Assembly (NCBI RefSeq): GCF_009834535.1
Contig: NC_045717.1
Location: forward strand, 26,474,001-26,538,000
Source: Camelus ferus
Taxonomy: Eukaryota
DNA: 64,000 nt
Direction: 5' to 3'
The notes beneath the pieces were generated by a model. That model was not told the DNA's origin. It saw only the letters and a list, made by a program, of their open reading frames with translations, and did no database searches. A program made the translations under genes and the position numbers. Below are positions 1 through 64,000 of the stretch, piece after piece; position 1 is the stretch's first letter, and the number at the start of each line of letters is the position of its first letter.

Positions 1-789
1 CCCTGGCAGGACCAAACAGGGCCCAGGGTCAGGATCATCCAGGACAGCTGTGGCCAGGTCTGGGAACACAATGTGTGTGGACTCTCGGAGGGTGGCTGAG
101 AGCTGGACTCAGGGATGCTCTGGGGCCCAGGGCCAGAAAGCCCACCCTCTTCCTGACAGCAGGAAGCTTTCTAGAACCAAATTAGATCATATACAAAAGC
201 CTGCGAGTATGCCCCCGTGGCCCTTCCACACACCCACTCCCTCACCCTGGTCCGGCCCCCCTGGCCTCTGTCAGTCTGAGATCCCGTACCAAGCTCATCC
301 TAATCTCAGGGCCTTTGCACATGTCATTCCCGCTGCCCAAAGTGCTCTCCACCCCCTAGTCTTCACCCAGAAGCTCCTTCTTATCTTCCAGGACCCAGGT
401 AGGGGCCACCCACACCCTGTGAGTCCCTCTGTGGTACACCCACCACCTGAAATCACGCCATTTCTTTGCTAGTTTGCAGGTTTCTGTCCCACAGGACTGG
501 ATGTGTGTTTCCTTGCTGTGTCCCCTGTACGCGCTGACCCGCTGGGGAGCCTTGGGCAAGTTCAGACCCCCCTCCACAGGCTGCCCCAGACCCCGCCTGC
601 TGGGTGGGCATCCTCAGGGTCCTGAGTAGGTGCTGCTCCTCCAGGTGCACTTCCCCCCCGGGTGCCCTCAGCCCAACGCCGCCTTGACCTCTGCTAAGGG
701 ACCCGGATTGGCACTGGCTGCATGCAAACTCTGTGTGGGCATCAGAACCAGCTAGATGTCCACAGGAGTACTCCGTATCTCACCTGCGT

Positions 790-1530
790 GTGTCTTTTTA
801 TCAATGATGAGAGAAATAGCTCAATGTCATGTGGGTTCCTGGATGAGATCCCGGAACAGAAAAAAAAATTGGTTGGAAAAAAGAAAAGAAACTGGTGGTA
901 TCCAAATAACATTTGGAGTTTGGTCAATAGTAACAGTGATCACTAATACTGTTCATTGTAGTGGTAACAGACCGATGTCAATTCTTTTGATGTGACAAAT
1001 AGTCATTGTCTTCTGTGGCTGTTGTAAGAAATTACCACAAACTTGGTGGCTGAGGAAAACACACATTTATCATCTCACATTCTGGAGGTCAGAAGTCCTA
1101 AACCCAGGCGTGGGCGGGGCTACTCCTCCAGAGACCCCAGGGAGAAGCGGCTCCTGCCTTCTCCAGCTTCTAGAGGCCCCACATCCCTGGCTCGCGGCCC
1201 CCTCTCCATCCTCACCGCCAGCAGCGCGGCATCTCCCGTTTCTCTCTGACTCTGACCTCCCGCCTCCCTCTGATGAGGACCCTGTGATGGCATGGGATCC
1301 CCTGGGAATCCAGGGTCACCCCCATCCCAGGGGCCTTAAACCCACCTGCAAAGTCGCCTCTGCCCCATGAGGTGACACGTCCTCAGGTCCAGAGACCAGG
1401 ACATAGACATCCTAGGGGGCGAGGGGGCGGGGACATTATACGACTAATGACAAAGGGTAGGCAGAAAGTCTCTGTAATATCTTTGCAACTTTCTGTAAAT
1501 CTAAAATTATTCTAAAATAAAAATTATCTT
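790..1530 (+). mobile_element. Old L1M (L1MC/L1MD-like) 3' end fragment interrupted by an MLT1 LTR
   Basis: L1M 3'-end text on both sides of the LTR (GGATCC..GAACAGAAAA; TCTTTGCAACTTTCTGTAAATCTAAAATTATT). Confidence 0.6.
1005..1448 (-). mobile_element. MLT1-type ERVL-MaLR solo LTR
   Basis: Characteristic AAATTACCACAAACTTGGTGGCT..AACACACATTTATCATCTCACATTCTGGAGGTCAGAAGTCC and ACCTGCAAAGTC..TGAGGTGACA. Confidence 0.75.
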
Positions 1531-1550
1531 TCAAGAAAAAAAAGAATTAA

Positions 1551-1658
1551 GGACAGAAGGGTGTAGCTCAGTGGTAGAGCACATGATCAGCGTGCACAGG
1601 TTCCTTGGTTCAATCCCCAGGCCCTCCGTTGAAAAAAAAAAAAGGAAGAAAAAGAAAG
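1551..1658 (+). mobile_element. tRNA-derived SINE (camelid type)
   Basis: GTGTAGCTCAGTGGTAGAGC A-box, GGTTCAATCCC B-box, A-rich tail. Confidence 0.8.
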
Positions 1659-3198
1659 ATGACAAGACATTAAAATAAACCCTAAAAGGCAGTAACTCAA
1701 AGTCACCCCTAGCCGCTACCCCAAGGTCATCGTGGGTGACCGTAGGGGTTTATTCCTGTCAGCTTCCTGCCCGAGTTTATGGGAAGGTAGATTCTTTGTC
1801 TTTTATGTAAATGGCATCAGATCACGCGGAACTTTTCTGACTTTCTCACCTAACAGCGTTCCTTAGATTTCTTGCCATTTTTGAGCAACTGTCCCACACT
1901 CCTGGCCCCCAGGCCCTGTGAGGCCTCTGCCCCCTCCAGCCTGAAAGCCAACGTCCTCTTCAGTCCGCTATGGCTATACAGACCTCCTCGCTGGGCCTGG
2001 TTCTCACCCTGCTCGTCCAGCCACCTGGCCTTTGCACATGCTGTTCTATCTGCTGGGAACACCTTCTCCCTCACACCCTCTTGCGTCCAGTTCCCCCTCA
2101 TCGTCCAGGTCCTGCCCCCAACATCCCCACCTCAGGCAAGTCCCCCTGCTGCCCTGCCCCCAGAGGAGCTCAGGACACCCACTCAGATGTGGGTGAGACC
2201 TCCAAGTCTCTCTGCGTGTGACTCTGCTCCTCTACACCCCAGCGTCCCAGCCCGTAAGGCAGGGGTGAGGATTCCTCTCACGTGGGCAGCTGGGAGTCCC
2301 CCAAGACAGGGGCGACTCGGCAAGATGAAGCCCCCCGTCACCGAATCGGCAGCATAAGCCGCAGGCCCTGCTGGGGGTGAGGGGGGTGGAAAGGGTGCCG
2401 GTCCCTACGTGTGGGGACCTCTTGATTAGAAGTCACAGAAATCCAGAATTGCCAAAATGAAAAATAACGGGTGAGTGGCTTCAAACAACCAGGGACTCAA
2501 ACAACCAATTTTGAAATTTGGCCCTTTCCACTTTCTCCCTCCATTGGCATCTCCCTGGGGCAGAGAAGGCACTACCATCCCAGCTCCCACGGGTGACCCC
2601 CGCCGTGGAGGGCCCCCGATCCTACTCCATTCATGCTCCTGCCCAGGGGCAGCTGGGCAGCTCCAGAGACCCCAGGTTCTGGGTTGGGGTGGCCAGATCC
2701 CCTCCCACGCAGTCTATGCAGGAGGCTGGAGTGGCCTGTGGACCACATGGCCAGGCCCAAGGGATCAAGGGAGGCCACAGTGAGAAGGAGGCTGGGCACA
2801 GGGAGGCTCAAGGCTGTGAGACCACAGAGCGAGCAGAAGCCCGGATGACCCACATCAGCCAGGACCTGCCTCCACTTGGCCTGGCCTCAGGGATGGGGTC
2901 CAGGCGGGAACTCAGCATAGGGGGACACCGTCAACCACTGTGTCTGTGTCCAGGCACCTGGAGCCCCCAAACCTCACAGCTACCCCTCCGCCTGCACCAG
3001 GTGTTTTGAGCTGAGCTCTCGGCCTCCTCCTCTGGGAATCAGCTGAGTTCAGCTGAGTTACGTCCTGGGTGAAGGTGGGAGGCTGGGGACCTGAGGGGAA
3101 ACAAAGGCTGGGGACAGGGCATGGACTGGGACGGTGCACCACACCTTCACCCCGACCCCAGCTGGCCATCCCACAAGCACTAGGGGCCCCACACAGCG

Positions 3199-3545
3199 CA
3201 CAGTGCCTGCTGTGTGCACTCCCTGCAGAGTGCATTGCCTGCTGTAGGCACTCCCTGTAGAGCATGGTGCGGGCTGTATGCACTTCCCGCAGGACACAGT
3301 GCCTGCTGTATACCTGTCCTCGCAGAGTGCCATGACTTCTGTACACACTTTCTACAGGCTACACTGTTGTATGCACTCCGTGGGAGGGTCGGCATCTACT
3401 TTATGCATTCCTTGCAGGATGCAGTACCTGCTGTATACACTTTCTGCAGGGCAGTGACTGCTGTATGCATCCCTGCGGAGCGGCATGTCTGCTGGGTCTG
3501 CTCCACACAGGACAGATGTCGCTGTATGCACGCCCTGCATAGCCC
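3199..3545. repeat. Degenerate minisatellite, about 11 copies of a 30-32 bp unit (CAGTGCCTGCTGTATGCACTCCCTGCAGRR)
   Basis: CTGCTGTATGCAC / CCTGCAG recurs at about 31-bp spacing. Confidence 0.75.
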
Positions 3546-4439
3546 TGAGGGCTGGGGCTTGGGGAGTGAGGCACATCTGAGGCGGATGTGACTGTCCGCT
3601 TGGTGGAGCTCCTGGCCAAGCCTGATTTATTCCAGATGCCACTCAGGCCCTAGTCCAGAACTCAGCACACAGTAGGTGCTCCGCCGAGGCCGCCTGCCCA
3701 CACCGTCCCCACTGCCTGTCCTGCGTCCTCTCTCCAGCGCAGTCCCACCAGGCTTAACATTGTCAGGTCACTACCTCCATTGATTCTGATATTCGGGCCC
3801 TGGTCCATTCTCCAGCCTCATTTTCCCCACCCAGGCTGCCCTTTCTCCTCCCAGAAGCCCATCCTCCTGTGACTGACCTCCCGGGACCCCACGCCCACCC
3901 ATTCTGCTCCCCGCCCCGACCTCTGGTACTCAGGCCCCAATCTCTGTTCTGTCCACACTCACACCCTGTGGCCTCATCTACGATGCTAAACACCCCTGTG
4001 TGCAGAGGACACCCATGTGTCCATCTCCAGCCAGACATGGCCCCTGGGCTCCAAGCCTCTTCTTACCTCACCCTAGACCCATCCAGAAGTGACCTCGGGA
4101 CTTGTCCTCCCTCCACCAGGCCCCCACCTGCTCCCCTCAGTGAATGGGGCACCTCCCCTCCCAGGATGCTCAGGCCAAGCCCCTGCCTGCCTCCTCCCAA
4201 CTCCTACCCCCTGGGATCTGTCAGCAAGGCCTGCAGACTCCACTCCACTCCTCAACAGCTGGGAGCCACCCACTGCTCTCACCCCCACCCACATGATCTG
4301 CACTGCCCCTGCCACCAACACATCTCACTGCTTTCTGGGTCCCCACTCCTGCCCCCACAGCAGCCAGTGTCAGCTTTCCCAAAACTAGAGCACCCTCTCC
4401 CATCCCCCACCCCTCTCTGACCTCATCTCCATCCACCCC

Positions 4440-4730
4440 AACCTCCTGACTGTCTCTATTTTCTTATTCCAGCCTCAGGGCCTTTGCACATGCTGTTCCC
4501 TCTGCCTGGGCTGCCCTTCCCCCACCTCCTTGTGTCAATCACCTCCTCAGTGAGGGCCTTCCTGACCCCCTACCCTATCTGCAGTGGGTCTGGGCTTTTT
4601 CTTCAGAGCATCCTGGTCAGAAGGTAGGATTATACCCTCCCGGGGGCTGCCTCACTCACAAGCCTGATTGGCTGGGTTCACAGCTGTGGTACACAGTAAG
4701 TGCTCAGTAAGTGCTGAATGAATGAATGGC
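4440..4730 (-). mobile_element. L2 3'-end fragment
   Basis: CAGGGCCTTTGCACATGCTGTTCCCTCTGCCTGG and ACAGTAAGTGCTCAGTAAGTGCTGAATGAATGAATG. Confidence 0.7.
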
Positions 4731-5249
4731 ATTGGGTGGCCCTGCTCTGAGCTGCTCTAGGCTGGAGGCCAGACAAAAGGGGACAGGCAACACCCCCTCC
4801 CTGTGGTCAGGGACTGGAGACCTCAATGTAGGCTTCCCGGAGGAGGGGGCACTCAAGCTGAGTGCCGGCTGAGCCCAGGGAGCAGAAGGGCAGTCCACCC
4901 ATCACCCTCTTGATGCCTCCTTGTCCTCAACCTGCTCGCCAGGGAGCATCACGGGGCAACAGGGAGGAGCTGGGGGAGAGGGCGAGAAGAGGGCGGGCGC
5001 TGGCTGAGTCCCTGCGTGGGCGGGGGGAGGTGGCGCGCAGATGCAAAACCAGGAAAGGGGGGTAGTGGGGAGCCCTGAAGTAACCCCGTCCTTGCTGGTC
5101 CGCGCCAAGAGCTGAGATCCACCTGGAGGTGTCGTAGGGGTGGAGACCCCCGCTGGCCCCATTGCCTGGATGGGAAACCTGAGGTCGGGGAGGGTGAGGC
5201 CACAGTCACGTGGCACGAGGACCTTCTGGACCCGGGTCTAGTTCGAAGT

Positions 5250-6060
5250 CGCTGCCTGCAGCACGGGGCCCGGCGGAGAGAGCGGGAGGTTGGGTGGGGC
5301 GCGTCCTCTGGTGACAGCAGCGCCCGGGAATGCGCCGGGCTGGGAGGGGGCTCTCCACCCCTCACGCCTGGCCCCTGGGGCTGAGCTTCTCCCCAGAACT
5401 CTGGGGCCCTGAGCTGGGGGTGGTGGAAGCCCCAGGATCGGAACCCAGGCGCGTGGGTTCCTGAGTAACGTGACCTTGAGGGAGGGGTGGGGAGAGGGAA
5501 AGGGAGGGGTAGTGGCTGGGAAAGGGGACTTTCGTGGGGACGCGATCTGGGCGTCGGTGGAGAGAGGGCAGCGCCCGCCCGGAGCCAGAGCAGGGCGACC
5601 TCGGTTCGCGCACATTCCCTGGCCCTGACCGCGGCGCCCGGAATAGCAGCCCCGAGGTGGGGGTAAGGGCGGTGGGTCCCCACGTGGCTCCCCCGCCCTG
5701 GGCCTCCCAAGGGCACCGGGACAGGGACGCGCGGTCACCAGGCCGCAGTTCTGGGGGACCGGGGATCTTGCGGGGCAGTCCCCTGCCGCAGGTCGGCGTC
5801 CAGGCGCGGGACGGCCGCGCGGGGGCGCACGGGGCCGCCGTCCCTCCAGACCCCGACCCGGGCGCGCCCTGGGAGGCGGGGTGGGAAGGGCCGCCCCGGG
5901 CTCCCCCCGCCCCTCCTCGCCTGCCCCGCCGCTTCCGCTAGCCCAGGGGCGGCCCGGGGAGCCAGGACGCGTCGCCTGGGCTCTACGTATCCGGTAAGTC
6001 CCTCTTCCTATCCCCCCACTATGCCGGCCGGCGTCTCCTCCTGCTCCCTAGTCTGGGCGG
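5250..6060 (+). promoter_or_regulatory. ADAMTSL5: CpG-island promoter and non-coding first exon of ADAMTSL5 (donor CCG|GTAAGT after 5993; next exon acceptor at 6885)
   Basis: CpG-dense GC-rich tract. Consensus donor at 5993/5994. Polypyrimidine tract plus CAG ends at 6884, opening the ATG-containing exon 6885-7197. Confidence 0.7.
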
Positions 6061-7129
6061 TGGCGAGGAAGCAACTCCCAGGCTGGGAGAAAGTTCATCC
6101 CCATTTCCTCCTGGGGAAACTGAGGCCCAGAAGCGTGGCTTGTCCTGAGATCTCACTGACGTTCAGGAGTGAGGCCAAAACAGGGCGTGTGTTCTGCTAC
6201 TCGGGCAGGGGGCTCTGGAGCATGAGAAGGGTGGTCCACCTCACCTGGCATGTTTCATCACCTAGACCTTCACTCCACCAGTCAGTGCTCAGTGGGGAGC
6301 GGCTGTCAGATGTACAATCCCCCTCCCCTTATGTCCACCTTCCAGCCCAGACTGCTTTCTGTTTCCTGGGCCAGCCAAGGCTGGGGTTCAGAAGTGCAGC
6401 TGGCTGCCGGGCTGTGGTCAGAGAGGGGGACCTGCCCCGCGGTCCTCCAGGTTCTCAGTGCCTGGAGCCACCTTGGCCCCAGACCTTTGGTGCCCCAAGT
6501 TCTAATGCCAGAGCCAGGAGAGCCTGATAACCAGGGAAACGGGTTCTAGAAGGTCTCGTGGGACTTGACCTTTCCACATCCGGTGCCCAGGACCTCGAGG
6601 TCTGGAGGACTCCAGCGTGTCCTGTGTGTCCTTTGGGTTCTGCTGACCGCTGGGCTCCATGACCCTGGCCTGAGAGAGGACTCACGAGGCAGCTGCTTCC
6701 CTCCCCCTTTCGCCACCCATGCCGTGGTCACATGGGAATGACAACTGACTTCATTCCTCCCCTGACAGATGGGGAAACTGAGGCCCAGGGAGGCAAAGTC
6801 TCCCAGCCACCCCCCCACCGCACCCACACAGCCGTCTTCCTCTTCCCTGCCTCATTCTCACTGGTGGCCCTTTTCCCTCTGCAGGTTGCCCTGGGGCTCC
6901 GTCCCACACCCTCTGCAAGAGGCCATGAGGCACAGACTGGACCAGGGCCAGGTCACCCCTCCCTGCCCCTCCCCCAACCCCGGAGCTCCCTGCTGCTGTG
7001 AGTCTGGGAGCTGAGGGGGCCCTGGAGGCTGGGGGCCGCCGGGGGGCCTCTGCCAGACACCAGCTCCAGCTCCCACTGGCCACACCCTCTGCAAGTTCTC
7101 ATAGAATCCTGGACTGAGCCCAGCTGGTT

Positions 7130-7200
7130 CCCACTGCACAGATGGGGAAACTGAGGCCCGGGGAAGCAGAGCAGCTGGCCCCCGGCCACACAGGAAGGTA
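7130..7200 (+). mobile_element. MIR core, exonised (contains the ADAMTSL5 start codon)
   Basis: ACAGATGGGGAAACTGAGGCCC..GGCCACACAG matches the MIR core ACAGATGAGGAAACTGAGGCCCAGAGAG..GGTCACACAG. Confidence 0.75.
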
Positions 7201-10200
7201 GGAGCGATGATGGTGGGGAGAGTGGGGACAGCCCTGGGGCCCTGGAGACACTCATGCATTGTCCTGGGATGATTCCTTCCTCCTGAAGACAGTGAATAAG
7301 CACCTTCTGTGTGCATCATAAGACAATAAACCACCAATAGCAATAATTTCGAGCTCTCTCTCTCCATAGCAGGCTCTGCGACTCCCATTTTCCTCACCTA
7401 GCCTGACGGGCCTCTCAGACCTTTCCCGTGGGGGGCTCTATTATCACTTCATGTCTCAGAGATGAGAAGGGAGGCTCAGAGAGGTTGAGCTACTGTCCAA
7501 AATCACATAGCTAAGTCAGGGCAGAGCTGGGGTTGAACCCCTGGCCGGCTGGCACCCCCACTGCAGGGCCCCCTCTGCTCCCCCAGACGCCACCCCCTCC
7601 AGGGCCTCCTGCTCCTGCTGTGGACCCTTCTCAACTGTGGTTTGGGGGACAACGCTCAGGTAAAGGGGGACATGAATCCAAGGGGCAGTGGACATGGGGA
7701 ACTGGCTGGTGCTGTGGGGGTCACTAGCCTCCCTTCCGAGGCTAACTGTGCCTCTCTCTCCCCAAGTAGGGTTCAGGCGAGTGGACTCCGTGGGGTTCCT
7801 GGAGCCGCTGTTCCAGTTCTTGTGGGCAAGGGCTCTCCATGCGCAGCCGGAGATGCATTCGGTGCGGAGGGCTGGGTGGGACGGGAGGGGGTCCCTACCC
7901 CTCCTCTCCTGCCAGCCCAGCCCAGCCCCTGGCCGCACCCTCGGCCTGCCCACACATGCTACTCCTTTTAATCCAGCTGATTCAGCTGGAATGTGGGTAG
8001 GGTTGGGGGGGTGGATGGATGGGCAGGTTGGCTCTGGGGAAGGGGTTCCTGGAGGTCCTGACCAGGGTCTGGAAGCCCTGATCCTTGTAGGTTTCCCGGG
8101 GAAGAGCTATGCTGGGGGCACACTCACGAGTACCGCCTCTGCCAGTTGCCCGTAAGTTCTACCCGCCTCCAAGACTGAGTCTTCCCTGAAGCCCTCCTGC
8201 CTCCCTACCCCTGCTGCCAAGTATGCTTGCCACCATGCCAGACTTTTTGGGTATCCCCAGGGCCATCCCAGCCTCTGATCCATCCATCTCCATCCCCAGG
8301 ACTGTCCCCTAGGGGCTGTGCCCTTCCGAGACCTCCAGTGTGCCCTCTACAATGGCCACCCTGTCCTGGGCACCCAGAAGACCTACCTGTGGGTGCCCTT
8401 CTATGGAGGTGAGTAGCCTACCTTCCAGTTAGTTGAGAGCTGGCAAGGAAAAGTGGCTGCTAAGAAAGAAGGGGAACTTGGAGGGTTGCAAGAAGGGGGC
8501 ATTAGCACTGGGGCTTTGAAGGATATGTAGGAGTTGGTGAGGTGAAGCAGTGGGGAAAAGCACATGTGAGATGTGAAGCAGGGGCCCAGGGAGGCAGGGT
8601 CTATTATGCACAGGGTCGAACACCGGGGTGAGGATTTACTTGGAGCTGTATCCAGAAGCCAACAGTTTTCAAACTTACCCTAGCAGCAGGAAATGCTGCC
8701 ACACTGAGCTGAAAATAATGAGTTATATAACTTTGTGCCCGGGGCAGTGCACCTCCAGATTTAAGGGAGATAGGCAGTTTCAGACGCCATGGTGGGAGCA
8801 GACACAGATAAGAAAATCCTAGAATGAAGAAAGTTTCCATCATAGATTTTTTTTCGACCTCATGGATTTTTTTTTTTCCCTTCGCCTCAAGAATTGGAGG
8901 AAACTTGTCATGGTCCCACCCCCACAGAGGCCTGTCATGGCCAGCTCGGGTTCCAATCCAGGCAGGGTCTGCCAGCCAGCCTCAGGGATGTGGGAGCCAG
9001 AGAGAGCTTGAGCAGAAGGGAGCAGGGATCGGGGCTGGTGTTCTGTGGGTGTGATCTGACTGTCCACTGCAAGTTAGAGAGGGAAACTGAGTCCCAGGCA
9101 GGGCCAGCAACACACCCGGGCTATGCGGGACTCAGTCAGCACTGGACAAATACTTTTTACGGGGCACCTGCTGGGTGCAGGGCCCAAGTACTGAGTGAGT
9201 TCTGCCCACTGCTATACCCCAGAGCCTAGAACACTGTCTGGAAAATCCTAAGTTCTCAACAAGTGTTTGTGGAATAAGTGTTGTAGAATGAAAGAATGAG
9301 TGAAGGATGGGTGATGATGTTAATAATGGAAACATGTAAGGACCCCCTAATATTAGGACTTAACATGAATGAATGAATGAACAAATGAGTGCAGGCCTAG
9401 ATACTGGCCTGGGAGAGTCCCGCAGAACTGGAAGAAGAATGCCTAAGTTCCAGTCCTGGCTCTGCCTCAGCCTCTGTGTGTGGCTTTGTCTGTCTCTGGG
9501 CGTCATCTGCCCAAAGGGATTGTTGCCTGGGGGAGACTGGCAGGGAGGGGGCTGGAACTCAGATAGCAGTCCCCCGGCCCACCAGCTCCTCCCGCCCCCC
9601 AGCACCCAACCAGTGTGACCTCAACTGCCTGGCAGAGGGGCACGACTTCTATCACAGCTTTGGTCGAGTACTGGACGGTACCCCCTGCAGCCAGGGCTCC
9701 CCAGGGCTCTGCGTGGCTGGCCGCTGTCTGGTGAGGTCTCCAGGCCCAGCCCCGTCCCCGCCCACCTCCATCAGGGCCCCGCCTTTCCCTAGATTTCACC
9801 CTAGGCTCCTTCCTCCAGGCCTCTCCCCCAAGTCCCATTCATTTAGTTCCCGGTCGGGCCTTCTTCACTTGGCCCCACCCCTTAGCAACGCCCCGCCCTC
9901 CCGGCCTCCACCTATCATCACTAGACTCCACCCCCAGCCTCCTCCCACTGGGGCCCGCCCCCAGTCCCATCCTTTCAGTTCTCGGTCCCGCCCTCTTCCA
10001 TGAGCCCCCCTCACCCCTCCACCCTCGCGCTCACAGCGGCCCCGGGCTGGGGGGCGTTTGACCGCGCGCGTGTCCTCCCCACCCCTGTAGAGCGCCGGCT
10101 GTGACGGTTTGCTGGGCTCGGGCGCCCGCGAAGACCGCTGCGGCCGCTGCGGTGGCGCCAACGACTCATGCCTCTTCGTACAGCGCGTGTTCCGTGACGC

Positions 10201-12059
10201 CGGTGACCGCCCACCCCTTCCTCACTCTGTCCCTGAGAGGGCCCTTTAACGAAGTCCCGAGCTGAGCGGGCAGTCTGCGGCCCGCCCCCCCACTCGTCAT
10301 TGTAATTGGCCACTGCCAGATTGTCCCGCCCTTCGCAGAACAGATGGGGGCTTAACTCTTTCGCTGCCGCACTCAAGCGACAGTAAACGTAACTCCGATC
10401 CTTTAGGAAGCGTTTTCCGAGCACCAGGGCCTTGGCTAACCCCCGCACCGCAGCACTTCACTTAAGCCTTAAGTCATCCTTCAAATACACCCCACCCTGT
10501 TCCCAACACTTTTCTTCCCTCCCGCCCAGGTGCCTTCGCTGGGTACTGGAACGTGACCCTGATCCCTGAGGGCGCCAGGCACATACGCGCCGCCCACCGG
10601 AGCCGCAACCACCTGGGTACCGCAGGGTCCGGGGGGAGGCGCCCTGTTGGCCACCCGGATCCAACGGGGAGACTGAGGCCTAGGGAGGGGGACGCCAGGG
10701 TAGGGAGGCGGGCCAGGCCTGTTCCGGGAAGCTCGGGCTCACCCTTCCCTTGCAGCGCTGATGAGGGGCGACGGGCGCTACGTGCTCAACGGGAACTGGG
10801 CGGTCAGCCCGCCCGGGACCTACGAGGCGGCGGGCACCCGCGTGGTTTACACCCGCGCCACGGGGCGGGAGGAGACGCTGAGCGCCGCCGGGCCCACCTC
10901 CCAAGACCTGCTCCTGCAGGTACGGGCGGGCCTCTGATGGGGCAGCTGGACACGTTGCGGTGGTTATAGGATCTGGGAGGAGGCAGGGGTCAGAGTGTCA
11001 GAGGGAAGGCTGGGCCATCATACCTGACTGCAGCTCCCTAGTGTGTGACCCCCTCCCCAGGTCCTCCTGCAGGAGCCCAACCCCGGCATTGAGTTCGAGT
11101 TCTGGCTCCCCCAGGAGCTCTACAGCCCCTTCCAAGCACAGGCACAGGCCCTGGGCTGGCCCCTGTGGCAGCCACAGCCTCGGGAGGTGGAACCTCGGCC
11201 CCCTGAGCCTCCTGCAGCCCCCACCGTTATCCTCCATCAGACCCCGACCCCCACATCAGGTGAGGGGACAGCGTGGGTGGGAGCAAGCAGGGAGGTGAGG
11301 CCTGTGCCCCTGATGGCACTGCCTCCACAGACCCCTGCCCACCCTGTCCTGACACCCGAGGTCGTGCCCACCGGCTGCTCCACTATTGTGGCAGCGACTT
11401 CGGTAAGACACCCCTGACCCCAGCCCTCACCTGACCCCTCACTGTCCCGAACTTGATCCCTGTCCTGCCGACCTCTGACCCTGGTCTGATTTTACCCTTG
11501 ACTCCTTGACCTGACTCCAACTTGACTCCTTCTGACCTTAATTTGACTCCTTGATTTGACCCTTTGCCCTAATCTGACCCCTAACCCCTCATTGATCCCT
11601 GACCTGACCCTGACCCCAACCCCAGGCCTTGGCTACCACAGACCCCAAGGGTCCCCGATGCCCCTCCCGACCCCTAGTTCCCTTGCCTGGCAGTGGGTGT
11701 GTGGATGGGGCCCAGGGAAGAGCATCCAGCCGGCCTTAGCACCCGCCCTGCCCACAGTGTTCCGGGCCCGAGTGCGGGGCCGCCTCCGCCAGGCCCAGGA
11801 GACCCGCTATGAGGTGCGCGTGCAGCTCATCTACAAGAACCGCTCACCGCTGCGTGCTCTCGAGTACGTGTGGGCACCGAGCCGCTGCCCCTGCCCAGTG
11901 TTGGCCCTCCATCGCGAGTACCTGCTGGCTGCCCGGCGCCTCATCAGCCCCGATGGCACTCAGGACCGGCTGCTGCTGCCCCACGCCGGCTATGCCCGGC
12001 CCTGGAGCCCTGCCGAGGACAGCCGTGTCCGCCTGGCCGCCCAGCACTGCCCTGTCTGA
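7142..12059 (+). CDS. ADAMTSL5: ADAMTS-like protein 5 (TSP1 repeat, Cys-rich/spacer, C-terminal NTR domain), 12 coding exons, 484 aa
   Basis: Coding exons with GT-AG ends: 7142-7197, 7587-7659, 7770-7861, 8091-8151, 8300-8408, 9603-9730, 10091-10202, 10530-10616, 10756-10919, 11061-11259, 11331-11402, 11758-12059. Sum is 1455 nt, in frame. Peptides GEWTPWGSWSRCSSSCG, APNQCDLNCLAEGH, GYWNVTLIPEGARHI and HAGYARPWSPAEDSR match recalled human ADAMTSL5. Confidence 0.95.
11415..11635. repeat. Degenerate (TGACCY)n low-complexity repeat in the last ADAMTSL5 intron
   Basis: TGACCC/TGACCT/TGACTC/TGATCC recur about 18 times in 220 bp. Confidence 0.7.
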
Positions 12060-12289
12060 GCCCCTAGACCAGGCCTCAGCCACACACCACGAGGAGGACA
12101 TGCCTGGCTAGGCTCAAAGTCAACATACTTCCCCTCTTGGCATAGCTTCCAGGGAGCTTTGGAGTATCTCCCACTTGCAGCTCTGTGACTCCTCATTACA
12201 CCCGCTTCTACTCCTGCACTCAGATCCACTGTTGCAAGCAGGCAGGTACTGATGAGGACACACTGAATTGACTCTTTAACTCATTTCCT

Positions 12290-12665
12290 CTCTCACCCTG
12301 GCTGCCAGGAAACTTACAGCTATTTTACACTCAGAGACTTTGTGTCTGCTTTTATTCCCCTTGCTTCACACTCAGTTGATTAGACGCTGTCACAAGCAAG
12401 CATGGCCTGGAGGAAGACATGCCTAAACAGACACTGTAATGTATCAGTTTCCCTTTTTGCCCTAGCTACCAGGAAACTCATCACTGTTTAACTCCCTGAC
12501 ACTCTGTCTCTCCCTTCTCATTGCCACTTACACTCGCACCCTCACCTATTCAGAGACTCTGTCACAAACAGACATGACCCCTAGAAGACATGCCTACCCA
12601 GGCAATGTTAATTCACTGTAACATACCAGTTTCCCCTTTTACCCTGGCTACCAAGAAGTTCAGAG
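12290..12665. repeat. Diverged tandem duplication (about 170-185 bp unit, two copies plus a partial third) downstream of the ADAMTSL5 stop
   Basis: CCCTRGCTRCCARGAA at about 12296, 12460 and 12643; GAAGACATGCCTA..CACTGTAA..CAGTTTCCC twice. Confidence 0.7.
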
Positions 12666-13440
12666 ATAAACTTGACAACTTCAGCAGCTCAGGGCAGGGA
12701 AGGGTTTCCTCCAGGCAACACTGCTGTTCACCCCTTTTTTATTCCTATTAACTTTTACAAACACTTTTTCTTAACAAGGGCACCCCAGTTACACATACTT
12801 GGCTGCAGAGACTTCAAGATGCGCTGGCAGTCTGACTCACAATGGAGCTCTCACCACATGTTCACACGTGACCACATGCACTCCTGGTCCAGCCCCCACT
12901 TCCTCTCAGCATGTCTGACCCCGGGTGGGGGAACAACAAGGACAGGGAATATGAGGATAGGGGCACATGGGGCTTCCATAGGTCCCAAGCGTCCTCCCCA
13001 TGCCCCTTTGGGGGCCGCATGTTCATCTCAGGCAGTTCTCAAGACCTGCCACTCCAAGAGAGGAGGCAGTTCAGAGCCCCTGCCCTCAGCCTGTGCCCTG
13101 TCCTTGTGTGTCCTGGGTATAATTCTAGAGCCCAGAAGGCAGGCCTAGGTCACGTATTGATTGGAAGTGTCTGCTCTTCTGTACCATCCATGGATGGCTC
13201 AGCCTTGGACCTTGCGGGTGACCTCAGGCCAGGCCCTGCCCCTCTCTCTGCCTGTTTCCCCATCCCAGTGCCCTTTCCGGCTCTCCTGGCAATCACACTC
13301 TCCTGGACTCCTTCCCTCGCCCCTCCGTTCACTCACACATTCCTCCAAAGAGTATTTATTGAGTGCCTCCTGTACACCAGGGACCCAGCAGCACCTGGGA
13401 CAGCCCAGGCCTGGAGAATCCCCAGAACGCCCCCTCCCGT

Positions 13441-13480
13441 GGGGCACAGCGGGGCACAGCGGGGCACAGCGGGGCGCAGC
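13441..13480. repeat. (GGGGCACAGC)x4 tandem 10-mer
   Basis: Three exact copies plus one with a single mismatch. Confidence 0.9.
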
Positions 13481-14685
13481 TCAGGAGGGCGGGCCTGGGG
13501 CCCGGGCGCCCCCTGGTGGCAGGACGGGGGAAGAAGGATTGCTCGCTCCCGGTGTTACCCGCAGCCCCCAAGGGCCCTACTGCCCGGGCCTGTTATCCAG
13601 AGGTGGTCCTCTCTGCCTCACTGCAGGGTGAGGGTGTCTCAGGGAATGGGAGTCTCCAGCCTCCTCCTCCCCAGAGCTCTGTGGGTCAGCGCTGCCACCT
13701 ACTCCCCACCAGCTAGACCAGTTGGCCTGGGCGAGGCACCTGCTGGTAGGGAGGCCAGTGCAGGGCCCACTCGGGCAGCAGATGAGATGGCCTGTGGCCA
13801 CAGAGGCCAGGACTCCCCGCAGCCCGGTCTCTGGACGGCCTCTCCTGCCAGTGGCAACATTGTTTCCAGTCGTGATCCTGTAACCCTCCGCAGTAAGCAT
13901 TTCGTTGTTTTTCTGGTTTTCTCTTGAGCTTTAAATAAAAAAATCGACGGAACGATTTAAAGAGAGTAGAAAACACTGTGGTTCTAAAGATTCTCAAATT
14001 CAGCAACGTGCACAGCGAAACTGGCGATCACGCTCGCCCAGCAAAGATACCACGCGGCTTTGATGCTTTAAACAGGAATAAAAACTCCGGACGCTTACAG
14101 GGAATGACGGAAATGGAGTGACTCGAGATCTGCTTCTTCGTGTCTGCACAATCCCCAGCTCTCAGGGTTTTATTATTTACTGTGTCCCTGAAGAGACCGC
14201 AAATGATTACAGATGGGAACGTCCTCTCAAGGGAAGCCCACGCAGCCGAGTCTTCACGCATCTGGAACTGGGAATTCTCTGGACTTCCCAAGGGAGATGA
14301 CGTTTATTAAAGAATGAAGAAGGAAAAGAGGCACGTTGGAAACTTGCGTCCATGTTATTAAGACAAAAGTAATCACACCAGTGGATTCAGCAGCCCCAGG
14401 AACATTTGTGCTCAGCAACATGGCCCTGGGGGGGTCTGATGCTGTTCTTACTGTTTTTAATTCTCTGCACACAGCACCCTCCTGCTGTGTGCTCGTCTCT
14501 CACTGACTCCGTACAAGCTGGCTGACCCACGGGAGGGCACGTGTCCAGTTGAAGGGCTGCTGAACCACCCCATCCAGGCTGTCTCACATCCTGCGGGATC
14601 AGATGAGGGTGTGCAGGTTACAATGGCATAACACCTGGGAAAACAGTTTGGCTGTTTCTGCTACAGCTGAACACACGCTCACGTG

Positions 14686-15105
14686 TAAGGTTGAATAAAC
14701 ACGTCCACGCCCTAACCCCTGGGACCTGTGAACAGGATCTTATTTGGAAAAAGAGTCTTTGCAGATGTTGGTAAGGGTCTCAAAATCACTCTGGATTATC
14801 CAAGTGGGCCCTAAATCCAATGACAGGTGTCCTTGTAAGAGACACGCAGAGGAGAGACCGAGAAGATGGCCATGTGGTGGTGGAGGCAGAGGTCGGAGCA
14901 ATGGGGCCACAAGCCCAGGGATGCTTGGGGCCCCCAGAAGCCGGTGGAGGCAGGAAGGACCCTCCTCTGGAGCCTCTGGAGGGACCACGGCCCTGCCAGC
15001 CCTGGATCTTGGACTTGAGGCCTCCAGATGGTGAGAGAATAAATTTCTATTGTCCCAAGCCTCCCAGTTGGTGGTAATTGGTTAAAGCAGCTCCAGGAGG
15101 CTCAC
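14686..15105 (+). mobile_element. MLT1-type ERVL-MaLR solo LTR
   Basis: TTATTTGGAAAAAGAGTCTTTGCAGATG, GGGCCCTAAATCCAATGACAGGTGTCCTT, GAGAATAAATTTCTATTGT. Confidence 0.85.
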
Positions 15106-15866
15106 ACTCTCACCTGAAACCCTGCAGTCTGACAAGTGAATGCCGAAGGGGAAGGAGAGCACTGCTTACCAAAGACTGGTTCTAGAATGTTCCTAGCAGC
15201 TTTTGTCACAATAGCCCCCAACTCGAAACAACGCTAAGGCCCACCCACAGTGGCACGGGGCACCCTACGGCCTTCCCATAGAATGACATGCTCTCTGCCA
15301 GCGGAAGAGAAGGGCACCAGGGGCCCTGCCCGTGGCAGTGCGGCGAGTCTGAGTCAGACGGGAGAGGGCAGAAAACACCGTGGACGGGATGCAAGTGACC
15401 TTCACGGGTGGGGGGAGGTGTGGATGGGGCTGCCTTTGAGGGTGGGGAGTGACCAGCAGGGCCAGCCCTGATGCGTTACTTGCCTCAAGTCACTGACTAC
15501 GCTTTTCTGTATGTTTAAATTAAAACATGTCTGACGGACTAAAGGTCACTGCCTCCACCTGGTGAGTCAGGCATGTGTCCTTTCACCTGTGTTCCTAGGT
15601 GAGCTGACCCAGGGGTGGGTGGGGCCCTGGGATGGTCTTTGAGGGGCACAGCGGGAGCGGGGCGAGGTCAGGTGCAGAGAGAGCCAGCCCCGGACCAAGG
15701 TCACACCACCATCTTCAAACAGCTGGGGCAGTGATAAGCAGATGCCAAGATCCCTGTCCCCAGTGCCCAGGTGGACTTCCCAGCAGGGTGGGAGCTCATT
15801 AATAATTAGCCTCGATCCCCTCCTTCCAAGAAATCCTACATCCCGGAGTTAAAGCCGAAGTCTTCG

Positions 15867-15987
15867 CTGGCCTAGCGGTCAGGCTCGCTCATGTCAGACC
15901 CCTTGTTTTAAAAACTCTTCTAAGAGAAGCAAGGTAGAGGAAACGGTCCTGCCTCTCCTGTGCTCCCCCAGAAGCGGCAGGTATTTG
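15867..15987 (+). repeat. Left arm of a long inverted repeat
   Basis: 15867-15944 is the exact reverse complement of 17414-17491 (78 bp); similarity continues for about 40 bp more. Confidence 0.95.
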
Positions 15988-17368
15988 CATGGCCCACCCC
16001 CTAGACCCACCTCTCTCACCCTCGCTCACATGGCTCCCGCTACACCAGCCCGCCGATCTTCCTCTAACCCGCCAGGCAAAGTCCTCCTCCTCTGTAGCCG
16101 CCTGGACCACTCCTGCCCTCGTGTTCACAAGACTTGTGCCCTCACTTCCTCCGCATGTCTACTCCGATGTCATTTCCATAGAGAAGCCTTTCTCTGACCC
16201 TGCCTGATGGGGGAGCCCCTGCGCCCCGACTCTCGGCTGCCCATTTCCCCATTACATTCTCTTCCTTCTGACGTGTTATCCGTTTATCGTGTTGATGGTC
16301 ACCCTTCCAAATCCTTAGGAACAGGGATTTTTCTCTCTCTGGATTGTTACTCTACCCTTGGCTCCTGGAGCAAGGCCTGGTATACAGTAGGTGATCAATA
16401 TTGGCTGAGCAATAGGAATGGATGAATTGGACCCCCTGCTTCTAGTAGCACTCAGTGCCTCCTGCTTCCTTATTGGAGTTGACAAGGATGAGGACACAGG
16501 GCTGCAGTGTTGGGAGCGGTGCAAAGCTGCCACCTGTTTAGGAAAACTGTCTGTGATGGACACCACGGGGTCCTCCCAGGCGTGGCTGCTGACTGTCTCG
16601 TGGGAGATTTGTCTTTGGTTGACAGGAGCTACCTCAAGGAGATCCCCGCAGGGTTACAGACCCCTCTTGGGGGTTGGGCTGAAGCCAGTGACCGACAGAT
16701 GTAGGGGCACAAATCTCGGGCCCCTGGGCTCCATTTGGAGCTGGTTCCAGGTGTAGTTCCAGGTCTAGGGCCCTGGCCAAGACCACCTCCTTGCTCAGCT
16801 CCCCCACCCCAGCTTCCGACTGCTTTAGAGGACCTGAATTTGAACAGGGAGGTGTTTTGGATATTTATATCCCGTTGGATTTGATTTGCTCCTGTGCACC
16901 CAGATGTTGCCCCTCTCCACACGGCAGGCCCATCACTGTCCTCACTCGTCCTGTCCCTGCCTGTTTCTGTGATCACTGTCATGCTGGCCTCACACAGGAA
17001 ACCAACTGCAGGTGGTAGGAAGTCCTGGCCATGCCCACCCAGCTTCTCACTCCCCATTTCCAGGAAGGCCAGGCTGATGTCCACAGCCAGCCTCCCAGGG
17101 CCTCTTTGCTGAAGGCTGGCTAGCCCTGCCCCCTGCGCTGCCTGCAGGGGGCGCTGGCTAGGGACCACCAAGGTGGTGGATGAGGCCTTGCTTCCTGAGC
17201 ACCTGGGCAGGCTAAGTCTCAGGTGTGCATTCGATGGGAGTCAGAGCACCAATTGCCCGCAGGTGTGCTGGGCTTGGCCACACCTTCACCGCCTTCCTCC
17301 ATCCCCCTCTATCCCTGCTCCACTCCCTACTGGTGCTTCACAGGGTCTCCTCCTGAGAACTCAAATTC

Positions 17369-17491
17369 CTGCCCGATGCCTGCTTCTGGGGGGAGCGCAG
17401 GTAAGGCAGGACTGTTTCCTCTACCTTGCTTCTCTTAGAAGAGTTTTTAAAACAAGGGGTCTGACATGAGCGAGCCTGACCGCTAGGCCAG
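17369..17491 (-). repeat. Right arm of a long inverted repeat
   Basis: Reverse complement of 15867-15987. Confidence 0.95.
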
Positions 17492-17719
17492 GAGAGGGAG
17501 GAAGCTCAGGGGTGAGGACAAGGATCTCCCGGGCCTGCGGGCATGTCTTGGCCAGTTGGTGAGCCCTCCGTTCTGAGTCCGAGTTTTCTCATCTGCGAAG
17601 TGGTGCTGCGCAGCACCTGCCCCTGGAGGAGGAGACCGAGCCCGCGAAGCCCCTCCCCCGGCCCCCAAAGGACAGACAGCTGGACGAGGTTGGTCCAGAT
17701 GAGCTTTACTGAGTCCTCC

Positions 17720-18492
17720 CTAGCAGGCCAGGTGTTTCAGCCGCCAGCAGTGCTGCAGGTAGTGGAGCCCAGGTCTGTGGTTCCAGCTGCAGCTGGCCTC
17801 CATGGTGGACTCGGAGGAGTACTCCAGGGAGGACTCAGATTGGCAGGAGGCAGGCAGCTCGGGCACTGAGGTGCTGCTGGTGGGCAGTGCTAGGGGCTGC
17901 CTGCTTGGCTTGGAGGCCTTGGGGACTGAGTCCCCTGGCCCATCGGGGGTCTCGTTGGGGGGCTGTGTGGGGATGGTGGTGCCACTGGGAAACTGCACGA
18001 GGGGGACCCCCTGGCTGAAGGAGGTGCTGGGATGCTGCCTGGAGCCTGAGGACCTGTGGGCCATCTGGGAAGGGCCTGAGGAAGTGGTGGACAGTTGGGC
18101 GCGCTGCTGGCCACGGGTCTGAGTCTGGCCAGAGGCCCAGGGCTGGCCGGGGGTCTGAGTCTGGCCGGAGGCCCGGGGCTGGCCGGGGGTCTGAATCTGG
18201 CTGGGGGCCTGGGGCTGGCCAGGGGCCTGGGGCTGGCCAGAGAAGTTGGCTCGAGACCGAAGCCCACCCTGGACCTTGCCAGGCAGGTGGGAGCCACTGA
18301 CAGAGCCAGTGGCTGGGGAGTGAGGCTGGGACTGGCTCAGGCTGGCAGAGGTCCTGGCGGCTGCCTTGCTCGGAGACAAGGGGCTGGTGGAAGACTCTGC
18401 TGGGGACTCAGAGGAAGCCACAGAAGACTTGGGGTGCGATGTGTCCTCCAGCTTACCGGCTGGCAGGTCTTTGCCGGGGCTGGACAGGGACT

Positions 18493-18504
<12 letters not shown>
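17720..18504 (-). CDS. REEP6: Putative alternative terminal coding segment of REEP6 (Ser/Pro/Gln-rich, about 225-260 aa, ending HCWRLKHLAC*)
   Basis: Stop-free frame across the apparent 3' UTR. It is reachable in phase 1 through CAG acceptors opening at 18504 or 18399 and contains a frame-preserving 18-bp tandem repeat. Splicing is not demonstrated. Confidence 0.45.
18105..18240 (-). repeat. 18-bp unit tandem repeat (about 7 copies) encoding GQPQAP/GQTQTP-type hexapeptides
   Basis: CTGGCC recurs every 18 bp; translation GQPQAP GQPQAP SQIQTP GQPRAS GQTQTP GQPWAS GQTQTR. Confidence 0.85.
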
Positions 18505-22708
<4,204 letters not shown>

Positions 22709-23678
22709 GGCACCGGTGGGCCCGGGGTTGGCAGCCTGAGTTTGACCGCCGCCCCGCGCACGGACTTGGTCGCGCTCGGGCTGCCTTTCGTGAGCCGCAC
22801 CGCTCGGCCCCGGAGCTGGTCTCCGCCCCCTGGCCGGTCTCCACCTCCTGTCCCCCGCTCTGGCCAATGGGAGGGCAGGGCGGGCAAAGGAGGTGGGGCC
22901 TGCCCCGTCTCCCCCGCCGCATTGCCCTCTGGCGGGCCGCGGCCCCCGCAGCCGCGACTTTGGAGGAAGGGGGCGGGGCACCGTAGCTGAGGGCCCCGAT
23001 TGGCCGAGCCGGAGCGGGACGTAGCTGATGGGGGGGGGGCGGGTCATGGTCGGGGATTATTGGCTGAGCTGCTGTGGGGGTGGAGCTATGGGAGGGAGAG
23101 AAGAGTGCTGGGGAGGCGGAGTTGGTGGGAGGGGCCGGAGAAAAGCCAGAGTTGATTGGAGAAACGCGAAAAGATTCGTTGGAGAAAACAGAGAGGGGGC
23201 GGGCCTGAACATAAAGGAGGAGGGAAGGACTCTGAGGGACCAGGATGGGGCGGAGCTAAATTGAGAAGGCGGGACTTTTTGAAAAGACAATTCTGGTTGG
23301 TCCGAAAAGGAAGCAACAAGACTTATTCTAAGGGGAGGGGCGTATATGAGTGTGGGCGGGATCAGATAAAGGGGCGGGGTCAATTTTAGCAACGGGGAAC
23401 CCGCTCCTCTGGGTCAGAAGATTAAGGTCATTGTACAAATGGGGAGACTGAGGCTCCGGAGGGTTTGAGTCTGCAGACTACCAGAGTGGCCGCGTGTTCC
23501 CCCGACACTGCTATCAGATCTCGCCCTTCTAATCGGGGAGACGCAAGGCCCCCTGGGAATTGAAGCCTTTCAGGGGTTGCTATGGCTCCAGGGGCGGGGC
23601 GGGCGCCTGGGACGTCTTGGCGGTTTGGCCAAGGGGAGGGGCTTTTGTAGGCCCCGCCCCCGCCCCGCCCCCGCCGCA

Positions 23679-26600
23679 ATGCGGCCTGCCCGGATTGCGC
23701 TCTGGTTACGACTGACCTTGGCCCTGGGCCTGGCACTCGTTGGCCCCATGGCTGTGGGGTGGGCCTCGGCCCGGGTCCCCATCTATGTCAGCAGCTGGGC
23801 TGTGCGGGTGTCCCAGGGTTACCAGGAGGTCGAGCGCCTGGCGCGCAAATTCGGCTTCGTCAACCTGGGGCAGGTGGGAGGGACCCGGATTGACGGGAGG
23901 GGGCGGGGGCTGGAGGACCCCAGACCCCAACAGATGGAAGGGGCCCCCTAGGTTCCCCAGATATCCAGGACTCCAAGGTCTCTCCTGCCTCGATCAGCTT
24001 CAGATTCTGGGATCCCCAGAGGGCACCTGAAGCCCCCACCTGGGCCCCTGGTTGGGGGAGGATGTAAGGAGTTGGGGCCTGGCCTCTCTCCTGTGGGGAG
24101 CTCCATCAGGACAGCCTGGTCCCATCCATGCCACTGCTCCCCCACATTCCCAGATCTTCCCTGACGGGCAGTATTTCCATCTGCGGCACCGGGGCGTGAT
24201 CCAGCAGTCCCTAACTCCGCACTGGGGCCACTGCCTGCGCCTGAAGAAAGACCCCAAGGTGAGCCTGGCCTCGAGGCTGCCCCCTCAGGGGTCTCAGCCA
24301 CTTCCTGTTATTCTTGTGATTGTTATGAATGGCTGTGTGACCTTTGGCGAGTCACCAAGTTCTGCATCTTGGTGTCTATTTGGCCCCCTAGTCTCTACAG
24401 TGGGGATGTGGCTTACAGGACAGAGACCAGGGCTTGCTAATGGATTGGATGTGTGGGAAATGGAGGCCAGTTTCCAAGTCTGGAGCTGAGCAAATGGGGA
24501 GAAGATGGCCCTGACTGTTGAGATGGGGGCAGGGGAACATCAGCTGGTTTAGCGGGTGGACAATCAATAAGGAAAAGGGGGGAAGGGCAAAGGTCTGAGC
24601 AAGAGCAAGCCAGGTCAGTCAGAACAGCATGTGCAAAGGTCCTGGAGTGAGACAGCCACTGTGGGTGCAGCAGAGGAAGGCTGGTGGGGGGCTGGTGGCG
24701 AGTGAGACAGCCACTGTGGGTGCAGCAGAGGAAGACAACCAAGGAGCCTTGTGGGCTCTGGAAAGCGTGGTGGGGAACCACAGGAGGGTTTCAACAGAGA
24801 GTGAGGCTGCAGTGTTCCAAGAGAGTGTTGTAGAGAGGTGGCAGGGGCAGGGCAGCTGAAGGACCAAGGAGGAGACAGGTCTAGCCACACAGGGGTGTCC
24901 TGCACTGGGGAGGGTGAGGTAGAAAGAAGTGGGCCCTGCAGGGGGATATGGGCAGGTCTTGGGGAGAGGGATTCTAAAACAAGGATGGGAAAAGGGGCAG
25001 GGTTGGGAACCCAGCCACTCTGGGGAGCAGCCTTGTGTCTGTTGGCCCCTGGAGGCGGGTACTCTGAGGGCTTCGGTCCCCTTTGAAGGGAGAGCCCCAG
25101 GCACATGGGGACCCCCAAGAGCAGCCCCAGCAAACACGGAGTCCCTGGCCCCATCCCACACTCTGAGGTCCCCAGGACAAGCAGTGGACAGCCCAGACAT
25201 ACATCCCACTAAACCACAGCCCCTTGGCAGACCCAGAGAAGAGGCCCACCCAGACCCTGGAAGCAGATTTGGGCCTTTTGACCAGGAATTGGCAGAAGGG
25301 CTGAGGGGCAGGTTGCTGTGGTCTCTGGGACAGGGCCCTCTAAAGCACTCAAGTGTGACAGCAGGAAGCTGGGAGGAGGGTGGGAAGCTCGTGGATCCAA
25401 GTCCCCTCCCACGGCATGGTCCCCCCCAGGTGCAGTGGTTCCAGCAGCAGACACTGCAGCGGCGGGTGAAACGCTCCCTGGTGGTGCCCACGGACCCCTG
25501 GTTCTCCAAGCAGTGGTACATGGTGAGCTGGCCAGGCTGGGCGGCGGGGCTGGACCAGGCCAGAGCCCCACTGACCCTGGCCCCGCCTTGCACAGAACAA
25601 CAAGGTGCAGCCGGACCTGAACATCCTGCAGGTGTGGAGCCAGGGACTGTCCGGCCAGGGCATCGTGGTCTCTGTCCTGGATGACGGCATCGAGAAGGAC
25701 CACCCAGACCTCTGGGCCAACTACGTGAGTCCGTGGGGCCGGGTCAGGGCTTCCTCACGTCCCAAGGCCTGTCACAGCCCCTTCAAGTTCCCACCCTCCC
25801 CCAGGACCCCCTGGCCAGCTATGACTTCAACGACTACGACCCAGACCCGCAGCCGAGATACACGCCCAGTGACGAGAACCGGTGAGCCTAGTGTCCCACA
25901 GGGCAAGGGGGCAGCTCCTGGTATCCCTGGGGGACCGAGGGGGCTGTGACAGGAACCTGTCTCTGACTTGGCATCAGGCACGGAACCCGCTGTGCTGGGG
26001 AAGTGGCAGCGATAGCAAACAACAGGCTCTGTGGCACTGGCGTCGCCTACAACGCCCGTATCGGAGGTACTCAGGCTCTCGCCAGGGACAGACTCAGGCC
26101 CGCGGCCCGGGGTAGCTGCAAATACCCAGGAGAGTTGGCAGAGAGCTAGGGGAGGAAGCCTCTGGGTGCCACGTGCTCATCCCTGGGCCATGCTGAGCCC
26201 CCCCAGACACCCTCAGCCCCGGGCACAGGCAGGATGCCCACAGAGGCCACCTCCACCGCCCACACAGGGGTGCGCATGCTGGACGGGACCATCACGGACG
26301 TCATCGAGGCCCAGTCGCTGAGCCTGCAGCCGCAGCACATCCACATCTACAGCGCCAGCTGGGGCCCTGAGGACGATGGCCGCACGGTGGACGGCCCGGG
26401 CATCCTCACCCGAGAGGCCTTTAGGCGCGGCGTGACCAAGGTGAGCGGGCGCGGGGCACAGAGGCCTGGGCCTGTGTGGGAGGCCCACGCTCCATCCCAG
26501 TCTCTGTCCCTGTCTCTTGTCTGCAGGGCCGCGGTGGGCTGGGCACCCTCTTCATCTGGGCCTCAGGCAACGGTGGCCTGCACTATGACAACTGCAACTG

Positions 26601-29512
26601 TGACGGCTACACCAACAGCATCCACACGCTCTCCGTGGGCAGCACCACCCAGCAGGGCCACGTGCCCTGGTACAGTGAGGCTTGCGCCTCCACGCTCACC
26701 ACTACCTTCAGCAGCGGCGTGGCCACAGACCCCCAAATTGTGAGTGCCTGCCCAGTGCCCTCTTGCAGCCGGACCTGCCCACCCCACCTGGCTCCCTGGT
26801 CCCCCGACTTCCCTCCTCCCAGGGCTGCCCTGTGGGCGCCTGACACACAGACTGGGGTCCCAGGGCCAGGCCGCACGGTGGTTGCCCCTTCCACACCCTC
26901 ATGTCTCCCAGGAGGGCAGGCACCCTGTTCAGGGCCCTGAGCCTGCTGTCCTGCTCTGTGGTGCCTCTTGCTTGAAGCCCTTGGGACTTTGTGAACCAGG
27001 CAGGGTTTTCGTGTGCGCTGGCCCCTGAGTCCCTCTCTGTGCCCCCAGGTCACCACAGACCTGCACCACCGGTGCACGGACAAGCACACAGGCACCTCGG
27101 CCTCTGCGCCGCTGGCCGCGGGCATGATCGCCCTGGCTCTGGAGGCCAAGTAGGTGCCAGTAGGGCCCCACATACCGCCTGTGCCCCCCGGCCTGGCCCC
27201 TGCTCACCTGCCTTCACCCCCTCCCAGCCCGTTCTTGACGTGGAGGGACATGCAGCATCTGGTGGTTCGTGCGTCCAGGCCGGCTCATCTCCAGGCTGAG
27301 GACTGGAGGACCAACGGTGTGGGACGCCAAGGTGCGGCAGGACCGGGCGGGGTGGGGGTGCCGAAACCACAGGGCGGTGACAGCTGCCCCCCCCACAGTG
27401 AGCCACCACTACGGCTACGGGCTGCTGGATGCCGGGCTTCTGGTGGGCCTGGCCCGGACGTGGCTGCCCACGCAACCCCAAAAGAAATGCACCGTCCACA
27501 TTGTTCACACTCCCACGTGAGCGCCACCTCTGCCCAGTCCCTGTGCTCACCTGCCATCTCCTTAGCCCTCCCCACGACCCCCTTACCTTCCCCATCTCCC
27601 CAACCCTCCCCCAACACCTACCACATCCCCTGGTCTTCCCCCACCTGCCCAGCCACCCCCTGCCACCTCTCCAGCCCTCCCCCGAGCTACCCAGCCCTCC
27701 CCCCACCTGCCAACTCCCCAACCCTCCCCACACACCTGTCATTACCACCTGGGGCGTGGACACATGGGGGGCAGGCCCTGAGGCCTCAGTTTACCCATTT
27801 GTACAAGGAGAGGGCAAGTCTCATGATCTGAGCCCAGACCCTGACTGCTGGCAGCCCATCCCCCAGCAGGCCAGCAGGAGTGGCCTTCAGTATTGACACG
27901 GACACCGACCCCGACACCGACACTGAAGTTGCGGCCCCCAGCCCCATCCTGCAGCAGATGCATGTGAGGAAGAACGTGTCGGCCTGCGCCGGCCAGGCCA
28001 ACTACATCCGCTCACTGGAGCACGTGCAGGTGCAGCTGTCCCTGTCCTACAGCCGCCGTGGGGACCTGGAAATCTCACTCACCAGCCCCATGGGCACCCG
28101 CTCTACGCTCGTGGCCATCAGGTGCGGGCCCAGGGCTGGTCTCCCCTTCCTGAGCGACCCCACTTGGAGGGGCCAACCGCAAAGTGGACCCCACCCCTGC
28201 CTGCGGGGGCTGGTCCCTTGCCAGCATGTGGCACCACAGTCAGACACTTCCTGTGCTCAGCGCCCTGCAGGACTGTGGTTCTGAGCCCCTCCCCACCTCC
28301 ACCTTCCTGTCTGTCCCAGACCCTTGGATGCCAGCGGCCAAGGCTACAACAGCTGGATCTTCATGTCCACCCACTTCTGGGATGAGGACCCACGGGGCTC
28401 GTGGACCCTGGGCCTGGAGAACAAGGGCTACTACTTCAACACAGGTGACAGCCGCACGCGGGCTGTGGCTGGCCCCCACCCGCCCCGAGCCCTGGGGCCA
28501 GCCTCCTGAACCCTGCACAGGGGCTCCCAGTGGTCTCCTCGGAGAGACTAAGCAGGCACGTCTGGTGCATAGTGGGTGTTCACTTACCAGCCCGCAGCAG
28601 GTGTTCAGGTGCTAGGGAGCAATGGGTGTCCACAGCGTGCAGACGGTGCCAGGCGGCCCGGGGCACCGTCTGAGTCTGCGGATCTGGGATGGAGTGGGGG
28701 TGGCAGGGGTAGGGGGCCCAGAATGGCAGGACCAGGCTGCCAACAGTCTCTCCCCCTCCTTTCGGTGCCCACCGCGACCCCTGCCCAGGGACGCTGTACC
28801 GCTACACTCTGCTCCTCTACGGGACGGCCGAGGATATGACGGCACGGCCCCCAGGCCCCCAGGTGACCAGCAGCGCGTGTGTGCAGCGGGACACGGAGGG
28901 GCTGTGCCAGGGTGAGTGCCCGGCGCGGCAGGGCCCGCCCGCTGGGAGGTGGCGGGCAGTGTGCGTGTGCAGCCCGGGGTGGCAGGCAGGCTGCGGCAGT
29001 GGGTCATGGCCTCACAGCCCTGTGGACGTGTCTCTTGTGCAGAATGCCACAGCCCTGCCTACATCCTGGGCCACCTCTGCCTCTCCCACTGCCCGCCGAG
29101 GTACTTCAACCACACGCAGCAGGCGGTGACTGCTGGGCCTGGAGGCCTGGACGCCCCTGCCCTGCAGATGTGCTCCAGCTGCCACTCATCCTGCTACACC
29201 TGCCGCGGCAGCTCCCCGCTGGACTGCACCTCCTGCCCGCCGCCATCCACGCTGGATGAGCAGCGGGGCTCCTGCTCCGGACCTGCCCCCACCAAGGGCC
29301 ACTCCCAGCCCACCGTGACTGCCTGCGCCCGCTGCCATGGGCGAGCCCTGGCCCTGGTGCTGGCCCTGCTGGCCGTGGCCTTCGGGAACTCCCTCCTCTG
29401 CAGCATCCTTCTCGCGGGCTGCCTGCTGCTGTGTGTCGGACCTGCCAGCAGTGGGGGCCACCCCGGTCACCACTCCAGGCCCCACTGCAGGCTGAAACCC
29501 AGAGATGTCTGA
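23679..29512 (+). CDS. PCSK4: Proprotein convertase subtilisin/kexin type 4 (PC4), 15 exons, 764 aa
   Basis: Exons 23679-23873, 24154-24258, 25430-25522, 25596-25724, 25805-25881, 25978-26066, 26268-26440, 26527-26739, 27049-27149, 27228-27331, 27399-27516, 27942-28121, 28320-28444, 28789-28911, 29043-29512. Sum is 2295 nt, in frame. Signal peptide, RVKR prodomain site, catalytic LDDG / HGTRCAGE / GTSAS, oxyanion SGNGG, P-domain RRGDL, Cys-rich region and hydrophobic C-terminal segment are all present. Confidence 0.96.
24645..24734. repeat. 35-bp direct repeat at 55-bp spacing inside an L2-like remnant in PCSK4 intron 2
   Basis: GAGTGAGACAGCCACTGTGGGTGCAGCAGAGGAAG twice (24645, 24700). Confidence 0.85.
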
Positions 29513-29852
29513 CTAGGAGAGCCAGCGTGCGCCTCAGCCCAGCCCTGATGGGCACCACTGTCCTGCTGCCCGGACCGGCACCCTGTGGGAACCTGTCCCT
29601 GAAAGGCCCTGGCTGCCACTGAGGCCCACAGGCCAGAGGCGGGGGTGTGGGGTTGGGCTCAGCAGGTCCAGGTGGAAGGGAAAAAGAGAGCCAGAAGTCT
29701 AGTTGCACCGTTCAGGTGGGGTGGGGGTGAGATAGGCCAGAGGCAGGTGGGCGACCACCCTCCCTTCCTCCCTGGTCCCAGAATGGGGAAAGGTGGGGAG
29801 AACACACGACAACATCCAGAGTCTCAGGTACCGCGTCCCACTGGAGTTGGCA

Positions 29853-29858
29853 AATAAA
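29853..29858 (+). terminator. PCSK4: Polyadenylation signal AATAAA of PCSK4
   Basis: First AATAAA I found downstream of the PCSK4 stop codon, about 340 nt after it. Confidence 0.75.
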
Positions 29859-30809
29859 GGTTGAATAGGAAGTGCAGGTCTTGTGGGCTCCTTTGGGGCA
29901 TCGGCCTCTTCTTCACGGCATGGTTGGTGGTTCCCCCACATCTCACATGGAAACCATCTTCCCCCCAGTGTCAGTCTCTGGAGGACCCAGGAGCCCACAA
30001 AGGAAAAGGGGTCAGTGGGGCCCAGAGTCCCAGCCGTGGAGGGCCGGGCAGGGCAGGGTCCCCAGGGAGTAACCCCACCCACGTGCTGTAAGGCCTCTGA
30101 GTCCCAGGACTCCCTCTGCCACTGCTCTAAGCCCTCCTCCATCCTTGTGAGTGAGTTTCTCTGGAACTCCGGGAACTAACAGAGTGTGATTCGCAAATGA
30201 CAATTCACACGGCCTTCTACCCCTGCTGGCCGTCAACGGTTCCCCATCTTTGTACATTTTCTCCATTCTTCGAGGTCCTTGGGAGGCTGCTTGGACCATG
30301 GCTAGGGGTACATGGCTCTCATCACTCCCTCCCCCCACCCCAGCCTCAACTTCCCCATCTGGAAATTGGGTTCTCCACCTCTCTAGGACAGAAAGAGGAT
30401 CCTGAGGTACAGGAAGGGGGCAGTGGGAAAGGGTGTGGACAGAGCTATTAAGAGTCCCTCCTCTGTCCTCGCACCAGTGGGGTGGGGACTCGTCTGTCCT
30501 GATTTTCAGAGTAGGGAGGCTGGTTGTGCCTCACCCATGGACTCCCAGAAGCAGTCCTGGGTTGTTGCAGGAGCCCCAGGGTCCACCCCCTCCAGTGGCC
30601 CTGGGCATCTGGGGATCTGCTCTGCCACCAGGCTCATTTTGTCCAGTCTCAAGCCTTGAACAGAATGAGGCTCTGGCTTCCTCCTCAGAGCCTTGGTGGC
30701 TGCACCTGTGCGACAGCATTAAGCCTCACCTAACACTCCCGGGGATCAGGCTCAAATGAGGTCATTTTCCCATCTGCCCCACAGTAAGCACCACAAACAT
30801 GCCAGAAAC

Positions 30810-31365
30810 AGACAGTTCCACAGACAATTAAACAGAGAGTTACCTTGTGCACCAGAAATTCTGCTCCCAGGTATGTACCTAAGGAAACCAAAAACACAGT
30901 TGCACAAAAACCTGTGCAGGGATGCTCACAGCAGCCTGTAGCAGCCAAAATGTGGAAACAGCCCAAATGTCCGTGGACAGGTGAATGAATAAACAACGCA
31001 ATATGGTCCCTCCACACGTGTGAACGTCACTCAGCCATGAATAGGAGAGAAGAACTGACACCCATTACCTCATGGATGAAAACTCACAATGCGATGCTCA
31101 GTGAGAGAAGCAGACACAGAAGGACACACAGTGTGTGACTCCATTTATGTGAAACGTCCAGAACAGGCCAGTCCACAGAGTGTGTTAGAGGGTACCAGGG
31201 GCTGAGGAGGGGTGACTGCTGATGGGGATGGGGCTTCCTTTTGGGAATGGTCTGGAGTTAGACTGCGGGCATGGTTGCACAAGGTGCAACTCTTTCTTTC
31301 CCTCTCCCCAAAACATTGAGTTGTACACTTTAAACAGGTGGACTTTATGGTATGTAAATTACTTT
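30810..31365 (+). mobile_element. Old L1MB-like 3' end fragment
   Basis: GCCCAAATGTCC..GAATGAATAAAC, ACTCCATTTATGTGAAACGTCCAGAACAGGC, GAGTTGTACACTTTAAA. Confidence 0.8.
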
Positions 31366-31849
31366 TTAAACATAAGTCGAAGTACCGTTGATTTACAATG
31401 TTGTGTGTAAATTACTTTTTATAAGCTGCTTAAAAACACAAAAACTTCCCTCTGCTCTGAGCCAGTCTTCCCATCCTAGCCAAGAGGGGAGGGGCCAACA
31501 TCACCGTCCAGCGACGCCCCACCTTGGTGGGGAGGGGGTTTTAGAGATGGGAGAGGTGGCCATGACTGGGGTGTGGGAGGGAGATGCTGACCCGAGTCCT
31601 GTGTCCCAGGCCACCTCGCTGGAGAGTGGCGCAGTGGGCTTTCACTGAGCGCTCCCTGTGCGCCGGCCACGTGGCCTGAGCCTGCACAGTAACTGTCCCA
31701 TGGCAGCCACGTGGGTTGAGGGTCGTGTCCCACTCTGCACAGAGCCAGGACTCGGATGCCTTGTTAGGCAGCGAGAAGAGCGGGGAACGGACCCTACGCC
31801 CACCCCTTGGGTTTCCAGGCCCAGAACTGGGAGGCTGAAGTCGTGTCCT

Positions 31850-33906
<2,057 letters not shown>

Positions 33907-35460
33907 CCTGGCCCCCAGGCTCGGCAGAACCTTGGGTCCTCCCCTGAACACCTGACCAGCACACCTCAGACATGAGCCCTGGGTCCCAGAAGCAGGTTCT
34001 GCATTTCCCTTCTCCCGTGGCCTAGGCACGTCTCCCTGACACCAGAGACCCCAGGGGACGCAGCTTGCCCAGGGTGTGTGGCTGCGGCAGGGGCAGTGGG
34101 CTTCAGCTGGTCGGGCCCCTCTCTGAGGGTGGGTCTGGGGCGCACACATGTCCTTCACCCCAGAGCTTCTCTCCTGGGGCCCAATAGCCGTGGAGCCTGG
34201 ACTGGACTTCCTGTGGGCCCAGTACCTGAGGGCCGGTCCAGCCTTCCTCCCCTCCTTCCCCTCGGGCACCCTGCTTCACTGATCACCCATTCAGCTGAGC
34301 TGGCAGAACCCACCCCTCTGGTTCTGGTATATGAACTGGGGGCCCCCAGAGATTCCGGGAGAGGATGGGGGAGTTCAGTCTCCTCCCCTGCCCATGGTGG
34401 CCCTGGTTGTGAGGAGCAATGGCCCTGCGGGGCCCAGATCTGAGATGAGCCCTAGGGACTGGGTAGCACTCTTCGGGGCCCCGGGCACCCCATCTAAGGC
34501 GTGGGCACTCCCTCAGGGCAGACACTTGTCTGTCCGTCAACTGCAGGATTCTGTCTTATGGGGCGCGAGGCCTGGGCTCCCATGAGAGGATGGGATGGTC
34601 AGTTGCTTGCCCGGAGCCCTCACCTCACTGCCCCCACTCCTTGCACACTCCACCTGTGGGCAGGTGGGCGGTGGGGCAGGAAAGAATCTTGAAAAGGGCA
34701 TTCACCCTAAAACAAATCCCATGAAGACCAGAGAAGCAGTGGATCTGTGGGAGGTGGCCCCGGGGCCAGGCCTGTGGTGGACAACCCCACTGAGCCCCTC
34801 AGGTGAAATCCCCATGTCTGGTCGCCTGAATGGTGCCTCTGTGAGCCAGTCCTTTCTCGGGTTCCTTGGAAGCTTGGGGCAGCACTGGGCCCCACCACGG
34901 CAGAGCCCTCAGATGGGAGACGCTACACGCCCCAGGAGGTGTTGCTCTTTCCCTAAAGAAAGGGTGCCTGCTCAACCCTGAGAGACTCCCCAGAAAAGGA
35001 AACATGACCTGGGGTGCACAGGTGTTCGCACAGGGCAGGACTGGCTCTGGTTGCAGCTGCAGGTGCCAGGCTGCCTCGTCCAGAGTCAGTTTGCTATCAG
35101 CTGGCCCTTGGTTGGGGTGCATCACCCCTCCCTGCCCGGCCCCATCTCTGGGTGAGGACCCCTGTCTTTGGGACACTATTTACTCTCTGGAGCCCCTCAG
35201 GGTCAGGTCACTCCGCTGACCTCCTCCCCAGACCCGTCCCCCTGTGCCTGGCATGGGTGCTCTCCCTAAACCCCGGCCCGGCTCTGGGCTCTGCCCTACC
35301 ATCCTCGCTCTTCTGGGGAGCAGGGTTCTGCAGGCAGCATTGGACCTGGGGCGGGTTTGGCCAGGCGGAAAGGCCTGTGAATTACCCCTCCTGACCCTTG
35401 TCCCAGCCACGCCATCTCAGGGCAGCACCACGGGCAGTGTGGAGTGCGATCTGACAGCTG

Positions 35461-35469
35461 TTTATTAAA
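35461..35469. terminator. Overlapping poly(A) signals: ATTAAA on + (35464-35469, C19orf25) and AATAAA on - (35461-35466, APC2)
   Basis: Sequence TTTATTAAA between the two convergent stop codons. Confidence 0.7.
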
Positions 35470-37894
35470 GGTGCGCGTGAGACGCCTGGTTCCACAGCCT
35501 CCTACCAGATGATGGCTTTACAGTTGGTGGGGGGACAGGCGGGGCTGTATGTACAGGGAGCTGAGTGTGTACGCTGGGGAGGCCCAGGACTGAATGGAGA
35601 CACGGGTGCAGGGGATGAACCACGGCAGCTCGGCTCGGGCTGCAGCCGGCTGGGCGGTGTGGGTGAGGTAATGCTGAGAATTCAGCACCCAGCTCGGGGT
35701 GTCCATCTGCCCCTGGGCTGAGGTCCCCAGCTTGGGTGCCCCGTGTCCCCTTGACAGGTGGCCAGGTGGCCAAGCAGCGTCCTGAGGGGTCAGGGCTTGA
35801 CGGGCAGCATTTGGATCATCAGACTTCAGTCCCCCAGCTCTGGCCTCAGGTTGATTGTTCAGTGACTGCCAGAGCTGTCTTCTCCAGGAATCTGCTCTGC
35901 CCAGGCCCCTGGGCCCCCACTGCCGTGGGTGGAGAAGGTAGAAGTGGCTGCTGGACGAGGATGAGCGGGCCCTGCCTGTGGAGAGAATGCCCAGGGCCGG
36001 ACAGAGGGCAGGCAGAGGGGCAGCCGGGGAGGGTCCTCTGCCACCAGTCGCGCCACAGCTCTGCTTGCCTGAGAGGTAGCTCTGGGAGGTCTCCCCACGG
36101 CCCACGCAGGGAGACAGGCACACAGCGGCGAGAGCACTGCTCTGGGTCTCATGGTGTGGGGCTTGCCCCACCCCACCCCCACAGCCGGGTCAGCTGGGGT
36201 GGGGACCCATTTCAAGGGGGAGACTGGCTGTAGCCCCCAAGTCTGGGAAGCCTGGAAGACCACCTGGCCCTGCCGTGACGCTGCTGATGGGGACAGGAAC
36301 CGTGGTTTCTGAGTTTGGCCTGGAGCCCCCAGGTCCAGTGCCCTCTGCTGCCTGCCGGCTCCCCGGGGAGACTCCCCAGTGGCCCCCACTGTGGGCGCCA
36401 TCAAAGAAGGAGCATTTGGTGCAGTCCGCAGCCCTTCTGGTCCTGTGTCCTGTTCTGGCCCCTCAGGCAGAGCCCTGGAGTCTGTCCTGCAGGACGGGGT
36501 GTTGCAGGAGGGGACGCAGCGTGGTCCATGTGCGCTCTAAGCGGCGGCAGCAGCATAGTGTCCGAGGGACGGGACAGCGGTGCCCGTGGGTGGAGACGGC
36601 TCCTTCGGCACCTCTTGACTCAACCCCATGTCCTTTCCTCCCAGAGAAAGGACGTTGGCCCCCAGCCCCCAGGAGCAGCTCTGTGGGGCCGCTGTGATGG
36701 CAGACCCGCGGGCCCAGAGCAGCTCCGGCGCAGAGCCAGGCTCTGCAGGGAAGAGGTCATCAGCTCTTCCTACAGAAGGTGTGCTTGGGTGGAGAAGGAT
36801 CACACACCTGCCTTGGGGTGCGGCCTCTCCTGGCCTCCAGGCCTGCTGTCCACCTCCCTGCCTTGGCTGGTACCAGCTCTCTAGCATCTGTCGGCTGTGG
36901 TTCCAGGGCTCCAGGTCCTACAGTCCGAAGGCTGGGCGCAGGCTCCGCCTTGGATCCCACAGCCACGCTATCCCACAGGGAGGAGCCCCAGACCCAGGGC
37001 TCCTCACCTTGGAAAGGAGAATAAGATTGAAAAAGGAAAGACCAGTGGCTGGGCAGGTGTCTGCCGGGACCTCCTCTCCTGGGTTGCAGTCCTGCTGGGG
37101 TCACAGCTGACTCTCCTTGGCCCCCTCCCGTTGGTACCTTGCCCACCAGGGCATCTTGACCGACCTCGCCTGCCCAGGTCAGCCAGAGCCCACCCATTGT
37201 CCACACACCCCCCTCTGCTTGTTCCTTACCAGTTGCAGGGGTGCCCTGGGTCGCGACCGCACTCCCCCAACCCCCACCTTCAGTCTCCAGGCTCCCTACT
37301 TGTCTCTGTCTGGGGCAGGGTCTGCCTTTCTGTTGGGCTCAGCTGCACCCCTCTCCACACCCCCAGCTGGGGCTGAGAAGGCAAACAAACCAGCTGAGCC
37401 ATTATTAACAAATTACGGCCCTGCCTGTAATTACAGGCTTCCTCCTGTGCCTGCATTGCCGCAGCCCCCAGCTGGCAGGCTCCCGCTGGTGCCACCCTCC
37501 CCAGCCCTGTCCCCCACCTCAGCGGGCACCGTTACCCCCTTGCAGCTCCCGAGGTTGGGGAGGGGAGTGTCATGCTGATCCTTGGCCCAGCAGGGCTGGG
37601 AGCCCTGGAGGGCACTGCTGAGGACAGCCCCAGCTAGAAGGGTGGTCCACCGTGGGACCACCTCTAGCAGGGACTTGAGGTCCAGCCTGCCGCTCATTTT
37701 CCTCCCGTAGTGCCCACCCCTCTCCCCGGCACAGAAGCAAGCGTCTACGTGTGAGTTGTGAGGCCCATGTGGGCAGGGGTGAGGCTCAGAGGGCGGGCAA
37801 CTGGGTGGGCAGGCAGGCCCTGGGACCACCCTCGGGGCCTCCAGACCGCTTTGGGCCGGGAGAGGATGTTCTGGAAAGCCAGCTCTGGCGGCCA

Positions 37895-40800
37895 CTATTC
37901 CAGGAGGCTGGTGGGGATGGGGACAGGGGCTTTCTCCACGGCAGAGTCAGCGGTGGCTGCCACCATGGGGCTGGGCACATAATTGAAGGGGGGAACCCGG
38001 GCTGAGCGGCTGGGGGAGCCATGCCGGCTGGTAGGAAAGCCCCCTGCAGCCACCCCTAGGCCCTCGTGGACAAAGGGGGTAGGGGTGGGCGCCTTGGCAG
38101 GGCTGGGCCCGTCCACGTCGCTGCCAAGGAGGGAGGTGGGGCCGCCGGCTATGGTCTGGGGAGGCTCCCTGCTCTCCAGGCTTGGAGATGTGCTGGAGTT
38201 GGTCTTGGTGGCAGCGAAGTCCTCTGTCTGGACCACAGCGTCACTGGTCTTGCGCTGCGGTGGGCCAGCCGGGCCCTCCTCGGGCGAGGAGCCCATCAGG
38301 GGCAGGGCGGTGGCAGGCAGCGTGCTCCGCAGGATGTGCGGGACATCTTCGTCCCGGATGCGACGCCACGTGGTACCCGGCGCAGCCACCCTGGGCAGCG
38401 GCCGGGCCTCCCCGTCACTGCTGCGGCGGGCCGGGTCAGCCGCGGGCCTGGGGGCGGCGCTGTTGGGCCTGGGGGCCGTGCTGATGTGGGGAAGAGAAGC
38501 GTAGCGCTTGACCGTCTCGGGCCGGGCCGCTGGTGTGCGGACAGGCAGGCGCGATGGGCTCTCGGAGCTGGTGCGCCGGGGCGGCCTCTCGCAGGGGCTG
38601 GCCCGGGCTGCGGGGAGCTGCTGTGGGGCCGGGGCCTGCTGGGGGGGCGCCCGCAGCTCGTCGCAGCGCGAGGAGCAGAGGAAGACGGCAGGCAGCGCAG
38701 GCCGGCCACGGCGGGGCGAGCCGGCCTGGGCAGCAGGGGTGGTGGCCTTGGCCGAGGACAGTTCAGAGCGGCGTCGGCGCAGCAGGCCTGGTGACTCCTT
38801 GATGAAGGTCAGCTGCCGCCGGAAGCCCGAGCGGTCGGAGGACTCGCTGCCGCTGGAGCGGGCGGAGGCCACGCGCACCAGGCCCAGGCGGCCCCCTCGG
38901 GTGCCCGGGCCCACCTCGGCCCCTGCCCGGCCTCTGGGACCGGGTTCTGGGGCCGCCCTGGCCAGGGGTGGCGGCCCCCGCCCGGCAGGCCTCTGCATGA
39001 AGGGGATCCTCACCGGCGACTTCTGTGTCTTGTGCTGCTTTGCCAGCAGGGCCCGTGCGGGGGTCTTGGGCACCGGAGCGGCCCCAGGGCCAGGCAGGGG
39101 CCCCCCAGCCTGGGTGGCTGGGAGCGACCTCCTGGGCAGAGGCTGGGAGGCAGGGGAGGTCTGAGAGGAGCTCGATGAGGGGGTCTTGGCCAGGCGAGCG
39201 GGCGGTGTGGCGCTCCTCTGAGGGGGGCTCAGTGCCGCCAGCTCCGAGGTCTTGCCAGGCCGGTGCAGGCTCCGAGACCGCTGCTGCCCGGGGCCGAGGG
39301 CTTTGGCTGGAGCTGCTGGCTGCACGGGGCTTGGGGCTCCCATCTTTCTTGGCACAGTGCGGGGGCCGGGGGCACCTTTGGGCTGAGCTCGGGCTGCTGG
39401 GCTGGGCATGTAGATAACCGTCCGTCCCCTGAGCACGGCTGGCACCCTGGATGCAGTCTTCTGAGCGCCACGTGGCTTCTCCGGGCCACCGCTGCGCTGG
39501 GCCAAGGCCACGTCCTGTTTTTCTGGCCGCACAGCACTGCTTGCTTGGCCTTCTGCCCTTGGGCGTCGCCCCTTCCCATGCAAGGTGGGCTGCAGGGTGG
39601 AGCCCACTGATAGCCCCGACGTGAAGGACAGGATGGAGTCAGATTCGGACGAGGCTTCGCGGGTGGCTGCCGCGGCCGCCTGGTGCAGCCACGTGACGAT
39701 GGAATTGGCGCCCTCCTGGATGGCTCGCCACTCGACGCTGTCCAGGTCTGAGGCATGGTCTGAGCCTGCCGCCTCCTCGCTATGCTCCTGGTGCACCTCT
39801 GCCGGCTGCTCCTCTGGTCGCGCAGCTCGGGGCTGGCGATGCCGCGGGCCGGGGGCCTGGGGCCGGCGTCTGGGCATGGCTGAGCCGATGCAGCGCCGCA
39901 GCAGCTCTGCCTCGGCCCGCGGGCTGGGGGAGCTGTCCTGCCCACCCTTGGTAGCCACTGGCTCAGGGGCTCGGGGCCGGCCGGCTGTGCGCCCGGAGGG
40001 CTCAGGCTCACTGAGGGAGCTGGCCGAGGAGCTCAGGGAGTAGCATGGGGGCGTCTCGTCAGCAATGAGGCTGGGCTGGGCCCTGGCGGGCGGCGCGGCC
40101 GTGGGCATGGCCTTGGGTGCGACCTGTGCCTCCTTCCTGCCACCAGCCAGGCGCTCCCTCTTCACCGCCCGGGGGATGGCGGATACCCGCCGTGGGGGCG
40201 CCACCGCCACTGCTGTGGGTGGCTCCTCGTCCGAGTCGTTGCCACAGAAGCAGTACACCGCCTCCTCGGTGGGTGTCGTGAGGCACAGAGACTGCAGGGC
40301 CCCATCCCCACGTGCCCGACCTGGGCGCGAGCTTTCCCTGTCCCCGCAGGTGCTCGGGGGCCTGCGGAGGGGCAGCTCCAGCCCCGCCCGGCTCCTGCCA
40401 GCCCCTCGGGGCTGCTCTGTTTTCCGGCCCATACCTCCTGCCCTGTGCTGGTGTCCTGCAGGCTGCTTTGTGGGGGTGGTGCGGCCTGCGGGCTTCTGGC
40501 CATCTGCACGCCCGCCGTCCCTGTGTGGTCCCTGCAGCGTCTCATCGCTGAGCGAGGCGGCACTGGAGAAGTTGACCGGCGTGCCCTCGGCCGAGTCAGT
40601 GCAGGAGTCATCCTCCCGGGCCGGGGCAGGCACCAGCATGTAGACCGGTACAGGCAGTGCACGGCGGCCAGGCACTAATGCGGAGGCCACCTTGCGGAGC
40701 CGGGCAGGCACGGCTGCACCAAGACAGTCACGCAGCCGCTCCAGCTCCTGGTCAGTGGATGTCGGCCCCTCGAGGCGAACACCAGCCTCGTCCAGCCGGC

Positions 40801-42301
40801 GATGCCCAGTCAGGTGGGGGCCTGGGCCTCCGCTTCCGCCGCGGCCGCGCTCGGGGCCGGCCGGGGGCAGCAGCCGCAGCTCCACGTCCTTCTGCACGTA
40901 GAGCTCATGCAGGGCCAGCGCACTGAGGCTGGAGGCGCAGGAGAAGTTCTCATCCGGCTTCTCCACCGTGAAGCGCACGCTGCCCGCGTCCAGCTCGGAC
41001 GGCAGCCGGCAGCGCTCCCGGCAGTCGGCGATGTCCAGGAAGCGCTTCACGTAGCTCTCCCACTGCAGGCTGAACTGGGTGGCCTCCCGCTCACCTGGTG
41101 GTGCCAGGGCCAGTGGCGGCGTCTTGCTGCGGCTTGGCGGCATGGTCTGCCCGGGGCTGTCGGGCAGCTCACTGGGGCTGACCGTGCCACTGCCCAGCCC
41201 ACTGCACGGGTCACTGGGGATGGAGCTGGCGATGGACGGGCTCTCAAAGCTGCCCAGCGAGCTGACGGAGCTGCAGCGGCTCAGCACCAGCGGTGTCTCC
41301 TGCACACAGTTCTCAGATGAGCTTGAGGGTGTGGCATCCTCCACCCCCAGCCCACGACCCTGCCGGGGCACCGGGATGGCCATAGGCAGCGAGGCAGTCC
41401 CCGGCCCTCGCCAGACCCCGTCCAGCTCTGCCTTTCTGGGGCCAGCCTCCTCCAGCCCCTCCAGGGACGAATCACTGTCGTCCAGGTCCCCAGCCTCACT
41501 GTGGCCCGGGTGGCCGGCCGAAGACAGTGAGGACAGGGAGCTGCAGCGGGACAGGCAGAGAGGTGTGGCCTCGGCCACCAGCTTCTTGGGGACCTTGCTC
41601 AGGCCCTCTGTGGGCAGCCAGGCCTGTTTCCGGGCCCCAGATGCCAGGGGCGCAGTGCCCTCAAGCAGTGGCACGTGTTGGTAGGTGGGTGACAGCTTGA
41701 TGGTGCGCACTTGGGCATCGGTGGCCACGCTGTGCCGGGCTGCTGGCTCAGCCTGGCTGCCGGGCAGGTGGAGGTCAAGCCGGCTCGGCCGCTCCTGGCT
41801 ACACAAGGGACCCTCTCGGTGCTCCACCAGCGCCGCCAGCTGGCTGGGCCTCGAGTGCCCGTCGCTAGTGCTACCGCTGTTAAGACTGTCGTTGGAGAGG
41901 CTGGCGTGGGCCGCCTTGAGCCGCAGCAGCGGGTGAGCTCGGCTGCCGGCCTCCCGCCGCCCACCCTCCGGCCCCCGGCAAGGGGAGCAGGATTGTGCAC
42001 GCCCCTCCCTCGGAGCTTCCTGTCCGGGGTCCCCAGAGCTGAGGCTGAAGCTGTCGTCGGACGAGGTGTGGAGGGCCGAGATGTCCTCCACCAGCCGGTT
42101 GATCCGTGCTACCGCCAGCGCCAGCTTGGCCTTGGCCCTGGCCGCCACTGCTGCCTCCCTGCCGGCCTCCTTCTCTGTCTCCAGGCCACCACGGCGGGCG
42201 GGCGGGGCGCGGGCCAGCGCCTGCCCCTGCAGGAAGGGGCTGCCCAGGAAGAGGGACAGCACCGCGGGGCTGGCAGGCTCAGTGGTGGCGGTGGCGGTGG
42301 C

Positions 42302-42347
<46 letters not shown>

Positions 42348-45300
42348 GCCAGGGAGGGTGCGTCGTCGTCGTCGAAGCAGCCCGAGTCAGAGGCGTAGTC
42401 CTGGGCCAGGCCATCCAGGTGCCGCAGGGGCGGCAGGGGCTTCTTGGAAGAGGCCTCGGCCTCGGCCTCGGGTGGGCCCTGTTTCTCCAGGTGGTCAAGC
42501 GCCTGGGCCAGGTGCCGCGCGTCCAGCTCGGCCTCCAGCGCGCGCTGCTTCCGCACGTACAGGCTGGGCGCGCAGGCGCCGGGGGAGACGGCGGTGGCGG
42601 CCGCCTGGTACTTGGCCGGCCGGTGGGCCAGCAGGTTGCGCAGGGCGGCAGCGCTGCCCATGGCGATCATCTTGTGCTTGGAGTGCACCAGGTTGCGCAG
42701 CATGCCCACGGCGCCCAGGTCCCACAGCAGCTCCTGGTCGCGGGGGCTGCGGGCCGACAGGTTCCACAGCGTGCCACACGCGTTGCTCACGATGGTCAGG
42801 CTGTGCGATGTCAGGTGCTGCAGCAGCGTCTGCAGGCAGTTGTGGTCCCGCAGCACCTGCCTGTGGAGGAGCGGTCAGGCCCCACCCGCTGCCCCGCCCG
42901 GACCGCCCGCATCCCACCAGCAGCGAAAAGGAGGTGCCCAGGTAACTTTGAATTTCAGGAAAGAGATTAAATATTTAGTATATCTCAAATATCAAATGGG
43001 CTGTGCTAAAACTTTTATTTATTAATAGCAATGAAATACTTATTAAATAAAATAATGCTAACATAGCAATAATTCTCTTTTTAAAAAATAATGGTTATCT
43101 TTTAAAGTGAATAGTTCTAGTATATCTCATTTTAATGCACCTAAGCCTTGTGATGTTTGGGGTATGCTAAAGACTGATTTTTGCTTGCTTTAAAAAATAC
43201 TTTTTATTAATTTATTAGCATTATTTAATAAATTGAAAAAAATTTTTTAATTGAAGCATAGTTGACTTTACAATGTTGTGTTAGTTTCTGGTGTAAAGCA
43301 AAGTGACTCAGTTTCACATAATATATATTCTTTTTCATTACAGGTTATTACAAGATATTGAATGTAGTTCCCTGTTGTTTATCTATTTTGTATATAGCAG
43401 TTTGTAGCTGCTAATCCCAGACTCCTAATTTATCCCTTCCCCCTACTTCCCCTTTGGTAACAGTAAGTTTGTTTTCTCTGTGTCTCTGTTTTGTAAGTAA
43501 GTTCATTTGCATCATATTTTAAATTTGGCATATAAGTGGTATCATATAATATCTGTTTTTGTCTGNNNNNNNNNNNNNNNNNNNNNNNNNNNNNNNNNNN
43601 NNNNNNNNNNNNNNNNNNNNNNNNNNNNNNNNNNNNNNNNNNNNNNNNNNNNNNNNNNNNNNNNNNNNNNNNNNNNNNNNNNNNNNNNNNNNNNNNNNNN
43701 NNNNNNNNNNNNNNNNNNNNNNNNNNNNNNNNNNNNNNNNNNNNNNNNNNNNNNNNNNNNTCTTTTCAAATTAGAGTTTTCTCTGGGTGTGTGCCCAGGA
43801 GTGGGATAGCTGGATCATACGGCAAGCCTATTTTTAGTTTTTTAAGGAATCTCCATACTGTTTTCCATAATGGCTGCACGAAACTACACTCCCACCAATA
43901 GTGTAGGAGGGCTCCCTTTTCTCCACACCCTCTCCAGCGTTTATTGTGGATTTTTGAATAATGGTCATTCTGATTGGTGTGAGGTGATGCGTCACTGTGG
44001 CTTTGATTTGCTTTTCTCTGATAATTAGGGATGTTGAGCATCTTTTCACGTGCCTGTTGGCCATCTAGATGTTTTCTTTGGAGAAATGTCTATGTAGGTC
44101 TTCTGCCCGTTTTTTGATTGGGTTGTTTGTTTCTTTGTATTGAGTTGTATGAGCTGTTTGTATATTCTGGAAGTGAAGCCCTTGTCAGTCACACCACTTG
44201 CAAGTATTTTCTTCCAGTCTGTAGGTTGTCTTTTTGTTCTGTTTATGGTTTCCTTTGTTGTTTGTTTTTGCTTTTATTTCTATTGCCTGGGTAGACTGAA
44301 CTAGGAGAACCCTGCTATGATTTATGTCAGAGAATGTTTTGCCTGTGTTCTTGTCTAGATTTATGGTGTCCTGTCTTATGTTTAAGTCTTTAAGCCATTT
44401 TGAGTTTATTTCTGTGTATGGCGTGAGGGAGTGTTCTAACGTCACTGATTTGCATGCAGCTGTCCAGCTTTCCCAGCGCCTCTTGCCAAAGGGATTGTCC
44501 TTTCCCCATTGTATAATCTTGCCTCTTTTGTCAAAGAGTAACTGAGCACAGGTGTGTGGGTTTATTTCTGGGCTCTCTGTTTGGCCCCTTGATCCATAGG
44601 TCTGTTATTGTGCCAACATCATGCTGTTTTGACTCCTGTAACTTTGCAGTATTGTCAGAAGTCTGGGAGGGCTATGCTTCCAGTTTCGTTCTTTTTCCTA
44701 AAAGTATTGTTTTGGCAGTTCTGGGTCTTTTGTGATTCCATATAAATTTTAGGATTATTTGTTTTAGTTTTGTGAAAAATGTCCTGGGTAATTTGATAGA
44801 GATCGCATTAAATCTGTAAGGGTTGCTTTGGGTAGCACGGCCGTTTTACCACTGTTAACGCTTCCAATCCAAGGGCATGGGGTGTCTTCCCATTCCTTTC
44901 AGCCATCTTTAACTCCCTTAGTCAGTGTTCGCCAGGTCTCAGGGTGTGCATCATCTTTCACCTCCTCGGTCAGGCGTGTTCCTAAGTACTTTTTTGATCC
45001 AGTTTTTAAGAGGGATTGTTTCTTTGCTCTCCTTCCCTGCCATTGCACTGTTAGTGTGAAGCGGGGTAGATTTCTGTACGTTGCCTTGCGTCCTGCTGCC
45101 TTGCTGGATTCTTTCAGCGGCTCTAGTCGTTCTTGCGTGGCGCCTTCAGGGCTTTCTGTCTATAGCATCATGTCGTCTGCGTCTAGGGACAGTTCTGCCT
45201 CTTCCCTTCCAGTTTGGACCCCTTCTCTTTCTTCCTCTCGCCTGGTTGCTGTGGCCAGGACTTCCAGCCCTGTGTTGACTAGAAGCGGTGAGAGTGGGCG

Positions 45301-48300
45301 TCCTTGTCCTGTTCCAGATGTTAGCGGAAAGGCTTTCGGATTCTCACCGCTGAGCACTATGCTGGCTGCAGGTTTGTCATAAATGGCCTTTGTTATGCTG
45401 AGATATGTTCCCTCTCTACCCACTTTGGTGAGAGTGTTTGTCATGAATGGATGTTGCCTTTTATCAAATGCTTTTTCTGCATCTATGGAGATGACTGTGT
45501 GGTTTTTGTCTTTTGTTGATACAGTGTATCACACTGATTTGCAAACAAATTTTTATTTTGATAAAATCTTTAGCACAAGTATATCCTGGGATATACTAAA
45601 AAAAGTGTTTTCATACATTGAAGCATTACTTATTATTAGTCTTAAGTGATATTTTATTTAATAAATAATAAGCTTTACTGTTATCTAAAAAAATGGTACG
45701 TTTTTATTTGAATAAAGGAAAATTCAATGTAAGTATATCCCTTGCAATATTTGGTATATACTTACACTAAAAAACATATGTATTTGCCTACATTAGAAGC
45801 ATTATTTATTATTGTTACCTAGTAAGTAATAAATGCTTGTTATTCAAGTAATGTTTATTAACACTATTTAGTGAATATTGTATTTATTTTCATAAAGAAT
45901 ATTATTTTTTAGAAAATCATATATTTTGTATGAATTGATTTAAAATTTAGTACAAGTATATCCCATGCAATCTTTAGGATACACTTACACTAAAAAGATT
46001 TATGTATTTGCATACATTAGAAGCATTACTTATTATAAATGTTAACTACTAAATAATAAATATATTAATAAAGAATAGTGTTTACTTATTAATATTACTC
46101 AGTGAATAATATTTTCATGAAGAACAAATATTCATTAATATTATTTAGAAAATTGCATGTATTTTTACTAAACTAACGTAAAATTTAGTCTCCGTGTAGC
46201 CCATGTAATATTTGGGATATGTTTACACTAGAATAGTCCCCAGGGACAGGTCGGGACCACCCGTCTGCAGGAGGACGGAGGGCGGCCCTCCGCACCGGCC
46301 CACCGCAAGCCGCCCCCGCCCCAAGGGCCCACCGTCCCCGCGCCCTCCCCGTGCTGCCCCCAGGGCGGCGGGGCCGACCTGTAGTCCTCGCGGGTGGCGA
46401 CGAGGCTGGACACGTTGCGCAGGATGCCGCCGCCGCTCTCGATGATGGCCAGCGAGTTGCTCTGGCACTTGTAGGTCAGTGTGCTCACCAGGAAGCCCAG
46501 GGCGCCGTCCACCTGGCAGATGGCGGCCTTGTTCTCCGTGCTGTGCGCTGAGAGGTTCCACAGGGCGCTAAGCACGCTCTTTAGGGTGGACTCCTGGGCA
46601 CAGGGAGGAGCGGGAGGGGGTCAGCAGTGAGGGCCCCAGGCCCAGCCCCACCGCAGGGACCCTCCCCATTGAGGCAGCGACAAATAACACCCAAACGCGT
46701 TTTTAAGTAAAAGTAAAAAGTAATGGGATCCACCATCCCCTGGTTGGAAGCCCCAGGCCTGGACCACCTGCCAAGTGGCAGGTGGTTTGGCTTGATTTCC
46801 TCCCAAGGCAGAGAACTCACCACCAGCCGCCAGTGCCTACCTGCCCCCTGGCTCGCGCTTAGCAGCCTTGGCGGCCCCCTTTCCCCCGGCCCCAGCCCAG
46901 CGCCCCAGCCGGCGCCCACCTTGGTGGCTCGCAGGACGCACTGCGTCAGGGCAGTCATGCTGCCCACCTCCCTCAGCACCTTCTTGCTGTTGATGTCAGC
47001 CCGCCAGGACAGGTTCCGCAGGATGCTGGACACCACCTGCGCAGGCGCAGAGCAGGAACCTTGGGCCTGGGCCAGGCTCCAGAGGCAGCCCCGCCCCTGC
47101 CCTTGACCCTGCCGCCAGCAGCGGACACTACACCGAGGGGCCACCCTCCGGGTACCTGGTGGAGCTCCTCGCTCTCAGATGCCAGCTGGGCCACGATGGC
47201 CTCCATGCAGCCCCGGCGGGCGCACAGCGTGGCCTGTGGGTGACGCAGGAAAGTCACGCTGCGGCAGGAGGGCCGCCTCCCACGCTAATGGAGTACTTAC
47301 TGTGTGCTAGCATTTGGACCCCAACCTCCCATCTTCACCATCACGGGGGAGGGGGAGGGAGCAGTCGCCCTTCAGATGCGGAAACTGAGGCTCCGGAGGC
47401 ACAGACACCAGCCCCACCCCAACCCCCGCCTACCCAGAGGTGCCCCTCTGGGGGCAGCAGCAGAGCGGCCAAGGCAGGCAGTCCTGCCTGAGGGAGGCTC
47501 TGGGCCTCAGTCTCCCCACCTGTAAATTGGGAACACCTTTCCCCACTTCCCAGTGCTACTTTGAGGCAGGGATGAGGACAAAGGGGGCTTAGACCTGAGG
47601 GGCTGCTGCCCCGCCGCCTGCCCAGGCACCTTGTTGGCAACATCCCCGAAGGTGAGGTTGGTGAGTGTCATGCCAGCATATCGGCGCAGGGCCAGGTTCA
47701 GAGGATCCTGGGTCATCTTGTGCATCTCGTAGTCAACCTGCAGTAACTCCGCCACGGCCTGCAGCCCACCTGGGGGGACACGGCAGCGCTGGGGGCGGGC
47801 GAGCATCCCAAACCACCTGCCCTCCTCCCAGCCTCTGCCCACACAGTTCATCTGGTTAGACATCCTCCCCTCCATCCCACTGCCAGATCAGCTCTCCCCC
47901 AGGTTCACCTTTGAAGCCCAACTCTGGGGACACCACCTCCAGGCAGCCTACCACCAGTCAGGCTGCCCTGCAGCACCACACTCGCCTCCTTTCTGCCCTC
48001 AGCCTTCAGTCACACTTCATCTGCGGGGCCTTTGCACATGCTGCTCCTTGTGCCTGGATGCTGTTCCCTGCTATTCACCCAGTCTCCTGGGTCCCCTTCT
48101 GCTCAAGAGTCACCTGCTCAGGGAAGCCCCGTGACTCCCCAGATGAGAAGCCCCTAAGACCATTAGACCATGAGCCACTGAGGGCAGGACCGGGTGCCTG
48201 TGACCTGCACACACAATTCTTCACTCACTAGGAAAAGGATTTTCACTTTACAAAGAGAATGAATGTTGGGGAGGAGAATGGTCAGCGTGAGTAGAAAGGA

Positions 48301-51300
48301 AAGAACCCGCAGGAACCAAAACACCAGCTGCCACCCCCACCCCCTACTCAGCAATGGCTCCTCCTGTGCTGGACAAGCAATTTTGCTGATGGGCCTGCCG
48401 GTAAGGAGCACCCTGGGGAAGGCAGGCAGCCACACAAACCAGAAAACTCCCAAAGTGAGCCACACATGCACGTGCACAGCACGAGTCACGACAGCCAGAA
48501 GGTGGCAACAACTCCAGGGTCCATCAACAGATGACAGACACACACCGTGTCCCTCCCCACGTGGGAGGTCACTCAGCCACAAAAAGGGGAGAAGCCCTGA
48601 CGCCCACTCCCGCGTGGACGGACCCCGAGAGCACGGTGCTCAGGGAGAGCAGCAGACACAGAAGGACACACAGCGTGTGAGTCCACGGATGTGAGACGTC
48701 CAGAACAGGCCAGTCCGCAGGGACAGAGAGGGGGGCTCCTGGTTGTCAGGGCTGGGGAGGGGGAGGGGGAGTCAGTGTTTAATGTGGACAAAGGTTCAGT
48801 TTGGGAAGGTGAGAAAGTGCTGGAGAAAAGTGCTGGGGTTGCTGGCACAACATGGATGTACTTAATGCCACTGAGCTGTGCCCTTAAACATGGCTAAGAT
48901 GGTGAATTTTATACATTTTACCACATTTATATAATACATACACATTTTACCACAATCGCATTTTACCACAGTTTTAAAAATGTTTAAATACATAACTAGA
49001 AGTTGAGGGGGGGAAATTCCAAAGGCTTTTTGCTTCTTAATGTAGAAACTCCACTCCTGGGAACCCACACAAAGGAAAAAAATAACAGAAAAAAAAAAAA
49101 AAAAAAAAGAGTGAACTGAGCTGAGCTATGGGTGGAGCACTTTTCCGGGAACCAAGGGACTGCTCACCTGAGTGGGGCCCTGGCCACCAGTGGCAAGCAA
49201 GCATTTTGGTCTTGGGACCCCTGCACACTCTGAACATTTTTTGAGGACCCCAGAGAGTTTTCGTTCAGGTGGGTTACAGCTCACAAAATTTACCAGACTA
49301 GAAACTAAAATGGAGAAACCTCTGAACCCCAGAACGCGCAGCCCAGGGGTCCTCAGAGTCGGAGGGTCTGGAAAACCCCACTGGACACGTGCACATGAGA
49401 GAACGAGCATGGAAAAGGCCGGTTGTTAGCTTACCCACATAACAGTGACTTTGCAGACCTCTTGGAAGGACCTTGGTAGCCCCCAGGGGCCCCGGGACCC
49501 CGCCGTGAGAACCGCTGTTTTATCCCGTGAAAGGGGCACGTGTTCCTAGTGTGCGTTTGTCAGAAGGGGTTGCCATGAAACTGGAAATTCTCCTTCCTGC
49601 CCCTCATCGCTGGCGGGGAGGACAGCCCCTGTTCTCTGGGTTTACTGTCCTCCCGTTGACCCGCGGAGAACTGAAGAAGTCTGTCTAAAGGGCCGCTGCG
49701 TCCGACCCCAGCCCCCTGCCGTCGGGCACTCCTGCTGTGTCGGGGTGGGGGTGTCACTTGGGTGGGTGGCTGCCTTGCTTGTTTCTCTGCGCCTCTGTAG
49801 GTAAATCCAGCCAGAGGATAAACCCCCAGCTGGGGTGGGGGGAGACTCGAGGCGTCTCCTCTCTTAGAGTGTCCGTTATTCCAAATGCCCCTGGAGGAGG
49901 CGGGGTATAGCTCAGGGGTACAGAGTGAAAAGCTCCCACTTAGCATGCCTGAGGTCCTTGGGTCAATCCCCAGTACCTCCACTATATATATATAAATAAA
50001 AGTCAGGACAAAACCGCCCCTTCAGAAAGCTCTCCTCCACTGGGTTCGAACCCGTTTCTACACGGGGTAGGGGCCACAATGAGATCCTACAAAACTGGGC
50101 GCTTTGACCACATGCTGGGTGAGAAGTGGTTGCCTCATTTTGTAACCATTAGAGTCAAGCTGAGCACACTGACGGGATTTTTGGCCCTTGGTCTTTCCGT
50201 TCCCACATTTCCAGTATTGTTATGTGGAGGAAGAGCTGCGGGTAACGCCAACGCTCGCAAACCTCAACTTCACAGGGCGGCCCCGCCCTGCCCCGCCCTG
50301 GAGCTCTGAGCACTGAGCTGGAACCTTCCCTCTGCAGTTGGCTTTCTGGCCTCTTCGCTGTTCTCTGAGCCTCAGGACCACAAGGGCTGAGAGCCTGCCC
50401 TGGTCTGAACGAAGCACGGAGGCCTCGCGCCAAATGCGGGTGGGGCTGCGCTCAGGGCGGAGGGTGGGCACTCACCCAGCTCGTTCATGGCCCGGCGGTA
50501 CTCCTCGTCGAACGACAGCTTCATCACAGCACAGGTGGCCTGGCAGATCTGTGGCTCGATGGGGACCGGGGCTGTGGGCGAAGGGACCAGGTCAGAGCCC
50601 TCCCACTCCAGGCAATGTCTCCTGGCCCCTCCCCAAAGTCTCCACCCCTCCGGCCTGCAAAGACTCCAGAGCTTTCCAAACTGCTGCTGGCTGGGCATGT
50701 GGGGGTCACCCCTAGAGCAGCAGGCCTCCTTCACGGACCCTCTGAAGTGAATGAGGAGATGCCTGCCTTCCCTGGCCTGGTGCTCAGCATCTGATACTAA
50801 CTTTGCTGGTGGGGGGCGGGTGTAGCTCAAGTGGTAGACCACATGCTTAGCATGAGTGAGGTCCTGGGTTCAATTCCCATACATCCTCTAAAAATAGGTA
50901 AATAAATAGACCTAATTATCTCCCTTCCCCTCCTAAATAAATAAATAAATCCAAATTTAAAAATTAAAAAAAAAAAAACCCATTTTGCAGCCCCCTGCAA
51001 AAATTTGGAATCTCAAACTCTGCGTCCACGTTTCCAGGGTGACCCACAATCCAGCCATGCAATCAGTGACTGCTTCCTGAGCATCTGCCCTGTGGCGGCA
51101 GCGCTAGGGTGTCATTTTTAGGGGCTATCCCTTTGCCAGTCTGTCCTCACAGGTTCCCACAAGGCCTCTGCTGGCGGGTGGCACAGAGCAAGGCTAAAGC
51201 CAGAGGCTGTCCTTACTGCTAACGGCATTGCCCCACCACCCGGGAAGCCGGGGCTGCATGTCCATCGCACAGAAGCTGCACACTCACCGCCGCTTCCCTC

Positions 51301-54300
51301 GGGCCCGCCGTCCCGGGCCTGCAGCCAGTCCCAGCAGGTCTCACAGTAGGCGCGGATCTGCTCCAGCACGTGCAGGACACGCATTTCCTTGCGCGCCAGG
51401 CCCTGGTCCGGCTGGGAGAAGACGAATGTTGTGCAGCGCTGCGTTGGCGCGCATACGTGCGTCCTTGGCTCCCGGCGCCCCAGGGTTCCCGTGGCGGCCC
51501 CCAGCCCCCGCCTCGGTGCCGGTGCCGTGCAGGATCTGCAGCAGCAGCAGGTAGGCAGCCCGAGCGGCGCATGGCCACACAACTCTCAGGTGAGCTGGAC
51601 ATGGCGAGCAGCGTGCGGGCTGTGTCCTCCTGGTCACGCGTCGCCAGCATGGACAGAAGCCAAAAGACCACCTCCACCTGCGAGGGGCAGGAGACATCAG
51701 GGTGGGACTCCTGCTTGGATCGCCTGGCCCCAGTCAGCCCACCTGCACTCCCCAGCCAGGGGCAGCCAACAACGGCCCTGGTGACTCCTTCTCAGCAGGC
51801 GGGAGTCTAACGATTCAGCCAGGAGAGCCTCGCGCTCATCATCCCAGACCCTGGCTGTGCATCCTGCGGGGCGCACACACCCACATATTACTGCAGAAAT
51901 GCCCCCAGCCCCTGAGGGCCAAATGCCCACCCCATCGACCTCACCAGGTACTCCTAGGGTTGGCCCCCATCTACGTCTAGAGCACCCTCCAAATATGCAG
52001 AACAGGTATCCACACCCACCCCACCAGGCTCCAGACCACAACCGCGCCTCACCATGCACTCCAACTCAGGGTGACCCTCCACACCTGGGGAAGCTTTACG
52101 GCGGCACGGGGAGGACAGGGGTGCAGGACCCACTTGGCTGTGTATACCAACCACTCCCCCCACCCCACCTCTCAGCTTCCCCCCACCTGTACTCCCCTCA
52201 CCTTGCTGTTGCCTGGCTGAGGGGCACCATCCTCAGGGTGCGTGGGGACCTCCGTCTCAGGGTCCTCGTCCATTGGCACTGACTTCACTGCCAGTAAGGC
52301 CTGTGGGGAGAAAGCCAGGCCTGGGGGCTCAGCCCCAGGGCACCCCACAAAGCGCCCAGGCTGCTGATGCCGTTCGCACACCCGTGACATTGTGGTGGGG
52401 GCAGCAGACGGATTACAGCACCCTGAGCAAGGCCCTGGACCCCTTGCTGCCTGGGGCTGCTGCCGGCCCTGAGGACCCTGGCTCCACCCCTCCTGGTACC
52501 TGGGGCTCCGTCTGCTGCACTCTGTCCTGAGCTGACAGCAGTTCCTTGTCGATCTGCTCCAGGCGGGAAGCACGGATCTGCAGGGGAGAAAGTGCAGGCT
52601 GCGGGCCTCCCACCCAGGCTCTGACTCTGCCTACCCCCCAATCTGGCCTCGCCTCCAGTCCAAATCCGGCCCCATGCTCTGACTCCCCTCAGTCCCTGGT
52701 AGGGCCCCGCCCGTTGCCCAAACCCTACCCTTGGCCCTGACTCCGCCTCCTCCTTGATACAGCCCACCCACCCTAAACCCTACCCAGTTAGTTATCTACT
52801 CCACCCTCTGCCTGGCCCCACCCAAGGGCCAACTCTCAACCGCAGGGGCTGGCTCCGCCCACTATTTAGACCCCACCTCGTCCTCCAGGCCTTCCTGACT
52901 TTGTCCGCCACTGACTATCAACTCCCAAGTCTTGTCCGGATGCAGCTCGTCGCCCTGTCCGCCCCATCCCCATCGCTGTTGGACTCTGCCCTCCGAGCCT
53001 GGTGCTGCCCTAAGCACCCCCTGCCTCCACCCACAACCAGCTCTAGCTCTGGCTCCGCCTCCTGAGCCAGACCCCACCCACAGGAGTCTCTGCCCTCTGA
53101 TTCGCCCACAGGCATATAACCCCGCCTACTAACCCAGACCACTCCCACAACAATCTCAGCGCTCTGATTCGCCCGCTGGTTCATAGCCCCGCCCCCACGG
53201 CACCTGCGCCCGCTGCACCATCTCGTCCGAGGTGCCGAAGCGCTCCTCCATCAGCGAGCGGATGTGCTGCGCCTCGAACTCCAGCTGTTGACGGATCAGG
53301 TCCATCTGCATCGAGAACTGCTGGGAGGGGCAAGTGGGCCGCAGTGAGGGGACGCCCGGACGGGGCCGGGGCCTCCCCTCCGCTCCCCTCGCGGTGGGCG
53401 GGGCGAGCACTGCAGACCCCTGGGCACCTTCCTGCCCGCTCACCGTCTCCACGTGCGGGAGCTCGTCCAGGCGCTTGGACAGGCCCTGCAGCTGCGAGTA
53501 ATACCAGAGCTTCTCCTTTTCCTCCTTCTCAATCTCGTTCAACAGGAAACACCTAGGGGGAGGGCAGGTCGGTGGGCCCCGGCTCACAGTGCCGGAGCCC
53601 TGGCCTGTGTGCTGTTTATTCTGATTTTCCTAATCACTTGTTGGGTGCTTACTGTGTGCCAGGTTTAATAAACACTGTGGCAAAGTCTCGCCCGTGGCCC
53701 TGCCGGTCCCAGGTGGGAATGGGGTACGGAAATTAATTGAAAGGAGAGAAAGTAGCTCCTTTGTAAATCCTGGTCCTCGGAGAAAAACTGAGGCGGCGGT
53801 TCTGACTCTAACACCTCTCCAAGCCCGGCTAGTCTCCCGGTAGCCTACACGGGGCAAACGCCAGGCTCGGGCTGCTCGAGGTGCAATAGACTCCCCCTCT
53901 TCACGCCCTGTGCACAGACCCTGCTGTTCTCATCTCACAGAGCGGAAGTCTGAGGCTGGGGAGGCGTTAGTGTTCTTGCTTGACAGCAGAGAGTGGACTT
54001 AACTCCGGGCTGCTCCGGGACTGCTGCATCTGACCCCACACAACCTGGCGGAGTGAGCTAGGCACCCGGACCCTGCCTCCTTCCGGCTCCAGGCCCTGGT
54101 CTCTTGCGCTGCAGTCCTTTCTCCACAAAGGCCGCCTTGAGTCCTTCTGGCTCCAGGCCTGACTCTGAGGCCTGGCATTGGACACAGCCCTGTCCCCGGA
54201 GACGCCTGCATGTCGGGGCCCATGGGGACATCTCCCAGGAGCCTTCCCCTCTGCCAGGAATGGCCCCCTCCCCTTTGTCCTCCAGCTGAGGTTAGCTGGG

Positions 54301-55161
54301 CCAGGAAAGTGGGCTGGGGCTCCACAGGGGGCAGGGTGTGGGCGGGGGGCTACTCACTAGGTGGGTGGGTAGGCTCAGTGGTCAGGGCACATGGGGGACA
54401 TCAGAAAGTAGAGAGGCTGTGGGTGGAACCTTGTGAAAGCAGCCTCTGGTAAGGTTCCCCGCCATCTCACCTTTCCCTGTCCAGTTCCTCCAGCAGCCGG
54501 ATGGTGGCCCGGCTCAGCTCCCCAAAGCTGTCCTTGGAGGGCCCGGAGCTGTGTACTGGGCTTTCCTCAGGGGTCTGGGCAGCTGGCTCTGGGGCCAGAG
54601 CCGGGGGCTGGAACTTGAGGTTGTACAGGCTGGTGATGTCCATCTGCAGGGCTGGATGGGTGCGGAGGGAGAGGCCCAGTGAGCACCCCTCCCCCCTCCC
54701 AGTTCCCGCTGGGAGTGGGCCAGGGGCTGCCCCAGTGTGCGGGGGGTGGCCCCCAGGCCAGCCCCTTACCTTTCAGCTGCTCCAGCACCTCAGTCTGCCC
54801 CGAGGACACCAGCACTCGGGCCTCCTGCTCCAGCTTGCCCTGTAAGTGCTTCAGGACCTCCTGAAGGTGGAGACAGGAAAGAGGGCGGTCAGCATCTGCA
54901 CTGTGCCGGGTCCAGTCCCCTGGGAGAGGCCCCCAGTCCTGCCTGCCCATCCCTGGGTCCAGCACCCTGGGGTTTGTCCCTGAGACCCCGGCCCACATCC
55001 CCTGCCCTGCCTCCCCTTACCTTCATGCCTGATGTCTCTGTCTCCAGCTTGGACAGGTGGCTTGAGTTATCCCGAAGCTCCTGCCGCAGGTGACTGTTCT
55101 CGGCCTTCAAGGCCTCCACCTGCCGCACCAGCTGCTCATAGGGTGCCACGGAGCTCGTCAT
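37895..55161 (-). CDS. APC2: Adenomatous polyposis coli protein 2 (APCL), 14 coding exons, about 2271 aa after correcting two apparent 1-nt insertions
   Basis: Exons 55021-55161 ([25 protein letters not shown]), 54770-54860, 54471-54651, 53444-53552, 53204-53320, 52500-52577, 52202-52300, 51288-51677 (frameshifted), 50476-50571, 47630-47769, 47156-47233, 46920-47036, 46379-46593, 37895-42860. Armadillo repeats, 20-aa repeats ([25 protein letters not shown]), SAMP repeat (CIGSAMP) and basic C-terminal region are recognisable. Confidence 0.95.
42285..42349 (-). repeat. APC2: Coding trinucleotide repeat (GCC)13 plus (ACC GCC)3 in APC2 exon 15
   Basis: GGC x13 on + at 42305-42343; translation SLAT-A13-TATATATT. 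Confidence 0.95.
42935..43242. mobile_element. MER53-like hAT MITE-derived AT-rich sequence, left part
   Basis: GGTGCCCAGGTAACTTTGAATTTCAG resembles the recalled MER53 arm GGACGCCCAGTTAAATTTGAATTTCAG. Confidence 0.5.
43243..45540 (-). mobile_element. 5'-truncated L1 (ORF2 remnant plus 3' UTR, cetartiodactyl-type tail) in APC2 intron 14; contains the N gap 43566-43760
   Basis: Minus-strand ORF2 remnants ([31 protein letters not shown]; [11 protein letters not shown]; [11 protein letters not shown]) and a typical tail starting at about 43243. Confidence 0.92.
45541..46235. repeat. AT-rich tandem array (about 230-bp unit, 3-4 copies) built on a MER53-like hairpin core
   Basis: AAGTATATCCC..GGATA.ACTTACACTAAAAA..TACATTAGAAGCATTA recurs at about 45575, 45730, 45955 and, partially, 46195. 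Confidence 0.8.
48400..48985 (+). mobile_element. Old L1MB-like 3' end fragment
   Basis: GTCCATCAACAGATGA, ACGTCCAGAACAGGC, TACTTAATGCCACTGAGCTGTGCCCTTAAACATGGCTAAGATGGTGAATTTT. Confidence 0.8.
49188..49518 (+). mobile_element. Charlie1-like hAT DNA transposon, internally deleted
   Basis: The 5' part TTTTGGTCTTGGGACCCC..TTGAGGACCCCAGAGAG and the 3' end GGGGCCCCGGGACC..TGAGAACCGCTG match recalled Charlie1 termini. Confidence 0.65.
49893..50001 (+). mobile_element. tRNA-derived SINE (camelid type)
   Basis: GGGGTATAGCTCAG..CTTAGCATGCCTGAGGTCCTTGGGTCAATCCCCAGTACCTCC plus AT-rich tail. Confidence 0.85.
50811..50979 (+). mobile_element. tRNA-derived SINE (camelid type, long form)
   Basis: GGGTGTAGCTCAAGTGGTAGA..ATGCTTAGCATG..GAGGTCCTGGGTTCAATTCCC, AAATAAATAGACCTAATTA..CCCC..(AAAT)n, poly(A). 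Confidence 0.88.
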
Positions 55162-57899
55162 CTTCAGCTCCTGCAGTGCCTGGAGCCACAGGAGAGAGGA
55201 ATCATCCAAGGGCCTGGTGAGGGGCTGGCCCCTGACCTAAGCCCAAACCCTACAACCCAAACCTGGGGTGGATCTTGGGCCAGAGTGGCTGGTGTGGCCT
55301 GCTGCAGAGAGGACAGTGCTGGCCCAGGGAATCCGAGGGACAGACAACACGGCAGATGGAGTGACAGACATAGGCAGAGACAACGGGAAACAGATGGATA
55401 CAGCCATCAGACAGGTGTTCAGACAGACAGCCCACTGACCAACAGACAAGACCCAGATAGCCATCGGCCCTCACTGCTGGGCCTGGACATATATGCTGAC
55501 AACCCCCTAGAAGGACAGACAGCATGATAGTTTAAACCAGCAGGTGGACTGGCCAGCCCACTGCCACCAGGCTCATAGACACATAGCCAGAGAGACAGAC
55601 AGACAGATGGATGGACAGCCAAGACCCTCTCCTGAATAAAGATAGCTATGCAGAGGCTGGGTAGACAGCCTGGCACCTGGTCCAGTCGCTGGACAAGAAT
55701 GCCGTGGAGGTTCCAAGAAAGCCATGGTCAGGCTGACAGTGGAGCCCCTGTGGCTGGACAGCAGGACAGACAGACCCCAACCTACCACGGTCACCCTGAG
55801 GGTGTGGAACCTGGATGCCCTGCAGCCCCCACACCCCCCCATCAGTGGTTGGACCTGGAGTAGCTACCTGCCTGGCCTGGTGCCCCTCCGGTCAGCCCTC
55901 TGCCAGCCCCTGCAGCCCCCGGTGTCCCACGCCCCATCCCCAAGGCTCTGCCACCGCCGCTGGCTTCTTTGTGTGTCTGGCTGTCCTTTCTTGCTCCAGC
56001 CCAGCCTCCTCCCTCTGTCCAGCTGGCCAGTGCCTCCTCCCTCTGCTTGGCGCTTGGCCCTCCAGATGAGCCGTCCCAACCCCGGCCCCCCGTCCTCTTT
56101 GTTCCCTTCCCATCAGCCCTCACCCCCTCCCTCCGCCTTTGTCTGAGGTACACCAATGGCAGCCCATCCCCTCCGCCACCTCCTCCCTGGGAGCCCCCTC
56201 GCCCCGCCTGCCTGAGCCCCCTCCCCAGATCAGTCAGCCCTTGCCTGCCCACAGCAGGGCACCTGATCCCTCCCTCTCCCCCTCAACCTGGCAGCCCTCG
56301 GCCCTCATTCATTCAGTGGCTCATTATCCTCCTCTCTCTCCTCCTCCTCCTCCCCTGCTGAGTCCCCCACCAACCCTGGGGTCCCCAAGGGCACAGCTGG
56401 ACCTGGAGTTGGGGGAAGAACTCAGCCCCAAGTGGGGTCAGTCCATTCTAACCGCTCAGGATCTACTGTGGGCCTGGCCCTGTCATCTGACTCCTTGTCA
56501 CAATCCTGAGTCTCAGGGACCACCATTAGGCTGTTCAGAGAGAGTAACGGAGGCTAGTGGACACACAAGGCATGACTGGAACCCAGATGCTGCCTTGGAA
56601 GTGTCTGGAAGTCCAGGCAGTGCTGGACACACAGAAGCACCTCCCGACCCAAGACCTTGGTTTTCATGTCTGACGAATGGGGAGAACTCGGTTGGCCAGG
56701 CCTGTCTTGTGGGCTGATGTGAGTCTAGGTGGGGTGGTGATCATGGAGCAATTTGCAAGTCCCAGGCAGATGGGGAAGTCCCATGAGGACAGTGTGTCAG
56801 GTGGGGGAGGCTGGCTACCTGATGACCTCAGCCTTCCCTGCCACGGCTTAGTCAGGGGTCCCAGCTGGGGATCAGAACAGACCAGGGTTGCAGCCAGACC
56901 CCTACAGTCCTGATGGAGCCCTGTGTCCTGGCTGAGCCATCACGCCATGCCTGGCCGGGGGGAGCACGCGTCCTGGGCACGTCCTCCCATGCCCCAAACC
57001 CAGAGCACCCCACCCGGGCCCTCTCCCAGGCTGTGCTCACAGGGCTTTTCTGGAATGGCCCAGGCCAGGCTTCAGACATCTTTGCTCCCCCCACACCTAG
57101 TGGTCACTCCCGAGTTCCCATCAAACTGAACTTGGCAGCAAGGCCGCCCACCAGGCTCCCTCATTATAATCTGGATTCACAAACACCACATTCTCACAAA
57201 CCCCTCAAGCTCTGCTCAGCTGGACCCTCCCAGGGAAGCCTTGCCAGCCTTTTCCTGGCCTCCCACAGTCCACTTGGCAGGCTCAGCCAGAGGGAACTTC
57301 GAAAGTCACAAGGAGAGTTCCATTTCTTCCCTGACCCAGTGTCTCCATGGCTTCCCAGCCCCCTCAGCATAAGATGTGACTCCTCCACACACACCCCACA
57401 TCACTGCCACCAGCAGCTCTCTTTCCCCTAGGCCTTTGCACATTCAGTTCTCCTACCCCAAACACCTTTCCTGATTCCTGCTATCCCTCACATGCAACTT
57501 CCTCCTAGAAGCTCTCCTGCCTACCCCTAGCCCCCAGGCTGCCTCAGGGCCCTGCATCAGAGATCTCCATCACTGACGGGAAAGCACCAAGAGCTGGCGG
57601 TTTGTCTGAATGAGCACCGAGGGGCCGCATTTCCTCTAATCTGACTGGCCCCCAGAGAGGTGCAGCACCATCTCCTAAAGCACACAGCAGGCCTGCCGGC
57701 AGACTCTGGGAGGTCTGGGTGTTGAAACCTGTGAGTGGGTGTTTGCGCGGGACCAGCTGCTGCGCAGCAGACGCCCACCTCCCTGGGACAGTTTCTCCTC
57801 TGGCTCCAAGCTGAAGAAAGAGGCTTCGGAGTGTGTGCTGAGGCAGAGAGAAAGGGATGCAGATCCACGGCAGAAGAGGAGGCCGCACCCCCTGCCCTC

Positions 57900-58320
57900 C
57901 ACCCAGGGAAAGCGTTCGCTTACTTTATCTCACTGGGGCTCGGCTGGCCGGGGCGCCGAAAGCCTGGGTCTTCCTCCCTCAGCCCAGCTCCGCGGGCCCC
58001 GCCCGAGCTCCCAGTCCTCCAGGGACGGGGCGGCCTCGGGGCGTGGATTCCGGGGCTCCGGGGTTTTGTCGTCGAGGGCGAGGGGCTCTGTGGCGAACAA
58101 AGCCCGGTCCAGGGCCTGACCAGGCGGCGCCGCCGCTCTGGGCGCTGGGCGAGACCACAGCGAGCGGGGGAGGATGCAGGATGCGGGATGCAGGCGCGGC
58201 GGCCAATGGCGGAGCGGGAAGATGGGCTGGTGCCATGGCAACAGCCAATGGCTGCCCGGGGCGGGGATCAGCGGCTGCCGCCGGGCATCGGACCTCCGCA
58301 CGGGTTCAAGGGGGTGTGCA
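57900..58320 (-). promoter_or_regulatory. APC2: Proximal CpG-island promoter / non-coding first exon of APC2, with an RFX X-box flanked by two CCAAT boxes
   Basis: GTGCCATGGCAAC at 58230-58242; CCAAT at 58203-58207 and 58245-58249; candidate minus-strand donor AAA|GTAAGC at 57924/57923. Confidence 0.65.
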
Positions 58321-60519
58321 TGTGTGGGGGTGAACCCCCAAAAGGAAGGGCGCACCCTGAGGACCACGACCTCGTGTCCTCCACCCCATTCTGGGGTGAA
58401 ATGGCCTCTTGGAAGCGCCCATGGCTGGATCTGCAGAATTTGATAGTAAACCATCCAGTCTTGGATGTTACATCAGAATCTTAAGGTGGAGGGAGGGAAG
58501 CTCCAGGGGCAGGACAGAAAGCCCTTCCCTAAAGATCCAGCCTGGTCTTGTTCGGATGGGTCAGAGCAGGCCAGGTTTGGGGTTCCAGCTGGACCCCCAC
58601 CCCAGGATTCTGGCTGGTGTAGGAGTTGAGCGTGGTGGATGGGCAGGCACGCTGGGAAGCACCTGGGACCCTGCATTTCTCCCCATTTCTCCCTGTCTCC
58701 CTGGCAGAGGGTCAGCACCTCTGTGGGCATCTGCTGTGACATCATGTCCCTGCCCACATCCCCCTGCTTTCTTTAAATCTCTGTCTGGGTCTCTGTCTCT
58801 GGTCGCACCCATAATTCACCTTCACATAAGGGAAGCCAGAGGAGGGAGGGGTCTGGGGTACCAGGAGTACATGTCCCTAGCTGTCTCAGATCAACCATGG
58901 GTCCCCAGAGGCCACTTGAGGGTTTAACATCAAAAGCCCAAATCTGCAGCTGTGGCTCAGGTTGCCCGCTGTCTGAAGGACAAAGGAGGCACCAGGACCA
59001 GGAGATGTGGGGGCCTGAATGTTCAGGGCCTCCAGAGCTGGACACAGCTGCCCCCAGCCTGTGGAGCTTGGGAAGGGGGGTGCAGTGGGCAGAAAGGCTC
59101 TTTCCAGAGGCTGGGAAGGCTGCACTGAGAAGGGGACACTGGTGCTGGGGCTTTTCAGAATGACTAAGAGTTGGTCATGGGGTCAAGGAGGAGAAAAGCA
59201 TTCCAGGCCGAGGAAACAGCATGTGCAATGCCCAGAGCCAGGAGAAACCAGAGACCACTCAGGAAAGATGGACTCCTGGGGGGCCACGGAGGACAGAGGG
59301 CAGTGGGGCTGGACCAGAGAAGTTATGAAGCATTTAGAGCAGGGGCAGTCCCCCTGGAGGAGTCATGGGGCTGAACTGACTACGGAAAAGCAGGGCAGAC
59401 TGGGCAAAGCTAGAATGAGGGTGGGGAGAGGACAGAGCCTGGGGCCCTGGCTTCAGCTGCACCTCGATTTCCCTGAATGCCCTTGGGCATGTCTCTCTCT
59501 GGCCTCAGCTTCCCCTTTGATCACTGAGAGGTGGGTTGGAGAATCCCTGCCCCCACCCCGACTGGACCTAAGTCTCAGCTCCCCTACCCAGTCTCAGATG
59601 TCACTACTCTCTAGGCCCCTCAGCCAGACCCTTAGAGCTGGCAGAGCTTGGGAGGGTCCCATGGCCAGTCTTGTCCTTGTACACATGGGGAAACAGGCTC
59701 AGGACAGGGAGCACATTGCTTGAGTTCATGCATGAGCCCCATCAGGCCCTCCCTGGGCACTTATCACTCTGGGTGTGGCTGGGGCCTGGAAGGCTGAGGG
59801 CACATGGGAGCTGAGGCTCTAGGGCAAAATGCCCTTGTCTCCAAGCCTCTGGAACATCACGTCCCTGACACCACTCCAAATCCTTGACCCCGTAAATCTT
59901 TGAACCACAACCAGACTCAGGATCACTGGACATTCTAGGACCACAAGAGCCTTGGGAAACTCAGGAGCCTCCCAGGACCACAGACCCAATCTCAGGGAGC
60001 TGAGACAGCGCAGTCACCAGGCCCAGTGGGGGGCCCTCTCCAGTCTCCCTCCCTGGCATCTTCTGCGCCCCCTACCGCGCAAAGATCACTTCTTCCCATC
60101 CCCACCATGAAACACCCCCCCCCCCCAGGACTCAGCCCGGCACACAGCCAGTCACTCACGGAGCAGTCTTTGGGCCTTCTGAGCCTGACCCCGGGCGTCT
60201 CTTCCCTCTTGATTCCTCGCCCTTCCCCACTGAGCCTGCGCTGTGTCAGGGGCTAGGGGCGGAACCAGGGTGTCCCTCAACTTGGAGCTGGATGGGGGCG
60301 CAGCGGAGCAGGAAGGCACGAGGTGGTCATGAGATCAGAGATGGGTTTGGGCTGGGTGGTTGGGCAAGGGCCCTGACAGTTGAGGGGGCGCCCCTGAAGA
60401 GGGGCAGGGGGGGTTGGCCGGACTAGGCTGATTTCCCGATTCCCAACCCGGGATGGGTTGCCTAACCAGGGTTCTGGGCCTCAGTTTCCCGGGAGTGGAG
60501 CGTGTGGGCGTGAAGCCCC

Positions 60520-60540
60520 GTCAGCACCGCGGACAGCTCC
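60520..60540 (+). promoter_or_regulatory. RE1/NRSE (REST-binding silencer)
   Basis: GTCAGCACCGCGGACAGCTCC versus consensus TTCAGCACCNCGGACAGCGCC; it lies between the two APC2 promoters. Confidence 0.85.
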
Positions 60541-60899
60541 CGCAGGCCTCCAGGTGGTGTCCTCTGCTGGCCCCTCCCTTCGGCGCTCAGGCTGCAGCCC
60601 TGCCTGCGTCGTGACCTTGGGGTCCCCGCTACACTCCTCCAGCCTCAGTTTCCTCTTAAAGAGGGGATGTTCTAGCCTCAGGATTCAGAAAGATTTCGCG
60701 GCCGGGAAAGCGCTCGTGCCGGGTGGGATGGATATTACTATAACCATAAGCGTGGGAGCACATCTAAGTGGACCCTACACTCCGCGTCCAGAAGGGGAAA
60801 CTGAGGCCTGGAGAGGTGCAGGGCGTGGCACGGTCCCCCCACCGGATTGGGCAGGGCGGAGCCTCGACACAGCAAGTCCCGGCAGCAGCTCCTCTGCCC

Positions 60900-61550
60900 T
60901 AGCCAGTTTCCTCGACTGTGCAGTTGAGGAGGGGTCCAGGGTGCCTCCCTCGGAGGCCGAAAGCTGGACCTGGCAAGGCCGCGCTTGCGCAAACCCCGAG
61001 TGAGGGTGTCGCTGCGGTGCGGGGGAGGGGCTCCCAATCCGGCATCCATCTTGAGGCGGTTTCCCTGGCAACAGTCTCCACAGCGACTACTTGAGACCCC
61101 AGACCCGTCCAGATTTCGTGCACGTGCCCGTGTGCCTCCTGCTGCCGCGACCACGTTCCCGCGGTCCTCATCCCGTCCCGGGTTGCGGCTCTCTCGCCCT
61201 AGCCGTGCTTACAGTCAGGCCCCTCCCCCGGTGGCCGAGACCCCCGCGCCCTACCTGGTCCCCGAAGAAAGCCGAGTGCAGCAGGCTCAGCAGCCCCAGG
61301 AGCCCCATGGAGCCGCGGCCGCCTAGACCAGCCCGCGCCCCGCCCCTCTACCGCCGGGGGTGGGGGTGGGGGGGACCGGCCTGGACACCCTGCGCCTGCG
61401 CGGAACAAGGGGTGGAGAGGGGTCACACAGCGAGGCCAGGGCGGGGACTCTAACGCGAAGAGGGAGAATGAGGGGGGTGTGGGGTCTCGCACGGGCTAGG
61501 GGACGGTGTCTCGAGGGACTAAGGACTTGGGAGGGGCGGCCTGAGGAGAT
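60900..61550 (-). promoter_or_regulatory. APC2: Distal CpG-island promoter region of APC2
   Basis: CpG-rich, GC boxes, X-box-like GTTTCCCTGGCAAC at 61059-61072, CCAAT at 61034-61038; contains the candidate upstream coding exon. Confidence 0.6.
61255..61308 (-). CDS. APC2: Candidate upstream coding first exon of APC2 (MGLLGLLSLLHSAFFGDQ)
   Basis: ATG lies in a CpG island and the exon ends in donor CAG|GTAGGG. Splicing to the acceptor at 55179 gives in-frame ALQELK followed by MTSSVAPY. Confidence 0.65.
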
Positions 61551-61849
61551 CCCGAGTGAGGGAGGTGGGGGCGGGGACCTGCGCGAACAGAGACAGTGGG
61601 GAGGGGCAGGGGTCTGACCAGGTTGGGGAGCCCTAGAGGTGGGGGAGGGTTCTCTGGGGGCGGCGGAAGGGCGGGGAAGGGCTCTCACGGGAGCTGTGGG
61701 AGCGGTCTGGTTGGAAAGTGGGCCCGGGGTAGGAAGGGCCCCACTGAGGATGGAGATCTCGGGGGGATGGAGCGGGGCTCCGCCCTTCGGCCACAGTCGC
61801 TGCGCGCTTGGACTGTGTTTCTGCAGAGGCCGGGGCTGCGCATTCCGTT

Positions 61850-62200
61850 CATTAGTCATTCAGCAAACACGGGCTGCGCGCCTGCTGTTTGCTAAGTTCT
61901 GAGCTGGGCGCTGGGCACGGAGAGGACTGATGGGGCGATACCACGCATAACCAGTCACTTAACTAACACTTATTAAGCACCTACTGTGTTCTGGGCCCTG
62001 CGCAATAAACAGTCAAATCCCCTGCCCACGGGCAACTGACATTGAAGGGAGAGGGACAAACAGTCAATAAGACATGTTCTAGCTGTGGGCGCCGAGGGGA
62101 GGCGGGGGTGGGGGGTGGGCGTGAAGGTCTGCTGAGAAGGACACTTGAATAGAGAGAGACCTGAGAAGTAACTCAAGAGAGAACAGCATCCGGCAGAAGA
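61850..62200 (+). mobile_element. L2 fragment
   Basis: CATTCATTCAGCAAACA-like text, TATTAAGCACCTACTGTGTTCTGGGCCCTG and AAGGACACTTGAATAGAGA. Confidence 0.6.
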
Positions 62201-63359
62201 ACAGCCAGCACAAAGGGAAGGGACAGGAGGTGACGGCGAGGAGGTGATAGGGCGGGTCAGGCTGTGCAGGGCCCGGGGGTGCGGTGGGCAGAGCAGGGAC
62301 GCGCCCCATCTGTGCTCACATGCGTTCTCTGGTGGCTAAAGGGAGAACAGGCCGTGGGCAGGGCCGAGAGACCCGGGGCGAGAGGACCGCCGGTCCGGGA
62401 AGGGTGGGGTAGGGGAAATGTGGGGGACAGTGGGAGGACAGCAGGAGCGTGGTTGGGAAGGATGGTGGGTAGGGCCGGCGCGGGTCGCGGAGGGGGCGTT
62501 ATCATAAGCTCTGCCATGTCCAGGGAAGGCAAAGCAGCAGCAAGAGAAAGGGGCACTACTTTGGCGGGGATGGTGAGGGTAGTTAGTCTCCAGGAGGTGG
62601 TACCGTGAATCAGCGGGAAGGGCGTCCGGGCAAAGCGCACCACCCGTGGGAAGGCTTGTAGGGGGAACGCCTGGAGAGGCTGAAGAGCAGCGGGGAGGCG
62701 GGGCTTCCTGCACCACGGGGGGACCCCGGGCGTTATTGCCGAGCATGGGGAAGACAGTGGGGGAAGAAAGGGGAGGATGACCTGCATTTCCTTTGACATC
62801 CAGGTGGGAGGTGGTGGAGGCCTCGCTTGGGTGGTCGTAGTTGGGGCGGTGGGACGAGGTCGAGCCAGGTTCTGAAGATAGCTGACCGACCAGAAGGCCA
62901 GGCTGAGCCCCCAGTCCCAGCGATGGAGCTGCCTCTGACTGAGCTGGTGGAGGCGGCCAGCGGCCTTGGGGTAAGTACTCTTGTTCTAGAGCCCAAGGGA
63001 GCGGACAGAGGCAGAAATGGGGCGCGAAGGTCTGAAGGCGGAGCCCAGACGAGAGGGACCGGGTGCTGCTGTCCTGGGTTACAAGGACCCCTGCCCCGCC
63101 CCCCCGGACCCCCGAAAGTGCTCCTGGATTAGGGTGCCACCTTGCGGTTGCAGCGTGCGCCGCAGTGTGGCTAGGCCGCAAGTCTGACTTATGATACTAA
63201 TACACGTCTCCTAGTCACCCTTCATTGTCACACAAACTGCAGAAGAAGTGTGATCGCTTTAAAGAATTAAAAATGATCACTGCCGCTTCTGCCCTGAGTG
63301 CACTCAAGTGGCCAGTGGTGACCAGGGCGGAAGTTTTGTTCAAAGCTTCAAAAGGTGAC

Positions 63360-64000
63360 ACGCAGAAAGGCCATCATTAAAAAGTCCACGAATGGTAAAT
63401 GCTGGAGGATGTGGAGAAAAGGGACCCCTCCTGCACTGCTGGCGGGGATGCAGCTCGGTGCAGCCACTGTGGAGGACAGTATGGAGGTTCCTTAAAAAAC
63501 TAAAACTAGACTTACCCTATGACCCAGCAACTCCACTCCTGGGTACACACCCAGAGAAAACTAATTTGGAAAGACACATGCACTCCAATGTTCACAGCAG
63601 CACTATTTACAACAGCCAAGGCACTGAAGCAACCTACTTTCCTGATAAAGAAGCTGTACATACACACACATGGAATACCACTCAGCCATAAAAAAAAGAA
63701 TGAAACAATGCCATTTGCAACAACATGGTTGGACCTGGAGATTGTCATACTAAGTCAGAAAAAAAATCTTATGATGTCACTTATATGTGTAATCTAAAAA
63801 AAGGGGACACATAAACCTATTTACAAAACAGTGAGTCACAGAAAAACTCATGGTTACCATGGGGGAAGGGTGGATGGGGAGAGATAAACTGGGAGTTTGG
63901 GATTAGCAGAAACACATTACTCTATATAAAATAAACAATGACCTACTGTACAGCAGAGAATTATATTATCTTGTAATAACTTATGATGAAAAAGAATATG
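63360..64000 (+). mobile_element. 5'-truncated L1 (end of ORF2 plus 3' UTR), running off the window
   Basis: [49 protein letters not shown]; 3' UTR TTTACAAAACAG..GGTTACC..GAGATAAACTGGGAGTTTGGGATTAGCAGA. Confidence 0.92.

Follow-up and report, generated by a model that had tools for sequence, protein, structure and literature searches.

A perfect inverted repeat between ADAMTSL5 and REEP6 in camels is probably the scar of a templated insertion on the camelid stem

Between the ADAMTSL5 and REEP6 genes, the camel DNA analysed here (the window, 64,000 nt in its entirety) carries two stretches that are exact reverse complements of each other, which raises the question of whether they reflect a mobile element, a structure kept for a function, a recombining locus or an old replication or repair error. 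A base-by-base register check found 78 consecutive matches between 15867-15944 and 17414-17491, confirming the perfect repeat reported by a preceding sequence-only reading; chance cannot produce an exact match of this length in 64 kb. A repeat search of the window extended the inverted pair to 15867-15969 and 17389-17491 (103 nt, 96% complementary, 1419 nt between), and gapped blastn extended it to 15867-15979/80 against 17491-17377 (115 columns, 94.8%). The looser similarity noted earlier past the core indeed reaches 113/115 nt, but the drop in identity at 15944 is not the edge of the copy, which goes on for 35 more nt with six differences and ends at 15979/17377. In full, the left arm comprises 113 nt (15867-15979, + strand, the six differences falling in 15945-15979, among them G at 15945 and T at 15956 and 15961 where the right arm has A, A and C) and the right arm 115 nt (17377-17491, + strand), the two being ~95% identical with mismatches and two 1-nt indels and enclosing a spacer of 1397 nt (15980-17376; 1469 nt from core to core). 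Blastn detected no third copy of the arm in the 64-kb window, where the best other match was 19 nt (E 0.065), nor further copies in the flanks of the seven other loci; the dispersed copies by which the earlier reading would have recognised an ordinary transposon pair were thus not found in the window or the fetched loci.

The repeat is intergenic, as proposed from its position between the two 3′ ends, but its left arm stands ~3.75 kb past the ADAMTSL5 stop and its right arm ~1 kb past the canonical REEP6 stop, the coding sequences ending near 12110 and 18490, respectively, when mapped from the gene tables of related loci. The distance of about 230 bp given before for the right arm is accurate for the stop of a longer, 319-codon ORF on the − strand (17720-18679), with 229 nt separating the arm from 17720-17722. 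In a protein search this ORF matched REEP6 models of alpaca, Camelus ferus, blue whale, red deer, argali, black bear and a phyllostomid bat, and a second search added C. bactrianus. An 18/36-nt tandem repeat of at least five units (18098-18241) lies within the long ORF that reads the REEP6 3′ region in an alternative frame. From 17720 to 14456 the REEP6 strand has neither AATAAA nor ATTAAA, the sole polyadenylation signal being AGTAAA at 17705. Two segments at 16360-16430 and 17560-17600, with a tail reading GCCTGGTATACAGTAGGTGATCAATA and a core reading GTTTTCTCATCTG, are presumably old MIR-like fragments, judged by eye. Two runs of N interrupt the window, at 19499-19670 and 43566-43760.

For comparison we used genomic loci with 10-kb flanks from alpaca, C. 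ferus, C. bactrianus, whale, deer, sheep, bear and bat, the last five serving as outgroups; pig, hippo, llama and dromedary were left out, which limits the sharpness of the ancestral states. Both arms were found in the same places and the same orientation in the window, C. ferus, C. bactrianus and alpaca (four assemblies, three or four camelid species). The arm sequences were identical among the three camel assemblies, and the window was ~0.1-0.15% divergent from both C. ferus and C. bactrianus, which marks it as DNA of an Old World camel. All five outgroups lack the left arm at the orthologous site and have 11 nt (ACCACACCTTC) in its stead. When whale, deer and sheep were aligned to the window, the alignment broke at 15865 and resumed at 15976-15978, with 11-13 nt between. 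In blastn, the spacer matched every outgroup in collinear blocks whose strand and order were unchanged. The right-arm orthologue was collinear over the entire length in whale, where it is split by a cetacean SINE with its own target duplication, and collinear over 17401-17462 in deer and sheep; its identity to whale was 71-77%, and it was barely alignable in ruminants, bear and bat. The whale SINE is tRNA-derived, has a poly-A/T tail and a ~12-nt target duplication (CACAATCCCCTT), and lies in blue whale at 9611-9736 of the reverse complement of locus L003, orthologous to window position ~17455.

Since the outgroups have the spacer but lack the left arm, and whale, deer and sheep also have the right arm, the right arm represents the ancestral sequence (unique, non-coding and downstream of REEP6), the left arm is its backward copy, specific to camelids, and the spacer has kept its orientation. 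Because both arms are common to camel and alpaca, the repeat is older than the split between Camelini and Lamini, which has been placed at 11 My from fossils and at 25 My from mitochondrial genomes (PMC1939714). Differences at arm positions p90, p95 and p101 that are common to both left arms likewise date the copy before that split (positions are numbered from the outer end, p1 being 15867 and its partner 17491). The recent inverted duplication considered by the sequence-only reading was hence an inverted duplication, but not a recent one.

The junctions of the insertion can still be read. In the seven-species alignment the ancestral site consists of AAAGTCCTC, ACCACACCTTC and CAGGGA in succession, and the target can be written as GTCCTC, ACCACACCTTC and CAGG; in camelids the 11 nt of ACCACACCTTC are replaced by a G and the left arm. 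On the outer side, the target is preserved as far as GTCTTC (ancestral GTCCTC), its left edge at 15857-15865 (+ strand) reading AAGTCTTC where the ancestral sequence is AAAGTCCTC. A single G at 15866 (+ strand) follows, and the copy then begins with CTGGCC. In the alignments this G differs both from the A of the ancestral target and from the C of the template. On the inner side the copy closes with AGCAGGCA and the target resumes with CAGG, so that the template end and the target have 2 nt (CA, 15978-15979, + strand) in common when the ancestral state is taken from deer, sheep and bear. With the template ending in GCAGGCA and the target reading CAGGGA, the match would amount to 6 nt only if the ancestral target were whale-like; a 6-7-nt inner microhomology suggested by whale alone was rejected, as deer, sheep and bear have a single CAGG and the whale sequence CAGGCAGG is that species' own change. 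The insertion is flanked by GAAGTCTTCG on one side and GAGAGGGAGG on the other, with no target-site duplication between these flanks and a loss of 11 nt from the target.

These features are consistent with a single event on the camelid stem. A DNA break or a stalled replication fork would have occurred ~3.7 kb downstream of the ADAMTSL5 stop, and eleven nucleotides would have been lost at the target. During gap filling, synthesis would have switched to an opposite-strand template 1.4 kb away, copied there ~115 nt of unique sequence, which lie ~1 kb beyond the REEP6 stop, and then returned. Joining would have left one untemplated G at one junction and used 2 nt of microhomology at the other, and the outcome would be an inverted repeat flanking ancestral DNA that was not itself rearranged. 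Judged by the minimal microhomology and the filler base, end-joining with templated synthesis would fit as well as MMBIR/FoSTeS, and the start may have been either a stalled fork or a repaired double-strand break. Taken together, we read the repeat, with a probability of roughly 0.85, as a fixed mutational scar, namely an inverted templated insertion of the template-switch or MMBIR kind on the camelid stem, followed by near-neutral decay and a probable conversion in Camelus. The account of its origin, taken as a separate part of this reading, is very probably correct.

Inverted templated insertions that adjoin their template and show junctional microhomology have been described (PMC8421209), as have template-switch mutations that made perfect inverted repeats in great apes (PMC7954356). 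The camelid event resembles the MMBIR-linked templated insertions (MMB-TI; PMC8421209) and FoSTeS/MMBIR in that a nearby template of the same chromosome was copied in inverted form, replacing a few target bases with short microhomology at a junction, and the clustering of the copy's mutations near the inner junction could reflect error-prone synthesis. It differs from MMB-TI (PMC8421209) in its template distance (1.4 kb, compared with the 100 bp covered by the search tool, MMBSearch) for a copy of 113 nt, in having 2 nt of microhomology at one junction only with a filler base at the other, and in being an old, fixed germline change rather than a somatic or disease allele. In common with the template switches of the four-point model (PMC7954356), the reverse-complement copy is present in the descendant and not in the outgroups, and a perfect repeat is made that then decays; however, those events span tens to hundreds of nt and are usually hairpins with short loops (PMC7954356), while the camelid loop is 1.4 kb and its arms ~113 nt. 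The template, 1.4 kb from the insertion, lies outside the limits of both schemes, and the event is of a known kind with a longer tract and a more distant template than most of those catalogued. Copying 113 nt over 1.4 kb extends the usual range of size and distance for template-switch insertions. With template, target, lost bases and both junctions still readable, the locus offers a clean, phylogeny-dated case of one replication or repair error making a long perfect repeat, and it cautions against taking perfect repeats for transposons or selected RNA structures.

The perfect identity of the 78-nt cores after so long a time was compared with the background rate. Camel and alpaca differ by substitution at 2.57% of sites around the locus (111/4325), and polarisation by whale assigned 38 of the background changes to the camel branch and 50 to the alpaca branch. 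For both camel cores together (156 nt), 1.7 changes would be expected on the camel branch since the alpaca split, and the probability of seeing none is 0.18; the perfect identity therefore needs no selection, and both the selection for pairing and the ongoing gene conversion invoked earlier to explain it are unneeded. Alpaca points the same way, its arms differing at 12 sites that are evenly spread and without compensatory pairs, so that no sign of selection for pairing is seen. Five left-arm changes are older than the camel/alpaca split: p26, p84 and p95, all CpG to TpG, p90 (A to T) and p101 (one C lost). Seven are specific to alpaca (left arm p10, p20, p32, p44 and p69; right arm p34 and p53), and three are specific to camel (left arm p79 and p109; right arm p89). 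An apparent excess of substitutions in the alpaca arms (9 compared with 3.35 expected) fell to 7 once p26 and p84 were polarised by outgroups and was discarded.

Two of the older sites bear on exchange between the arms. At p26 (15892, + strand, partner 17466), T is present in both left arms and in the camel right arm and C in whale and in the alpaca right arm; at p84 (15950, + strand, partner 17408), the same distribution of T is seen, with C in whale, deer, sheep and the alpaca right arm. Of the ancestral CpGs in the flanks, 4/41 decayed on the camel branch, and at this rate parallel decay giving two or more matching sites among the three candidates has a probability of ~0.007-0.03. One past left-to-right gene conversion in Camelus, covering at least p26-p84, thus appears likely from these two hypermutable CpG sites, which were noticed post hoc, while an independent loss of the same two CpGs from the camel right arm is possible. 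Ongoing conversion aside, the earlier suggestion of arm-to-arm exchange accordingly gains some support for the past. We infer that after the insertion the arms would have decayed roughly neutrally until left-to-right conversion in Camelus re-homogenised their outer part, which would probably account for the perfect 78-mer in camels.

If the arms interacted in the past, they might still do so, and the best-surviving alternative is that they form an active recombination substrate, a crossover in the perfect 78 nt flipping the 1.4-kb spacer to give a polymorphic or somatic inversion. The observation behind this possibility came from transcripts. Exact look-up of a 180-codon ORF on the − strand (16629-17171) returned one Logan contig, L008 (SRR34972880, 1181 nt); ORFs crossing the arm junctions or the right flank had no match in the exact-protein look-up, a protein-cluster look-up found 0/10 ORFs, and a scan of JGI metagenome contigs with a 42-nt arm core gave 0 matches. 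RNA-seq runs with the label 'reproductive system metagenome' contain 0.24-0.54 of the words sampled from 15700-17720, and L008 very probably comes from one of these, run X15: its coverage predicts 0.51-0.55 of the words compared with the 0.54 found in that run. The contig runs through the left flank (15600-15866) and the arm core to 15944 in + sense, and then, joined via the arm core (second part within 16577-17491), through the inner part of the right arm and the spacer backwards from 17413 to 16577, with 0 mismatches and one 1-nt deletion. This junction order is that expected from inversion of the spacer by a crossover in the perfect core, and 81-101-nt words of L008 fit the inverted model and not the reference.

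However, Logan contigs are built at k=31, shorter than the 78-nt core, and L008 itself was so assembled; at this word length the orientations are indistinguishable, the 31-mer sets of the reference and inverted models being identical. In a toy de Bruijn graph (tips clipped to 2.5k), an inverted allele with a single covered block reproduced the contig, and the same 1182-nt contig was obtained from the reference orientation if RNA coverage stopped within ~46 nt of each core. L008 is therefore not diagnostic of orientation, given the identical k=31 sets and a toy graph that yields the contig from either arrangement. Coverage ending in this way would follow from splicing at donor-like + strand sites at 15980/15981 (CAG/GTATTT) and 17400/17401 (CAG/GTAAGG). 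The latter is the donor that the earlier reading had correctly placed at 17398-17406 in the right arm, with the left arm lacking the GT. A further donor-like site lies at 15598/15599 (TAG/GTGAGC), and an acceptor-like + strand site, CCTCCCAG followed by G, at 16579/16580, three bases beyond the end of L008 at 16577. A splice from an exon ending in CAG into CCTCCCAG and its G would make the graph branch where L008 ends. L008 starts (15600) and ends (16577) beside two of these splice-site-like sequences, and the left part of the spacer (15980-16576) is seemingly unrepresented in its RNA run. This suggests that camel reproductive tissue may express a spliced + strand transcript that is unannotated and antisense to REEP6. 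It was the inner junction of the insertion that gave rise to the donor-like site at 15980.

The signs of conversion show that the arms have interacted, but all four assemblies (4/4) carry the ancestral orientation, the inverted order comes from a single contig of a single run, and arms of 78-113 nt would be short for a mammalian homologous crossover. The locus is akin to known inverted-repeat NAHR and conversion between paralogues in its two near-identical inverted arms, in the signs of non-reciprocal exchange at p26 and p84, and in the one RNA contig in inversion order; the known mammalian cases of inversion or conversion have arms of hundreds to thousands of bp, in contrast to ~113 nt here, where inversion is only hinted at. 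We consider active inversion possible but doubtful, with roughly one chance in four in its favour. Still somewhat less likely is the fuller scenario of a 78-113-nt scar that converted in the past and goes on recombining in camels, with a 1.4-kb inversion now segregating or flipping somatically and altering the DNA next to the REEP6 3′ end and a reproductive-tissue antisense transcript. Were the inversion real, it would show inverted repeats this short to be capable of causing structural polymorphism in a mammal.

Retention of the pair for a function appeared far less probable. Under this explanation a read-through RNA would fold into a stem of ~110 bp, provided that one RNA holds both arms, and would be edited, diced, or used to steer splicing or the choice of 3′ end of REEP6 or of an antisense transcript. 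The predicted RNA duplex of the two arms has an energy of −231.6 kcal/mol, RNA-seq coverage extends over both arm regions in at least one tissue (reproductive; L008), and pairing would bury the consensus donor at 17400/17401 in the right arm. The alpaca arms have nevertheless drifted apart at their 12 sites with no compensatory pair, the template is weakly conserved outside camelids (71-77% with whale), and the identity seen in camel stays within the neutral expectation. At the consensus level, this one RNA contig carries no A-to-G differences over the arms, and an Rfam search of 14000-19500 returned chance-level matches alone and no family. Read as a neutral scar, the pair is probably functionless, as argued from the drift in alpaca and the weak conservation of the template.

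The two remaining explanations have next to no claim. That the arms are the terminal inverted repeats of a MITE-like, non-autonomous DNA transposon is suggested by their look, ~110 nt on either side of 1.4 kb, but it is not the whole element that is missing in the outgroups, whale, deer and sheep having spacer and right arm collinear and bear and bat the spacer too, and 11 nt were lost where a target duplication should be; the arms are thus no transposon, which bears out the earlier statement that they match no SINE, LINE, LTR or MITE, and no other copy exists in the 64 kb or the seven other flanking regions. Mis-joins can make perfect inverted repeats, but an assembly artefact, also raised beforehand, is ruled out by the same placement of both arms in alpaca, C. 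ferus and C. bactrianus, in four independent assemblies that include one short-read assembly of 2013 and two chromosome-level ones of 2025, and DNA runs of two organisms contain 0.90-0.96 of the sampled words of the region (ten studies in all when RNA and DNA runs with such words are counted); an inversion with duplicated breakpoints, equally improbable, was rejected on the collinearity of the spacer with the five outgroups.

Just left of the insertion, the TAAT-rich cluster pointed out in the sequence-only reading was found as CATTAATAATTAG at 15797-15809. It lies within TCATTAATAATTAG (15795-15811), a motif with a TAAT/ATTA core of homeodomain type. The motif is nearly unchanged in alpaca, whale, deer and sheep and is retained with one or two changes in bear and bat, the surrounding DNA being ~70-75% identical. 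Lying ~55 nt away from where the copy was inserted, it is a candidate for a conserved regulatory site; it is older than the repeat and unrelated to it.
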